This document shows positions 1 through 64,000 of a stretch of 64,000 bases of DNA, one piece after another (position 1 is the stretch's first letter; every line of letters begins with the position of its first letter). The translations under genes were made by a program, and so were the position numbers. The notes beneath the pieces were generated by a model. It worked only from the letters and a program-made list of their open reading frames with translations. It was not told the DNA's origin and made no database searches. Source of the stretch: Chitinophaga pinensis (lineage in GTDB: Bacteria > Bacteroidota > Bacteroidia > NS11-12g > UBA9320). The stretch lies in the NCBI GenBank assembly GCA_945897885.1, contig CAMDGU010000008.1, positions 817 through 64,816 of the forward strand, given 5' to 3'.

Positions 1-925
1 GGTTGGGGGCACCTTGAATGCTAAAAAATTAGACATACAAACGGGTATTGGTAACGATTATTTAGGTTGGTTACTGGCACAGTTTACCTATGCTACTAGC
101 AGCAGTGGCGGTACTGCAAACTTTGACTTTAGAAGCATAGCATCTCGGCTAGGTTCTACCTATACCGCATATTCTAATGGTAGCGAGGTTTTTAGTAGCA
201 ATACAACTTGTACTGCTAAAGTAATTTCTGCGCAAGGGTGCGGTGGTTTAACAACGGTTACAGGAGCGAGCAGCACTGTGTATGATTTAGTAAATATCAA
301 CGGGCAATGCTGGATGAAGACCAACTTAAAGGAAGTTTCTACAGCCCCAATATCAGATGCACCTAACACTGGACGCAATGTATGGACTAATACCAATAAA
401 CCCGATAGTGGATATTGGGGTTACTATAACACCACGACAACTTCTGGTGCTTCAGGTTGGGCTACAACAGTGCCAGCAACTGGCGAAGGTTTATTATACC
501 AATGGAGTGCTGCTATGAATAATAGTACTACAGAGCGCGCACAGGGAGTTTGCCCCACTGGTTTTCATATACCAAGTGATTGCGAGTGGATGTACCTAGA
601 GCACGGGCAAGGGATGAGTATTGCGCAGCAAACTTCAAATGGTGCTTGGCGAACTACTACCGGTGAGTCCTCTAAACTTTCTACGTTAACTAACTATGGC
701 ACAGGCACCAACACCTCCGGTTTCACTGCCCTGCTTACAGGCTGGCGCGACCCAACAACCGGTGGCAATTTCTACGGTCGTGGGTACGACTGCGGCTGGT
801 GGTCTTCGTCAGAGGTTGGCCCTACCAATGCCCGCAATCGCAACTTGAGTTACTTTTCTGCGAGCGTGTACCGCTATAACGACCCTAAGGCCTGGGGCAA
901 TTCTGTCCGTTGCCTTAAGGATTAG
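1..925 (+). CDS. FISUMP (Fibrobacter succinogenes major paralogous) domain protein, 5'-truncated by window edge; candidate DGR target
   Basis: Motifs INGQCWMKTNL, GLLYQWSAAM, QGVCPTGFHIPSDCEW, SGFTALLTG, WWSSSE and C-terminal SVRCLKD. The frame stays open back to the window start. Confidence 0.85.
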   Translation, partial: VGGTLNAKKLDIQTGIGNDYLGWLLAQFTYATSSSGGTANFDFRSIASRLGSTYTAYSNGSEVFSSNTTCTAKVISAQGCGGLTTVTGASSTVYDLVNINGQCWMKTNLKEVSTAPISDAPNTGRNVWTNTNKPDSGYWGYYNTTTTSGASGWATTVPATGEGLLYQWSAAMNNSTTERAQGVCPTGFHIPSDCEWMYLEHGQGMSIAQQTSNGAWRTTTGESSKLSTLTNYGTGTNTSGFTALLTGWRDPTTGGNFYGRGYDCGWWSSSEVGPTNARNRNLSYFSASVYRYNDPKAWGNSVRCLKD

Positions 926-965
926 ACCAGATAGCTATCGGGATTGATATTTGATTTATTTAGGC

Positions 966-994
966 AAACCAGACCGCCAAAGGTGGTCTGGTTT
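966..994 (+). terminator. 13-bp hairpin after FISUMP stop (terminator and/or DGR target-recognition hairpin)
   Basis: AAACCAGACCGCC-AAA-GGTGGTCTGGTTT followed by a T tract. Confidence 0.7.
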
Positions 995-1008
995 AATTTT
1001 TTTTAAAC

Positions 1009-2553
1009 ATGACCTTGCAAGATAAAATTACCTTACAAAGTAAAAATCACTTTAAAGCCTTGGCTTTTAAGGAGGGCTTTTTTTACAAAGTTCACAATGA
1101 AGGTGCTTGGTTTTTGCGTAGCAAAAATTTTAAGATGCAACAAATAGGTAAAGGAACACACAAATCTGTTTTAAGTTTGAGTGGGATACAAAAAATCATT
1201 ACCATAACGTTATACTTTATACTTTTAACTTTTTACTGCACAGCTCAAGACAGCATTCGCATTAGTGGTCAATTTTTGCACAATAACCGCTTTGCTAAAG
1301 TAGTGGTGAGTAAATTTGGGGTGGGTAGTTTTCCTATTGCCGCAGTTCCTATTCAAGAGGAAAAATTTAGCCTAAGCGCTCCAGGGGATATTGAGCCTGG
1401 CATATATAGGTTTCAATACAGCCAAACTACCAATGATTATATAGATATTATACTCGATGGTAAGGAGAAAACAATCGCTTTTTCTGTTGATGTATTAAGT
1501 GAAAATAAAGTACCAGAATTTAGTCAGTCTAAAGAAAATCAACTATGGTATAACTACCAAAATCAAAGTAAATTACAAATTCAGAAAATTGAAGTATTGA
1601 ATCAATTTTTAGCCTTGTACCCCAGTGGCACCGATAAAATCATATCGCAAGCATCCAAAGCCTTACAAAAAGAAAAAGAAAATTATACCACCCAAAAGAG
1701 CATCTTTTTAAAAAATAATTCTGCTACTTGGGCAGCGTTCATGGTACAAAACATGTCCTACTATTTCACCAACCCTAAGGATGATTGGCGTATCCAAAAC
1801 TATGAAAAACACCAACATTTTTGGGATAACATAAATACTACAAATCCTCAACTTATTAATACACCATTATACACAGAACTTATTTTAGAATATTTAAAAT
1901 ACTACCTGAATCCGGAGATGCAATTTAGTGAAGAGGAGATGAACCAAGGTTTAAAAAAATGTGTAAATACCATCATGCAAAACTTTAGCGGTAATGAGAA
2001 AACCCAAAAATTTGCCTTACAATATATGCAGCTAGGGTTTAAAGAAATAGGCAACGAAGAATTACTGCAATACCTCGATCAAAACTTTCAAGAACTAGCT
2101 GCCCAATGCCAAGATGATAGTGAAAAGGCAGCATTTGACAAACGGATGGAGGGTTATGCAGCAATGAAAGAAGGAATGCTAGCGCCTAATATAGCCTTTG
2201 ATAGTACCCGGCATAGAGTTAAAAGTCTGTATGAAGTAGAAGCAACGCAAATTTTGGTGGTGTTTTGGGCAAGTTGGTGCCCGCATTGTATGCAAGAAAT
2301 CCCCAAAGTAAATACCTGGGCAAAAGAGCATCTAGCTACTAAAGTAGTAGCCATTAGCTTAGACGATGACAAAGCAGCGTATGAAAAAGCAATCCAAGAG
2401 TTGCCTAATATGATGCATCATACCGATTTGAAAAAGTGGAATGGTAAAGCAGTGAAAGATTATTATGTATATGGAACCCCTACATTTGTATTATTGGATA
2501 ATAACAAGAAGATTATAAAGAAGGCAAGTTCATTTACAGGCACTAATTTATAA
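1009..2553 (+). CDS. TlpA/AhpC-TSA-like thiol-disulfide oxidoreductase with an N-terminally fused MutS-I-like fragment
   Basis: C-terminal VVFWASWCPHC thioredoxin motif and YYVYGTPTFVLLD. A signal-peptide-like segment lies internally at about aa 60-79. The first ~55 aa contain AFKEGFFYKVHNEGAW. Confidence 0.75.
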   Translation: MTLQDKITLQSKNHFKALAFKEGFFYKVHNEGAWFLRSKNFKMQQIGKGTHKSVLSLSGIQKIITITLYFILLTFYCTAQDSIRISGQFLHNNRFAKVVVSKFGVGSFPIAAVPIQEEKFSLSAPGDIEPGIYRFQYSQTTNDYIDIILDGKEKTIAFSVDVLSENKVPEFSQSKENQLWYNYQNQSKLQIQKIEVLNQFLALYPSGTDKIISQASKALQKEKENYTTQKSIFLKNNSATWAAFMVQNMSYYFTNPKDDWRIQNYEKHQHFWDNINTTNPQLINTPLYTELILEYLKYYLNPEMQFSEEEMNQGLKKCVNTIMQNFSGNEKTQKFALQYMQLGFKEIGNEELLQYLDQNFQELAAQCQDDSEKAAFDKRMEGYAAMKEGMLAPNIAFDSTRHRVKSLYEVEATQILVVFWASWCPHCMQEIPKVNTWAKEHLATKVVAISLDDDKAAYEKAIQELPNMMHHTDLKKWNGKAVKDYYVYGTPTFVLLDNNKKIIKKASSFTGTNL

Positions 2554-2561
2554 TTAATTCA

Positions 2562-2760
2562 AACGGCACGTCTTCCCAAGCTCTCGCTTGTGTAATGCTA
2601 ACGGCACCGCCTCCGGCGTGTGATTTTATAGCCGGCCTCTGGCCAAGTAATCTCGGCGGAAGGAATAAAAGCTGCCGCGTCCAACTTCCCTTCTCAAACC
2701 CATTCAATTGTGGCAAAGCCAGGAAGTAAATGTTGCTCCTCAAAGGTATAATGCCTACCT
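2562..2760 (-). mobile_element. Decayed RAYT (REP-associated tyrosine transposase)-like 5' fragment with REP-like hairpins
   Basis: Minus strand reads GRHYTFEEQHLLPGFATIEWV*, resembling RAYT N-termini (Y.F......F..FA.VEW). GC-rich hairpins CAAGC-TCTC-GCTTG (2577-2590) and CGCC-TCC-GGCG (2608-2618) each follow AACGGCAC. Confidence 0.4.
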
Positions 2761-3101
2761 TTTTTTGAATCGGTTTTCTTTCCATTTTAGTTTACTTTTG
2801 TGTAAACCTATTACAGGGTAAGACACTTGCAAGCCTTCTCTGGTTTCTAGTCGAACTGCCGTTATCAGTCACCAATTTTTCTCGGCCAAAAGTTCAACAA
2901 CTTAACAGGCAACGTTTTTTGGGCTTTATCTAATTTGACGGCGCAATTTTCGCTGTGTTTGAATAACATTTCACTTTACCTTACTTGCGTTTTTCCCATT
3001 TTTTATTCTAATTTTTAAAATTTGATAATACAACCATAAACTAAGATTAATAAATGCTTGACCTTGCAATTAGTTATTTGCAAAAATAAAATTTTAGTAC
3101 A

Positions 3102-6100
3102 ATGAAAAAGAAATTACTCCCTAAAGCACTAGTTACATTTACATTAAGTGCATTGTTTGCTTTAGCACTCAAGGCTCAGATCAATCCTCAATTAATTGGT
3201 CGATATACCACCGGAGTATACGACAATGCATCATCAGAGATTTCCGCCTATGATCCCACCTCTAAACGTATGTTTGTTACCTCGGCATACGACACCAGTT
3301 TAGCTGTAGTTGACATTAGTCAGCCCGGCAGCCCTAAATTACTTCAGAAAATCTCCCTTAAACCTTATGGCATAGACATTACTTCTGTTGCTTGTAAAAA
3401 CGGTATTGTGGTTACTGCAATTATTGATTCATTAGGTAAAACAGAAAAAGGCAAAGCCGTATTTTTCAATGCCTCCACCCTAGCCTACATCAGCCAAGTA
3501 GATGTAGGAGCCAATCCCGATATGATAACCTTTTCACCCGATGGCAAACGCGTTTTGGTTGCCAATGAAGGCGAACCAAATGTAGGTTACACCATTGACC
3601 CTGAGGGCTCAGTAAGTATAATTGATATCAGCTCCGGTGTTTCAGGTTTAAATGCATCAAACGTAAAAACAGCAGGATTTACTTCATTTAACGGAACATC
3701 AATTGATAAAAAAATAAAGATTACAGGCAGAGTTCAATCTGCAGGTTCATTTTTAAGGTTGTCTACAGTTGCCGAGGATCTTGAACCTGAATATATCGCA
3801 ATCTCTGCCGATTCAAAAACTGCTTGGGCAACTTGTCAGGAAAATAACTGTATCGCTGAAATAGATATTGCTACTGCCACCGTAACAAGATTAATTCCTT
3901 TGGGTTACAAAAACCACAAGCTTACCGGCAATGCACTTGATGCAAGCGACAACGGTGCCACAATCAATATAGCCAATTACCCTGTATTTGGAATGTATGA
4001 GCCGGATGCCATTTCTGCTTATAAATTTGGTGACACCACCTATTTACTTACTGCTAATGAGGGTGATGTTAGAGCCGACTGGGGAACTGCCAACTCTGAA
4101 GAAGTTAGATTTGGAAGTAGCAGCTATGTTGTAGATACTGCAAAATTTGGCGGAGCCTCAGTAGTTTCAGCAATGAAAGCCAATACTGCCATGGGTCGTT
4201 TAACTGTAAGCAATAAATACGGTGACTTTAACAACGATGGAAAATTTGATTCTGTTTTTTGTTTTGGAGCACGTTCGTTCACAGTTTGGAACGCAACTTC
4301 CCGCAAGCTAACATGGGATAGTGGTGAAGAGTTTGAACAACGTTTGTCCAAATTATATCCAAACAACTTTAATGCAAGCCATACAAATAATACATTGGAT
4401 AACCGCAGCGATGATAAAGGACCAGAGCCGGAAGCCATCACCATCGGGAAAATATTAGATTCAACTTATGCTTTTGTAGGACTTGAAAGAATTGGCGGTA
4501 TAATGATTTACAACATTACAAACCCACGCCAACCCTATTTCGTAAACTACATTAATACACGTAATTTCACCATTACTCCAAGCGTTGCTAATGTTAACAC
4601 CGTTGGTGACCTTGGTCCTGAAGGTTTGGTTTTTGTGCCGGGTGCCGAAAGTCCAAATGGCAAGGATCTGTTATTGGTTTCAAATGAGATTAGCGGCACT
4701 GTAGCCATTATTCAATTAAATTCCAGAAGTCATTTCCAAATGCAAATCCTTCATTCATCCGATATGGAGAGCAGTGTTCCGGCAGTAATAGATGCACCAA
4801 ATTATGCTGCTATTATGGATAAATTGGAAGACACTCACGTAAATACCCTTAAATTATCCTCCGGCGACAATACACTTCCAGGCCCATTTTTATCAGCCGG
4901 CGAAGATCCGGCCTTACAAACAGTTTTACGCAGCACAGCTTCATCCTACTTTAGTGGTACGCAAGCTGTAAGACCAGCCATAGGCAGAGCAGATATTGCT
5001 ATTATGAATATTCTTGGTTTTAATGCCTCTGCCTTAGGTAATCACGAATTTGATCTTGGTACAAGCGATTTGAATGGTCAGATTGGGGTTGATATTAGAA
5101 GTAATGGTGCTGACAAGCGTTGGTTGGGAGCACAGTTTCCTTATGTAAGTTGTAATCTTGATTTTAGTAAAGATGCGAATCTTAGCTATTTATATACTTC
5201 TCAAATTCTCAGAGATACTGCCTTCAGAACCCTACCAGGTATTACCTCCAACAATCAGAAAAAAGGTATTGCACCATCAATAATTATTGAACGTAATGGT
5301 CAAAAAATTGGGTTTGTTGGCGCTACTACGCAGGTGTTGGCTAAAATATCATCACCCGGTTTCACTTCAATTAAAGGACCACAAGTTGACGATATGCCAG
5401 CATTAGCGGCTATTATTCAGCCGGTTGTTGATTCATTAATAGCCAAAGAAGGCGTTAACAAAATAATCTTACTTGCACATCTTCAACAAATAGTAAACGA
5501 AAAAACGTTAGCTCCACTTTTGAAAAATGTAGATATCATTATTTCTGGAGGAAACCATGCTTTTACTGCCGATGGCAATGATAGAATGACCACCGGTCAT
5601 AAACCTACAGAAAAATACCCTATTCACACCAAAAGCGCCACGGGAGAACCAATGGTAATTTTAAATAATACCAGTGAGTGGAAATATGTTGGACGCTTTG
5701 TTTGTGATTTTGATCAAAAGGGTATTTTACTCCCGCAATTACTCGATTCAACAGTAAATGGTGTGTATGTTAGCGATACCTCAATGGTAACTTCACTTTG
5801 GGGTAGCTACAATGCGGCATTTGCAACTGGAACGCGCGGTGCACTTGTACGTCAAATATGTAATGTAGTAAATAGTATTATTGTTTCAAAAGATGGTAAT
5901 ATCATTGGAAAATCAAAAGTATTTTTAGAAGGTAGAAGAAATCAGGTAAGAACAGAAGAGTCTAATTTGGGTAACTTATCATCCGATGCAAATCTTTGGT
6001 ATGCTAAAAAATACGATGCTCAGGTAAAGGTTTCTATCAAAAATGGTGGTGGAATTAGATCAGCAATTGGCTATGTTAACTCTGTAGGTTCAAATGCGAT

Positions 6101-7997
6101 TTTAGAGCCTACCCAAGCCAATGCAAGCGCTGGTAAACAAAAAGGAGATATTTCACAACTAGATGTAGAAAATTCACTGCGTTTTAACAACCGTTTGGTA
6201 ATTGTAAGCGCTAATGCAGCCGGTTTACGTCGTTTAATCGAACATGGGGTTGCAGCTACCCGCCCGGGTGTAACGCCCGGCCAATTCCCACAAGTAGGTG
6301 GTGTGGCATTTAGTTATGATTCAACTAAAAAAATAGGAAAGAAACTGCTTTCATTGGTAATAATCGACACATTAGGAAATACTAAAGATACGATCCTTCG
6401 CAATGGTTTATATGTAGGCGATACCTCTCGAATATATAAAATTGTTACCTTAAATTTCCTTGCAAACCCATCAGGTGCAGGATCACCGTTTGGTGGCGAT
6501 GGTTACCCGTTTCCTTCAAATATTAAAAGTCGTGTTGATTTAGATACCGCATTCAAAACTCCGGGTACCTCAATATTTTCTGTACCGGGTAGCGAACAGG
6601 ATGCTTTTGCTGAATACATGCTTGCAAAACATAATACTTCAGCCGCATCATACAATGTAAGGGATACCACTATATTGGGAGACAAGCGCATTCAATTATT
6701 GAATGCTCGTCCTGATTACATATTCCCTGAAACCAATAAATTATTAACCATAGCCGAAGCCCGCGCTACTGCTGCAGCAGGATTTGTAAGAACCCGCGGA
6801 ATTATTACACGTGCTTGGGGTAGATTTATTTATATCCAAGACTCGACAGGTGCTATTGCTGTTCGCCAATCAACCGGTGCTATGGTTGATTCAATTTCGG
6901 CCGGAAAACTTAACGTAGGTGATAGTGTTGAAATTTTAGGCCCAAGGAATAATTTTAACAATTACGTTCAAATACAATTTACAAATGGAGCTTATAATTC
7001 ATTAAACAGAGTCATTAAAGTTGCCTCTAAACGTAAACTACCTCCTGTTCAAAACCTTACTATTAAACAACTTCTTGCAAACCCTGAAAACTATGAAAGC
7101 GAATTAGTAAAGATTCAGAATTTAAAAATAACCGGTACAGGCAATTTTACCGCCAGTACCAATTATAATGTTTGGGATGGAAATTTAAAAGGCGACACAA
7201 CAGTATTAAGAGTAATATCCGGCCCAGATACTGAAATAGATGACGGCCAGGGATTAACTATACCTGCAGGACTATTTACATTTGAAGGTATATTAATCCA
7301 ATTTTGTAGCAGTCCTTCAAGTGGATGTACCAGCGGGTATCAGCTTCAGGGAACCCTTAAGTCGGATATACGACCACAAGTTGGTCCATTCAATCTTTTA
7401 GCTCCGGTTACCAATACCAGAGTGGTAGTAAAGGATAATGATGTAACCCCGGTAGAAATCACTTGGGAACCATCTGTTAATGCCGTTCAGTACAAATGGC
7501 TTGCACACATACCGGGAGGCAACTTTAACGCTCCACAGGTGGTAATTCCATCCGATAATGCCGGAACAGCTACAAAACTTATTCTTACTTCTGGCGATAT
7601 AAGTTCATTGATTGGCAAGTTTGGTGTAAACAGAGGAGATTCAATTCAATTAAATTGGATTGTAAGAGCCGTTTCTGCAAATAAAAATGATTCCATTAAC
7701 GCTACTAATTCTTTTACAATTAAACTTGTTAGGGCGCATATCGCAGGATCAAGTCCATCGATTCCAACTCAATCTTACCAGATTTACCCAAATCCGGTGC
7801 AAGACCATTTAAATCTTGGCAATTTCACAGGTAGTGCCGCTAATTATGTCATATACGATGTTAACGGCAGAATAATAACCAACGGTGTTTGTGAGAAAGA
7901 GGTTTCAATAGACGTTAGTTCATTTGCTCCGGGGGTTTATAGTGTTAAATGGCATACTGGCGAAAAGCACTCTTTTCATAAGTTTATAAAACTTTAA
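3102..7997 (+). CDS. T9SS-secreted choice-of-anchor I / 5'-nucleotidase (alkaline phosphatase-like) multidomain protein
   Basis: Signal peptide; choice-of-anchor I motifs (ANEGEP, EDLEPEYI, DNRSDDKGPEPE); metallophosphatase motifs (LHSSDME, SSGDN, ALGNHEFD); 5'-nucleotidase C-terminal domain (NGGGIR, GQFPQV); type A CTD (IYPNPV...HKFIKL). Confidence 0.88.
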   Translation: MKKKLLPKALVTFTLSALFALALKAQINPQLIGRYTTGVYDNASSEISAYDPTSKRMFVTSAYDTSLAVVDISQPGSPKLLQKISLKPYGIDITSVACKNGIVVTAIIDSLGKTEKGKAVFFNASTLAYISQVDVGANPDMITFSPDGKRVLVANEGEPNVGYTIDPEGSVSIIDISSGVSGLNASNVKTAGFTSFNGTSIDKKIKITGRVQSAGSFLRLSTVAEDLEPEYIAISADSKTAWATCQENNCIAEIDIATATVTRLIPLGYKNHKLTGNALDASDNGATINIANYPVFGMYEPDAISAYKFGDTTYLLTANEGDVRADWGTANSEEVRFGSSSYVVDTAKFGGASVVSAMKANTAMGRLTVSNKYGDFNNDGKFDSVFCFGARSFTVWNATSRKLTWDSGEEFEQRLSKLYPNNFNASHTNNTLDNRSDDKGPEPEAITIGKILDSTYAFVGLERIGGIMIYNITNPRQPYFVNYINTRNFTITPSVANVNTVGDLGPEGLVFVPGAESPNGKDLLLVSNEISGTVAIIQLNSRSHFQMQILHSSDMESSVPAVIDAPNYAAIMDKLEDTHVNTLKLSSGDNTLPGPFLSAGEDPALQTVLRSTASSYFSGTQAVRPAIGRADIAIMNILGFNASALGNHEFDLGTSDLNGQIGVDIRSNGADKRWLGAQFPYVSCNLDFSKDANLSYLYTSQILRDTAFRTLPGITSNNQKKGIAPSIIIERNGQKIGFVGATTQVLAKISSPGFTSIKGPQVDDMPALAAIIQPVVDSLIAKEGVNKIILLAHLQQIVNEKTLAPLLKNVDIIISGGNHAFTADGNDRMTTGHKPTEKYPIHTKSATGEPMVILNNTSEWKYVGRFVCDFDQKGILLPQLLDSTVNGVYVSDTSMVTSLWGSYNAAFATGTRGALVRQICNVVNSIIVSKDGNIIGKSKVFLEGRRNQVRTEESNLGNLSSDANLWYAKKYDAQVKVSIKNGGGIRSAIGYVNSVGSNAILEPTQANASAGKQKGDISQLDVENSLRFNNRLVIVSANAAGLRRLIEHGVAATRPGVTPGQFPQVGGVAFSYDSTKKIGKKLLSLVIIDTLGNTKDTILRNGLYVGDTSRIYKIVTLNFLANPSGAGSPFGGDGYPFPSNIKSRVDLDTAFKTPGTSIFSVPGSEQDAFAEYMLAKHNTSAASYNVRDTTILGDKRIQLLNARPDYIFPETNKLLTIAEARATAAAGFVRTRGIITRAWGRFIYIQDSTGAIAVRQSTGAMVDSISAGKLNVGDSVEILGPRNNFNNYVQIQFTNGAYNSLNRVIKVASKRKLPPVQNLTIKQLLANPENYESELVKIQNLKITGTGNFTASTNYNVWDGNLKGDTTVLRVISGPDTEIDDGQGLTIPAGLFTFEGILIQFCSSPSSGCTSGYQLQGTLKSDIRPQVGPFNLLAPVTNTRVVVKDNDVTPVEITWEPSVNAVQYKWLAHIPGGNFNAPQVVIPSDNAGTATKLILTSGDISSLIGKFGVNRGDSIQLNWIVRAVSANKNDSINATNSFTIKLVRAHIAGSSPSIPTQSYQIYPNPVQDHLNLGNFTGSAANYVIYDVNGRIITNGVCEKEVSIDVSSFAPGVYSVKWHTGEKHSFHKFIKL

Positions 7998-8015
7998 ATT
8001 CTAATTCCTAACTGC

Positions 8016-8055
8016 AAACCCGGATCAGCTGTAATGGCTGATTCGGGTTTTTTTT
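8016..8055 (+). terminator. Rho-independent terminator
   Basis: AAACCCGGATCAGC-TGTAATG-GCTGATTCGGGTTT followed by a T run. Confidence 0.85.
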
Positions 8056-8140
8056 ATGCTTAACAAAAAGTCCACTTTGGTTTGACGACATACAATAAAT
8101 CCATAAAAGCATGAACCTCCTAATGGTGATGATTGGCGCT

Positions 8141-8270
8141 TGATAACAGCAGGTAATTATAATACTGGTTTGGGGGTTTGAAAAGTGTGTACTTCCTAAT
8201 ACCTTTGCTATCGTTTGTTAGTTTTGTGCTTCCTGAAGCCGCACCAAAGTTACCTGAAAACCATTTTAAA
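8141..8270 (+). repeat. Degenerate attC-like cassette-boundary element
   Basis: TGATAAC-AG-CAGGTAA ... TTACCTG-AAAA-CCATTT, ~130 bp with terminal inverted boxes, just upstream of an isolated ORF. Confidence 0.35.
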
Positions 8271-8309
8271 ATAATAAATAACACGCTTTAAAAATAATAT
8301 GAATTTAAT

Positions 8310-9089
8310 ATGCATCCCTTGATTTCTAAACTTGGTTTCCAGTCTAGATTTTGGATTCTTTTTATTTGTTTGAATTCCAATTTGTATTCAAATGCTCAGC
8401 CTTTCGTTAATCTTGAATTAGGAGGATTCTTTACAGGTATTAATGATATTCGCAACGGCAATAATGGAACGTTAATTTCTCTGAAAAATGATTTTAATAC
8501 TCCAGTAAGTCCATTTTTAAGGTTGCGTGCTGGTTATTTATTAAATGAAAAAAATCTTTTTTCATTTCTTTATGCTCCCTTAAAAATTGTAGAAACCGGA
8601 ACAATAGAAAAGGATATACTATTTGATGGAAAAAACTTTAAAGCCAACTTACCTATAGAAACTGTTTACAAGTTTAATTCTTATCGCTTTACTTATAATC
8701 GAAGAATTATAAGTAAAGACAATTTTATATTTGGTCTTGGTTTGTCTGCAAAAATTAGAGACGCAGGAGTCTCGTTGAAGAATAGAGCGCTTTTAAGTGA
8801 AAATTTTAGTATTGGTTTCGTTCCTCTTATCAACCTATCAGCCGATTGGGATATATCTCAAAACATGGGTATTAATTTCTTTGGAGAAGGCATAGCTGCA
8901 AGTAAAGGCAGAGCAATTGATCTTTCCTTATCCGGAAGATACAGTTTCTCTAAAATCCTACAAGCAAACATTGGCTATAGACTGCTTGAAGGGGGAGCAA
9001 ACGGAACGAATGGATATAATTTTATTCAGCTTCATTTTATCTTTTTTAGTTTAAACTACTCAGTTAACAAAAACAATAAAAAGCCATAA
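8310..9089 (+). CDS. Hypothetical outer-membrane beta-barrel-like protein
   Basis: Signal-like N-terminus, alternating beta-strand pattern, YKFNSYRFTY and GYRLLEGGA motifs. Confidence 0.6.
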   Translation: MHPLISKLGFQSRFWILFICLNSNLYSNAQPFVNLELGGFFTGINDIRNGNNGTLISLKNDFNTPVSPFLRLRAGYLLNEKNLFSFLYAPLKIVETGTIEKDILFDGKNFKANLPIETVYKFNSYRFTYNRRIISKDNFIFGLGLSAKIRDAGVSLKNRALLSENFSIGFVPLINLSADWDISQNMGINFFGEGIAASKGRAIDLSLSGRYSFSKILQANIGYRLLEGGANGTNGYNFIQLHFIFFSLNYSVNKNNKKP

Positions 9090-9092
9090 ATG

Positions 9093-9366
9093 CTGTGTCT
9101 TGAATCCCTTGTATGCTTGAACTTCTTTCGCATTGTATCCGAAAGCGTCTATTCCAAACTTTCTTGCTAAATATACTGCTCTTTCGTTATGGAATTTCTG
9201 AGAAATGACGATGAATGAATTTTGTCCAAAAATGTCTCTGGCTCTCATAACTGCGTCCAAAGTTATAAATCCCGCATAATCCAAATAGATCAAGCTGTCT
9301 GGAATCCCGTTCTTGACAAGTTCAGCTTTCATGTCTGTCGGTTCGTTGTAATCTGTCTTGCTGTTA
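9093..9366 (-). pseudogene. sanA: Internal fragment of sanA (SanA/YdcF family)
   Basis: NSKTDYNEPTDMKAELVKNGIP..IYLDYAGF.TLD...ISQKFHNERAVY. Both N- and C-termini are missing. Confidence 0.8.
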
Positions 9367-9408
9367 AATATTGCACCCAGCTCAGTTATAGCGGAAACCC
9401 TTTTTCTA

Positions 9409-9456
9409 AAAAACTTCCTCCTATATCATTAGATGCGAATATAGGAGGAAGTTTTT
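9409..9456. repeat. Long inverted repeat / bidirectional terminator-like hairpin
   Basis: AAAAACTTCCTCCTATAT ... ATATAGGAGGAAGTTTTT. Confidence 0.7.
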
Positions 9457-9812
9457 TGGTTTTATTCGTTTCCTCCTATTTTAAAAATCTTTGATTTTTG
9501 GTAGTGAAGTTTTAAGCATTAATTTTTACAGGACGTAATTTAAAAAAGGATTATAAAAGCCAAAGAAACTATTAACGAATGGGGAAGATTAAACGCCACC
9601 TTTAAAAACTTTATCAACTGTACTCAGAATAAAAACCTCAATATTGAGTTTTCAACTTAAAAAAGCTGTTAAGGAGGAATAACTATTAAGTCATTTCTTT
9701 TTTAGAAAACCCAAATTGTATTGAAAGAGAATTTATGATATTAGGCTCTTCATAAATTTTTTATCGATTTTAAAGACTCGAGTTAAGGTGTTTAAAAATC
9801 TTAAAAATAATT

Positions 9813-11510
9813 TCAATTTGAACTTGATAGCTTGGTAGCTTTCCTTTTTAGAACATAAATATAATTTTCATTTTTATGCTTAAAAGTGGCTTCAGAACCC
9901 CAATAAAATTGAGACCGTTCAGCAGTTTTTGGTATATCCACCATCCCCACTAAATCATAATTTTCGGGAAGATATTTGTTAATCCAATCAAAAATAACAG
10001 TAGGAGTTCCTTTCATTGTAAGCCAGGAAGGCATTACACTACAAAACACAATAATTTTGGGTTTAGCCTTTTCAATTTCCGAAATCATTTCATTCTGCAT
10101 AATCAAATTATACTTTTGAGGCTCCACTAATGGATAAACATAAAGATAACCTGTAGCGGATTTACGGTTGGCATAAACCAATATTTCCGGTTCTGAACCT
10201 AAGATGGCTACCTTATCATCCTCATTGCAATTATTGGCAATAAACTTTCCAATTTCTGCGGCTTCCACAAAAGGATTATAACCATAAGCCCTTTTATTTA
10301 CCTCGTCAACATTGGTAGAAAAATAATATTTTTTGTCTTTGCCCATGGCAATTAATCCCATTAATAACACACTGGCAAAAGGTAAAACTTTAAAAAATGT
10401 GTTATTCTTTCCTTTGGAAATAAATTCAATAAGATATTCAATAGAAATGGCATAAAGCAAGCCGACTGCCGGCAACGCTAAAATGAAATAATGTTGGCGA
10501 AAAAAGAACCCGGGACAAACAGCGGCAAAGCAAAATAAATAAAGAGATAAAATAAACACTTTTTGAAAAAGAGTTTGCTTTCCTAGCCAAACTAAAACAA
10601 TGCCTGCAAAAGCCAACAACCAAATGATGGGATATTCAGCAAACATACCATCGAAAACGGAATGGAAATTTAATTTTATCTTTTCCGGTTTCATGTTTAT
10701 TAAAGTGTAACTTCTAGCATATTCTACCGTCCAAAACCAAAACTTGGCAAAGGCTCCGGTTTTAATCATTATCAAAAGCACAATTATGTATGGAATAATA
10801 GCCCCAATTGAATAAGCAAAGATATTTTTAAACAGTTTTTTCCAATTAATGTGTTTGGTTAAAATTTCTGTTGCAATAATCATAACACCTGCCATCACTA
10901 TTAATAAGGCTGCCTGTTGTTTCATAAGTAATGCCAAACCAAACATTAAACCTATTAAACCAGCGTAATGCCATTTTTTATTTTCATAAAATATGGAGTA
11001 AAAGTAAAGCCCAAGCATGGCAAACAAATTGATAAAATGAGTGGCATGTGCAGCAAAACCATAAAAGGCTAAACTAATCGACAACAAACTATATACTGTA
11101 GCTGAAACCAATGCAATCATTGGGTTGAATAATCTTTTAAGAGTTAAATATAATAAAATAATGGTGACAATATTTACAACCATTAATCCAAAATGAATGG
11201 AGGTAGGCGAACTTCCAAACAAAGCTATAATAATGGAATACATACCATAAGTTCCTGGCAGCTTCATATTATAAGCATCAAGATATGGTATGCCACCTTG
11301 AAGAAAAAGATTGCCAATATAGGCATACTCACCTTCATCTCTTTCAAAAGGAACGGCAAGCAATTTGTAACGAATAAATGCCACCAATAATACTATTAAG
11401 CCTAAAGCTATTTTACAATAATCGAATGATGAGGCTTTAGCATTGTTAGGATCTGCAGCTGATATTGTGGTTTTAACGTGGTTTTGTTTATTTGCTTTTT
11501 TGTTGGCCAT
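9813..11510 (-). CDS. ArnT/PMT (GT39-like) integral membrane glycosyltransferase
   Basis: PFERDEGEYAY, PYLDAYNMKLPG and many TM helices. Start at 11510 chosen from the TATATTTG promoter at 11541-11548 (minus strand). Confidence 0.75.
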   Translation of the reverse strand: MANKKANKQNHVKTTISAADPNNAKASSFDYCKIALGLIVLLVAFIRYKLLAVPFERDEGEYAYIGNLFLQGGIPYLDAYNMKLPGTYGMYSIIIALFGSSPTSIHFGLMVVNIVTIILLYLTLKRLFNPMIALVSATVYSLLSISLAFYGFAAHATHFINLFAMLGLYFYSIFYENKKWHYAGLIGLMFGLALLMKQQAALLIVMAGVMIIATEILTKHINWKKLFKNIFAYSIGAIIPYIIVLLIMIKTGAFAKFWFWTVEYARSYTLINMKPEKIKLNFHSVFDGMFAEYPIIWLLAFAGIVLVWLGKQTLFQKVFILSLYLFCFAAVCPGFFFRQHYFILALPAVGLLYAISIEYLIEFISKGKNNTFFKVLPFASVLLMGLIAMGKDKKYYFSTNVDEVNKRAYGYNPFVEAAEIGKFIANNCNEDDKVAILGSEPEILVYANRKSATGYLYVYPLVEPQKYNLIMQNEMISEIEKAKPKIIVFCSVMPSWLTMKGTPTVIFDWINKYLPENYDLVGMVDIPKTAERSQFYWGSEATFKHKNENYIYVLKRKATKLSSSN

Positions 11511-11758
11511 AAAATAAAAAACTTGCTTGGATAGGTGTGCCAAATATAATTATTTAAACATACAATAGTCAAAAACCTGAAAACCTTTCAAAACAGAAAT
11601 AGAAATTTTATAAAATTTTGTTAGTGTCAAAGCCGAAAGATAATAATGACCAATTTCTCAAAAACTATTAGCAACATATTCAAAATAAAAACTCCAATAT
11701 TGCGTTTTTTATCTAAAAAAGCCGTTAATTGCATCTCCTTTTTAAAAACAACAATAAA

Positions 11759-12661
11759 ATGATTATCCGCAAGGTAGTATTTATAGCAACACTAATTTTA
11801 GCAACCTCTAGCCTTAAAGCCCAACGCTGGATGCGGGAAAGTTCGCTCGACCTGGGTATTATGGTAGGTGGAAGCAATTATACAGGTGAACTCACAAATT
11901 TTAAATTTTTTGAACCTCAAGGTACCCATTTTGCCGCCGGATTGCTTACGCGATACAATGTTGGTCAACGGTTAACCTTTAAATTAAGCGCTACCCGAGG
12001 CACCATTAGCGGATATGATGAGTGGTATTCGGATATTGAAGAAAACCGTTTGCGCAATTTGCATTTCAAAAGCATTCTTTGGGATTTTTCAGGCGGGGTA
12101 GATGTTAACCTTCGTTTGTTAGACAGAGGAAAACAAAGAGGGTTTGTTCCCTATTTTACCACAGGTTTGTCGGTATTTAAATTTAATCCGCAAGCCCAGT
12201 TTTTTTATGACGCTAACAGTCCTCACAACACCGGAGTAAATGGTTATGAAAACCTGGCAAACAGGAATGAGGAGTGGGTAAATTTACAAGCCTTAAGTAC
12301 CGAAGGACAGCAAACCGCTGAATACAACGATTTAAAGCGTTACAGCCTTACTCAATTGGCTATACCAATGGGATTGGGCGTAAAATGCTACATGAACAAA
12401 CACTGGATGGTGGCATTAGAATATACAGTTCGAAAAACCTTTACCGACCATCTGGATGATGTAAGCGGAAAATATGCAGAACCTTTTTATATTGAAAGCC
12501 AGTATGGTCCTATAGCTTCAGCCATGGCTGACCCTGCAACTGTATTGCACGAAACAGGAACACTAAGAGGAAATCCGAAAAATAAAGATTGGTATTCTAT
12601 TTTTGGGTTAAGCCTTACCTATCGTTTGGTTACCAATAAGGTTAAGTGTTTTCAGTTCTAA
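11759..12661 (+). CDS. DUF6089 family outer-membrane beta-barrel protein
   Basis: GGSNYTGEL, RNLHFKS, LSTEGQ, RKTFTDHLDDVS, RGNPKNKDWY. Confidence 0.8.
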   Translation: MIIRKVVFIATLILATSSLKAQRWMRESSLDLGIMVGGSNYTGELTNFKFFEPQGTHFAAGLLTRYNVGQRLTFKLSATRGTISGYDEWYSDIEENRLRNLHFKSILWDFSGGVDVNLRLLDRGKQRGFVPYFTTGLSVFKFNPQAQFFYDANSPHNTGVNGYENLANRNEEWVNLQALSTEGQQTAEYNDLKRYSLTQLAIPMGLGVKCYMNKHWMVALEYTVRKTFTDHLDDVSGKYAEPFYIESQYGPIASAMADPATVLHETGTLRGNPKNKDWYSIFGLSLTYRLVTNKVKCFQF

Positions 12662-12756
12662 AATACCCCTTTTCAAACCGTGGTTTTTTTAATACTTTTG
12701 CAGCCCTTGCTGCCAAGGTGTAACTATCCTTGCTCAATACCGTATTACAATACAAT

Positions 12757-13596
12757 ATGCCTAAAAGCATTATTAAATTAACATCTTTTTTAGCCGTATT
12801 TCTTGCAGCTAATTCATCATTCTCACAAAAGTGGGAAATAGGAGGAATGTTAGGTGCATCAAATTACAATGGCGATTTAGCCCGTGAAATAGTGTTAAAA
12901 GAAAGTCATTTAGCCGGAGGGGCTTTTTTCAGATATAATTTGGGAAAGTACTTTTCGATAAAACCAAGTATACAGGTTGGAACCATAAGCGGCAGCGATG
13001 CAAATTTTAAAGAAAATAAATACCGCAACCTTAGCTTTAAATCAAACATAACCGAGGTGGCTGCCATGATGGAATATAATTTTAAACCTTTTGGAGTTCA
13101 GGTTCGTACCGAAAGTTTTACACCCTATGTTCAATTTGGAGTTGGTCTGTTTCATTTTAATCCGAAAGCAAAATACAATGGCGATTGGTTTGAACTTCGC
13201 AATCTCCATACAGAAGGTCAAACGACTAAAGAGTTATACAAACTGAACCAAATTTCAGTGCCATTTGGTATGGGATTAAAATGGACGGTTAATAATAATC
13301 TTACTTTAGGTTTTGAATTTGTATACCGCAAAACATTTACTGATTATTTGGATGATGTTAGCAAAACCTATCCCGATTTGCCGGAGCATACTAAAAAATA
13401 TGGTACACTGAGTGCTTCTCTTTCTGATAGGTCAGCCGAAATAGATGGCGTTACAGACCCATTGAGCACCATAGGAGATATGCGCGGTGACCCGGGATTA
13501 CAAGATTGGTATGTGTTTACCATGTTTTCATTTTCATACCGTTTTACACCGGTAGTTTGTTGGCCTAATAAACCCTCTACTGTATGGGATTATTAG
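12757..13596 (+). CDS. DUF6089 family outer-membrane beta-barrel protein (tandem paralog)
   Basis: GASNYNGDL, RNLSFKS, RKTFTDYLDDVS, RGDPGLQDWY; located upstream of uppS-bamA. Confidence 0.8.
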   Translation: MPKSIIKLTSFLAVFLAANSSFSQKWEIGGMLGASNYNGDLAREIVLKESHLAGGAFFRYNLGKYFSIKPSIQVGTISGSDANFKENKYRNLSFKSNITEVAAMMEYNFKPFGVQVRTESFTPYVQFGVGLFHFNPKAKYNGDWFELRNLHTEGQTTKELYKLNQISVPFGMGLKWTVNNNLTLGFEFVYRKTFTDYLDDVSKTYPDLPEHTKKYGTLSASLSDRSAEIDGVTDPLSTIGDMRGDPGLQDWYVFTMFSFSYRFTPVVCWPNKPSTVWDY

Positions 13597-14327
13597 AAAA
13601 AATAGACAAGACCAGATTACCTTCTCATATTGCCATCATAATGGATGGAAACGGAAGATGGGCTAAGAAGAAGGGATTGATGCGTGTGTTTGGCCATGAA
13701 AATGGTGTAAAGGCGGTACGTGAAGCGTGTGAAAGTTGTGCCGAATTGGGAGTTTCTTATCTTACACTTTATGCCTTTAGCACCGAAAATTGGAACAGAC
13801 CTCATTCGGAAGTGAATGCCCTAATGACGTTATTGGTAAAAACAATTAAGGCGGAAACACCAACTCTATTAAAGAACAATATGCGGTTGCAAGCCATTGG
13901 TGATTTATCGCAGCTGCCAAAAAATTGTTTAGAAGAATTAAACGAAGCCATTGACAGCACAAAGCATAACAATGGAACTACTTTAATTTTGGCGTTGAGT
14001 TACAGTTCAAAATGGGATATAGTTAATTCTGTAAAAAAAATAGCTCAAAGTGTAAAATCGGGTGAAATAGATATTGAGGATATAACGGAAGAATTAATAT
14101 CAAAATCATTAACAACCGAGCCATTTCCGCATCCCGAATTATTAATAAGAACTAGCGGAGAATATAGATTGAGTAATTTTTTACTTTGGGAACTGGCCTA
14201 CAGTGAATTTCATTTTACCGATGTATTATGGCCTGATTTTAGAAGAGAGCATTTATATTCAGCTCTTTTAGATTATCAAAGCAGAGAAAGACGATTTGGA
14301 AAAACCAGTGAACAAATTTCATCCTAA
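13584..14327 (+). CDS. uppS: Isoprenyl transferase (undecaprenyl diphosphate synthase)
   Basis: HIAIIMDGNGRWA, YAFSTENWNRP, IRTSGEYRLSNFLLW. Confidence 0.96.
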   Translation: MGLLEKIDKTRLPSHIAIIMDGNGRWAKKKGLMRVFGHENGVKAVREACESCAELGVSYLTLYAFSTENWNRPHSEVNALMTLLVKTIKAETPTLLKNNMRLQAIGDLSQLPKNCLEELNEAIDSTKHNNGTTLILALSYSSKWDIVNSVKKIAQSVKSGEIDIEDITEELISKSLTTEPFPHPELLIRTSGEYRLSNFLLWELAYSEFHFTDVLWPDFRREHLYSALLDYQSRERRFGKTSEQISS

Positions 14328-14345
14328 AAACAAACTGAAATAACC

Positions 14346-16862
14346 TTGAGAAGAATATTAATAATTACTACAGCTATTTTTATCTTTTCAGCTAAACTAT
14401 TCGCTCAGGGCAATGATTCTGACTATATCAATCTGAATTATCTTTCCCCAAATAAGTATACCATTGATAAAATTACCGTAACAGGAACCCTGTTTATGGA
14501 TAAAAATATCCTGATTTTAATTTCAGGATTATCAAAAGATCAGGAAATAAATGTACCGGGTGAAGAATTAAGAAAGGCCGTGGAAGTATTGTGGAAACAA
14601 GGTTTGTTTTCGGATGTTAAAATTTATTGCACGGGGGTAAACGGAAATAAAATTAATCTGGATATTCAATTAACCGAAAGGCCCCGCCTTTCGAAATACA
14701 GTATAAAAGGTTTAAGAAAAGCCGAAACAAAGAATGTAAAAGAAGAGCTGGACCTCGAATCGGGCCAGGTAATTACCGAAAACCTTACCAACAAAACCTT
14801 AAATAAAATTAAAGCTTATTTTTATAAGAAAGGCTATTTTAACGCCTTGGTTACCGTAAAAAATGAGCCCGACCCCGCCAAGCCGGGTCAGCAAATAATG
14901 CGAATAAGTGTAAGCAAAGGGCCCAGAGTAAAAGTTTATAATATTACGATTGACGGCAATGAAAAGGTAACAGACAGAAAACTGTTGGCTTCCATGAAAA
15001 AGCCGAAACGCAAGAAAAATAAGCTTAATATTTTTGCTTCCTCCAAGTTTATAGAAGAAACCTACAACGAAGAAAAGCCTAAAATTTTAGAAAAATATGC
15101 CAGTATGGGATATCGCGATGCACAAATTGAAAAGGATTCGATTTATGTGATAAGCCCCAATTTGGTAAATATTGTGATAAAGGTAAAGGAAGGCAAGCAA
15201 TACTATTTTAGAGATATTTCCTTTATAGGTAATACAAAGTACACCAACGCCGAACTAGCCAAAGTACTAAGCTTAAAAAAAGGTGAAATATTTAACCAGT
15301 CAAAATTAGATAGCCGTTTATTTATGAACCCGTCAGGATATGATATTTCAAGCTTGTATATGGATGATGGGTATTTGTTTTTTAATATTAATCCGGTTGA
15401 GATTAATGTTGAAAATGATTCTATTGACCTTGAGGTTAGAATATACGAAGGTAAGCAAGCCACTATTAACAAAGTAATGGTAACAGGTAATGACAAAACC
15501 AGTGACCATGTAATTTTACGTCAGGTAAGAACCGTTCCGGGTGATAAATTCAGTAGGTCCAATATTCAACGTTCCATTCGTGAATTATCACAACTTAATT
15601 ATTTTGACCCTGAAAAATTGGGGGTAAATCCAATACCAAATCCTCAAAACGGAACGGTGGATATAGAATATAAAGTGGTTGAAAAACCCTCTGACCAAAT
15701 TGAGGCTTCAGGAGGATGGGGAGGAATGGGCGGTTTTATTGGAACTGTAGGTTTAAGTTTAAATAATTTTTCGACCAAAAGAATGTTTACCAAAGGTGCT
15801 TGGGATCCATTACCCGCAGGTGATGGACAGCGAGTTTCATTGCGAGTGCAGAGTAATGGTTTGGGATACAGAACTTATAATTTCTCATTTAGTGAGCCTT
15901 GGTTAGGGGGTAAAAGGCCAAATTCGTTCACTTTTAGTATTTACCATTCTGTTCAAACCAATTTATTTGTAGGAGGATTTAATAAAAGTGATAGCCGTTA
16001 TCAATATCTAAGAACTACAGGGGCAACAATTTCACTAGGTAAATTTTTGAAATGGCCGGATGATTACTTCACAGTAAGTAACAGTCTGAACTATCAGCAT
16101 TATAAATTTAAAGATAATGGGTATTTTGGTTTTGGCGGTACTTCTGGTTTAGGATTTACTGAAGGAAATGCAAATAATATTAACTTTCAAAATGTAATAA
16201 GCAGAAACAGTACCGATCAGCCAATATTTCCAATGGATGGTTCTACATTTACATTTACCACTCAAGTTACACCCCCTTATTCATTATTAAGAGGAAATGC
16301 AGATTACAAAACCTTGTCGGCTGAGGATAAATACAAATGGCTGGAGTATTATAAATGGAAAGTTGAAGCGATTTGGTACCATAAAATAGTTGGGAAATTG
16401 GTTTTAGCTTCTTCCTTTAAATTTGGATTCCTTAATTATTATAATAAAGATGTTGGGTATTCACCTTTTGAACGTTTTAAACTTGGTGGAACCGGTTTGG
16501 TAGGTTGGAATCTATATGGTTCTGAGGTTATTTCACAACGAGGATACGATCAGTATACTACAGGAAGTGGTGCGGTAAACTTTAATAAATACACCTTAGA
16601 ATTACGTTATCCAATAAGCACTAATCCATCAGCTACGGTATATGTGCATTCGTTTTTAGAAGGTGGAAATGCTTTTTATTCAATTAAAGATTATAACCCA
16701 TTTAAGCTTTACAGAACAGCGGGTGTTGGTGTTCGTTTCTTCCTGCCTATGTTTGGATTGTTAGGCCTTGATTGTGGATGGCGATTTGATAATGCTCCAA
16801 ACAATCAGCCTATATCCCAAAAGAAATTCTTATTCCAATTTTTCTTAGGACCTCAGTTTTAA
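14346..16862 (+). CDS. bamA: Outer membrane protein assembly factor BamA
   Basis: POTRA repeats, NNFS motif, SFSEPWLGG, RGY-like loop motif, C-terminal barrel ending in F; uppS-bamA synteny. Confidence 0.93.
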   Translation: MRRILIITTAIFIFSAKLFAQGNDSDYINLNYLSPNKYTIDKITVTGTLFMDKNILILISGLSKDQEINVPGEELRKAVEVLWKQGLFSDVKIYCTGVNGNKINLDIQLTERPRLSKYSIKGLRKAETKNVKEELDLESGQVITENLTNKTLNKIKAYFYKKGYFNALVTVKNEPDPAKPGQQIMRISVSKGPRVKVYNITIDGNEKVTDRKLLASMKKPKRKKNKLNIFASSKFIEETYNEEKPKILEKYASMGYRDAQIEKDSIYVISPNLVNIVIKVKEGKQYYFRDISFIGNTKYTNAELAKVLSLKKGEIFNQSKLDSRLFMNPSGYDISSLYMDDGYLFFNINPVEINVENDSIDLEVRIYEGKQATINKVMVTGNDKTSDHVILRQVRTVPGDKFSRSNIQRSIRELSQLNYFDPEKLGVNPIPNPQNGTVDIEYKVVEKPSDQIEASGGWGGMGGFIGTVGLSLNNFSTKRMFTKGAWDPLPAGDGQRVSLRVQSNGLGYRTYNFSFSEPWLGGKRPNSFTFSIYHSVQTNLFVGGFNKSDSRYQYLRTTGATISLGKFLKWPDDYFTVSNSLNYQHYKFKDNGYFGFGGTSGLGFTEGNANNINFQNVISRNSTDQPIFPMDGSTFTFTTQVTPPYSLLRGNADYKTLSAEDKYKWLEYYKWKVEAIWYHKIVGKLVLASSFKFGFLNYYNKDVGYSPFERFKLGGTGLVGWNLYGSEVISQRGYDQYTTGSGAVNFNKYTLELRYPISTNPSATVYVHSFLEGGNAFYSIKDYNPFKLYRTAGVGVRFFLPMFGLLGLDCGWRFDNAPNNQPISQKKFLFQFFLGPQF

Positions 16863-16878
16863 AAGAATTTATTTGAAA

Positions 16879-16907
16879 CATTTCCAAAGTTTCAAACTTT
16901 GAAAATG
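16879..16907. repeat. REP-like palindrome (family A) between convergent bamA and fabH
   Basis: CATTTCCAAAGTTT-C-AAACTTTGAAAATG; same family as 26092-26124. Confidence 0.75.
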
Positions 16908-16915
16908 CTAATTAA

Positions 16916-17908
16916 TTAAGAATTATAAGCCCATTTTAAGTAAATAGCACCCCAGGTAAATCCGCCACCAAAGGTTGATAAAATAAGATTGTCGCCTTTT
17001 TTCAGTTGTTTTTCAAAATCCCAAAGCAATAAAGGCAATGTACCGTTGGTGGTATTACCGTAGCGTTGAATATTCATTAAAACTTTATCCGAACCAATTT
17101 CCAATCGGTCGGCAGTAGCATCAATTATTCTTTTATTGGCTTGGTGAGCAACTAAATAGTCTACATCGTCAGGTTTTAGGCCATTGCGATCTACAATTTC
17201 TCTGCTTACTTCAGCCATATTGGTTACAGCAAACTTAAAAACGGTTTTTCCTTCCTGATAAACGTAATGCTCACGGGCATTTATAGTTTCAATGGTTGGT
17301 GGTTTTAAAGAGCCACCTGCTTTTTGGTGCAAAAACTCACGCCCTGAACCATCGGTGCGCAAAATACTATCACACACGCCATATCCTTCTTCGTTGGGTT
17401 CCAATAAAACAGCACCGGCTCCATCACCAAAAATGATGCACGTGTTTCTATCTGTATAATCTAAAATGGCCGACATTTTATCGCCACCTATTACGATTAC
17501 TTTTTTGTATTTACCGGATTCTATGAACTTTGAACCTGTTTCAAGCCCGAATAAAAAACCTGAACAAGCGGCGGCCAAATCAAATCCCCAGGCATTTTTG
17601 GCACCAATTTTATCACACACGATATTGGCTGTAGCCGGAAAAATTAAATCGCCCGTAATGGTAGCACAAATAACTATATCAATTTCTTCAGCACCAATTC
17701 CGCGTTTTTTTAATAATTCATTTATAGCTTTAACTGCCATATCAGATGTTGCTCTCCCATCCTCAAGAATATGCCTCTCCTTTATACCGGTTCGGCTTTG
17801 TATCCATTCATCGGTGGTATCCACCATTTTTTCCAAGTCTTTATTTGAGAGAATTTTTTCGGGAACATAGCCCCCAACAGCGGTAATTGCAGCCTGAATT
17901 TTAGACAT
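16916..17908 (-). CDS. fabH: Beta-ketoacyl-ACP synthase III
   Basis: DLAAACSGF, FGDGAGA, HQANKRII, YGNT, FGGGFTWG. Confidence 0.96.
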   Translation of the reverse strand: MSKIQAAITAVGGYVPEKILSNKDLEKMVDTTDEWIQSRTGIKERHILEDGRATSDMAVKAINELLKKRGIGAEEIDIVICATITGDLIFPATANIVCDKIGAKNAWGFDLAAACSGFLFGLETGSKFIESGKYKKVIVIGGDKMSAILDYTDRNTCIIFGDGAGAVLLEPNEEGYGVCDSILRTDGSGREFLHQKAGGSLKPPTIETINAREHYVYQEGKTVFKFAVTNMAEVSREIVDRNGLKPDDVDYLVAHQANKRIIDATADRLEIGSDKVLMNIQRYGNTTNGTLPLLLWDFEKQLKKGDNLILSTFGGGFTWGAIYLKWAYNS

Positions 17909-17931
17909 TTATAAAATACTAATTAAGGCGG

Positions 17932-17939
17932 CAAAGGTA
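17932..17939 (-). promoter_or_regulatory. Bacteroidota primary-sigma -7 element for fabH
   Basis: TACCTTTG matches the TAnnTTTG consensus. Confidence 0.65.
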
Positions 17940-18021
17940 ATTGTTTAAAAACAAAAAAGGCAGATTTTTATATCTGATGAAAATAATGAGAATTAAGAAG
18001 GTTTTTTAATTAAGAATTAGG

Positions 18022-18966
18022 CTACAACTGAGCCTTAATACTATCAATAAAGTTGGATGTAATAACATCCTGAGTTAATTTAATCATATTAACAAAGGTT
18101 TTGGCCTTAGAGATTCCATGACCAATAATTACGGGCTTGTTCACTCCCAAAATAGGTGAACCGCCATAATTTTCAAAATTGAATTGTGAAAGATAATCAT
18201 CCTTAACGCCACGTTTCATCAATTGATAAAACATGCCTTCGCAAGCTTTTAAAACAATATTTCCGGTAAAACCGTCGCAAACCACTACATCTGCTTTGTC
18301 TGTAAATAAATCACGACCTTCTACATTTCCTATAAAGTCAATGAACCGGTCGTCTTCTAATAATGGATAAGTAGCTTGAGTAAGGATATTTCCTTTTTCT
18401 TTTTCTTCGCCAATGTTCAGCAACCCAACTCTTGGTTTTTCAATTCCCATGATAGAATTGGCGTATATAGAACCAATATTGGCAAATTGAACCAAAACGT
18501 CCGGTTTCACATCGGCATTTGCACCGGCATCCAGCATCACACCGTGATTTCCTGATGGGCGAGGAAGAATTGTGGAAATAGCAGGACGTAATATCCCTTC
18601 AATAGTTCTTACGGTGTAAAGTGAACCTACCATCATAGCCCCGGTATTTCCGGCACTTGCAAATCCATCAAGTTTTCCTTCGGCAAGCATTTTTAGTCCC
18701 ACCATAATACTTGAGTTTCGCTTGGCTGAAACTGCTTTGGTAGGATGTTCGCTCATAGAAATAGTATCAGGAGCATCAATGATTTCGAAACTGTGGGTTA
18801 TGCCTTGGGCAGAAAGAGATTCTTCAATTAATTTATGTTCACCTAACAAAACGATATCCACGTTGGCAAACTCAGGCAGACCTGCTGCCATAAATGCGCC
18901 CTTAATAGCTTCAACGGGAGCATAGTCTCCACCCATTGCATCTAATCCTATTCGGATACGTGACAT
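18022..18966 (-). CDS. plsX: Phosphate acyltransferase PlsX
   Basis: IGLDAMGGDYAP, SAGNTGA, LLNIGEEKEKGN, VVVCDGFTGN. Confidence 0.96.
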   Translation of the reverse strand: MSRIRIGLDAMGGDYAPVEAIKGAFMAAGLPEFANVDIVLLGEHKLIEESLSAQGITHSFEIIDAPDTISMSEHPTKAVSAKRNSSIMVGLKMLAEGKLDGFASAGNTGAMMVGSLYTVRTIEGILRPAISTILPRPSGNHGVMLDAGANADVKPDVLVQFANIGSIYANSIMGIEKPRVGLLNIGEEKEKGNILTQATYPLLEDDRFIDFIGNVEGRDLFTDKADVVVCDGFTGNIVLKACEGMFYQLMKRGVKDDYLSQFNFENYGGSPILGVNKPVIIGHGISKAKTFVNMIKLTQDVITSNFIDSIKAQL

Positions 18967-18993
18967 AATAGTTTTAAGTGAGTTTAAAAAAAA

Positions 18994-19176
18994 TTAAGAA
19001 GTTTTAACTTCAATAACCTGAACGCCGCGGTATACTCCGGTTTCCATGTTTACTCTGTGATACAATGAAGTATCACCTGATTTTGGATCGGTAAATATTT
19101 GTTTGAACTCAAGTTTGTCGTGGGTTCTACGTTTGTCCCTGCGGGTTCTCGAAATTTTTCGTTTGGGATGTGCCAT
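18994..19176 (-). CDS. rpmF: 50S ribosomal protein L32 (lacks zinc-binding cysteines)
   Basis: MAHPKRKISRTRRDKRRTH. Confidence 0.95.
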   Translation of the reverse strand: MAHPKRKISRTRRDKRRTHDKLEFKQIFTDPKSGDTSLYHRVNMETGVYRGVQVIEVKTS

Positions 19177-19182
19177 GTTTTT

Positions 19183-19713
19183 TTATTCTTTTATGTTTTT
19201 TAACTTATCCCACCTGGGATCGGTTTGTTGTTCAAAATTTGTTGAGGTATCATCCTCTTCTGATAAAAATTTTAACATTTCAGGATTGCAGGCTTTTGGT
19301 TTACCGGCGTTATCCTTACATGTTTTTGTCATTGGTATGTTGGTGCAAATAATTTCATAAATGTGGTCATACACATTAAACGAAACAGCATTTGGACCAA
19401 GATATATAATTTCGCCATCACTTTCTAATGGTTCTTCTACTATCTTTATTACTATTGATTCGGTACCTTTTACTGGTAAATCAAACGAATCTAAACATAC
19501 ATCACATTCGGTTATTACTATGCCTTCAATAGAGAAGGTAAAGTTCATCAGCCGATCTTTTTTATCAATAAGTAAATGAACGTTAACGTTTCCTTGTTTT
19601 ACTAATGAATGGTCTTTAACGCTAAAAAACGAATCGTCAATTTCGTAATCAAAACTATGTTGACCAAATTTTAATTTAACGAAATCAATGTCGTAATTCT
19701 TTAAAGAATCCAC
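19183..19713 (-). CDS. YceD/DUF177 family protein
   Basis: CDVC motif, TDPRWDKLK C-terminus, position upstream of rpmF. GTG start inferred downstream of TACTTTTG at 19732-19739. Confidence 0.88.
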   Translation of the reverse strand: MDSLKNYDIDFVKLKFGQHSFDYEIDDSFFSVKDHSLVKQGNVNVHLLIDKKDRLMNFTFSIEGIVITECDVCLDSFDLPVKGTESIVIKIVEEPLESDGEIIYLGPNAVSFNVYDHIYEIICTNIPMTKTCKDNAGKPKACNPEMLKFLSEEDDTSTNFEQQTDPRWDKLKNIKE

Positions 19714-19922
19714 AATTTTTAAACAGGGTTGCAAAAGTATATATTTTCTGTAAAAATTCAAAACAAATATTGCATATAATATTGGGAATTAAAAACAGGA
19801 AGAACCATGCTTTGTATTGCTCCAAAGTGATTGTTTTCAATGAAACTTTACGAATCTATTTTGCAATTTTTTTTAAGTTTAATTTTATATAAACTATTTT
19901 GCAGCACAATAAAGTTTATTAA

Positions 19923-22862
19923 ATGATATTAAAAAGGATATTTTACTGTGTAATTCTAATGTTATCGGGCTATAACAATTTTGCACAACCAGGAACGCCA
20001 CAAAATGGAGTGGTTGATACTTACGAAGGCATCACTGCTTTTATTAATTGTACTCTCATTAAAGATGCTCAGGCAAAAATTGATAATGCTACATTAATTA
20101 TCCAAAAAGGAAAAATTATAGCTGTAGGTAATGGATTAAAAATTCCTGTGAATGCAACAGTTATTGATTTAAAAAGCAAATGGATTTATCCCTCATTTAT
20201 TGATATTTGGTCACAGTATGGAGTGCCCAAAGCCCCAACGAAGACGGATAATCCCGGACCGCAATTCCTTTCTTCAAAAAAAGGAGCATTTTATTGGAAC
20301 GAAGCAATACACCCTGAAGTGCAGGCCTCTGAGCAATTTGTTATAAACCCTGAAGAAACAAAAGCATGGCGTGATTTGGGTTTTGGCATGGTAGCAAGCC
20401 ATCAGCAAAATGGAATAGCCCGGGGATCAGGTTTTTTGGCCGCTTTGGGCGATGAGTTGGAACAAAAGCAGGTTATAAATTTAAATTCGGGAAATTATTT
20501 TTCGTTTCATAAAGGCAATTCAACTCAGGATTACCCATCCAGTTTGATGGGAGCTATTGCCTTGCTTCGGCAATTTCAGTACGATGCCAAATGGTGTAAA
20601 ATGGCAAAACCTACTGAAGTTAATCTTTCATTGGAAGCATATAATTTATCAAGTAGTCTTCCTCATTTTTTTGAAGCAGAAGATGTTCAGGATGTTTTGA
20701 GAGCAGATAAATTGGGTGATGAATTTGGCATACAATATATCATTAAGGGAAGTGGCGATGAATACCAATTTGCTCAGGAAGTGAAAAATACAAATGCCCC
20801 GTTGGTAATTCCTCTAAATTTTCCGGATGCTTATGATGTGGAAGACCCATTGGATGCAAGATTAATTAGTCTCACGGAGATGAAACATTGGGAAATGGCT
20901 CCATTTAATCCTGCAATTTTGTACAAAAATGGTGTTGAATTTTCATTAACACTAAGTGGAATGAAAAAGCGCGATAAATTTTGGCCAAACCTTCGCAAAG
21001 CCATTGAAAATGGATTACCTGAGGAATATGCTTTAAAGGCGTTAACTACAAATCCTGCCAAATTTATGAAATCAGAAACCCAATGTGGAACGCTTGATGT
21101 TGGAAAATTAGCTAATTTTATTATTACCGATGGCAATGTTTTTAAAGAAGGAACAGCCATTTTAGAAAATTGGGTTTTTGGAAAACAAAATACGATTATC
21201 GACTGGCAAACGGTTGATTATGCAGGTAAATACACCCTAAGTTTTCAGGATTCAGTTTATAAGATAACTATTACCGGAAAGCCTTGGCAACCAAAGGCTG
21301 AGTTGCAACCCAAAACAAAAGGTGAATTTAAGATTGCTTTAAAAAATGGGTTTATCAATTATCAATTACTGCTTAAAAATGGAAAATCATACACTGGCAC
21401 AGGTTATAAAACGGGAAATGACATAACCTTAATTTCGAATGATTCTTTAGGAAAACAGGTTTCAATGATAGCCCGCTACCTTGGATCTGCAGATGCTCAG
21501 GTAGATTCAACTAAGAAAAAAACTGCACCTGTTATTCCTAATTTCTCAATGCCTTGGCAATATGATACAACTTCAATTAAAGAATTTATTATAACAAACT
21601 GCACGGTTTGGACTTGCGATAAGCGAGGAAAATTGGAAAATGCTGAAGTAATTGTGAGCAACGGTAAAATTCAAAGGGTGTATAACGATAAAACTTTTTT
21701 AGGTAGAAATATTTATAAAATTGATGGGACTGGAATGCACCTTACCCCCGGAATTATAGATGAACACAGTCATATCGCTATTTCTAAGGGCGTAAATGAA
21801 GGAACCCAATCCATAACCAGCGAGGTACGGATTGAAGATGTTGTGAATGCCAAAGACGTTAATATTTACCGGCAATTAGCAGGTGGAGTTACCACCTCTC
21901 ATTTATTGCATGGCTCAGCCAATGCCATTGGTGGGCAAACTGCTTTAATAAAATTAAAATATGGGGAAGCCGCAGAAAAATTAAAATTTCCAACAGACCA
22001 TCGGTTTATAAAATTTGCTTTGGGCGAAAATGTGAAACAAAGCAACTGGGGCGATTATCAAACCGTTCGTTTCCCGCAAACACGGATGGGTGTGGAGCAA
22101 GTTTTTTACGATGGTTTTTCAAGGGCGAAGGCTTATGGCGAACTTAAAAAAACGCCAGGATATAGAGTTGATTTGGAACTTGAAGCCCTATTGGAAATAT
22201 TAAACAGTAAGCGATTTATTACCTGCCATAGTTATGTTCAGTCGGAAATAAATATGCTGATGCATGTGGCCGATACGTTTGGATTTAAAGTTAATACATT
22301 TACTCATATTTTGGAAGGCTATAAAGTAGCCGATAAAATGAAAAAACATGGTGTGGCTGCCAGCACATTTTCGGATTGGTGGGGCTATAAATATGAAGTT
22401 GCAGATGCCATTCCTTACAATGCAGGAATTATGAATAAGGTTGGTGTTTTAACCGGTATAAATAGTGATGACCCTGAAATGGCCCGCCGTTTAACTCAGG
22501 AAGCTGCAAAAGCGATTAAATACAGTGATGTTTCAGAAATTGAAGCTTTAAATATGGTAACCATTAATCCTGCAAAAATGCTTCATATTGATAACCGGGT
22601 TGGAAGTATTACTGTTGGGAAAGACGCCGATTTAGTGCTTTGGGATGGAAACCCCTTAAGTAATTATTCAAAACCGGTGACTACTTGGATTGACGGAAAA
22701 ATTTATTTTGACAGAAATGAGGATATAAAGAAAAGAGCGGAAATAGCGAAAGAAAGACAACGGCTTATTGAAGCGATGAGAAAAGCAAAAAAGGAGGGGC
22801 AAAATACCCAGAAGGCAGTCAGAACGGTAGAAGCCGAATACCATTGTGAGGATGAATTTTAA
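19923..22862 (+). CDS. Double-domain amidohydrolase family protein
   Basis: IYPSFID, LTPGIIDEHSH, KFALGENVK, INSDD, GKDADLVLW. Confidence 0.88.
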   Translation: MILKRIFYCVILMLSGYNNFAQPGTPQNGVVDTYEGITAFINCTLIKDAQAKIDNATLIIQKGKIIAVGNGLKIPVNATVIDLKSKWIYPSFIDIWSQYGVPKAPTKTDNPGPQFLSSKKGAFYWNEAIHPEVQASEQFVINPEETKAWRDLGFGMVASHQQNGIARGSGFLAALGDELEQKQVINLNSGNYFSFHKGNSTQDYPSSLMGAIALLRQFQYDAKWCKMAKPTEVNLSLEAYNLSSSLPHFFEAEDVQDVLRADKLGDEFGIQYIIKGSGDEYQFAQEVKNTNAPLVIPLNFPDAYDVEDPLDARLISLTEMKHWEMAPFNPAILYKNGVEFSLTLSGMKKRDKFWPNLRKAIENGLPEEYALKALTTNPAKFMKSETQCGTLDVGKLANFIITDGNVFKEGTAILENWVFGKQNTIIDWQTVDYAGKYTLSFQDSVYKITITGKPWQPKAELQPKTKGEFKIALKNGFINYQLLLKNGKSYTGTGYKTGNDITLISNDSLGKQVSMIARYLGSADAQVDSTKKKTAPVIPNFSMPWQYDTTSIKEFIITNCTVWTCDKRGKLENAEVIVSNGKIQRVYNDKTFLGRNIYKIDGTGMHLTPGIIDEHSHIAISKGVNEGTQSITSEVRIEDVVNAKDVNIYRQLAGGVTTSHLLHGSANAIGGQTALIKLKYGEAAEKLKFPTDHRFIKFALGENVKQSNWGDYQTVRFPQTRMGVEQVFYDGFSRAKAYGELKKTPGYRVDLELEALLEILNSKRFITCHSYVQSEINMLMHVADTFGFKVNTFTHILEGYKVADKMKKHGVAASTFSDWWGYKYEVADAIPYNAGIMNKVGVLTGINSDDPEMARRLTQEAAKAIKYSDVSEIEALNMVTINPAKMLHIDNRVGSITVGKDADLVLWDGNPLSNYSKPVTTWIDGKIYFDRNEDIKKRAEIAKERQRLIEAMRKAKKEGQNTQKAVRTVEAEYHCEDEF

Positions 22863-22893
22863 TTTGGAAATGTGTCAATTTGAAAATTTGAAA

Positions 22894-24171
22894 ATGAGAA
22901 GAATAATAGTTTTAGGAATTTTATTTGCATTTGGAACTATAACCAAAGCCCAGGTGCCATCGCCTGGCGCTGTGCAAACAGAAAAGGTTTGGATTATAGC
23001 CGGAGTCCTGCATCTTGGTAATGGAAAGGTTTATAACAATGCTTCTATACGATTTGATAAAGGAATAATTACTGCCATTGATACAATTTCTCAAGGAAGG
23101 GATTATCCCGACCATAAGGTATTTGTTGCCGAACATGTTTATCCCGGGTTAATAGCCCCCAATACCACCATTGGCCTTAATGAAATAGATGCTGTTCGCT
23201 CTACCCGTGATTATAATGAAGTAGGGAAAAATAATGCCAATGTACGAAGTATAATTGCCTACAATACCGATTCAAAAGTTACCCCTACGATTCGAAGCAA
23301 TGGAATTCTTTTAGCTCAAATAACCCCAACGGGAGGAAGTATTTCAGGTAATTCATCCATTGTGCAATTGGATGCATGGAATTGGGAGGATGCAGCGGTA
23401 AAAACAGATGATGCCTTGCACATGAACTGGCCTAGAATGCATGTACAAAAAGGGTGGTGGACCGAACCGGGAGATATAGAAAAACTGCAAACGTATAAAG
23501 AAATAAAGGCGTTGGATGAAATTTTTAGCAATGCCAAAACATATTGCAGCAGTATACCGGAGGTTCTCAATTTAAAATTAGAAGCTTTTAGAGATGTTTT
23601 TTCAGGCAAAAAGAAAGTGTTTATCCATACCGATGGGGCACGGGAAATGATAAGTGCTGTTCAATTTATGCAGCGCTATAACATAACGCCTGTTATAATT
23701 GGCGGCGATGAAAGTTTTTTAATCACCAAATTTTTAAGGGAAAATAAAATTGCAGTGGTTTTAATCCGGACGCACCATTTACCAGCCTTGCCCGAGGATG
23801 ATGTGGATTTACCCTACAAACTTCCAAAAATCCTTCACGATTCAGGGGTTTTGTATTGTATAGCCGATGTTGGGGCATGGCAACAACGCAATTTACCTTT
23901 TCAGGCAGGAACGGCTGTAGCTTATGGACTTAACCGCGAACAAGCCCTGATGGCCATTACTAAAAATACCGCTGAAATAGTAGGTATTGATAAAAATTAT
24001 GGAACATTGGAAGTAGGTAAAAGTGCCACACTAATTATAAGTGTTGGAGATATTTTGGATATGAAAACCTCCAAAATTAATCGGGCATGGATTGATGGTC
24101 GAGAAATAAATTTAGACAACAGCCAAAAACAATTGGATAAAAAATTCAGAGCAAAATATTTTGGGGAGTAG
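22894..24171 (+). CDS. Amidohydrolase family protein
   Basis: HVYPGLIA, RNLPFQAG, GTLEVGKSATL; the usual partner of the upstream gene. Confidence 0.85.
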   Translation: MRRIIVLGILFAFGTITKAQVPSPGAVQTEKVWIIAGVLHLGNGKVYNNASIRFDKGIITAIDTISQGRDYPDHKVFVAEHVYPGLIAPNTTIGLNEIDAVRSTRDYNEVGKNNANVRSIIAYNTDSKVTPTIRSNGILLAQITPTGGSISGNSSIVQLDAWNWEDAAVKTDDALHMNWPRMHVQKGWWTEPGDIEKLQTYKEIKALDEIFSNAKTYCSSIPEVLNLKLEAFRDVFSGKKKVFIHTDGAREMISAVQFMQRYNITPVIIGGDESFLITKFLRENKIAVVLIRTHHLPALPEDDVDLPYKLPKILHDSGVLYCIADVGAWQQRNLPFQAGTAVAYGLNREQALMAITKNTAEIVGIDKNYGTLEVGKSATLIISVGDILDMKTSKINRAWIDGREINLDNSQKQLDKKFRAKYFGE

Positions 24172-24249
24172 AAATGGGAACCCTAATAACAAGGATTGAC
24201 TAGAAAAGGTATGATTTTATCAATCAAATATTTCACTGATATCTGGCAT

Positions 24250-25452
24250 TTAATGAAGAATACTTAAAACAAATAAAATCCCCAAAAAGTAATAGAAAAT
24301 TCCAAATGCAATTAGAATCAGAAGTTTTTGGAGATTTTTTAACGGATCAATAAATGCCAACACTGGTGCAAGCAGCGCAATACTTCTGTAAAGAGAAACA
24401 TTGATACCAATACTAAAAGGAATGTACCACATAATAAGGGTATACAATATTAGTAAGGGTGTTATGCGGTTTTTATTTTTTGCCAAAAAATATACAAGTA
24501 TTGGTAAGGTAAAAAAGAAAAAAATATTGTGAATATCAATCCATATTTCGGATGAATTTTGATGAGAAATTAAAAGTTTATAATGGATTTCAAGATGCTT
24601 GAATGGACTATATAACAAATGACCATATTTGTTTTGAACAAGATACATAGCATTCCAATGCCCGGTTACAAACCAATCATAAAGGTATAAACTAATCAAA
24701 CCTATTATGCCGGGAATCAGAAGGTATAAAAGGACGTTTTTATAGGAATTTTTACAATACCACTGTTTTAGTATTTCTACCAAAAAATCGGCCATTCTCT
24801 TTTGTTTCCATGAGCTAAAAAATAAATAAATCATATATACCCCGAAACTAAAAAAAATAATAATTGCTGAACTGTATGAAAGTGCTATGAGATAGGCTGG
24901 AAGTACAGAATAATACTATTTTTCAAAATAGAAAGACCAAAAAACAATACTCACTAAAAATATGAGCAATGAGATGGGAAAAATGCTAAAAAAATATATT
25001 CCTCCCGGGCACAAGGCACATAATAGTAATGTAAGCCAATTGGAAAGTTTGAAGGAGTGCACATTGATAATTTTAGCCATCATTACCAAAAATGCTATAA
25101 AAAAGGTATGAGAAAGTAGTATCCCGCAAACGGCAGGTGAAAGTGTTGACAGATGATGAAATAAGTAAATTAGAAACGGGTAAAAAGGAGCCCATCCTGC
25201 ATTTCCACACCATTTTTCTGAGCCAATTACATACCCATTTTCAATACCGCAATTTTTGAGTGTGTGGCCTAATTCCGAAATTTCGAGATAAAGCCCGGAA
25301 TCATATCGCGACCAACATACTTCCCACCATCCGTGGCAATTGCCCAACCAACTTAGTATTTCAGCATAGCCTAAGGTTAGAAGATAAACAGATACAGGAA
25401 GAATAATTTGTGCAGAATAAAATCGTTTTTTCTTTCCCAATAGCATACGCAA
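24250..25452 (-). pseudogene. GT-C / mannosyltransferase-like membrane protein interrupted by an in-frame TAG (24916-24918)
   Basis: WSRYDSGLY and AGWAPFYPFL resemble RWD...AFFPLYP motifs. ORFs 24916-25452 and 24250-24834 are in the same frame with an open 27-codon linker. Confidence 0.7.
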
Positions 25453-25721
25453 AGAATCAATAATTTTAAAGAAGAGAAAAATTAACTTTTACCAAAGTTA
25501 TACAAGAATAAATGAAAACTAAACTTCAAATATTTCATCATTTTCATCCTTGTAAATTAATATCTTTGTCCACCAAGTGGCTCAAAGTTTTCTAAATTCA
25601 AAATTCTCATCAGAAATTAGCGATACATCTTTGATTCTCCTAAATTTCGTTTTCCTCGTGTGCTATTTTTAAGATACATAGCACTATTTTAAACAAAAGC
25701 AATATCCTATAAATTTAAATT

Positions 25722-26063
25722 ATGAAAAATCAAGTAGAAGAATTCAACGAAAGCCGCACTAAAGGCAACGAATCCATAATGGCGGGTGATAATTTAGTGT
25801 TAAAACGCCTTTTTAATTTAGATACCAATACCTATGCCGAAGGGGCTTTGCCTGTAAAAACCAAAGAACTTTTGGGCCTGGTGGCCAGCATGGTATTGCG
25901 ATGCGACGATTGCATAAAATACCATTTAGGCAAATGCTATGAAAACGGTGTTACTAAAGCTGAGGTTTTTGAAACCTTTGCGGTAGCAAATATAGTTGGG
26001 GGAACGATTGTAATTCCGCATACACGCCGAGCGGCTGAGTATTGGGAAGAGTTGGAAAAGTAA
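25722..26063 (+). CDS. Carboxymuconolactone decarboxylase / AhpD-like protein
   Basis: KTKELLGLVASMVLRCDDCIKYH. Confidence 0.9.
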   Translation: MKNQVEEFNESRTKGNESIMAGDNLVLKRLFNLDTNTYAEGALPVKTKELLGLVASMVLRCDDCIKYHLGKCYENGVTKAEVFETFAVANIVGGTIVIPHTRRAAEYWEELEK

Positions 26064-26091
26064 ACCTAATTTGAGGGTCGCTTTTTTCATT

Positions 26092-26124
26092 AACTTTTCC
26101 AAAGTTTCAAACTTTGGAAAAGTT
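26092..26124. repeat. REP-like perfect palindrome (family A)
   Basis: AACTTTTCCAAAGTTT-C-AAACTTTGGAAAAGTT. Confidence 0.85.
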
Positions 26125-26130
26125 TTAACT

Positions 26131-26138
26131 TAATTTTG
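26131..26138 (+). promoter_or_regulatory. -7 promoter element for purQ
   Basis: TAATTTTG. Confidence 0.6.
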
Positions 26139-26200
26139 CAGTATATGAAATGCATAGCATTCCATATGGCCTTAAAATAAAAAATAGATATAAATTACAT

Positions 26201-26905
26201 ATGAAATTTGGAGTTGTAATATTTCCCGGGTCCAATTGCGATCATGATTTGATTCTTGTTTTACAAAGCTTGAAAGGCTCTGAAGTGGTTGAACTCTGGC
26301 ATAAAGACACCGACCTTAAAAATTGTGATTTTATATTTTTACCCGGCGGATTTTCGTATGGTGATTATTTAAGAAGCGGTGCTATTGCTCGCTATAGCCC
26401 GATTATGCAATCCATTAGTGAATTTGCAGCCAACGGAGGATTTGTTATGGGAATTTGCAACGGATTTCAAATTCTTTGCGAAGCAGGATTATTGCCCGGA
26501 GCCTTATTGCGCAACACTAACCGTAAATTTATTTGCAACAATGTATTTTTAAAACCTGCAAATACCGATTTACCGATTACACATCACATAAAAAAAGAAT
26601 CGGTTTTGAAAATTCCGATAGCCCATGGTGAAGGAAGATATTATGCCGATGATGCTACCATGAAACAAATTTTGGATAACAATCAAGTGTTGTTTTACTA
26701 CTGTAATGAAAATGGAGAAGTGGTAGAAGATGCCAACCATAACGGCTCGTTAAATAGCATAGCCGGTGTTTGTAATGCCGGTAAAAATGTTTTTGGAATG
26801 ATGCCTCATCCGGAGCGTTGTGCCGATGAAAATTTGTTTAATAATGACGGACGAATCCTTTTCGAAAGTATTATTAATATGGCCCAGGAATCTGTAGCCG
26901 TTTAA
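26201..26905 (+). CDS. purQ: Phosphoribosylformylglycinamidine synthase subunit PurQ
   Basis: FPGSNCD, PGGFSYGDYLR, GICNGFQ, GMMPHPER. Confidence 0.97.
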   Translation: MKFGVVIFPGSNCDHDLILVLQSLKGSEVVELWHKDTDLKNCDFIFLPGGFSYGDYLRSGAIARYSPIMQSISEFAANGGFVMGICNGFQILCEAGLLPGALLRNTNRKFICNNVFLKPANTDLPITHHIKKESVLKIPIAHGEGRYYADDATMKQILDNNQVLFYYCNENGEVVEDANHNGSLNSIAGVCNAGKNVFGMMPHPERCADENLFNNDGRILFESIINMAQESVAV

Positions 26906-26913
26906 AAAATATC

Positions 26914-27420
26914 TTATTTTATAAATCGGGCCAACCAGCTTTGGCCGGCAGGTTTTACAAATTCTGATTGTAAAGCACCCACTTGAGTAATGGTGGTATC
27001 CATAATTAAAGTATTTTCTGATATTTCTCCCGAAGCAATTTTGTTTTGCAAATCGTTAAAGTGAAACGATTTCATTTCGTTGTCAGATTGGTAAAAAATG
27101 GTAAGTCTGTCAAAAAGTGAAAGACCATAATTTGCTTCAATTTCTTGAACAAAATGAATGGATTTGTCAATGCTGCATCCTCCCGGATTTTCAATAGAAT
27201 CATCGGCTGATAAAACAATAAAACGGTTATGAAGCACTGTTCCTGCTGCCTTTAGTGCATTATTATGAGAAGTCCATTGCTTTGTAAATTCCAATAATTG
27301 CTGAATAATAGCAGCAGTTTCATCATTGGTTAATAATCGGTTGGATGAATAAATCCAAATTTTTGAATCGGGATTAAACCCTTTAAGTACCTCGGTTTGA
27401 GATGTGTTGGTAGCTAGCAT
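26914..27420 (-). CDS. Conserved Bacteroidota hypothetical protein
   Basis: SKIWIY.SNR, WTSH, GCSIDKS, LFDR, SWLARF motifs. Confidence 0.75.
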   Translation of the reverse strand: MLATNTSQTEVLKGFNPDSKIWIYSSNRLLTNDETAAIIQQLLEFTKQWTSHNNALKAAGTVLHNRFIVLSADDSIENPGGCSIDKSIHFVQEIEANYGLSLFDRLTIFYQSDNEMKSFHFNDLQNKIASGEISENTLIMDTTITQVGALQSEFVKPAGQSWLARFIK

Positions 27421-28591
27421 AAACTAAGTACAAAAATAAAGCTAATATAGTTACAGGAAGGTGAAATTGTATCCAGTCTGTATTTTTAAATAATCCGTTG
27501 ATTGGTAAAAATAATGGGGCTAATAATACAAGCCAAATCCATTTTCCATTGCCGTTGGTTTCATTGCCGTTGGTTTTAACCAACGGAACCAAAAAAACAA
27601 GAAGCAAACAATCATAAATAAGGTGATAGCTAAATAGAAGGTTCCAAAGAATAAGCAATCCTAAAAATGAATGCTCTTTAATAAAACCTTTATAATAAAA
27701 CCAAACCAAAATAAGGATCCCTGAAAACATCATAATTATATTAAACACCGAAATGAATTTATAATCTATCCCTCCGAAATAATTTAGCAAAATACCCAAT
27801 TCAGTGAGGTTTGTATTTACGGCTGTAAGTGTTGCCCCTGCATAGTTTATTTGCATTTGCGTTGCCATATTTTTAAGCATTTCAGGGATATATAAATTGC
27901 CTGAAACCTGATAAAAACTGAAAGCCGCCAGTATGGGAAAAATACTTGAAAAGAAAAGAAGTTTCCATTTTTTGTTAGCCAAAAATAGAACCACAAAAGG
28001 AATACATAAGGTTACTTTTAGCATTGCAATGCCAAGCAATAATCCTGAAAGAGCCTCTTTGTTTTTAGTATAAAAATACCATGAAGCCATGATGGCCGCC
28101 ATACTCATTAATAACGGCTGACCAAGCGTCACGGCCACCAAGGATGATTTAAAAGCCAACATAATTAGTAACCAGAACCAAAAATTTAAAGCTTTTATAT
28201 GAAATGATTTGGAGGCAAACCAAGCGATGATTAAAATAAAAAGCCAACTTAATATCCAAATTATTTGTTTGACCACAGGCCATGAAAAAAGGTAATAGGG
28301 AACTAAAATTGGGATAGCCCAAAACGGATAAATCATGCCGCAATCCTTAAACCCTGGAGGTTTGGTGGTATTTAAATTACTTTGTGCGGCAATATTTTGC
28401 CACTCTGTTTTTAGTAAACTATCGTTGTAAGGGTTTTCACCATGCAACCAAAGATTGCCTGCTATAAATACATTTCGGGCATCGTAAGGATAGTCAGCAT
28501 GATTATAAAGATTCTTAGTTTTATAACTATTTAGGACAACGAAACAAAGTAAAACACCAATTAACCCTCTCCGAATTAAAATTGGTTTCAT
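27383..28591 (-). CDS. GT87/DUF2029-like membrane glycosyltransferase
   Basis: GENPY, IYP, GQ, LK.TL and YD motifs; multiple TM helices. Confidence 0.65.
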   Translation of the reverse strand: MKPILIRRGLIGVLLCFVVLNSYKTKNLYNHADYPYDARNVFIAGNLWLHGENPYNDSLLKTEWQNIAAQSNLNTTKPPGFKDCGMIYPFWAIPILVPYYLFSWPVVKQIIWILSWLFILIIAWFASKSFHIKALNFWFWLLIMLAFKSSLVAVTLGQPLLMSMAAIMASWYFYTKNKEALSGLLLGIAMLKVTLCIPFVVLFLANKKWKLLFFSSIFPILAAFSFYQVSGNLYIPEMLKNMATQMQINYAGATLTAVNTNLTELGILLNYFGGIDYKFISVFNIIMMFSGILILVWFYYKGFIKEHSFLGLLILWNLLFSYHLIYDCLLLVFLVPLVKTNGNETNGNGKWIWLVLLAPLFLPINGLFKNTDWIQFHLPVTILALFLYLVYASYQHISNRGT

Positions 28592-28597
28592 AGAGAA

Positions 28598-29380
28598 TTA
28601 TAAATCCTGAGCCTGAGCTACCAACTCAGCAATATCAAGAACTTGAACATCATCTTCACGGTTACCATGTTTCACTCCGTCCCTCAGCATTGTCATGCAA
28701 AACGGACAATTAGAGGCTATTATAGTAGCTCCGGTACTTAGTGCTTCTTGGCTTCGTTCAATATTTATTTCTTTGGTTCCGTGCTCAGCTTCTTTAAACA
28801 TTTGAGCACCACCTGCACCACAACACAACCCATTTTGCTTACAGCGTTTCATCTCTACCAGTTTGGTATCCAAAGCTTCCAAAACCCGGCGAGGAGCTAC
28901 ATATTCGTCGTTTGCCCTGCCTAAATAGCACGAATCGTGATAGGTTATTTTTTTGCCTTTAAAAGCCCCACCTTCAAATTTCAACTTACCGCTGTCAATC
29001 AATTCCTGAATTAGTTGGGTATGATGAATTACTTCATAATTTCCACCCAATTGCGGATATTCATTTTTTATGGTATTAAAACAATGCGGGCAAGCCGTTA
29101 CTATTTTTTTTATTTCATAAGCATTAAGCACTGCAATATTATTGGCAGCCTGCATCTGGAAAAGAAATTCGTTTCCGGCACGTTTTGCAGGGTCGCCTGT
29201 GCAACTTTCCTCGGGGCCAAGTATGGCAAAATCAATGGAGCAATGTTGTAAAATTTTGGCAAATGCTTTGGTTATTTTTTGGGCACGTTCGTCAAAACTT
29301 CCGGCACAGCCCACCCAGAATAATATCTCGGGGCTTCGGCCTTCGGCCATATAGTCGGCTACGGTTTTTATGGGTTGCAT
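28598..29380 (-). CDS. (Fe-S)-binding CCG-domain oxidoreductase subunit
   Basis: LFWVGCAGSFD, CTGD, TACPHC, YHDSCYLGR, CCGAGG, CPFC. Confidence 0.92.
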   Translation of the reverse strand: MQPIKTVADYMAEGRSPEILFWVGCAGSFDERAQKITKAFAKILQHCSIDFAILGPEESCTGDPAKRAGNEFLFQMQAANNIAVLNAYEIKKIVTACPHCFNTIKNEYPQLGGNYEVIHHTQLIQELIDSGKLKFEGGAFKGKKITYHDSCYLGRANDEYVAPRRVLEALDTKLVEMKRCKQNGLCCGAGGAQMFKEAEHGTKEINIERSQEALSTGATIIASNCPFCMTMLRDGVKHGNREDDVQVLDIAELVAQAQDL

Positions 29381-29473
29381 GGGCTTTAAAATAAAGGATA
29401 CAATATTAAATAAATAAAGAAACAACTTATGGCAAGTTTGAAAAAGATACGAGAGTATTTTTCCGTTTTATTT

Positions 29474-30037
29474 TTAAAATATTGTCCCTGTTCCATAAAG
29501 CAATCCCAAAGCATTGATGCCAATGGAATAGCTCATCCCGGCATACATCGCAAAATTTTTGCCCCGCATTATTCTAAATCTTCCTGCTATAATTGGCGCC
29601 ACTCTTAGGTTTTTGTTGGTATTGAATAATACACTTGCCAGTGGCCCGGCCTCAAATTCAATTTTAGATGTAGAGTCAAGTTGTATTTTAAAAAGGTTGT
29701 AGGTAAAACCAGTGCCAAAAGTTGGTGAAGCCCGTTCGCTTATTATTTGATTGTTGACTACAAATTGCTTGGTTTCGGTAGCCAAATTAAAAAATACAGG
29801 GATTCTAATTTTTTTTTGAGGACGAAATTCGGTAAAAAATAAAACGGCATTGGTTGGTATCACTAACGCTTGTTGGTTTTTAATATTAACCTGTTTGCTA
29901 TTGGAAATAAATAACAACGATTGACCAAAACTGACTTCAAAATGTTTATTTTTCATAATGGAATCCAGTTTCCACGCACTGGCTGAGCTTAGGATAAGAT
30001 TTGAAATAAGTAGTAAACTCAGTTTGGTTAGTTTCAT
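29474..30037 (-). CDS. Hypothetical exported beta-barrel-like protein
   Basis: Signal peptide MKLTKLSLLLISNLILSSASA; C-terminal F. Confidence 0.6.
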   Translation of the reverse strand: MKLTKLSLLLISNLILSSASAWKLDSIMKNKHFEVSFGQSLLFISNSKQVNIKNQQALVIPTNAVLFFTEFRPQKKIRIPVFFNLATETKQFVVNNQIISERASPTFGTGFTYNLFKIQLDSTSKIEFEAGPLASVLFNTNKNLRVAPIIAGRFRIMRGKNFAMYAGMSYSIGINALGLLYGTGTIF

Positions 30038-30475
30038 AGGGTTTTTAATCATATGGGTTGCATGGGCCTTAAAATAAAGTATACAACATTAAATAATATT
30101 AAGAAACAAGATGGGAAAGTTTAAATTTAGTTATAGATAAATTGCTAGCTATATTTTTCTTAAAAAAATTGATACAGTTTAATTAAGAAGAAATGTTTCA
30201 GAAAATAACAAATTGGTTTGTAGTATTAACAAATACGTTTTAGTAAATAACTATTAGGTTATTATAGTCAAAGGTTTATGTTTTAATAGTAAAATGAACA
30301 TATGACACTTAATACCTAGCTGATTATTTGGGAATAAGTCTTTTCAGCATAATTGGTTAGGTTTTTTACACATATCGAAAAAGGTGATTTGGCTTAGGTG
30401 TAAACACCTATTGTATTTGTAGTATTTATTCCTCTCCTTCGCATCAAAAAATATATAAATAGCAGAAACTAAAAA

Positions 30476-30597
30476 CATTTCTCTCAAGAAAACCTTCCGA
30501 AATTATTGAAAGTCTTTTAATCGTTCGGAGTCGCGGAAGGGCCTTCTTGATTTAAATAGCTTGAGGGAATGCACCTCTTCAGGATTACAGAAGAGGT
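30476..30597 (+). ncRNA. Candidate structured cis-regulatory leader RNA
   Basis: Nested stems CTCTCAAG/CTTGAGGG and CCTTCCG/CGGAAGG; alternative stems TCCGAA/TTCGGA and TCAAGAA/TTCTTGA; 3' hairpin ACCTCTTC/GAAGAGGT. Confidence 0.45.
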
Positions 30598-30649
30598 TAA
30601 TTAATAAATGTTTTACTACCGGATTAACATTGTAAAAAAATAAAATACC

Positions 30650-33600
30650 ATGAAAAAATTTATCCTAATCTTAGTTTTTCTTTCAATTTTTACAGCAATT
30701 CAAGCCCAAACCTATAGAAACATGGAATGGGTAAAAAATTATGGATCACCTGATAGTATTGAATGGTCGGCCACTACTAAGGATGTTTATTGGAATGTTA
30801 TAACAATTGGTAACACACAAGTAACAGGAGAAAAAACAAATATCCTTGTTACAAAATTTGATGATTCTGGCAGTATAATTTGGCAAACTGACTGGAATGG
30901 TCCGATGAACGGATTTGATTATGGGGCTGATGTTATATGTGATGCAATAGGCAATATATATGCTGTAGGGGCAAGTCATTACAACAACGACACCACTTTT
31001 GACATAACAATAATTAAATATGATGAGTACGGAAATATAGAATGGGAAACTAACTATGACGCTGGAAAGAACGATTATCCAACTAAGATAACAAACGATA
31101 TGTATGGTAATATTTATATTACAGGTACAAGTGAAGGAGATAGCACCGAACTGGATTTTATAACTTTAAAAATTGATAATATTGATGGTGCACTTGTATG
31201 GGCTTCTCGCTATGACTATAATAATCATATGGATATCGCAGGAGACATAGTAACCGACCCTTCAGGTTCATTAACAGCTATAACAGGAGGGAGTGAGGAT
31301 TCTATAGGTATTTGGGATTATACCACTATTATTTATGATGTGGATGGAAATCAGACAGAAGTAAATAGGGCTTCTGCTAGCGGCAGCGATATAAATAAAC
31401 CTAGAGACTTAGTAAAAGATAATCAAGGTAATTATTACTTAATAGGTGTTCATAATAATGGAAGTGATAACGACATAAAATTAATAAAATTAGATTCTTC
31501 ACTTGCTCCAGTATGGACTAGCATATACAGCAATGGCGGTGGTGGAACATATGAAGAAGGAAATACTTTAACTATAGATGACAGCGGATACGTTTATATT
31601 GGTGGATGGCAGGAAAATTTAGGTGCAGGTGAACGAAGATTTTTGGTTCTTAAATATGACAAATTTGGTAATTTAATTTGGGAACAAAGCTTATGGCCAG
31701 ATGAAAATAAACCTGTATCTGAAATTACAGAACTTAATGTAACAGGTAATAATGTAAATATAGTTGGATATTGTACCAATACCTCTAATAGTGATATAGT
31801 GACGGCTAGACTAAATGCTGATGATGGAGACTTGGATTGGATTGAAATCTGGGAAAATTACAAAGGAAGCATAGATCATCCATCAGGAATAGAACAGATA
31901 GGGCAGGATATATATGTTACAGGCCGAACAACTGATAGCGGCCATGTGCGCTGGATTGTTGTTAAATACACATTGTTTTAGAGAGACACCTCTGCTTTTA
32001 GAGATACACTTGGTAATGCCATATTTGCGAAAAACGAATTGATTGTTAGGTTTGACCATGAAGCCATAAAAATTGATGCTATTAATACCACTTCATACAA
32101 AGAAACTGAATGGGGAGATTTGAACACTTTTTTGAAAGATACTGAGGCTGATATTGTTCAGGCTAAATTGGAACAAGCCTATAATTATGAATTGGGTGGG
32201 GTAAAAGTGTATAAAATATTTAGGAATATGAGTACTTATGATACCACTACTTTATCAAGGTTGGGGGAGACTATTTCTATCCCAAAATTTTGGGCTACGT
32301 TTGTTTTATCATTCCCCGAAGGAAGTGATATTAGCGAAATAGCTGATTCACTTGACGCCTTGTTTCCTCTTGTGAAATATGCACATGCCAATCCTTCAGT
32401 AATTTCTCTCACGGCCGCAAATGATTCCATGTATCCAATACAAGCGCATTTACACCCTACAAGTAGTTATTCTTTGGGGCATATAAATGTGGAGCCTGCA
32501 TGGGCACTGACAGAGGCTCGTCCATGGATTCGTTTAGGAGTAATGGATGATGGGCTAAACTGGCGGCATAAAGATTTTGGCTATGAAACTGGAAATCCTT
32601 CAAAGTCAAGCGTAATAACTGTTAGGGATTTTATGGATAAAAGGGAAATGAAGAACGATGATTATCAAACTAGAAGTCATGGTACACCAATGGCAGGAAT
32701 ATTGGGTGCTGTAAGGAATAATGGAATAGGGATGGCAGGGATAGCAGGACGAAATGATAGTGTATCTAACACAGGAGTATCGCTGTATGGAATGAAAATA
32801 AAATATGAAATGGGAGCATGGGATCTAGTTTTTACTTATATAGCTGATGCCATTATTACATCGGCCGTATATGATTCGAATAACGACAACAAAAATGCTT
32901 ATAAATACGGATTACATATTAGTAATAATAGTTGGCGTATAGCAAACGCATTTACAGAGTTTTTTACTGATACTAATATAACATTAATGAGAGAAGCTGT
33001 ACATTTTGCCAACAGGGCTAAAGTAACCTTTGTAGCCGGGAGGGGCAATGAAGGTAATGAGCACTTAACCTATCCTGCATGTATAGATGATGAGTGGGTA
33101 ATAAGTGTAGGTGGTAGCGGCATCAATGGAGCATATAAAACTATAACAAATGGAGATGATTGGTGGGAACCAAGTTATGGATCCGAATTAGATGTGATAG
33201 CCCCAGCAACCAATGAGCTTATAAGAACTCTTGCAAATGATGGCCTATATATGTCGCAGACCGGCACCTCTAGTGCCACACCTCATGTATCAGGGGTGGC
33301 AGCCTTGCTAATGAGTTATCTTAATGATTCATTTGTAACAAGCCATAACTTGGCTCCCGAAGATGTGGAACACATTATTCAAGTTACCGCTACCGATGTA
33401 AATGATTCTGGATATGATGCAAAATCAGGTCATGGTAGAATTAATGCTGGAGCAGCCTTGCAATATGTAAACAAAGCTAACCGAAGGCTAGAACATTGGA
33501 GCAGCGACTCAATTACTCATGGAATGTTTAAAAGTCTGTATGATTCTAATCAAATTATAAGGATTAGTGAAAGGTATCAGAATGGCGAAGGTAAATGGTT

Positions 33601-34210
33601 TAAACCCGGATATTACAAGGCGAATGTTTATAAAATAAATGTTAATTTAAGTCATAGTGCTATAATGAATGTCTCAGATGATTCTATAGTGGATGTATGG
33701 ACAAGGGCAAGTTCTTCAAATTTATTGCCTTTGTATAATGCAAATAACTATTTATTGCCACATGAAAGAGTTTCATTGGATGCTGTACATACTTTATACA
33801 CAGAATTGTCTGGTTATATTTATAAAATTAGTGATACCAACGACAATTTTATAGGATGGTGGCCTTTTGATACAACCAAGCCTAGAGTTGCCAATACCAT
33901 ATTGTTTCAAAAGAAATATAAGGCATCTGCCACTATTAAAAAAAATATGGACAGGAAGAGTTCTGTAATGGTATATCCAAACCCCGGCATTGGTCAACAA
34001 ACCATAAAAATAAGAACAAACCAAGCCGAAAAACTTGATATAAAGCTATATGATGTTTCAGGAAGATTGGTGCAAAATATTTATAAAGGTAAAATATGGC
34101 CAGGAGAACAAATGTTTAATACAGATATAAGTCTTCTTTGTAACGGGGTCTATTTTTATAGTATTGACCTTGGCGAAAATCAATTACATTTTAAAATTTT
34201 AAAACAATAA
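30650..34210 (+). pseudogene. T9SS-secreted S8 subtilase with N-terminal SBBP-like beta-propeller, interrupted by an in-frame TAG (31979-31981)
   Basis: Signal peptide plus D..GNIY.TG repeats. After the TAG the frame continues RDTSAFRDTLGNAIFAKNELIVRF into S8 motifs GVMDDG, HGTPMAG, GTSSATPHV and the CTD VYPNP. Confidence 0.8.
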
Positions 34211-34211
34211 T

Positions 34212-35507
34212 ATGAAAAAAATATTCCCCATAATCCTGATTATATTAATCGGAGTTGAAGGCACACATGCTCAATCTAGAAAGTGGATGCCAATACCTCA
34301 AGAGGTCAATGATATAGTATGGGATTTTGCTATTTATAAGGGCCAACTAATAGCTGGGGGTTATTTTACTAAAGCGGGACAAACTTCCGTTAATCATATT
34401 GCAGCATGGGATGGTAATAAGTGGACTCCCTTGGGCAAAGGGTTAAGGGGGCCTTATGCCGGGGCTGAAAAAATGTATGTCCATGACTCTTTGCTTTATG
34501 TTAAAGGTTTTTTTGATTCAGCTGGCGAGGTAGCTGCCAGAGGATTAGCCGTATGGAATGGTAAAGAATGGAAGAACCTTTTAAAAAATGGCCTTATGGA
34601 TACTTTGAGAAAGGTACATTCTTTTGCAGTTTACAAGAATGAAATTTACGTAGGAGGAAATTACAGCCAAATAGGGGGTATCAAAGCAAATGGAATTGCC
34701 AAATGGGATGGAGAGAACTGGCACTCGCTTGGGACAAATAAATATACCGATGCACAAAATTTATACGTATTTGAAGAAGAATTGTATATGCTTGGCTCGA
34801 TAGATTTGGGAGGACCTTATAAAGATTATATTGCAAGGTGGGATGGGACATCATGGAAAAAGCTCTCTACAGGTGTCGGAAATCAACATAAAGGTATGAT
34901 AAATTGGAATGATAAGCTACTTATTGGTGCAAATACACCGCTTCAAATACCTCCTGTAGATTATAGAGATTTAGTCCAGTGGGATGGGGATACCATTATT
35001 AGGTTTAGCCGACAACTTATGATTAATTTGTACAATTTTAAAATTTTCGAAAATGAACTTTATTGTTTTGGTGGTGGTGGTATTATGAAATGGAATGAGG
35101 ATTCATTAAATTGGAATTATTTTGACACAGGGATTCAAAAAAGCACCATAAGGACAATGGTAGAATATGAAGGAGAATTATATTGTGGAGGTGATTTCGA
35201 TAAATTTACACAGAGCAATTGTAATTATATTGCCCGATATACTGATAAGGTTGGTATCTATCTCACTAAAGAAAAACCTATAATTGGATTGTACCCAAAT
35301 CCTGTTAAAACAATCCTTTCAATACAAGGCATAGCGATAGACTATATAGTTATTAGTAGCCTCAGTGGGCAAATTGTTATGCGTGAAGAAATAAATGGAG
35401 CTGAGAATTCAGAGATTGACTTAGGATTATTATCTAATGGCCTTTATATATTAGAATTAATAGGAAAGGATGGAAATGTTTACAGGGAGAAGATTGTTAA
35501 GAATTGA
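34212..35507 (+). CDS. T9SS type A cargo beta-propeller protein (A.WDG..W repeats)
   Basis: Repeated IAAWDGNKW / IAKWDGENW / IARWDGTSW; C-terminal LYPNPV...EKIVKN. Confidence 0.85.
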   Translation: MKKIFPIILIILIGVEGTHAQSRKWMPIPQEVNDIVWDFAIYKGQLIAGGYFTKAGQTSVNHIAAWDGNKWTPLGKGLRGPYAGAEKMYVHDSLLYVKGFFDSAGEVAARGLAVWNGKEWKNLLKNGLMDTLRKVHSFAVYKNEIYVGGNYSQIGGIKANGIAKWDGENWHSLGTNKYTDAQNLYVFEEELYMLGSIDLGGPYKDYIARWDGTSWKKLSTGVGNQHKGMINWNDKLLIGANTPLQIPPVDYRDLVQWDGDTIIRFSRQLMINLYNFKIFENELYCFGGGGIMKWNEDSLNWNYFDTGIQKSTIRTMVEYEGELYCGGDFDKFTQSNCNYIARYTDKVGIYLTKEKPIIGLYPNPVKTILSIQGIAIDYIVISSLSGQIVMREEINGAENSEIDLGLLSNGLYILELIGKDGNVYREKIVKN

Positions 35508-35666
35508 AAAAAATGATTTGAAAAAGGAACTCCTCACTCAATTTTGGAACATAAAAGATTTAGGATTCTAAAAGCATCCTTATCTTTATTTTTATCAATC
35601 ATGTAAAGACTTACCGGTTGCGGCTCAGTTGTACTTATTGACCCTTTTCCTGCTTGGCGAAAAGCA

Positions 35667-35927
35667 TTGGTAACTATCCTAAAAGTATTAAGGCAGACTG
35701 CAAAATTTAATTGGCATCTGTCGAACCTTGTAGCTTTTATAAGATTAAACCTGTTTGTTAAAATTGATCTGCAAAAATGGATGGATAAACCATTTGAAGA
35801 ACACATTGAACCACCACCTCAGTTCAACATACAGGGGGTTCTTTTTTGAAAATAGGAAAACTCATATCGCAAATGAACTAAAACCAATACCTTTGGTTCA
35901 AATTAAAAAACCTTTAGGACACTATTG
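35667..35927 (+). mobile_element. IS4-family transposase C-terminal remnant with right end
   Basis: WHLSNLVAFIRLNLFVKIDLQKWMDKPF resembles Bacteroidota IS4 C-termini; terminal IR-like GGACACTATTG at 35917-35927. Confidence 0.75.
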
Positions 35928-35954
35928 ATCTGAAATAATAATTTGAATTGAAAT

Positions 35955-38900
35955 TTATAAAATCTCAATGACCTTCCTTACCAAGCGAAATCTGCCTGTA
36001 AAATCTCTAACTTTTATTTCCAAAACATAGCTTCCCCTTTGAAGAGTTTTACCATCTTTATCTTTTCCATCAAATGGTTTTCCATTTAAGTCTGACTCAA
36101 AAATCTTTTCGCCCCAGCGGTTGTATATTCGAATTTCAGATGTTGAAATTCCTTTTGAAACAATAGTGAGTTCGTCGTTAAACCCATCATTATTGGGAGA
36201 AATAGCATTGGGAACCCACAAATAATAAATATCTCCAATAATCACATCTTTATAGAGAGTATCACTGCATCCCAATGAATTTTGGGTAACCAGCATTACT
36301 TTAAATGTACCTTGTGTTTTATATTTATGAGTTGGATTTGAATTTTTTAATTCAGTAAATAAATCTCCAAAGTTCCAGTTAAAACCGGTGTAGTTAGTTG
36401 AAAGATTGGTAAATGTTACATCAGGATTAGCTAATGTTGGTTCATCCGGAAGGAAAGAAAAATCACTGCTTGGTAATTCTATCACGGTGATATATGCTTT
36501 TTTAGTAGCCGAATTAATACAACCGCTAGGTGATGTTGCATTTAGAATTACATCAAAAATTCCCGCTGTTTTGTAAATGTATTTTGGTGATGGCAGCGTG
36601 CTTTGGTCTATGGCATTAAATTTCCAATCATAACTTAAAGCTCCCGTTGTGAGGTTTGTAAATTGAACCTCATCATTGCGACAAATAAGTAGCTTATCTG
36701 AATTAAAATCTACTGCAGGCATACTGTTCACAACAATAGAATGCAAAGTACTGTCTTCATTAGAGCAATAATCTTTTAAATTTATTTTAAAGTTACTTGT
36801 TACTATCGGCTTAAGAAAAATGGACGAATTTGTGGTTTGGACTCCATTAATAAACCATTTGTATTTTGAGGGCACCCCTCCGCTAAAATTAAGATTTAGT
36901 TGAGAAGAATCGCCAAAGCAGAAGCTCGTTTTTGAGAGAGTAGTTGTTAGTTTAAGAGGGGCCAAAACAGTAACCTTAATTGACATTGTATCATCACTGG
37001 TTGTGCAATTGTCTTTTAATGTAAGCAAATACCTTGTTGTACTTACAGGAGATACAGATTGGTTTTTATTACTAATTAATCCATTATCCCAAATAAATTG
37101 ATATTGCAATGTTTTGCCTCCTGATGCATTTGGTTTTAAAACTGCATTACCGCCATAACAAATAGTTGTATCCCTTAATCCCGAAATATTTAAAGGATTT
37201 AAAACATTCACTAAAATAGAATCTTTAGCATTGGTTGAACAATTATCAGAAAGGGTTAAGGTATATTTAGTTTGAGTTGTAGGATTAACCGAGTTGGTTT
37301 TAGTAGCAGAAAGTCCCTGGGTCCAGCTGTATTTATAGTTAGCAATATCACCTCCACCGGTTGTAGCTTTCAATAAAACAGATGTGCCATTACAAATGGT
37401 GGTATCATTATTTAAGGAAAGGGTAAGAGGTAATCGCACTTTTACAAAAACTGAATCCTTTGCCGGTTTTACAGTGCAGCCATCGGTAAGAGTTACTTTT
37501 ATCCAGGTATTAACATTTAAATTAATGGTTTTGGGAATTCCAGTTCCTAATCCACTATTCCAGGTATAGGTATAATTGCTGGTTTTTCCACCCGTACCAT
37601 TAGCATTTAAATTTACTGTTTTATTAAAGCAAATTAGGGTATCATTGGTTAAAAGATCTGTTTTAAGAGTATCGCGGACAGTTATGTTTATGTAAGCAGT
37701 GTCGTTCAATAGCGTGCAGCCATCCGAAAGTATAACCTGATATTGAGTTGTTACTTTTGGTTTAACAATATGGCTACTAGCATTTCCTAATCCATTGTTC
37801 CAAGTAAATTGGTAGGTTGAACTTTGACCGCCAGAGGCAAATGCATTTAAGGCAACTGATTGACCAACACATATGGTCGAATCTTTAGGCAGGGTAGCAG
37901 AAAGAGAATCTCTAACGATAACTAATACCTGCGATGAATCAACTGATTTGGTACATACATCTGTTAAATAGACTTTGTAAACTTTAGAAACAACAGGAGC
38001 TACTGTTATTGAATCGTTGGTCGATATAGCTTTCCACAAGTAGGCATAATCTTTAAAATAACCTCCGGTGCCTTGGGCATGTAAAACAACGGAATTGCCA
38101 ATACAAATGGTGGTATCTTTAAAAGCAGTTAAGTCAATGGGCTGCTTGTAAGCTCTATAAGACATTTTAAAACCGCGACCCGTTACAAAAGGATCTGAAC
38201 GATGACGAAGCGTTATCAAACTTCCTGAAATTTTAAAGCTTTTGCCTGCAAATGGCAACGTGCTGCCGGTAAATCCCCCAATTTTGGTACCTCCCGGATA
38301 TTGACCTTGATAAATATACAGGCTATCGTATTTGTCCTCATAGTCAAAATCATAAAATTTAATCACTATGGAATCGGATCCCGGAACTCCTATTTTCAAG
38401 AAGTTGTTATTTGATTGCTTATAAAATCCTTCTCCACCATCGTCATATACAAATGCCATGCATTTACTTGTGCTGTCGGTTCCGCTTTGTGGCATAATCA
38501 CAGAATTACAGATGTCAAAAGTGGAATCAATTTTAACATAAGCGGCTTTTGTCATACTATCACTCTTATTAAGAAAACAGCTCTTTGCAACTAATTTAAT
38601 TGAATAAGTGCCAAATGAAGAATACGTATATCCGGGGCTATATGAGGTTGAGGCAGACCCATCACCAAAATACCATTTAACTGATGCGGCGTTTGTACAT
38701 AAATTTTTAAAGGTTACAACCTTGGAAGGACTGCAAACAACAGTATCGGCAGAAAAATTAGCTTTTACATATCCACTATCATACTTGGCTCCAACATTGC
38801 AAGCATACCAAGCATTGGTTACAGCTATTACCTCTTTACTGCAGTTGCCATATAAATCTACTGCGGCTCTGATAGAGTAAAATCTTGCATCGGCATATTT

Positions 38901-40460
38901 TGAGGAGGAGGTTAAGTAAACCGTTAAATTTCTGTAAGCTATTTTTTCTGCTTTAATTATTCCTAAACTATCCACTTTGAAGGTATTTGAAACATCATTT
39001 ACACCTGTTCCTCCTTCGGTAATTAAATAATACCACCAGTTTTGAACCCCACTATTTATATGAACCCCACCATTATCTCCGGCCCCACCATACCAATTAG
39101 TACTTTTATAACATCTCGGGTGGTTTTTTAATTTTGGATTTAGCATGCTACGCAATCCAGTGCCTCCGGTGGTAATATCTTCCCCAATTTTCCAGTCATA
39201 TTGTGCAGGTCGTCCATAGCGTTCTATGGTATTTCCAAAAATATCACTGAAGGATTCATTTAAAGCGCCTGATTCATAACTATAAACCAAATTGGCACTG
39301 TTTGTTGTTACTGCATGAGTTATTTCATGCCCGCAAACATCAATTGCCGTTAAAGGTTTAAAAGTGTTGCCATCACCATAAGTCATGCACACCCCATTCC
39401 AAAATGCATTGTCGTAATTATTTGAATAATGCACAAAACTGTAAATTCGGGCATTGTTGTTGTTATAACTTTTCCGATTGTGAACGTTGAAATAGTAATC
39501 GTAGGTAACCTCGGCCCCCCAATGGGCATCAGTAGCAACTTCATCTTTTTTGGCATTTACGTTATTCCAAACATTATTAGAATCTAAGAAATCAACAGCA
39601 GCAGCATAACTCGTTCCATTTTGCAGGTTCAAAGTATAAATTCCGTTTCCTTTTGTATTTTCAATAAGTCTAAATTTATTAGGGTTTATGCTATCTGTAA
39701 TAATATTTCTAGTTCCGCTGTATTTTGTTATTGCTTTACCTGGCACATCGGTGGTGTGAAGTAAATTTTCGCGAGCAATTATGCTGCCGTTAATAGCGCT
39801 TACATAAATATTTTCGCCTAATAAAGGTTCTTGGGCATGAATGGTAAACTTGTAGGTTAAGGAAAATTGGGGGTTATCAAAATCTAGATTTTTTGGGCAA
39901 AACATTAAGTCTCCTTTGGGAAACCATGTTGCATTTTTATCGTCCTTAATTATTTTTATTAACTCTTCTTCTTCCTTAAATTGCCATTTATAGCTAATAG
40001 CACCAACGGTTTCGATAACTTTTGCCAAGCAACTGTTTTCAGTTAAAAGAGTTGTATTTGATTTTTCGTTTACATCAAAAACTTCTCCGTTAAAAGAATG
40101 TAATCGATTGTTTTTTATGTGGGCAATGACTATTCCTCCTAAAATTGGAACATTATTAAAAGTTTGCTGAAAACGCAAATGGTCAAAACCTAATTCATCA
40201 TGTTCTTCTTTTGTTAGTTGCAGATTGTACAAACTTGAAAATCCTAAAACCTTTGTTAAATAAGGAAGAGTTTGTTCTTTGGTTATTACCAAGGTATTAC
40301 CTAATAACGCATATTTTATTTTTCCGGTAGTTTCATTGAGTCTTAAAATTTCGGACCCCGGAAGTTTTCTATCCGCTTCAGCTCCTTCAAAAATTTGAGC
40401 TTTGATATGCTGAATTAAAAATAAAAACAGAAATACTGAAAGTAGTTTTTTAGCCATCAT
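35955..40460 (-). CDS. M4 (thermolysin-like) metallopeptidase with propeptide, PKD, CUB-like and Ig-like repeats and T9SS type B CTD
   Basis: NAFWNG, GHEITH, GALNESFSD, GGVHINSG; W.FGDG PKD motifs; VPNAISPNNDGFND...IYNRWGE. Confidence 0.92.
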   Translation of the reverse strand: MMAKKLLSVFLFLFLIQHIKAQIFEGAEADRKLPGSEILRLNETTGKIKYALLGNTLVITKEQTLPYLTKVLGFSSLYNLQLTKEEHDELGFDHLRFQQTFNNVPILGGIVIAHIKNNRLHSFNGEVFDVNEKSNTTLLTENSCLAKVIETVGAISYKWQFKEEEELIKIIKDDKNATWFPKGDLMFCPKNLDFDNPQFSLTYKFTIHAQEPLLGENIYVSAINGSIIARENLLHTTDVPGKAITKYSGTRNIITDSINPNKFRLIENTKGNGIYTLNLQNGTSYAAAVDFLDSNNVWNNVNAKKDEVATDAHWGAEVTYDYYFNVHNRKSYNNNNARIYSFVHYSNNYDNAFWNGVCMTYGDGNTFKPLTAIDVCGHEITHAVTTNSANLVYSYESGALNESFSDIFGNTIERYGRPAQYDWKIGEDITTGGTGLRSMLNPKLKNHPRCYKSTNWYGGAGDNGGVHINSGVQNWWYYLITEGGTGVNDVSNTFKVDSLGIIKAEKIAYRNLTVYLTSSSKYADARFYSIRAAVDLYGNCSKEVIAVTNAWYACNVGAKYDSGYVKANFSADTVVCSPSKVVTFKNLCTNAASVKWYFGDGSASTSYSPGYTYSSFGTYSIKLVAKSCFLNKSDSMTKAAYVKIDSTFDICNSVIMPQSGTDSTSKCMAFVYDDGGEGFYKQSNNNFLKIGVPGSDSIVIKFYDFDYEDKYDSLYIYQGQYPGGTKIGGFTGSTLPFAGKSFKISGSLITLRHRSDPFVTGRGFKMSYRAYKQPIDLTAFKDTTICIGNSVVLHAQGTGGYFKDYAYLWKAISTNDSITVAPVVSKVYKVYLTDVCTKSVDSSQVLVIVRDSLSATLPKDSTICVGQSVALNAFASGGQSSTYQFTWNNGLGNASSHIVKPKVTTQYQVILSDGCTLLNDTAYINITVRDTLKTDLLTNDTLICFNKTVNLNANGTGGKTSNYTYTWNSGLGTGIPKTINLNVNTWIKVTLTDGCTVKPAKDSVFVKVRLPLTLSLNNDTTICNGTSVLLKATTGGGDIANYKYSWTQGLSATKTNSVNPTTQTKYTLTLSDNCSTNAKDSILVNVLNPLNISGLRDTTICYGGNAVLKPNASGGKTLQYQFIWDNGLISNKNQSVSPVSTTRYLLTLKDNCTTSDDTMSIKVTVLAPLKLTTTLSKTSFCFGDSSQLNLNFSGGVPSKYKWFINGVQTTNSSIFLKPIVTSNFKINLKDYCSNEDSTLHSIVVNSMPAVDFNSDKLLICRNDEVQFTNLTTGALSYDWKFNAIDQSTLPSPKYIYKTAGIFDVILNATSPSGCINSATKKAYITVIELPSSDFSFLPDEPTLANPDVTFTNLSTNYTGFNWNFGDLFTELKNSNPTHKYKTQGTFKVMLVTQNSLGCSDTLYKDVIIGDIYYLWVPNAISPNNDGFNDELTIVSKGISTSEIRIYNRWGEKIFESDLNGKPFDGKDKDGKTLQRGSYVLEIKVRDFTGRFRLVRKVIEIL

Positions 40461-40648
40461 TACATGTGATTATTACTCCAAATGAAACGCAATTTAATAA
40501 TAAATATTTATATTTTAGTGTTTTAAGTAGTTTTTACTCCACCCAAGAGTTTTGTAGAGAGAATTCAACAAATAGTGGCACTAAAATTATTATCTAAACC
40601 AATCCTAACAATTCTATAGTTTTGCAAACCAACCACCATTTGCCGTTT

Positions 40649-42589
40649 GTGAAGCTTTCTGTCATTATTGTTAATTACAATGTAAAATACTTTTTGGAGC
40701 AATGCCTAAAGGCGGTACAAAAAGCTATGCAAGGTATTGACGGTGATGTTTGGGTGGTTGATAATAACTCTGTGGATGGTAGTGTGGAAATGGTGGCTCA
40801 AAAATTTGATTGGGTTAAACTAATTCCAAATACTGAGAACACGGGCTTTTCCAAAGCTAACAATCAAGCAATAAAGGCTTCAGGTGGAGAGTATGTTCTT
40901 TTGCTAAATCCTGATACGGTGGTAGAGGAAGATAGTTTCAGCAAATGCCTAGCCTTTATGGACAAACATGCCGATGCAGGATCTTTGGGAGTTAGAATGG
41001 TAGATGGCAGTGGAAATTTTTTACCGGAATCAAAACGCGGACTACCCACACCTGAAGTAGCCCTATATAAAATGTTTGGGTTAAATAGGCTATTTCCAAA
41101 ATCTAAAAAATTTGGTCGGTACCATTTGGGGTTTTTACCAGAAAATGAAACTAATGAAGTAGAAGTTTTAGCAGGAGCATACATGTTCATGAGACGTGAA
41201 GCTTTAAATAAAGTGGGCTTGCTTGATGAGGCTTTTTTTATGTATGGCGAAGATATTGACCTTTCATATAGAATTATAAAAGGAGGCTATAAAAATTATT
41301 ATTTTCCGGAAACGTCTATTATCCATTATAAGGGCGAAAGTACCAAAAAAGGAAGTGCCAATTATGTAAAAATATTTTATCAGGCGATGGTTATTTTTGC
41401 CCGCAAACACTATAGCGGAAGCAAGTCCAGCTTTCTAATTTTTCTTATTAATACATTTATTTATTTAAGGGCTTTTTCAGCCCTTGTTTATAGGTTTTTT
41501 AGTCGGTGGTGGCTGCCCCTGCTTGATTTTATTTTGCTGTTTTCAGGGATGTATTTTCTTAAACTGTATTGGGAAGAGCATATCAAATTTATTAAGCATT
41601 ATCCACGTGAATTGATGACCATCCATGTGCCGTACTATATAGTATTTTGGATTGGAGTCACCTATTTTAGCTTAGGCTATCAAAAACCATTTACCCTTAA
41701 AAGCATTGTTAGGGGTATAGCCATTGGAACCATTGCTATATTGGCGGTTTATGGTTTATTTCCCGAAAATTTAAGGTTTTCAAGAGGGTTGATTATTTTG
41801 GGTTCATTGTGGGCAGTGATTGAAATGACGATGACCCGTTTGGTGGCCAATTACTTCAGCTCAGGGAAGTTCAGCCTGGCCAATATGTCTTCCAACAAGC
41901 TCATAATTGTTGGAGGAATGGATGAAACCAACAGAGTATATGAGATGCTTAAAAAATCAACCAATGCGACTAATTTTATTGGTTTTGTGCTGACGGCAAA
42001 AAAAGAAGGTGATAAAAATGTTCTGGGAACCATTCATCAGTTGGAGGAAATAGTGAGGATTTTTAAAGTAGAGGAAATTGTATTTTGCAGTAAGGATATT
42101 TCTGCTAAAAGTATTGTGGAATGGATGGTGAAACTGGGTCCTAAAAAAGTTCATTATAAAATTGCACCCGAAGCCAGTTCCTTTATTATTGGTAGCCATT
42201 CTAAAAACACAACCGGCCAGTTTTTTACTGAGGAAATATCGCTGCGTTTGGCAGATGTATCCTCGCTTCGCAGCAAGCGGTTGTTTGATTTGGTTTCCTC
42301 TCTTCTTTTAATAATTTTAAGTCCTCTTTGGTTTTTGGTTGTTAAAAATAGGGTTTGGAAATGGAATGCTTGCCTATATGTATTTTTAGGTAGAAAAACA
42401 TGGGTGGGCTATAGTCCTTCGGCACAAAATACCGTATTGCCTTCTATCAATCAAGGGGTTTTTAATACCTCACAACTTTCAAAAATTAGTATTGATGATT
42501 GTGAATTAATGGATAATTTGAATTACCAATATGCCCGCTATTATTCTCTGGAAAAGGATTGGGAAATACTTTGGAAAAATTTCTTTTAA
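40649..42589 (+). CDS. GT2 glycosyltransferase with membrane and sugar-transferase-like C-terminal domains
   Basis: SVIIVNYN, VDNNSVDGS, LLNPD, FFMYGEDID; C-terminal KRLFD motif. Confidence 0.88.
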   Translation: MKLSVIIVNYNVKYFLEQCLKAVQKAMQGIDGDVWVVDNNSVDGSVEMVAQKFDWVKLIPNTENTGFSKANNQAIKASGGEYVLLLNPDTVVEEDSFSKCLAFMDKHADAGSLGVRMVDGSGNFLPESKRGLPTPEVALYKMFGLNRLFPKSKKFGRYHLGFLPENETNEVEVLAGAYMFMRREALNKVGLLDEAFFMYGEDIDLSYRIIKGGYKNYYFPETSIIHYKGESTKKGSANYVKIFYQAMVIFARKHYSGSKSSFLIFLINTFIYLRAFSALVYRFFSRWWLPLLDFILLFSGMYFLKLYWEEHIKFIKHYPRELMTIHVPYYIVFWIGVTYFSLGYQKPFTLKSIVRGIAIGTIAILAVYGLFPENLRFSRGLIILGSLWAVIEMTMTRLVANYFSSGKFSLANMSSNKLIIVGGMDETNRVYEMLKKSTNATNFIGFVLTAKKEGDKNVLGTIHQLEEIVRIFKVEEIVFCSKDISAKSIVEWMVKLGPKKVHYKIAPEASSFIIGSHSKNTTGQFFTEEISLRLADVSSLRSKRLFDLVSSLLLIILSPLWFLVVKNRVWKWNACLYVFLGRKTWVGYSPSAQNTVLPSINQGVFNTSQLSKISIDDCELMDNLNYQYARYYSLEKDWEILWKNFF

Positions 42590-42598
42590 GTTTGCCTG

Positions 42599-43291
42599 AT
42601 GAATCAGCTTATTTTACTTCCCGGAGCCTTGGGTCATGCAGCCCAGTTTGCCAATTTAATAACGGAGTTAGAAACAAAAAATATCAATGCCTTGGCATTT
42701 GATTTAGCAGGTCACGGATTATCTCTCTATTCGGAAGAAGCTGTCACTGTTCCACTAATGGCAGAGGCTTTATTGTTAAAATTGGATGAATTGGGACTGA
42801 CTGAACCGGTTAATATTTTTGGGCATAGTTTAGGCGGTTACCTGGGTTTGTATTTATGCTTAAAAATTCCTCAAAGGGTTAAAAGTGTATTTACATTAGG
42901 TACCAAATGGCATTGGGTTTCTGAAATAGCAGATATAGAAACTTCAATGCTCAATCCTGAAAAAATGGAACAAAAAATACCAAAATATGTAGAGCATTTA
43001 AAAACGGTGCATCGTCAGGATTGGAAAATTCTTGTCAATTCGATTGCTTTTTTAATGACTGATTTAGGGCGTTATCAGTATTTGGAACCTGAAACCGTAA
43101 TGGGCATTTTTCATCCCACCCGAATAGGTTTGGGCGATAGGGATGTAATGGTTTCTCTTGACGAAACGGTCGACACTTACAAAGCTTTGCCAAATGGCCA
43201 ATTGCAGGTATTTCCGAATACCCCGCATCCTTATGAAAAAGTGGATTCCAAAAAATTAGCCAACGAAATAGCAGATTTTTTAAACCTTTAA
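42599..43291 (+). CDS. Alpha/beta hydrolase
   Basis: DLAGHG, GHSLGG, GDRD, C-terminal His. Confidence 0.88.
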   Translation: MNQLILLPGALGHAAQFANLITELETKNINALAFDLAGHGLSLYSEEAVTVPLMAEALLLKLDELGLTEPVNIFGHSLGGYLGLYLCLKIPQRVKSVFTLGTKWHWVSEIADIETSMLNPEKMEQKIPKYVEHLKTVHRQDWKILVNSIAFLMTDLGRYQYLEPETVMGIFHPTRIGLGDRDVMVSLDETVDTYKALPNGQLQVFPNTPHPYEKVDSKKLANEIADFLNL

Positions 43292-43341
43292 ACCTATTAC
43301 TTTACCAAGCGAATGGATATCAATGGTTTTTTTAATTATAA

Positions 43342-43779
43342 TTAATTTGAAAAAGTTAAAAGTTTTAAAATTAATTTATGGTTGGTATTGGCTAAATCCA
43401 AATCTTGCGTCCATCCGTAGAATTCATCTTTTTTAAGCCATCGGTTTCGTTCTAAATAAAAATTCATATTGGCAGGGGCATCATTTTTTAGTGTCTCAAA
43501 ATTGATCTTTGATGCCGTTTTGAAAATTTGCTTCGCCTCTTTTCGCTTTAGTTCTTTTACAAAGCTAATTTTTGTAACACCACCTGGAATTGTTTCAAAT
43601 TTATAAACCATTCCGTTTCTAAGAAAAACCATTTTTTCATTCATTCCTGTAATTCCGCCATACGACCCAACGGCAATATTTTTTTTGGGCAATTCATTTT
43701 CTGTCATCATCTGCGATTTGCATGAAATAAGGAATAGTAAATTTAAGATTAGAAATGTATTTACAATTATGGGTTTCAA
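43342..43779 (-). CDS. Hypothetical lipoprotein
   Basis: Lipobox LISC; GSYGGITG motif. Confidence 0.65.
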   Translation of the reverse strand: MKPIIVNTFLILNLLFLISCKSQMMTENELPKKNIAVGSYGGITGMNEKMVFLRNGMVYKFETIPGGVTKISFVKELKRKEAKQIFKTASKINFETLKNDAPANMNFYLERNRWLKKDEFYGWTQDLDLANTNHKLILKLLTFSN

Positions 43780-43907
43780 GGCATGTAAAAGGGTTTAATA
43801 AGAAATAATTTCAAAGTTTAGAAAATTAATTGTGATAACCAACCGTTTAATACAAAGCCATGAAACCTGATTTGTTTGTGACGTTAAAAAAAATAATGGT
43901 GCGCCAT

Positions 43908-44789
43908 ATGAACCGTAAATTTGTCTTCTACCTATTGGTGTTTGCCTCCTTTTCGGCAATGGCTCAGCCAAATGAGCAAGTGTCTTTAAAAGATGCCATA
44001 AAGCAAAAATTAGTTATGGTAAGCGGACAATACAATGAAGGGAGCGTTCATTATCTGAGGCCGGTAGTTTTAACATTAGTAAGCCTTGTGGCACGACCTG
44101 TAAAATTAAAAATAGAATCGGGGGATTTGATGGAACCTGCCGATTCGAGTTGCCAGACAATGATGGTAGTTCGCGACACGTTTTTTGTTATGAAGCCAAA
44201 GCAAAAAGCTGTATTACAACCTTTTGGAATGTGTATTGAACCATCCGACGGTGCAGGAAGAGCAGGTTTGAAATACAAATTTATACCTAACAAAAATGCT
44301 AAGCTTATTGAAATTGCAAAGTTTATTAATGATAACAAATACCATGACGGCGTTGGGCAACAAGCCGTTTGGTGTGTGGCAGATATGGGCAAAAATTTGT
44401 TAAATATTAATGGGTATGACTCGGTAAGTCGCCTCAAATTAATTACAAAAGTGGCAGCTATAACCGGAAAAAAAATGCCGTCAAAAAGTGAGCTAAGCCA
44501 AGGCTATGAAAATTATGTAAGAACTCCTCAGGAAACGATTGGTGGCTCGTTTGAGTTTAAATTTTCGGATTCAAAAAAGGTACATATAGCTATGTTTAAT
44601 TCTCAAGGAATAGTTGTTAGGGAAATATACTATAACGCCAACGAAAAACCCGGAGTTCATAAGGTGAATTTTGAATTTGATTATACGGTATTTACCGATG
44701 AATACTACGATATAAAACTTATAGCGAATGAAGAAGTGATGCTAACATCGCGGGTGGATAGAAATAATGATAAATGGGAGGAGGATTAA
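43908..44789 (+). CDS. Secreted hypothetical protein with thioester-domain-like Cys/Gln motifs and CTD/FlgD-like tail
   Basis: Signal peptide (ASFSAMA-Q); FGMCIEP and QQAVW; C-terminal IAMFNSQGIVVREI..PGVH. Confidence 0.55.
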   Translation: MNRKFVFYLLVFASFSAMAQPNEQVSLKDAIKQKLVMVSGQYNEGSVHYLRPVVLTLVSLVARPVKLKIESGDLMEPADSSCQTMMVVRDTFFVMKPKQKAVLQPFGMCIEPSDGAGRAGLKYKFIPNKNAKLIEIAKFINDNKYHDGVGQQAVWCVADMGKNLLNINGYDSVSRLKLITKVAAITGKKMPSKSELSQGYENYVRTPQETIGGSFEFKFSDSKKVHIAMFNSQGIVVREIYYNANEKPGVHKVNFEFDYTVFTDEYYDIKLIANEEVMLTSRVDRNNDKWEED

Positions 44790-44793
44790 AGTG

Positions 44794-44851
44794 TCGCACG
44801 GAGGCAAGGAGTTGAGGAGTTTTTTCTCTGTGACTCTGCGTCTCTGTGCGA
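44794..44851. repeat. Palindromic repeat copy 1 flanking GxxExxY
   Basis: TCGCACGGAGGCAAGGAGTTGAGGAG-TTTTTT-CTCTGTGACTCTGCGTCTCTGTGCGA. Confidence 0.85.
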
Positions 44852-44869
44852 ACCTCATTTCCTTAATCT

Positions 44870-45250
44870 CTATCTTTTATCTAGGACCAATCGGGTAATA
44901 CCATCTATTAATAAAGATACATTAAAATTAATTAATAGCCCTACTTCAATACCCGATAATCGCAAGTATGTTAAAACAACTTTGGAATGCACAGGAGCTA
45001 TAGTCTCAATTGATTTTAATTCAACAACGACGGAATTTTCAATAATTAGGTCTGCACTGAACCCGAGTTCCAAATTTATGTTATCATAAACAACCGGAAG
45101 TGGTTGTTAACGTGTAAAAGAAATACCAAGTTTGTTCAATTCATAACAGATAATTTTTTCATAAACGGATTCGAGCAAGCCAGGACCTAATTGTTCATCT
45201 ATTTTTATACAAATTCCAATGATTGTTAAAGTTAATTCAGAGTGTTTCAT
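44870..45250 (-). pseudogene. GxxExxY protein (PD-(D/E)xK-like) with an in-frame TAA at codon 48
   Basis: LGPGLLESVYE, ADLIIENSVVVELKS, YLRLSG, GLLINFN; stop at 45107-45109. Confidence 0.9.
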
Positions 45251-45274
45251 TTCCTAAAAATTGTTTAAAAAAAA

Positions 45275-45333
45275 TCGCACGGAGGCACAGAGTTTGGGAG
45301 TTTTTTTCTCCATGACTCCGCATCTCCGTGCGA
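45275..45333. repeat. Palindromic repeat copy 2 flanking GxxExxY
   Basis: TCGCACGGAGGCACAGAGTTTGGGAG-TTTTTTT-CTCCATGACTCCGCATCTCCGTGCGA. Confidence 0.85.
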
Positions 45334-45345
45334 AACTCCTTATTC

Positions 45346-45729
45346 TTAGAAAGGTAAATTTTCGTCACCAATTTCAACCTCGGCAGGTTTATTTTTTGGT
45401 GATCCGGCTAATAAAAAATCATTAACCACTATTTCGGTAATGTATTTTGTGGTGCCGTCTTTGGCTTCATAGCTGCGGTTAGTTAAGCGGCCTTCAATTG
45501 ATAAGCGGTCGCCTTTGTTTACGTATTTTTCAATAGTGTCAACCGGTTTGCCCCAAACTACCAAATTGTGCCAGGTGGTTTCTTCCACGTACTCGCCTTT
45601 TTGATTCTTGCGTTTTTCAGATGTAGCTAATGATAAAGTGGCTACTTTGTTTCCATTGTCAAAAGTTTTTACTTCTGGTTCTTTTCCTACGTTACCGTAA
45701 AGGCGTACTGAATTTCTTAATGTGTTCAT
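45346..45729 (-). CDS. ssb: Single-stranded DNA-binding protein
   Basis: NSVRLYGNVGKEPE, TWHNLVVWGK, IEGRL..RSY, C-terminal DENLPF. Confidence 0.95.
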   Translation of the reverse strand: MNTLRNSVRLYGNVGKEPEVKTFDNGNKVATLSLATSEKRKNQKGEYVEETTWHNLVVWGKPVDTIEKYVNKGDRLSIEGRLTNRSYEAKDGTTKYITEIVVNDFLLAGSPKNKPAEVEIGDENLPF

Positions 45730-45937
45730 GTTTTTTTTTAATTAAATGGTTAAATTATTTTTCGTTAATCCCTTCTTCTCTCGAAAGGCAGTACAAAGAT
45801 GTGGTGGTGGTTTTGTTCGATTCGGTTAAGAAATATTTACAGTCTTTTACAACTATTTGTAATCGTTTGTTGTCGGAAATAAATTTTAGGGTTATATTTG
45901 TGTAACTCTTTGTCAATAAAGCGTTAAAGCAAACTTT

Positions 45938-46297
45938 ATGGAAACAAAATATTGCCTAGATTGTGAAACTAAAATTTTAGGCCGGGCTGATAAAAAATTT
46001 TGCAGTGATGCCTGCCGTAATAATTACAATAATCGCCAGAACAGCGACACCACGGCCCTAATGCGAAACATTAATAATGCACTTCGGAAAAACCGCCGCA
46101 TACTTCAGGAATCTATATCCAATGAAGAGGGCAAGGCCTCGGTGCCAACAAAAAAATTAACTTCTCAAGGATTTAGTTTTGACTATTTCACACATATACT
46201 AAACACCAAAACCGGTAATACCTATTACTTTTGTTATGAATATGGCTACCGCAAACTTGACGGAGATTACTACTTAGTGGTGAAACGGGAGGAATGA
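45938..46297 (+). CDS. Conserved Zn-ribbon hypothetical protein (DUF2116-like)
   Basis: CLDC..GRADKKFCSDACRNNYNN, FCYEYGY; TATATTTG promoter at 45893-45900. Confidence 0.8.
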   Translation: METKYCLDCETKILGRADKKFCSDACRNNYNNRQNSDTTALMRNINNALRKNRRILQESISNEEGKASVPTKKLTSQGFSFDYFTHILNTKTGNTYYFCYEYGYRKLDGDYYLVVKREE

Positions 46298-46356
46298 TTA
46301 ACAGTTGATAATCTTTTAAAAAAAAATATTAAATCAGAAATGAGAGAGTTATTTAA

Positions 46357-46409
46357 CAACTACACCACAATCCCTTCCAAATCCAATAAAAAAGCTTATT
46401 CCAAAGCTA
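46357..46409 (-). repeat. Displaced duplicate of ptrB 3' end
   Basis: 49/53 nt identical to 46859-46911. Confidence 0.85.
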
Positions 46410-46481
46410 TTATTTATAAGGCGTGTTCAACCTGAACCAAATTTATTACTTTTAAGTTTTTTTGTGTAAAGATTTTTATAA

Positions 46482-46715
46482 ATGAATATACAGTTAGAAA
46501 AACTTGGATTAATAGAATGGATTTCAAAAATTAATGATTCTTCCATTATCGAAAAGATTCGAAAAATTCATGATGAATATGCCGTAACCCCTAATTGGTG
46601 GGATGAGATTTCAAGGCAGGAAAAAGAATCTATAAAAAGAGGGCTGAAAGATATTGCAGAAGGAAAGGTTCACATTCATGAAACTGCAAAGCAAGTTTAT
46701 GAGAAATACCTATAA
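46482..46715 (+). CDS. Orphan antitoxin-like (addiction module) protein
   Basis: KLGLIEWI, WWDEIS..EKESIKRGLKDI.EGKV..HE pattern typical of Bacteroidota RelE-partner antitoxins; no toxin gene follows. Confidence 0.65.
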   Translation: MNIQLEKLGLIEWISKINDSSIIEKIRKIHDEYAVTPNWWDEISRQEKESIKRGLKDIAEGKVHIHETAKQVYEKYL

Positions 46716-46832
46716 ACTACTTTATGGGTCGGTGTCATCACCGAACGAAATAAACTACTTTATCGGTCCGTTTCTTTAGCGAACGAAACAAAAAAAACTA
46801 CTTTATCGGTCGGTGTCTTCACCGAACGAAAC
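46714..46832 (+). repeat. Three tandem 38-bp REP-like units
   Basis: AAACTACTTTATSGGTCGGTGTCWTCACCGAACGAAAY at 46714, 46752 (degenerate) and 46795; internal hairpin TCGGTG/CACCGA. Confidence 0.85.
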
Positions 46833-46861
46833 AAAACCTTGAAGGTTTGAGTCAGTCCCAA

Positions 46862-48976
46862 CTATACCCCAATCCCTTCCAAGTCCAATAAAAAAGCGTA
46901 TTCCAAAGCTACTTCCTTAAACCGTTCAAATCGTCCTGAGGCTCCACCGTGGCCGGCTTCCATATTGGTAAATAATAAAATTTTGTTCGTGTCGGTTTTC
47001 AATTCACGCAATTTGGCTACCCATTTGGCAGGTTCCCAATATTGCACCTGACTATCATGAAGGCCTGTAGTTACAAGCATGGTTGGGTATTCTTTTGCTT
47101 CCACGTTGTCATAAGGGCTGTATGACTTCATATAGTCATAGTAAATCTTGTCATTCGGATTTCCCCATTCATCATACTCGCCGGTAGTAAGTGGTATTGT
47201 GTCATCCAGCATAGTAGTAACTACATCCACAAACGGAACCTGGGCTACAATACCATGCCATATTTCAGGATTCATATTTACCACTGCACCCATCAATAAT
47301 CCACCGGCACTGCCGCCCATGGCGTATAAATGGCGTTGGCTTGTATAGTTTTTAGTGATAAGGTATTTAGCACAATCAATAAAATCGGTAAATGTGTTTT
47401 TCTTTTTCAGCAATTTGCCATCTTCATACCATTGGCGACCCATTTCCTGTCCGCCACGTATGTGGGCTATGGCAAATGTAAAACCTCTGTCGAGTAAACT
47501 TAATCGCACCGAACTGAAATACACATCCATTGTGGCACCGTATGAACCATACCCGTAAAGCAATAATGGGTTTTCAGGTTTTATGCCAAAGCTTTTTTTA
47601 TATACTAATGAAATTGGAATTTGAGTTCCATCGGCAGCAGTTGCAAAATGCCTTTCCGTTTTGTAATCGTCGGCATTGTATCCGCCTACAACTTCCTGTT
47701 GTTTTAATAATTTTTTTTCGCGAGTGGTTAAATGGTAATCAAAAACACTGTTGGGAGTGGTAAGCGATGTGTAGCTAAAACGAAGCCATTCACTTTCAAA
47801 ATCGGGATTTACAGAAGTTCCTGCACTGTATACTTCTTCACCAAAATCCAAGTAATGTTCCGTTTTTTCAATCAGGTTCATCACACGTAAATGAGTAAGC
47901 CCGTTGCGGCGTTCATCCACTACCATAAAATTTTTAAACAATTCTATACCTTCCAGCAATGTATCCTCTCTATGGCCAATCACTTCCTTCCAGTTTTTCA
48001 TTCCGGTTGCGGTTTCAGGTGTTACCATAAGTTTAAAATTTTGAGCCTTATGGTTAGAGGTTACATAAAATTTATCTTCAAAATGAGCGATGCCATATTC
48101 ATGGCCTCGTTTTCGGGGTTCAAAAATTCGAAACTCACCTTTTGGATTATCAGCTTCAAGTATGCGGTATTCACTGGTAAGAGTGCTATCGCTGCCTATT
48201 ATCAAGTATTTTTTTGATTTGCTTTTGTAAACGCAGGTATTAAAGGTTTCATCCTTTTCTTCATAAACCAGTTCCGAATCTTTTACACCCAAGGTTCTTC
48301 TGAAAATTTGACAGGATCGTAAGGTTTGTTCATCTTTAACAGAGTAAAACACGTTCGTATTATCAGCTGCCCAAGTGCAACCACCGGTTGTATTTTCAAT
48401 TGTATCATTCAGCATTTCACCTGTTACAAGGTTTTTGAAATGAATGGTATAAATTCTCCTGCTTAAGGTATCCGTTCCATAAGCCAAAAGTGTATTATCC
48501 TGACTGATACTAAGACCGGCAACATCAATATAAGAAAGGCCTTCGGCCAATAAATTTACATCCAAAAGTATTTCCTCTGCATTTTCCAGCGAATCCTTTT
48601 TTCTGCAATAAACAGGATATTCCTTTTTCTCCTCAAATCGGGTATAGTACCAGTATCCGTTAGATTTATATGGCACTGACTCATCGGTTTGCTTTATTCT
48701 GCCTACTATTTCATCAAATAGTTTTGTCTGAAAATCTTCGGTATGGGCTAAAGCCTCTTTGGTATATTTATTTTCAGCTTCCAAATAGCTAATAACTTCA
48801 GGATTTTCGCGGTCATTTAGCCAGTAGTAATTATCTGTTCGTTTGTCGCCGTGCTTTTCCAAAATGGTTTCAATTTTTTTTGCCTTTGGTGCATTTTTAT
48901 AATCATTAGGCAATTGAATTTCGGGCTGTGAAGCTCGTTGTGTATTGGTGTCGGAGATGCTTTCGGGAGGTTTCAT
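46862..48976 (-). CDS. ptrB: Oligopeptidase B (S9A)
   Basis: DNYYWL, YGYGSYG, GGSAGG, HDSQVQYWEPAKW, AGHGG. Confidence 0.93.
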   Translation of the reverse strand: MKPPESISDTNTQRASQPEIQLPNDYKNAPKAKKIETILEKHGDKRTDNYYWLNDRENPEVISYLEAENKYTKEALAHTEDFQTKLFDEIVGRIKQTDESVPYKSNGYWYYTRFEEKKEYPVYCRKKDSLENAEEILLDVNLLAEGLSYIDVAGLSISQDNTLLAYGTDTLSRRIYTIHFKNLVTGEMLNDTIENTTGGCTWAADNTNVFYSVKDEQTLRSCQIFRRTLGVKDSELVYEEKDETFNTCVYKSKSKKYLIIGSDSTLTSEYRILEADNPKGEFRIFEPRKRGHEYGIAHFEDKFYVTSNHKAQNFKLMVTPETATGMKNWKEVIGHREDTLLEGIELFKNFMVVDERRNGLTHLRVMNLIEKTEHYLDFGEEVYSAGTSVNPDFESEWLRFSYTSLTTPNSVFDYHLTTREKKLLKQQEVVGGYNADDYKTERHFATAADGTQIPISLVYKKSFGIKPENPLLLYGYGSYGATMDVYFSSVRLSLLDRGFTFAIAHIRGGQEMGRQWYEDGKLLKKKNTFTDFIDCAKYLITKNYTSQRHLYAMGGSAGGLLMGAVVNMNPEIWHGIVAQVPFVDVVTTMLDDTIPLTTGEYDEWGNPNDKIYYDYMKSYSPYDNVEAKEYPTMLVTTGLHDSQVQYWEPAKWVAKLRELKTDTNKILLFTNMEAGHGGASGRFERFKEVALEYAFLLDLEGIGV

Positions 48977-49256
48977 ATGTAATTTATGCTTATTTTTAAA
49001 TTAAGGTCATTTGGTATGCCTATTATTTCATTTGTGATGGTTTGATTAACCTCGAAAAGGCATTTCATAATTCTGAGATACAAAGGTAAAGGTTAAATTG
49101 TTGATTTGTTAAGTTGCTATATTGTATGGCTCTAATATTTATGGTCTAAAATAATTTCCAAATTTCCAAATTTCCAAAATAGAATATTCGACAATACCCA
49201 TGGTAAAAAAATAAATTTTAGTTAATTGTCAACCTTCCTATTATATCTTTGAACCC

Positions 49257-49964
49257 ATGTCAAAAGGCAACTTTTATCTTATTCCCAATTTTTTGGGCGA
49301 AGGAAGTAAAGAGGATATTTCTGTAAATCAACTAAAACAAATTTATTCAATTAAGGAATTTATAGTAGAATCGGAAAAGGCCGCCAGAGCGTTTTTAAAG
49401 ACAATAGAACATCCTGTTTCCCAATCTGATTTTGTGTTTCATTTATTAAATGAACATAGCAAAGACAAGGAAGATTTAACCCCCTTTTTTAAGAGTTGCC
49501 TGAAAGGTGAAAATTTAGGATTGATAAGCGATGCCGGAATTCCATGTGTGGCCGATCCGGGAAATAGAGCGGTAACGTTTGCCCATAAAAATAAAATTAA
49601 AGTAATTCCACTGAGTGGTCCATCAAGCATATATATGGCATTAATGGCTTCAGGATTTAATGGCCAAAATTTTGTGTTTCACGGCTACTTGCCGGTGGAG
49701 CAACCCTTGAGAATAAAAAAAATTAAGGCAATGGAGCAAACGCTTTTAAGCACCGGGCAAACACAACTTTTTATGGAAACTCCTTACAGAAATGAAAAAC
49801 TACTGGAGGTATTATTAAAAAATTTAAAACCCCAAACCAAGCTTTGCGTAGCCGTAAATATAAGTAACGAAAAAGAAACTATTATAACGACAGAAGTGAT
49901 GAGCTGGAAAGCAGATACGCTAATCACCCACAAGGAGCCTGCCATTTTTTTGATAGGAGCCTAA
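49257..49964 (+). CDS. RsmI-like tetrapyrrole-family SAM-dependent methyltransferase
   Basis: LISDAGIPCVADPG, GPSS, FMETPYRN. Confidence 0.85.
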   Translation: MSKGNFYLIPNFLGEGSKEDISVNQLKQIYSIKEFIVESEKAARAFLKTIEHPVSQSDFVFHLLNEHSKDKEDLTPFFKSCLKGENLGLISDAGIPCVADPGNRAVTFAHKNKIKVIPLSGPSSIYMALMASGFNGQNFVFHGYLPVEQPLRIKKIKAMEQTLLSTGQTQLFMETPYRNEKLLEVLLKNLKPQTKLCVAVNISNEKETIITTEVMSWKADTLITHKEPAIFLIGA

Positions 49965-50019
49965 CTCCCAAATTCTCAATTTCAAATTCCCAAAACACCT
50001 TATTTTTGCAAACTTTTTT

Positions 50020-50481
50020 ATGTCAGAAAATTATACAACAATTATTGAACAGGCTATTGTAAAAATGGGTCTTAATCCTGAGGAAACCAAAGGGGAAGAA
50101 CAAGGTCAATGGCAGCTATTCAGAGGTGCTATTTGCATTTTTATAGATGTATGGAAACCCAGCCTTAATTCCGATTGGAATTATACAGGAACTGAGCATG
50201 CTGTAAATACGTTTCAGGTGATAGCGCCAATTACCGAATTAGCAGATGAATCTAAATTGTTTCAATTTTATGAAGAATTGCTGCATATGAATTTTCATTT
50301 ATACAAAGCTTCGCTAATAGTTAACCGCAGAGATAATGTACTTGCCATAAAATATAAAAGTTTGGTTGCCGGATTAACGGAGTCAGAAGTGATTGAAGCC
50401 GTTGAAAGTGTTGGGTATTATGCCGAAATGCTAACCGAGTATTTTTCCAAAAACTACGGCGTAAAAAAATTATCTGAATAA
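50020..50481 (+). CDS. YbjN-domain protein
   Basis: W.L.RG...I, FQVIAPI, FYEELLHMN, VGYYAE pattern. Confidence 0.65.
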   Translation: MSENYTTIIEQAIVKMGLNPEETKGEEQGQWQLFRGAICIFIDVWKPSLNSDWNYTGTEHAVNTFQVIAPITELADESKLFQFYEELLHMNFHLYKASLIVNRRDNVLAIKYKSLVAGLTESEVIEAVESVGYYAEMLTEYFSKNYGVKKLSE

Positions 50482-50495
50482 TTTTTTGTTTTCAG

Positions 50496-50521
50496 GCAAC
50501 CTGTCTCCCAAAAATACCATC
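50496..50521 (+). promoter_or_regulatory. Putative ECF sigma autoregulatory promoter
   Basis: GCAACC-N16-CATC, 36 nt upstream of the ECF gene. Confidence 0.5.
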
Positions 50522-50557
50522 CATAGTGAGTGGCTTAAAGATTTTGAATGATTAATT

Positions 50558-51097
50558 ATGTCGCAACCCGAAGAAAGGAATATACTGCTGATAAAGGGTT
50601 GCTTGGCACAAAATCCAAAGTCACAAAAAGCGTTATTTGACACATTTGCCCCCACCATGTATGCAATATGTTATAGGTATGCAAAAAATTCGGATCAGGC
50701 CAAAGACTTACTTCAGGAAGGATTTATTAAGGTTTACACAAAGCTTGGTGAATTTAAATTTGAAGGCTCGTTTGAAGGTTGGTTAAAACGGATTTTTATA
50801 AACCATGCTTTAGAATATATCCGTAAAGAAATAAGGCAACCTGATATGGTAAACGTAGAAGATTCTCATGAGCTTTCTTCCACTACCATTCAGTTTCATG
50901 AATTAGATACCCAAAAAATAATGGCTCAAATTCAGAAACTGCCAACGGGTTATCGCACGGTTATTAACCTTTTTATAATTGAAGGCTATAGCCACAAAGA
51001 AATTGCCGAAATGCTTGGAATATCTGAAAGTACCTCAAAAACACAATTGCACAAGGGAAGGCACATGTTACAAAAAATGCTTAACAACAATTTTTAA
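50558..51097 (+). CDS. ECF RNA polymerase sigma factor
   Basis: DLLQEGFIKV, SFEGWLKRI, LPTGYRTV..L..IEGYSHKEIAEMLGISESTSKTQL. Confidence 0.95.
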   Translation: MSQPEERNILLIKGCLAQNPKSQKALFDTFAPTMYAICYRYAKNSDQAKDLLQEGFIKVYTKLGEFKFEGSFEGWLKRIFINHALEYIRKEIRQPDMVNVEDSHELSSTTIQFHELDTQKIMAQIQKLPTGYRTVINLFIIEGYSHKEIAEMLGISESTSKTQLHKGRHMLQKMLNNNF

Positions 51098-51102
51098 AAC
51101 AA

Positions 51103-51957
51103 ATGGAGAATAATCAACACATAAACACCTTTGATGCGATGCTAAAACAATCGCTTGAAGGTTCTCAAATGCCTGTTCCTGCAGGGGTTTGGGAAGCGGT
51201 GGGTTCATCCATTGGTACCAAAGCAATAGTAGCTACCAAGATTGCCGGCTTAAAACTATTAATATTAAAAACATTAGCCGGAATAGTTTTGGCGGGAGGA
51301 GCAGGTTTTGGAATTTATGAATTGGTAAAAACAAATACGAACGAAACGGTTAAAATTGATCAGCCTATAATTGTGAATCAATCCTCACCTCTAGAAATGG
51401 CAATAGATACAGTTTTTCCTGCGCAAATCAGTGAATCAGATAATACGGTTACCCGAAAATTTGTATTAAATGAAGATTCGATGATTACATATTCAAAAAC
51501 CGAAACTTCAGGCGCAAAAGAATCAGAAAATTCAAATTTTGATAACAATGTGCCAAAAGCTACTGAAGTAGCGGTTCCAAAACCATTAATTGAAACTAAA
51601 GCGCCTGAAAAGCAAGTGGAACCAAATAAAGTTGCGGAACCAACCAAAGAAGCACCAAAGACTGAGCCAATTGTAACTCCTGCATTTCCAGAACCACCAA
51701 ATGTTTTTACACCGGATGGCGATGGCATCAATGATTGTTTTAAAATTGAAGTTGAGAATGAAAAAATGTTCTTCCTTCAAATTTTTAGTTCGGAGGGTAA
51801 AAAAGTTTTTGAAACCACCGATAAAAATAATTGCTGGAATGGAGTAAATATGAACACTGGAGAGCTTTGCAAAAAAGGACTGTATACTTATAAATTACTT
51901 TATGAGTTAAATACAGGATTTAAGAAAAAGGAGAGCCGATGGCTAACTTTATTGTAA
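51103..51957 (+). CDS. Anti-sigma-like membrane protein with T9SS type B (CHU_C) CTD
   Basis: N-terminal FDAMLKQSLE...VP..VWE, one TM, Pro/Glu/Lys-rich linker, PNVFTPDGDGIND. Confidence 0.7.
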   Translation: MENNQHINTFDAMLKQSLEGSQMPVPAGVWEAVGSSIGTKAIVATKIAGLKLLILKTLAGIVLAGGAGFGIYELVKTNTNETVKIDQPIIVNQSSPLEMAIDTVFPAQISESDNTVTRKFVLNEDSMITYSKTETSGAKESENSNFDNNVPKATEVAVPKPLIETKAPEKQVEPNKVAEPTKEAPKTEPIVTPAFPEPPNVFTPDGDGINDCFKIEVENEKMFFLQIFSSEGKKVFETTDKNNCWNGVNMNTGELCKKGLYTYKLLYELNTGFKKKESRWLTLL

Positions 51958-52041
51958 ACAAATATTGAATATTAAATATAAAATCGTAAAATAGCGGGCT
52001 ATTAAAAAAAAAGCCCTTTTAAAAATACTAAAACAAAGGAC

Positions 52042-55000
52042 ATGAGAAAAAACACAACCATCTCTACATTGCTAAAAGCCGTATTGTTGCTCCTGTTATT
52101 TACAGCAGCCAAAATAGGCTTGGCCCAACCCTGTGATCCCAAATGGAACCGAGTAAAAAGTGCCAATTGCGAAAACTCACCGATTCAATTTGAAGCCAAT
52201 TCGCCAGGAAGAACCACCTATGAGTGGGATTTTGGTGATGGATTTACTGCAGGTCCCGGTACTACGGCAGCCTTGCGTGATCCGGTGCACGCTTATACCA
52301 AAGCGGGCTTATACACCGTAACCTTTAAAGGTTCAGGAGGAGCCGGCCCTTGCACTGATACTGTAATGGTATTAATAAAGGAAAGCCCTGTAGTAAGGGT
52401 TAGGGCGCTTTATAATAAATCGCAATGCTTTTTGGGCAATAAATTTTGTTTTATAGATAGTTCAAAAGCTGCTACACGACCAGTACAAAGTAAAATATTG
52501 TCGGTTCGTTATTTATTTAGCGATGGAGCTTTGTATACCATCAACGACCCTAAAGGTGGCGATACTATATGTCACTCAGTAATTGACCCAAATGGTGGTT
52601 ATTTTGATTTAACCATAGAAGTAGAAGATTATAACGGGTGTATTACTAAAATAAAATATGATAAATTTATTCAGGTTTTCCCAAAGTTAGGTGTAAAATT
52701 TAAATCAAGTGGCCCTAATGCTTGTATTCGGTCTACTGCTACCATTACTAACACAACAGATACCTTTACTAAATTAAAGGATATCGCTTATTTTAAGTGG
52801 GATTTTGGAAATCCGGGTTCAAAAAATAATATAATAACAGGTGATTCGGTTACTAATACGGATTGGTGGCGTGGCCCTACCGGAAACGGAGTAATGAAAC
52901 ACACCTATGATGTATCTGGTAAAAAAAGTGGAACCTATGTATTTAATGGTAAACTAACGGTAACTACAAAATATGGTTGTACCGAAACATTCACGTTTAA
53001 TAGTTCAGCTACTATATCTATCTTAAGCCCAAGAATTGTGGCGGATCCTGATTCATCGTGTGTAAGTGAATCTGAAACTAAATTTAGTTTGGCGGATGGT
53101 CCAATAGCCGGAGGTAGATTTTTATGGAATTTTGGAGATCCTCCAAGTGGTCCTGCTAATTTTGACGATAAATCCTGGACACCAAGTCATAGTTATGGCT
53201 TAGGGCCATGGATGATTTCGATAAGAATAAGACAAGGTCCTTGTGATACGACGGTTTTTGATACCATTACGAAAATAGGTCCTAGTTCAACAATTGAAGT
53301 TTCTCCTATGATAGATCCTATTACTCCGCGTGTAAAGGAAGATGAAAAATACCAGTGTATAATTCGTGATTCGGTTCATTTTGTTAACCATTCCACATTT
53401 TATCATACCGATCCGTATCCGGTGTTTGAAGACAGTTCGGCAGTAATAAGGTATTTTACCTTATTAAGTGGTAGAAAAGTAGGATATTGGGAAAAACCTA
53501 TTAAAATTGATACAATACAAGAGTATGGTAGTTATAAAGGTAAAACAGCTGTCACTACCCGGTTCTATTTGGATAAAGACACCTTAGAAACCTTTCCACA
53601 AGGTGTAAATGATATTGATAGTATAATATATTTGGTTAATGGTAAGCCGATTAAAAGGCGGGTAAACAATCCTATTATATCAGGAAAAGATACATTGGTA
53701 ATTAAAAAGCAAAAAGAATATGCTTTTAGGTGGCCGGGTGACCAAACAACTATAAACTCTAAATTTCCACCAAAGACTCAGCGTCATAAAGACCATGTGT
53801 TGCGACTTTGGGATTTTGGCGATAATTATGCCCCAAAGTGTACTACCGATACCAAGAAGAATAAAAACGTTGGGTTAAATTGTAATTGGAGCTTGGATAC
53901 CTTGCCCGTGCACTGGTACACGCCATGGGAGCAGATATATAAATTTTATAACAATGGTCAGTTTTATGGAGCTGCCGCTCAAAAAACAGTATTATGTAAA
54001 GGTGGAAGATATTGTTATAAAATTAATTACTATCCTCAGGCATCCTTTGTTATCCTAGCAGATACCTTGGTCATTGTTCCCAAAGATTCAACATTTACCT
54101 ACGGTGGTAAAACAATTACTCCCACAACACCCGAAAAAATGACGGGTTCCTTCCGAATAAAGAAAGTTCCTTCCATATTAAGAGGTCCTGCCACGTATGT
54201 GCCAACCCTAAGTGATGAAAAATGGACATTCTACACAACATCTGTAGTAACAATAAAAAATATTAAATCAGGTAACTACAGCACCCGAAGCGCAGGTACT
54301 TATACGTTAAAAAATATGGCTGACCAGTTTACCTTACTAAAAGGTGATTCAGCAATGACGAAAGCACAGGTATTTATTACCGCAGGAAGAACAATAACCG
54401 CGGCTCCAAGTACCATATGTAGGGATACTATAATAGGCGGAAGAGATACCTTTGTTACCAGAACGGCAACATATATAGATTCTAATTTTCACCGTAAAAA
54501 CTTTTATGAAAACAGTGCCCAATGTAATACTGTAAAATTGTATCATGAAGATACTGTTCATTCCTTGCGTTGTAAAAGTACCGATCAAATTTCTTTAGCC
54601 TTGATACCACCAAATGCCAAAGGCTTAGAATTTAAAGGGATTAAATGCTATGCGCCTCCTAGTCCTCCTTATGGTATGGAGTTTGATGTCGGAAAAACTA
54701 AGCCGGGCTGTACTCAAAGATTGCTTAAGTTTAATTTTGACTCTGCCGGAGGAAAAAATAACTGGGTAACGCATGGTGGATTTTTAGCGCCACCACTACC
54801 AGGTCAACAACCATGGCATCCGGGATATTTGCCTGCCGGAGCTTATCCCACAAAGTTTGTTCAGCCATACACTGCCGGGCAAATTCAAAACAAAAATCCG
54901 GGATGGGTTACCGTTGGTGTTATTATTGGTAATGGAAGAATTAAAAATGGTGTACCTGAATGTATAGATACAGTTTGGTATCACAATGCCTTCCGTTATT

Positions 55001-57561
55001 TATACTTAGATTCTCGATTTGATGTAATTCAACCAGAGCGTGATCAAAAACGTGTATGTGTTGGTGATACGATTACATTTAAACTAATAGATCCTATTAT
55101 GGATAGTGTTACTAGTTTAGTTTGGAACTGGAACGATGAGGAAGGTTCATATTACGAAGAGCGTACTTTTTACTACAAACCTTACAAAGGCCCAAGCCCT
55201 ACGCGAAATGATAAAGTAATTAGAGATTGGAAAAGTACAGATAAATGGTTGTATAGCTATGTTGTAAGACTTGAATACGATGGATTTAGTTATAAAACAT
55301 TAGACACCGTTGTTACAGGTATTATTCGCAAATGGTCAATAGGTGCTGATATATCACGGGCCGGTGATGCTTTGAAAAATGCATTTAAGGCATTGGGATT
55401 AAATATGAGCGAAATTCCTGCTGACGAGGTTGGTTTATATTTTGGTAATGGAACAGGTACCGGATGTATTGATACAACAGGATTAGGTGATTTGATAAGT
55501 TTTGGAGTAACTCCTTACCGTGATGCGTTAACTTTTAAGCGAGGTGATACATGGTATAGATACACTTCATTTGCCAAAACGGACTCCACCATTATTTCGC
55601 AAAAATTGCATTGGCGCGATAGCAGTCAGGCAGGATGGGATACTTTGAAGCAAGCTAAACCTAATAAATTCAGTAATTTAAAAGTTACTCCAGGTGTATA
55701 TCGTCACGTATATAAAAAAGCAAATAGATATTTCCCAACGTTCCAATTGAGAAATACAGAGGGATGCTTTCAACCACGTAACAAGGAGGTAGATGTAGGG
55801 TTCTATTGGAACTGGACATTCTCTGATTCCATTATTTGTCATGGTAATACCGAAATAGTTTTAAAAGATAGTATTCGTTATTTTGCTTATGAGGATCCAT
55901 TTGTATGGCTTAATCCTTATCCATACTGGAAAGATGCTAACCGTTTTATCAAGCAACGTGAGTTTAAGAAAATAGACTTTAATGAGCATGATGATTCAAC
56001 GATTGCCAACAAGTTTAATGTAACAGGATTAGGTGTTCCTCCATTCAGATGGCATTATGATGATCCGGGTATTTACAACATACGAATTGCTATGAAAGAT
56101 AGTTTGGGTTGTGTAGATACAGCGCGTCAAAGAGTTTGGGTAACAGGAGTGGATGCCGGATTTAAAATATTAAACGCCGGTACGTTAAGCTGTAAAAACA
56201 TTATTTCTTTCTTTGATACCAGTATAGTTATAGATCCATGCATTGCTGATAAAGGCAAGCCATGTGATAATATAGTAGAATACACTTGGGATTTTGGAGA
56301 TGGAAAACAAAAAAGTAAGCTACAAAATCCATCACATGATTATACTCAAAATGGATACTTTACTGTGAGATTGAAAGTGAGAACAAAATTGGGTTGCGAG
56401 GATAGTGCCAGTATGGTAGTATTTATAGCAGGTCCACGACCATACTTTAACCCAATAAGTGATACTATTATTTGTGTAGGTGATTCAGTTCAATTTGTAA
56501 ACTTAAGTTTAGATCCATTGTACGATCCTAAATGGGAATGGAATTTTGGTGATGGTAAAGTTGGATCAAGCACAAAACGTGATACTGTAGGACACCGATA
56601 TAATGCTCCAGGAACTTACGAAGTTTATTTAACACAGTTTGATAATATTAATGGTACCAGTCAGCGTTGTTCAGCTATTTATCCGGATACAAGTTCAGAA
56701 GTGGTGATTAAGATAAAACGACTCGTGAGGGTGAAACCCGTGGCACCTGCCGACTTTGATATAGCACCTAATGACACTATTTGTCCGAATACGATGGTCA
56801 ATTTCAGGTCTCAATCGGATACCATTTATACCCGATTTACTTGGAGATTTGGTACCGGAGATACCGTAAATACGATTGAAAAGTCTACAGATTATAACTA
56901 TGGTAAAGTTGGTAAATACAAAGTAATCATGATACCTGATTATGATACTCCTGAATTCCATAAGTGTTTGGATACTGTTAAAAAGGAAATTGTAGTGCTC
57001 GATGTAAAAGCTGATTTTACCATTGATGAATCCAAATCTCCTGTTTTCTGTTTCACAAATACATCCGTGGGAGCTAAAACCTACGAGTGGATTATGGATG
57101 GTGCAGGTGAGTTTATGGATGGTACGTCATCAACCGATGAAAACCCATGTTACAAATGGCAGGATACCGGTTGTCATGTGGTGCAATTAGTTGCAACTAA
57201 TGAAATTGGCTGTACTGATACTACGGAACAAGTTGTTTGTTCAACCTTTGTAGCTATATTTATTCCTTACAACGTGTTTACTCCAGAACCTAAAGACGGA
57301 TTTAATGATGTGTTTAGAGTTAGAGCGCAAGGTCTTGTTAAATTTGATATAATTATTTATAACCGTTGGGGTGAAGTTGTATTTGAAAGCAAGGATGACA
57401 AATTCCAGTGGAATGGTAAAGTGAAAAATACAGGGGCAGAATGTCCTGAAGGAACATACTTCTACCTCATAAATTACCAAATACAGGATGAAAAATTAAA
57501 TGATGGAAAAAATGGCGGTAAGCCGGTAAGTGGAACCGTTACCCTAATAAGAGGTAAATAA
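52042..57561 (+). CDS. Large PKD-repeat surface protein with T9SS type B CTD
   Basis: Signal peptide, many WDFGD PKD motifs, PYNVFTP..DGFND...IYNRWGE...GTVTLIR. Confidence 0.9.
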   Translation: MRKNTTISTLLKAVLLLLLFTAAKIGLAQPCDPKWNRVKSANCENSPIQFEANSPGRTTYEWDFGDGFTAGPGTTAALRDPVHAYTKAGLYTVTFKGSGGAGPCTDTVMVLIKESPVVRVRALYNKSQCFLGNKFCFIDSSKAATRPVQSKILSVRYLFSDGALYTINDPKGGDTICHSVIDPNGGYFDLTIEVEDYNGCITKIKYDKFIQVFPKLGVKFKSSGPNACIRSTATITNTTDTFTKLKDIAYFKWDFGNPGSKNNIITGDSVTNTDWWRGPTGNGVMKHTYDVSGKKSGTYVFNGKLTVTTKYGCTETFTFNSSATISILSPRIVADPDSSCVSESETKFSLADGPIAGGRFLWNFGDPPSGPANFDDKSWTPSHSYGLGPWMISIRIRQGPCDTTVFDTITKIGPSSTIEVSPMIDPITPRVKEDEKYQCIIRDSVHFVNHSTFYHTDPYPVFEDSSAVIRYFTLLSGRKVGYWEKPIKIDTIQEYGSYKGKTAVTTRFYLDKDTLETFPQGVNDIDSIIYLVNGKPIKRRVNNPIISGKDTLVIKKQKEYAFRWPGDQTTINSKFPPKTQRHKDHVLRLWDFGDNYAPKCTTDTKKNKNVGLNCNWSLDTLPVHWYTPWEQIYKFYNNGQFYGAAAQKTVLCKGGRYCYKINYYPQASFVILADTLVIVPKDSTFTYGGKTITPTTPEKMTGSFRIKKVPSILRGPATYVPTLSDEKWTFYTTSVVTIKNIKSGNYSTRSAGTYTLKNMADQFTLLKGDSAMTKAQVFITAGRTITAAPSTICRDTIIGGRDTFVTRTATYIDSNFHRKNFYENSAQCNTVKLYHEDTVHSLRCKSTDQISLALIPPNAKGLEFKGIKCYAPPSPPYGMEFDVGKTKPGCTQRLLKFNFDSAGGKNNWVTHGGFLAPPLPGQQPWHPGYLPAGAYPTKFVQPYTAGQIQNKNPGWVTVGVIIGNGRIKNGVPECIDTVWYHNAFRYLYLDSRFDVIQPERDQKRVCVGDTITFKLIDPIMDSVTSLVWNWNDEEGSYYEERTFYYKPYKGPSPTRNDKVIRDWKSTDKWLYSYVVRLEYDGFSYKTLDTVVTGIIRKWSIGADISRAGDALKNAFKALGLNMSEIPADEVGLYFGNGTGTGCIDTTGLGDLISFGVTPYRDALTFKRGDTWYRYTSFAKTDSTIISQKLHWRDSSQAGWDTLKQAKPNKFSNLKVTPGVYRHVYKKANRYFPTFQLRNTEGCFQPRNKEVDVGFYWNWTFSDSIICHGNTEIVLKDSIRYFAYEDPFVWLNPYPYWKDANRFIKQREFKKIDFNEHDDSTIANKFNVTGLGVPPFRWHYDDPGIYNIRIAMKDSLGCVDTARQRVWVTGVDAGFKILNAGTLSCKNIISFFDTSIVIDPCIADKGKPCDNIVEYTWDFGDGKQKSKLQNPSHDYTQNGYFTVRLKVRTKLGCEDSASMVVFIAGPRPYFNPISDTIICVGDSVQFVNLSLDPLYDPKWEWNFGDGKVGSSTKRDTVGHRYNAPGTYEVYLTQFDNINGTSQRCSAIYPDTSSEVVIKIKRLVRVKPVAPADFDIAPNDTICPNTMVNFRSQSDTIYTRFTWRFGTGDTVNTIEKSTDYNYGKVGKYKVIMIPDYDTPEFHKCLDTVKKEIVVLDVKADFTIDESKSPVFCFTNTSVGAKTYEWIMDGAGEFMDGTSSTDENPCYKWQDTGCHVVQLVATNEIGCTDTTEQVVCSTFVAIFIPYNVFTPEPKDGFNDVFRVRAQGLVKFDIIIYNRWGEVVFESKDDKFQWNGKVKNTGAECPEGTYFYLINYQIQDEKLNDGKNGGKPVSGTVTLIRGK

Positions 57562-57577
57562 TATTCATCTTTATCTA

Positions 57578-57622
57578 AAAATAAAAAGACCCGTTGACAA
57601 AATCAACGGGTCTTTTTATTTT
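57578..57622. terminator. Rho-independent terminator (bidirectional-type)
   Basis: AAAATAAAAAGACCCGTTGA-CAAAA-TCAACGGGTCTTTTTATTTT. Confidence 0.9.
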
Positions 57623-57753
57623 GTACTTGAAAAAGTTGCATCCTATGGTATTTTGTCGTTGGTTTGCCTATGAATTAAAGCATGCATCTTTAATTTATTT
57701 TACGACCAAAACATAGTAACCTTAAGATTTCCTTTTTACTAAATAAAAATAAA

Positions 57754-58749
57754 ATGAAAGCTTTAATACCAGTAGCTGGGATTGGAACCAGGCTCAGGCC
57801 TCATACCCATACTCAACCCAAATCATTAATACCTGTAGCAGGTAAGCCAATTTTGGCTCATATTGTTGATAGCCTAATTGCGGTAGGTATTAATGAATTT
57901 GTTTTTATAATAGGTTACTTAGGTGATAAGATAGAACAATATATTTCTACCAATTACCCCAATATCCATTCCTTTTTTGTAGTTCAAACCGATGGAAAAG
58001 GAACAGGACATGCTATTTGGCTGGCACACGATTTACTGAAAGATAATGAACCTGTTTTCATTGTTTTTGGTGATACTATAGTGCAGGCTGATCTTAATGC
58101 TATAGCATCTTCAGAAGTGTCACTTTTGGGGGTAAAGAGGGTAGATGACCCAAGAGAATTTGGAGTGGCTGAGATTGATGAAACCGGATTAATAACCAAA
58201 TTGGTTGAAAAACCAACAATTCCAAAATCCAATCAAGCATTGGTTGGTATATATAAAATTTGTGAAACCAAGCAATTAAAACATGCTTTAAACTATAACA
58301 TTGAACATAGTATTGTTACCCGAGGAGAGTATCAACTTACCGATGCATTAATGCGAATGATAGATAATGGTATAAAAATGCATGCCTTTAATGTTGATGG
58401 TTGGTTTGATTGCGGTAAAAAGGATATTTTATTAGAAACCAACGCTATCCTTTTGAAAGGAGATGATTATATTAGAGCACATTCAAAAGATTTTGAAAAT
58501 ACCATCATTATTGATCCGGTATATATAGGAAAAGGTTCAAAAATTTCCAATTCTATTATAGGACCTAATGTATCCATAGGCGATTCTGTTATCGTTGATT
58601 ATTCCATCATACGAAACTCAATTATAGGACCTCACTCTCATTTGGAAAATGCCAACTTAAATAGCAGCATCATTGGTAATGATGCCAGCTTAAAGGGAAT
58701 TTCTTTAAGCTTGAATTTGGGCGATAGTACAGAAATTAATATAGGATAA
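57754..58749 (+). CDS. Sugar-phosphate nucleotidyltransferase (glucose-1-phosphate thymidylyltransferase, long form)
   Basis: IPVAGIGTRLRPHT...PK, VEKP, GEYQLTD; C-terminal hexapeptide repeats. Confidence 0.9.
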   Translation: MKALIPVAGIGTRLRPHTHTQPKSLIPVAGKPILAHIVDSLIAVGINEFVFIIGYLGDKIEQYISTNYPNIHSFFVVQTDGKGTGHAIWLAHDLLKDNEPVFIVFGDTIVQADLNAIASSEVSLLGVKRVDDPREFGVAEIDETGLITKLVEKPTIPKSNQALVGIYKICETKQLKHALNYNIEHSIVTRGEYQLTDALMRMIDNGIKMHAFNVDGWFDCGKKDILLETNAILLKGDDYIRAHSKDFENTIIIDPVYIGKGSKISNSIIGPNVSIGDSVIVDYSIIRNSIIGPHSHLENANLNSSIIGNDASLKGISLSLNLGDSTEINIG

Positions 58750-61164
58750 TTACATCCAGGAAGGATATTTTTCAGGATTGTAATTATGCATTAGGTCATA
58801 AATACGGTTAAATACCTCATCTACGTTTGGTTTTGAAAAGTAATCCCCGTCAGTTCCATAAGCCGGGCGGTGTTCTTTTGACGCAATTGAAATCGGTTCG
58901 GTATCTAAATATTTATAAGCTTCCTGATTTTCTATTATTTGTTGCATCATATAAGATGTTGCTCCGCTTGGTACATCTTCATCCAAAAACACAACTTTGT
59001 TTGTTTTCTTAACGGATTCAACAATCATATGGTTAGTATCAAATGGTAAAAGCGTTTGCACATCAATTAATTCAACAGATATTCCCATTTTTTCAAGCTC
59101 ATTACAAGCATCTTCTGCTATTCGGCAGCTACTACCATAGGTAACCAAAGTTAAATCGCTGCCTTCTCTTAATATTTCAGGAACCCCAAGTGGCAATGTA
59201 AATTCACCTATGTTATCGGGTAGTATTTCTTTAAGTCTATATCCGTTTAAGCACTCAATTACCAAGGCAGGTTCATCACTTTTTAATAATGTATTATAAA
59301 AACCTGAAGCTTGAGTCATATTACGAGGCACTAAAACATGCATTCCTCTAACCGCATTTATTATCATGCCCATTGGTGAGCCACTATGCCATACCCCCTC
59401 CAGTCTATGGCCACGTGTTCTGATAATTACAGGTGCCTTTTGACCTCCCATGGTTCTATATTGCAGCGTTGCAATGTCATCACTCATTATTTGAATCGCA
59501 TATAAAAGATAGTCCAAATATTGAATTTCGGCTATTGGCCTAAGGCCACGCATAGCTAATCCTATTGCTTGACCAATAATACTTAATTCGCGAATGCCGG
59601 TATCTGTAACTCTTAGTTCGCCATATTTTTCCTGCATACCGGCAAATCCTTGGTTTACATCACCAATTTTGCCAACATCTTCACCAAATGCTACAATTCT
59701 ATTGTCGTTATTAAAAGCGGCATCAAAACAAGCTTGAACAATTTCTCTCCCATCCAATGTTTTGGAAGAATCACTATATACAGGTTTTATTTCTGAAATT
59801 TTTAACGCTGATAAGTTGCTTTCGCTATAAACATTAGAATTATAACGGTGTTTGTTTTCCTCGCTAAAAACGTTGTATAAATTAATAAGCTCTGTTCTTT
59901 GGTTATTTTTTTCACTAATGGTAGCACGAAGAGCTGTATTGATAGCATTAAATATATCCTTACGATTTAGCTCTCCCATATTTTTAAGGCTATTCGCTAA
60001 TTCTTCTATTTCCGAGGATTTTAAGGAACCTGTAGCAAGATTTTGCAAAGCATTTACTGATTTATCCCTGTCTTCAATTATGGGTTTTAAGTAGGCATTC
60101 CATGCTGCTTTTTGTTCGGCCTTTGCAAATATTTGTGCTTCCTTTTCAATAGTTTCAATTTCTTCTTTGGTGGCAATACCAGTTTCAATAATCCACTTTT
60201 GCATTTGCGCTATGCAATCATATTCAGCCTCCCAATTCAAGCGTTCTTTTGATTTGTAGCGTTCATGAGAACCCGAGGTTGAGTGGCCCTGGGGTTGGGT
60301 CATTTCAATAACATGAATAATAACCGGAGTATGAAACTCACGACAAAGTTTTGTGGCTTTTTGGTAGGTTTTTATCAAGGCAGGATAATCCCAGCCTTTT
60401 ACTGTGAATAATTCATAACCTTTTCCATGCTCATCGGTTTTAAAACCACTTAAAATGGAACTTAAATTTTCTTTGGTGGTTTGGTATTTGGCATGAACAG
60501 AAATGCCATACTCATCGTCCCAAATACTTAGCAACATGGGTACTTGCAGCACACCACCGGCATTTATCACTTCCCAAAAACCACCTTCACTTGTGCTGGC
60601 ATTGCCTATGGTACCAAAAGCAATCTCATTTCCATTTACCGAAAAATCGGTGTAACTATTCAATTCTTTATTTTCACGATACAGTTTTGAAGCATAAGCC
60701 AAGCCTAGCAAACGCGGCATTTGGCCGGCTGTTGGAGATATATCTGCTGAAGAATTGAACGAGTTGGTTTGTGATTTCCAGCTACCATCCTCATTTAGTA
60801 ACCTGGTTCCAAAATGACCATTCATACTACGACCTGCTGAACAAGGTTCGCGATTTACGTCTGGGTCGGCATATAGCTGAGCAAAAAATTCACGAATATT
60901 ACTCATGCCTTTGGCAAACATAAATGTTTGGTCGCGGTAGTAACCTGAGCGAAAATCTCCTGTATTAAAAAATTTTGCCATGGCCAATTGAGCCACTTCT
61001 TTACCATCACCAAATATTCCAAATTTGGCTTTACCGGTAAGAACTTCTTTGCGACCAACAAGACTTGCTTGCCTGCTTTCGTAGGCAATTCGGTAGTCTA
61101 TTAGTACTTCGGTTTTAAATTCTTCAAGGGTCATAGCGGCTTTTTCTGTAGCAGATTCACTCAT
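58750..61164 (-). CDS. Fused 2-oxoisovalerate dehydrogenase E1 alpha/beta
   Basis: GKAKFGIFGDGKE, SGYYRD, GHSTSGSH, FGEDVG, DTGIRE, AEIQYLDY. Confidence 0.92.
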   Translation of the reverse strand: MSESATEKAAMTLEEFKTEVLIDYRIAYESRQASLVGRKEVLTGKAKFGIFGDGKEVAQLAMAKFFNTGDFRSGYYRDQTFMFAKGMSNIREFFAQLYADPDVNREPCSAGRSMNGHFGTRLLNEDGSWKSQTNSFNSSADISPTAGQMPRLLGLAYASKLYRENKELNSYTDFSVNGNEIAFGTIGNASTSEGGFWEVINAGGVLQVPMLLSIWDDEYGISVHAKYQTTKENLSSILSGFKTDEHGKGYELFTVKGWDYPALIKTYQKATKLCREFHTPVIIHVIEMTQPQGHSTSGSHERYKSKERLNWEAEYDCIAQMQKWIIETGIATKEEIETIEKEAQIFAKAEQKAAWNAYLKPIIEDRDKSVNALQNLATGSLKSSEIEELANSLKNMGELNRKDIFNAINTALRATISEKNNQRTELINLYNVFSEENKHRYNSNVYSESNLSALKISEIKPVYSDSSKTLDGREIVQACFDAAFNNDNRIVAFGEDVGKIGDVNQGFAGMQEKYGELRVTDTGIRELSIIGQAIGLAMRGLRPIAEIQYLDYLLYAIQIMSDDIATLQYRTMGGQKAPVIIRTRGHRLEGVWHSGSPMGMIINAVRGMHVLVPRNMTQASGFYNTLLKSDEPALVIECLNGYRLKEILPDNIGEFTLPLGVPEILREGSDLTLVTYGSSCRIAEDACNELEKMGISVELIDVQTLLPFDTNHMIVESVKKTNKVVFLDEDVPSGATSYMMQQIIENQEAYKYLDTEPISIASKEHRPAYGTDGDYFSKPNVDEVFNRIYDLMHNYNPEKYPSWM

Positions 61165-61371
61165 TACAAGGGCAAAGATAATTTTATTTTAGATTATAGA
61201 AATGCTAAGCATTCGCTAATGCCTTTATTTAAAAAAAATATAAATGGATTAGCATTTACTATTCTAGATTAATGGTTTAAAAGCACTATAACTCAATGCT
61301 CAAATAACTACTTTTGAATTATCAAATTTTTTAGTTCCATTTTAAAGTTTAGTAATATTTTCAGCATTAAT

Positions 61372-62163
61372 GTGGTGTTGGGTTGTTTAAGTTGCTCTTT
61401 ATTTTTTTTAGAACCAAATCCATTTGCGGGGAATAAAAATGACTTTTTACTTATTTTAATGAGTATAGTTTGGAGCATTTATACCGCTGATCATATTTTG
61501 GATGGTTACAAATCTCGCGGCCAATCAGGAATTTTTAGGTATGATTATCATTATACTTATCGTCGCAGCTTAAGTCTTATTTTGGTTTCGGTTGCTGTTT
61601 TTGCATTGGTGCTTATTTATAAAAACAGAAATTCAGTATTTGTTGCTAATGGTATGTGGCTTGCACCGGTTTTACCCTTTTACTTTTTTTTAAAAATGAA
61701 GGGAAAATTAAAACCCTTGGTAAAAATGGTTATCATTTCAATCGTTTTTTCTGCTGCAGTGGTTTCTCTTTATGCCAGTTCTTCTTTATACTCTGATTTT
61801 TTTTCATTGGAACGTTTGATAGTTTCGATAATAGCCTTTATAAATCTTTTGGTGTTGGAACACTTTGAATTTCATGAGGAACAAAAGCCGCTGCAACCGG
61901 AATCAAAAGACTTATACTTAAACTTGGCCAATAGAATGTTCATTTGGACTTTACTTTTACTGGTTTTAACTACATTTCAAAATATGGCAGCGTGGCCTTT
62001 TACTTATTCTTTGCTATTGGTTGCTTTGTTTTTAAGACTGATTTTGAGATTTCAAAAATGGTTTGGAGTAAACCTAAGATACCGTTACTGGGCAGATTTT
62101 AGTTTGGTACTTGCCTGGCCGTTTCTTAAACTTTTACTTTATATACAATCGCTTTGTCTTTAA
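61372..62163 (+). CDS. Hypothetical multi-TM protein (UbiA-like prenyltransferase fold possible)
   Basis: WSIYTADHILD motif and ~8 TM helices; start uncertain. Confidence 0.55.
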   Translation: MVLGCLSCSLFFLEPNPFAGNKNDFLLILMSIVWSIYTADHILDGYKSRGQSGIFRYDYHYTYRRSLSLILVSVAVFALVLIYKNRNSVFVANGMWLAPVLPFYFFLKMKGKLKPLVKMVIISIVFSAAVVSLYASSSLYSDFFSLERLIVSIIAFINLLVLEHFEFHEEQKPLQPESKDLYLNLANRMFIWTLLLLVLTTFQNMAAWPFTYSLLLVALFLRLILRFQKWFGVNLRYRYWADFSLVLAWPFLKLLLYIQSLCL

Positions 62164-62170
62164 GTAATAA

Positions 62171-62737
62171 TTACAAATTCATGCCTTTTTTATAACACGA
62201 TTTACAACGCGGCTCATACATATCATTTTCCCCAATCTCGATAAGAGTTTCCGAGTTGCTTTTTTTAAAGGTATAAAAAGCTTGGTTGCCACATTTTGCG
62301 CATGAAGCGTGCAATAGGGTAATAGCGTTTGAAATTGCCATTAATCCGGGCATTGGCCCAAAGGGATTATTGTTAAAATCGTTGTTCAATCCGGTAAGTA
62401 TTACTCTTAAATTTTTTGATGCTAAATGGCGACAAACATCTACTATTTCATTATCAAAAAATTGGGCTTCATCAATGCCAACAATCTCTATATTGGTAAT
62501 ATGGTTTAAAATTTCTTTTGAATGGCTAATTACTTTACTCTCAATAGCCGTTCCATTATGCGACACAATAAATTCAGGATGATATCTTTTATCAATTTCA
62601 GGTTTAAACAATAAGGTTTTAAAACCATTAGATGCTGATTTATTTATCCGTTTGATGAGTTCTTCGGTTTTCCCGCTGAACATGCAACCGGTAATTATTT
62701 CTATTAAGTCATGTTTTAAAGACAGTTTTAACCCCAT
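62171..62737 (-). CDS. tdk: Thymidine kinase
   Basis: GCMFSGKTEELI, GIDEAQFF, CAKCG, YEPRCKSC. Confidence 0.95.
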   Translation of the reverse strand: MGLKLSLKHDLIEIITGCMFSGKTEELIKRINKSASNGFKTLLFKPEIDKRYHPEFIVSHNGTAIESKVISHSKEILNHITNIEIVGIDEAQFFDNEIVDVCRHLASKNLRVILTGLNNDFNNNPFGPMPGLMAISNAITLLHASCAKCGNQAFYTFKKSNSETLIEIGENDMYEPRCKSCYKKGMNL

Positions 62738-62825
62738 TTTTAGTAACGTTTATAAAAATATTAGGAGCGAAAGATACAAAGCAATTAACTTTGGTCGTTT
62801 AAAAAAAATAATCACCAGCTTAAGT

Positions 62826-63674
62826 ATGAAACGAAAAGTATTGCATAGCCAAATTGAGGTATTATTGGAAAAATTGGCTGCAAATAATAAAAATTTATCA
62901 GGTCATGAGGGTAAGTTTTCTCAATTAGAAACAGATCTTTTACGCAAGCAATGTATTGAATTGTATGATGCTATTAATCAATTGCACATGGAAAATATGA
63001 TGAGCAGTGGAGATAGGCAAGTGATTGTGGAGCCGGCAGTTTCTCCGATTATTGAACCTGAACCTTTTATAGAACCTCCTGTAAAGGATAATATTTTACC
63101 CACAATTGAAATTGAAGAGGAAGCCGAAATTCCTGAATTGGAGGCCATAGCTAAATCTGAGCCAGAGCCATTTTTTGAAAAAATTATGCCTGAGCCTGAA
63201 TTAGTAATTGAAAAGCCGGAAGTTTTGGAAGTGCCTATAAAAACTAACCCTTCTAAATTTGATGCCCCAAAATTTGAGCCTATAGCCGATAAACCTATTA
63301 AACCGGCACCTCAAAAATTGATTACTGAAGAAAAAAGTGTGTTGGATAGAATAAGTGAAACATCCACCAATACATCACTTCACGAAACAATTTCATCAAA
63401 AAAAGAGGAAAATGAGCTATCGCATCGGTTTGCAAATTCTAAAATTGAAAAAATTAAAGATGCCATAGATATTAGTAAGCGATTTGAGTTGCAATCCAAT
63501 TTATTTGGAGGAGATTCACATGCGTATAATATTTCGATAAGTGAATTGGAGAGTGCAGAAGGCAAAGAGGTGTGTTTAGAATTATTTAATCGTTTTGCAA
63601 CGCGTTATCATTGGAACCCGGATAATGAACTTGCCATGGAACTTAAAAGTTTTGTTTACAGAAAATATCACTAG
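62826..63674 (+). CDS. Conserved Bacteroidota hypothetical protein with Pro/Glu-rich linker
   Basis: C-terminal IKDAI.IS.RF.LQSNLFGGD...Y pattern; TAACTTTG promoter at 62786-62793. Confidence 0.7.
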   Translation: MKRKVLHSQIEVLLEKLAANNKNLSGHEGKFSQLETDLLRKQCIELYDAINQLHMENMMSSGDRQVIVEPAVSPIIEPEPFIEPPVKDNILPTIEIEEEAEIPELEAIAKSEPEPFFEKIMPEPELVIEKPEVLEVPIKTNPSKFDAPKFEPIADKPIKPAPQKLITEEKSVLDRISETSTNTSLHETISSKKEENELSHRFANSKIEKIKDAIDISKRFELQSNLFGGDSHAYNISISELESAEGKEVCLELFNRFATRYHWNPDNELAMELKSFVYRKYH

Positions 63675-63744
63675 GATTCACTCGAAGTCAACTGCTTTTT
63701 TATTTAAAATTTTAATACGACTTTAGCATTTCTAATGCCGAGTA

Positions 63745-64000
63745 ATGTCAGTATTAAAGCAAATGCCTTTTGTTAAACTTATTATTCCATTTGTTTTTGG
63801 AATTTCTTTGGTTACAGCTGTTCCTCAAGTTGGTGCTTATGCATTATTGCCTTTAATTTTAGTTATAGTTTTATATTTTATTTTTTCACTTTATCGCACT
63901 AGTATCCTTGCAAAACGGTTCGCAGGCCTAAGTATTCTATTGGTGTTTTTATGTTTTGGAAGTTGGCTTTCACATAATAAAGATCCAAAAAACCAAAAAC
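63745..64000 (+). CDS. ComEC/Rec2 competence protein N-terminus (3'-truncated by window edge)
   Basis: MSVLKQMPFVKLIIPFVFGI followed by TM helices; frame open to the window end. Confidence 0.55.
   Translation, partial: MSVLKQMPFVKLIIPFVFGISLVTAVPQVGAYALLPLILVIVLYFIFSLYRTSILAKRFAGLSILLVFLCFGSWLSHNKDPKNQK

Follow-up and report, generated by a model that had tools for sequence, protein, structure and literature searches.

A decayed GxxExxY nuclease gene enclosed by inverted arrays next to ssb, a candidate REPIN-RAYT-like cassette

The window, a 64,000-nucleotide stretch of contig CAMDGU010000008.1 from the genome referred to here as G000, contains a pseudogene of the GxxExxY family that is bracketed by two hairpins and lies beside the gene of the single-strand DNA-binding protein, ssb. 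The best explanation of this locus, to which a probability of roughly 0.55 is given on the basis of comparative evidence, is that of a decayed, compact selfish cassette in which a GxxExxY nuclease gene is carried within its own inverted arrays, in a REPIN-RAYT-like arrangement. The window copy itself is dead, being interrupted by a TAA at codon 48. The family of hairpin-bounded GxxExxY cassettes is very widespread and apparently undescribed: no description of the cassette was found in the main texts of the openly accessible literature on GxxExxY, PDDEXK_3, IVS, MITE/nuclease and S23p. The one survey that names PF13366 gives the family's function, in the entry concerned, as 'Unknown' (PMC3424549).

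Tying this family to its own flanking arrays as a DNA partner turns an orphan family into a testable enzyme–substrate pair. Should the nuclease act on the arrays, the REPIN-RAYT arrangement would have been invented a second time, independently and around another enzyme fold, and the cassettes would also be a frequent origin of palindromes between genes, interrupted operons and annotation artefacts in the five phyla named below. For G000 itself little follows in practice beyond a dead cassette, one part of which is probably now the terminator of ssb.

The cassette at the ssb locus

The left neighbour is a 309-residue gene on the plus strand (43860–44789), without a Pfam or NCBIfam match. Hairpin 1 (44794–44851) begins 4 nt past its stop and comprises a left arm (44794–44819), a T6 loop (44820–44825) and a right arm (44826–44851). 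It is followed by the 126-codon GxxExxY/PDDEXK_3 pseudogene on the minus strand (44870–45250), by an A8 run (45267–45274, minus-strand T8 as read from ssb) and by hairpin 2 (45275–45333), with its left arm at 45275–45300, its T7 loop at 45301–45307 and its right arm at 45308–45333. The stop codon of ssb (45346–45729, minus strand; PF00436, E 1.6e-30) is found 12 nt beyond the end of hairpin 2; ssb has the same orientation as the pseudogene and is located upstream of it. The whole spacer between the 309-residue gene and ssb measures 556 nt. An earlier note on this DNA, made from its letters alone, had described two direct repeats of ~58 bp and ~80% identity around a lone GxxExxY gene, 18 nt from its stop and 24 nt from its start. 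These repeats are 58-nt hairpins, hairpin 2 being a direct repeat of hairpin 1 with 43 of 52 arm positions identical (83%), and both gaps are exact by the coordinates.

The arms are 26 nt long on each side in both copies and consist of three tandem 8-nt units (CACGGAGG CAAGGAGT TGAGGAGT) and their complements, in agreement with the CACRGAG-type units that the earlier note had proposed. The outer termini of hairpin 1 are TCGC/GCGA. Hairpin 1 pairs best on the plus strand, with 17 Watson–Crick pairs, 6 G-T pairs and 3 mismatches; the corresponding figures for hairpin 2 are 19, 2 and 5. Folding of the plus strand yields -36.1 and -32.2 kcal/mol for hairpins 1 and 2 (z -5.7 in both cases; none of 200 shuffles folded as well), while hairpin 2 reaches -37.1 kcal/mol on the minus strand (z -7.4). 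The idea that differences between the two copies are G-C/G-T swaps preserving the pairing holds for two of the seven differing stem positions; one of the seven gains a pair and four lose or lack one. To note, position 44807 is a C in four other runs, which restores a CACGGAG unit and one base pair. A period-8 detector set at 80% unit identity flagged neither hairpin, and a promoter scan of the locus returned promoter-like sites at chance level. Rfam analysis of 43500–46500 in E-value mode returned no rRNA and just two chance microRNA matches, far below their gathering scores. Hairpin 2 together with its T8 tail appears to be shaped like an intrinsic terminator for ssb, and this is probably its present role.

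Read through its TAA, the pseudogene matches PF13366 with 125.9 bits (cut-off 22, E 1.3e-36) and TIGR04256, 'GxxExxY protein', with 133.4 bits (cut-off 35, E 4.5e-39); PF13366 is the sole Pfam match of this ORF, itself the sole one of the cassette. The pseudogene continues to code for the catalytic E, D and ExK, and these columns as well as the GxxExxY motif are invariant in an alignment of the four paralogues of the genome, the window copy included. The in-frame TAA at codon 48 (45107–45109), which makes the window copy a pseudogene of the GxxExxY family, aligns with a glutamine common to all three other paralogues, so the CAA>TAA change put forward earlier is plausible. In the family tree, the pseudogene sits on a long terminal branch (0.74). 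The TAA and the entire layout are the same in contigs of three other DNA metagenomes (X2, X4, X6). The earlier note had also envisaged a unit excisable by recombination between its repeats, which found no support: neither an empty site nor a deletion variant occurs among the population contigs of three other metagenomes, such contigs dropping rare variants. Contigs of RNA library X16 span 44729–44895, across hairpin 1, and 44880–45139, and do not cover ssb; they are blind to strand and may reflect DNA carry-over.

Filled and empty sites in related genomes

The 309-residue gene adjoins ssb in 3 of the 15 loci of relatives fetched with its protein. In G001 and G010 this junction is a 75–76-nt spacer with a plain GC hairpin terminator only, and in G008 it is a 135-nt spacer harboring a gene-less palindrome of CACGGAGG/CACAGAG units. 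As these congeners keep the 309-residue gene beside ssb without the cassette, the window cassette is an insertion, and the empty sites anticipated in the earlier note do exist. Vertical conservation of the gene at this locus, which that note had named as an argument against mobility, was not observed, the best match in congeners there being 45%.

The C15 palindrome is missing from G008 and G010, in which the two genes overlap as TAATG, and from G003, in which there is a short spacer between the two. G000 and G003 have the C75 palindrome, G008 and G006 do not. The C61 cassette occurs in G000, G003 and G001 and is missing from G008, G010 and G009. The site of the C74 gene cassette is empty in G008 and G001, and its counterpart in G010 is taken up by a gene-less palindrome of 70 nt with the unusual unit CTCTATGCCTC in common with the C74 cassette. 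At these four sites, the boundaries between filled and empty forms are clean. No target-site duplication was detected at 14 element sites, in 13 aligned hairpin copies or in the filled-versus-empty comparisons, a palindromic 2-nt duplication such as TA being possible. Cassettes are located only a few bases from the stops and starts of their neighbours.

A conserved layout and two arm types

The enrichment of flanking arrays at GxxExxY genes predicted by the earlier note is borne out. A score of at least 12 is reached by the best gene-spanning inverted repeat at 61 of 80 genome loci as compared to 2 of 133 shifted controls, and one of at least 16 at 42 of 80 as compared to none of 133. The test was replicated with metagenome relatives of the pseudogene, all at 63% identity or less, the metagenome scan having returned no close (77%) relatives: the layout was seen at 42 of 76 loci and in 2 of 103 controls, 4 of the 80 loci having been skipped because their flanks were too short. 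The autocorrelation of the arms is maximal at lag 8 (0.425, against 0.295 for shuffled arms). No such peak emerges when it is averaged over all strong hairpins of the genome, a set dominated by terminators. These comparisons show that the gene and its arrays move together as one unit across phyla; according to record titles, the genome loci come from Bacteroidota, Planctomycetota, Verrucomicrobiota, Acidobacteriota and Proteobacteria, and culturable carriers may be available among isolates of Flavobacterium, Chryseobacterium, Echinicola or Lacihabitans. The PF13366/TIGR04256 family comprises 37,753 clusters at 50% identity in a profile search. At 116 of 133 loci the cassette gene has the orientation of the gene upstream; among adjacent-gene pairs from the same loci, 88 of 125 are co-oriented.

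When 33 proteins are placed in a tree, the 13 that have GTCTGAA/..GATT.. arms all fall into a single clade (support 100/99), separate from the 13 with ACCAC/CAC..AG arms, and both clades are present inside single genomes. The protein clade thus tracks the arm type; labels were given by eye, and the split corresponds to one deep branch and hence to a single evolutionary contrast. Among 72,556 plasmid records, 8 have a family match, all predicted to be non-mobilizable, and no match was found among 50,697 phage records at an E-value of 1e-10. PADLOC and PHROGs offered no family for three GxxExxY members.

Gene-less arrays and their association with cognate genes

Dispersed solo repeats, another expectation of the earlier note, are abundant. 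With one mismatch at most, CACRGAGNCACRGAG is found 47 times in G000, and its reversed control twice. The 47 matches group into 26 clusters, of which 24 are gene-less arrays of the CACRGAG type and 25 are located outside any ORF of at least 90 residues. The gene-less copies are found in every orientation of the neighbours, divergent genes included. Gene-bearing and gene-less forms alike possess sharp terminal inverted repeats, with termini TCGC, ACCAC or TTGAACCAC and no GTAG or CGTC tag, and the array consensus differs by genome, being CACGGAGAC in G001 and CACGGAGGC in the others. Gene-less palindromes with matching termini occupy numerous further gene junctions of the genome and are gained or lost between close relatives. 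For the CACGAAA-type cassette, no gene-less copies were found (6 matches against 5 in the control), nor were any for the GTCTGAA type, of which only the gene-flanking arms matched. The three intact GxxExxY genes of the genome each lie within inverted arrays of tandem short units. With the window copy, the four genes are just 36–52% identical to one another, so the gene-bearing form shows no trace of having been copied recently.

The co-occurrence of repeat and gene was examined in a sample of 11 related genomes. The ~95-nt CACATAGG hairpin, sharply delimited as TTGAACCAC...GTGGTTCAA, is matched 21, 19 and 21 times, respectively, in G000, G003 and G001, which are the three to have a C61-type gene (93% and 81% amino-acid identity), and 2, 1, 0, 0, 0, 0, 0 and 0 times in the other eight. 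Closer relatives of G000 have neither the hairpin family nor the C61-type gene. This repeat family is all but confined to genomes that possess the cognate gene. No double compensatory change was observed among 13 copies of a related hairpin family. G008 has 15 matches to the CACRGAG array and no PF13366 gene, at 99% completeness.

G008 also encodes nine proteins of the PF05635 four-helix-bundle family. In G000, the genes of this non-nuclease family are enclosed in analogous inverted tandem-unit arrays of other unit types. Such packaging in a genome without a GxxExxY gene indicates that an element-encoded nuclease is not needed for it, and arrays at non-nuclease genes, together with the G008 arrays that lack a PF13366 gene, would be compatible with a gene that is cargo and not the engine.

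Conservation and structure of the GxxExxY protein

Three orthologue pairs exhibit dN/dS ratios of 0.05, 0.11 and 0.09, at a synonymous divergence of about 1 or more; the value for a neighbouring housekeeping gene is 0.04. The intact orthologues are under strong purifying selection. Across 78 sequences, E33, D73 and K85 do not vary and E83 is at least 90% conserved, which, together with these ratios, implies that nuclease activity itself is selected.

The AlphaFold model displays a PD-(D/E)xK fold (pLDDT 95.8), an earlier model from 4 sequences having been poor (pLDDT 73.7). Sequence searches of the PDB gave no match at E-values up to 1, and fold searches retrieved generic PD-(D/E)xK neighbours only, such as Cas4 SSO0001 (Foldseek E 6e-4, TM 0.43), with VIA Z-scores up to 7.4. 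An assignment of the substrate from these neighbours was rejected, as the matches are too unspecific. Two-domain tandem fusions, seen in 24 of the top 150 representatives, with one confirmed by Pfam, hint at dimers. Prediction of a homodimer (two copies, alignment A2) scored 0.00, which counts neither way.

Proposed mechanism and competing explanations

In the preferred explanation, the nuclease would recognise the tandem units of its own arrays and their conserved termini (ACCAC.. or TCGC.. in this clade), each array of the window locus being doubled to a full palindrome. It might nick or cut at these units or termini, and host replication or repair would then copy or remove the palindromes. 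PD-(D/E)xK enzymes cut without rejoining, which would fit the missing target-site duplications. A further-reaching proposal is that GxxExxY cassettes form a new class of mobile DNA with the PD-(D/E)xK nuclease as sole enzyme, spreading gene-less palindromes by cut and repair. It entails array recognition by the nuclease, no transposase and no target duplication, and is considered less likely than not. If true, it would give a role to a family of ~38,000 clusters (50% identity) and provide a mechanistic link to the four-helix-bundle 'rRNA intervening sequence' cassettes.

Alternatively, the array-bounded palindrome could be the vehicle, its movement being due to host replication or repair functions or to an enzyme from another locus. 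The nuclease, like the four-helix-bundle proteins, would then be a cargo that favors persistence, for instance through addiction or array binding, without moving the cassette. This is considered rather unlikely. It would accommodate the PF05635 genes enclosed in like arrays, the situation in G008, the absence of target duplications and of near-identical gene copies, and the two sites at which G000 has a gene-bearing cassette and a close relative a gene-less palindrome, which would fit genes entering or leaving palindromes already in place. Against it stand the abundance of CACATAGG hairpins only where the cognate gene is present, both being absent from closer relatives of G000, the arm family that follows the protein clade inside single genomes, and the invariant catalytic residues with their low dN/dS.

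The arms might otherwise act at the RNA level, the read-through transcript forming a stem around the ORF that RNase III would cut, so that the message is released or insulated and the element is harmless in operons. RNase III is known to cut such a stem in ORF-bearing intervening sequences of 23S rRNA. The close enclosure of the ORF by the arms, the excess of co-orientation with the upstream neighbour, the location just a few bases from adjacent stops and starts, and the similar packaging here of PF05635, the rRNA intervening-sequence protein family, all point in this direction. Yet 61 gene-spanning arm pairs contain 33 G-T as against 51 A-C oppositions on the sense strand; G-T not being the commoner, selection on the RNA strand leaves no sign. 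The lack of double compensatory changes and the gene-less copies between divergent genes argue the same way, and spread to new sites would be left without explanation. An RNA-level function is thus improbable as an account of the whole, and compatible with the selfish cassette of the preferred explanation.

Finally, that the hairpins are ordinary terminators of convergent neighbours, their likeness and position having no further meaning, could draw on the T8 after hairpin 2 and on the terminator hairpins of G001 and G010 at the ssb junction, but as a full explanation it is contradicted by the recurrence of the unit and the family-wide bracketing in both locus sets, and, with hairpin 1 devoid of a T tract and neither hairpin flagged by a terminator scan (0 terminator-like sites), it is hardly credible.

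Comparison with known systems

Free-standing homing endonuclease genes of phages are small nuclease genes wedged between conserved genes. The cassettes resemble them by their tight placement between conserved genes and their presence or absence in close relatives, and differ by their flanking inverted arrays, many gene-less copies and diverse insertion sites, and by the lack of a family match in the phage records.

IS/MITE pairs associate autonomous and non-autonomous elements with terminal inverted repeats. Shared features are the sharp conserved inverted termini of gene-bearing and gene-less forms, the variable presence at orthologous sites and the genome-specific repeat consensus. Conversely, the cassettes have no target-site duplication and no DDE, serine or tyrosine recombinase, their gene copies within a genome are divergent and not near-identical, and their orthologues are kept in the long term.

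The intervening sequence of Coxiella 23S rRNA, with its S23p ORF, has been described as selfish (PMC4990558). It likewise places a small ORF within complementary arms, and the genes of the S23p family (PF05635) are packaged similarly in the genome studied here. The cassette, however, is inserted between protein-coding genes, its ORF is a nuclease, its gene-less copies are dispersed and the wobble-pair test gave no RNA-level signal.

The closest analogue would be REPIN-RAYT, with a PD-(D/E)xK nuclease as the enzyme. In the REPIN/REP-RAYT systems described, the gene is flanked by its own palindromes, of which many gene-less copies exist (PMC3116915, PMC3337134, PMC5581495). Both features are found here, the copies being intergenic and in the same genome, as are the presence of each gene type in a single copy, which purifying selection maintains at one site in different species, and the lack of a target duplication. 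Co-occurrence of the repeat family with its cognate gene is seen for the CACATAGG/C61 type and not, given G008, for the CACRGAG type. The RAYT analogy drawn in the earlier note thus holds in several respects, and its interpretation as a whole is partly supported. The differences are the enzyme, a ~130-residue PD-(D/E)xK nuclease (PF13366) instead of a Y1 HUH transposase (PF01797); the position of the gene inside an inverted repeat; the absence of gene-less copies for some cassette types; and the repeats themselves, here inverted arrays of at least three tandem 8–10-nt units, whereas REPs are described as single GC-rich stem-loops with a GTAG or CGTC tag at one end (PMC3733652). A true Y1_Tnp gene is present in G010, at another junction.

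The window cassette

The element lies between a 309-aa gene without family match, on its left, and ssb, on its right. It is formed by two palindromes, hairpin 1 (44794-44851) and hairpin 2 (45275-45333), each with a 26-nt left arm, a loop of six or seven T and a 26-nt right arm, which bracket a GxxExxY pseudogene (44870-45250, minus strand, 126 codons). This layout, proposed in an earlier note, is borne out by the coordinates, by the identity of the arms (43 of 52 positions between hairpins 1 and 2) and by folding: on the plus strand both hairpins reach a z of -5.7, with 0 of 200 dinucleotide shuffles equally good, and hairpin 2 folds at -37.1 kcal/mol on the minus strand (z -7.4 against dinucleotide shuffles). 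The suggestion that differences between the two copies preserve pairing stands in part: two of the seven differing stem positions are G-T/G-C swaps, the other five are not. An Rfam search at the locus gave no match. Followed by a T8 tail, hairpin 2 has the shape of an ssb terminator; a consensus terminator scan did not flag it.

Read through its stop, the pseudogene matches PF13366 (E 1.3e-36) and TIGR04256, 'GxxExxY protein' (E 4.5e-39), the family first assigned to it. The in-frame TAA noticed at codon 48 is indeed present, aligned to a glutamine common to all three paralogues of G000, the genome of which the window forms part as contig C8; codons for the catalytic E, D and ExK remain. The closest intact homologues are 77% identical and bear the names Chitinophagales and Saprospiraceae. 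Contigs from three further DNA metagenomes, produced in different studies, carry the cassette, its two hairpins and the TAA unchanged, free of indels and joints; given the same stop and layout, the window copy is dead and unchanged there as far as the contigs tell.

At positions 44807 and 45074 the window has A where all four other runs have C. With the A at 44807, one CACGGAG unit and one stem pair are disrupted, and the C gives both back; the difference is either private to the assembly's population or an assembly error. Single in-frame stops at differing codons also occur in two of 80 genome loci (L057, L089) and in two of the listed matches in relatives (G001:C155:133-474 and G003:C147:20583-20924), so individual copies decay recurrently.

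Insertion at the ssb junction

Among 15 loci of relatives fetched with the 309-aa protein, its gene adjoins ssb in three congeners, G001, G010 and G008. The spacer is 75-76 nt in G001 and G010, with an ordinary GC hairpin terminator only, 135 nt in G008, where a gene-less palindrome with arms of CACGGAGG/CACAGAG units surrounds a small inner hairpin, and 556 nt in G000. The empty sites that the earlier note proposed to look for thus exist. The pseudogene has no orthologue in the congeners (best match 45%), so it is not vertically conserved at this locus. By this comparison, the window cassette is an insertion.

Packaging across the GxxExxY family

The window element is a dead member of widespread hairpin-bounded nuclease cassettes. 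G000 encodes four PF13366 genes, each enclosed by inverted arrays built of ~8-nt tandem units that differ by locus: CACRGAG on contig C74 and in the window, CACATAGG on C61 and CACGAAA on C55. The proposed enrichment of such arrays around GxxExxY genes is found far beyond this genome. In 80 genome loci from many phyla, a gene-spanning inverted repeat scoring at least 12 was detected in 61 (versus 2 of 133 shifted controls taken within the same loci), and one scoring at least 16 in 42 (versus 0 of 133). Independent metagenome loci, four of 80 being skipped for their short flanks, gave 42 of 76 versus 2 of 103 controls, and 27 of 76 versus 0 of 103. Arm self-similarity is maximal at lag 8 (0.425 versus 0.295 shuffled); 20 of 40 arms have their best lag at 8, the others at 9-11. 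In 47 of 61 loci the purine-rich arm, starting (A)ACC[AG]C, is the upstream one. The usual order is arm-gene-arm; a full palindrome on each side, as in the window, was seen in 6 of 79 loci.

The family comprises 37,753 clusters at 50% identity, and tandem two-domain fusions, found in 24 of the top 150 representatives, hint at a dimer. Across 78 sequences, residues E33, D73 and K85 do not vary, and an AlphaFold model (pLDDT 95.8) displays a minimal PD-(D/E)xK fold, for which no specific structural neighbours were found. The dN/dS ratios of three orthologue pairs are 0.05, 0.11 and 0.09, with synonymous divergence at about 1 or above, as compared to 0.04 for a neighbouring holB-like gene; the intact genes are under strong purifying selection.

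At C55, the downstream arm of the cassette (G000:C55:10720-10750; L011, about 1455-1485) runs into a neighbouring 346-aa gene, over its first ~11 codons with the predicted GTG start included. The array may supply the N-terminus of this gene, or the start may be mis-predicted.

Gene-less palindromes and their turnover

Solo repeats, also anticipated, are abundant: of the 26 clusters that the CACRGAGNCACRGAG pattern forms in G000, 24 are gene-less, and 25 lie outside ORFs of at least 90 aa. The genes next to them show all orientations, and the distance to a stop or start is often 6-30 nt. The CACRGAGNCACRGAG pattern (at most one mismatch) occurs 47 times in G000 versus 2 for the reversed control; the corresponding values are 34/0 in G003, 39/14 in G001, 15/1 in G008 and 0/0 in G004. 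Gene-less palindromes end as TTAC/CACGG...CCGTG/GTAA or TTAA/.../TTAA, which are the ends of the gene-bearing C74 cassette.

Filled and empty sites were compared between congeners 80-90% identical in flanking genes. A palindrome on C15 is absent from three congeners: in G008 and G010 its flanking genes overlap (TAATG), and in G003 a short spacer lies between them; one on C75 is common to G000 and G003 and absent from G008 and G006. At the site of the C74 cassette, G008 and G001 have no insertion, and G010 carries a 70-nt gene-less palindrome with an unusual unit, CTCTATGCCTC, common to the G000 cassette. This suggests a single insertion, the gene being lost or gained afterwards. The C61 cassette occupies the same site in G000, G003 and G001, and not in G008, G010 or G009. 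No target-site duplication was found at element sites, in filled-versus-empty comparisons or at aligned copy ends, which would fit an enzyme that cuts without joining.

At the C61 site, G007 (L189; G007:C2, about 27668-27711) retains termini only, TTGAACCAC...GTGGTTCGA, with a GC hairpin of 30 nt between them; either internal deletion of the cassette or a footprint left by it could explain this remnant. On C96 of G000, an 'inside-out' palindrome of the TCGCACGGAGG subtype of the window hairpins (L003:278-345) runs from pyrimidine-rich arm through T-rich loop to purine-rich arm, its GCGA/TCGC termini facing the loop; in this it is similar to the two inner arms of the window cassette with the gene removed.

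Probable pairing of genes and repeats

Upstream of the C61 gene lies a ~95-nt hairpin whose repeat family has sharply defined ends, TTGAACCAC...GTGGTTCAA. At E of at most 1e-3, it has 21 matches in G000, 19 in G003, 21 in G001, 2 in G010, 1 in G007 and 0 in six others. The C61-type gene is present in exactly G000, G003 and G001 (aa identity 93% and 81%). Both this gene and its hairpin family are missing from G008 and G010, despite their having the flanking genes most similar to G000. A tree built from 33 PF13366 proteins of 25 related genomes groups all 13 proteins with GTCTGAA and ..GATT.. arms in one clade (support 100/99) and has the 13 with ACCAC and CAC..AG arms on the opposite side, a contrast that represents one deep split, with labels set by eye before tree building. 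Both clades co-occur in single genomes.

To be weighed with this pairing is a counter-reading in which the nuclease is not the engine of array spread. G008 has array hits yet no PF13366 gene at 99% completeness, and two cassette types (CACGAAA, GTCTGAA) have no gene-less copies. The G000 paralogues are mutually 36-52% identical and thus give no sign of recent copying of the gene-bearing form. Moreover, genes of PF05635, the 23S rRNA intervening-sequence or four-helix-bundle family and not nucleases, lie within analogous inverted arrays of other units in four of four cases in G000 (C38:4722-5036, C15:3875-4189, C15:2895-3209 and C11:43708-43995; L110-L113), made of ATTGAGAC octamers, GGTTGA hexamers and TTGAACAT units; G008 has nine PF05635 genes. 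GGYTRA hexamer arrays reach 112 matches in G000 versus 0 in the control.

The arms might function as an RNA stem, which the more frequent co-orientation of cassette gene and upstream neighbour would fit (116 of 133 versus 88 of 125 for adjacent genes generally), but neither wobble pairs (33 sense G-T versus 51 A-C) nor covariation across 13 hairpin copies lend this support. An IS or MITE identity was rejected, there being neither target duplication nor transposase, as was an rRNA intervening sequence, the cassette not being in rRNA.

Proposed mechanism and known systems

A compact cassette, made of a gene and terminal arrays, inserts at gene junctions and persists under selection, and gene-less palindromes of its type accompany it, coming and going between close relatives. 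The nuclease would recognise its own arrays by their tandem units and conserved termini and cut at these; host replication or repair would then finish the copying or loss of palindromes. Such a scheme would follow REPIN-RAYT logic with a different enzyme. Of the selfish-cassette reading in the earlier note, insertion, family-wide packaging and turnover stand, while the action of the enzyme on its hairpins is proposed.

REPIN-RAYT systems (PMC3116915, PMC3337134, PMC5581495) are the closest analogue: in both, palindromes of the element's own type flank the gene, gene-less palindromes are dispersed, and one gene per type is vertically retained. Gene and repeat types are paired in REPIN-RAYT systems and would be in the cassettes too, clearly so for the C61 type, less so for the CACRGAG type with its array hits in G008. 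Unlike the HUH enzyme RAYT, the cassette enzyme is a PD-(D/E)xK protein; its arms are tandem-unit arrays, whereas REPs are described as tagged stem-loops (PMC3733652), and the gene is inside the repeat. The cassettes are best seen among repeat-plus-cognate-enzyme systems, the enzymatic link between nuclease and repeat being putative. A PD-(D/E)xK survey gives the function of PF13366 as 'Unknown' (PMC3424549). Literature mentioning GxxExxY held nothing on repeats, and no description of such cassettes was found in the main texts of the openly accessible literature searched; as far as this goes, they are unpublished.

G000 has three further dispersed hairpin repeat families, unrelated to the octamer arrays, with arms starting TTGTCAT.CCGAGG.., GCCTTGATTCGTG.. 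and TTATCGGTTGGTGTC.. (C66:5021, C26:11419, C44:10194, C1:15344; C118:2404, C23:1128; C11:47244, C29:25013). At the junction of the gene-less CACGGAGG palindrome of G000:C75:5828-5899, which G003 shares and which is bare in G008 and G006, G001 carries a hybrid array element and G010 a 151-aa Y1_Tnp/IS200-like gene (G010:C9; L151:873-1325, minus strand; PF01797 E 2.7e-24) that has a GC-rich hairpin on either side, making three kinds of hairpin element at one site.
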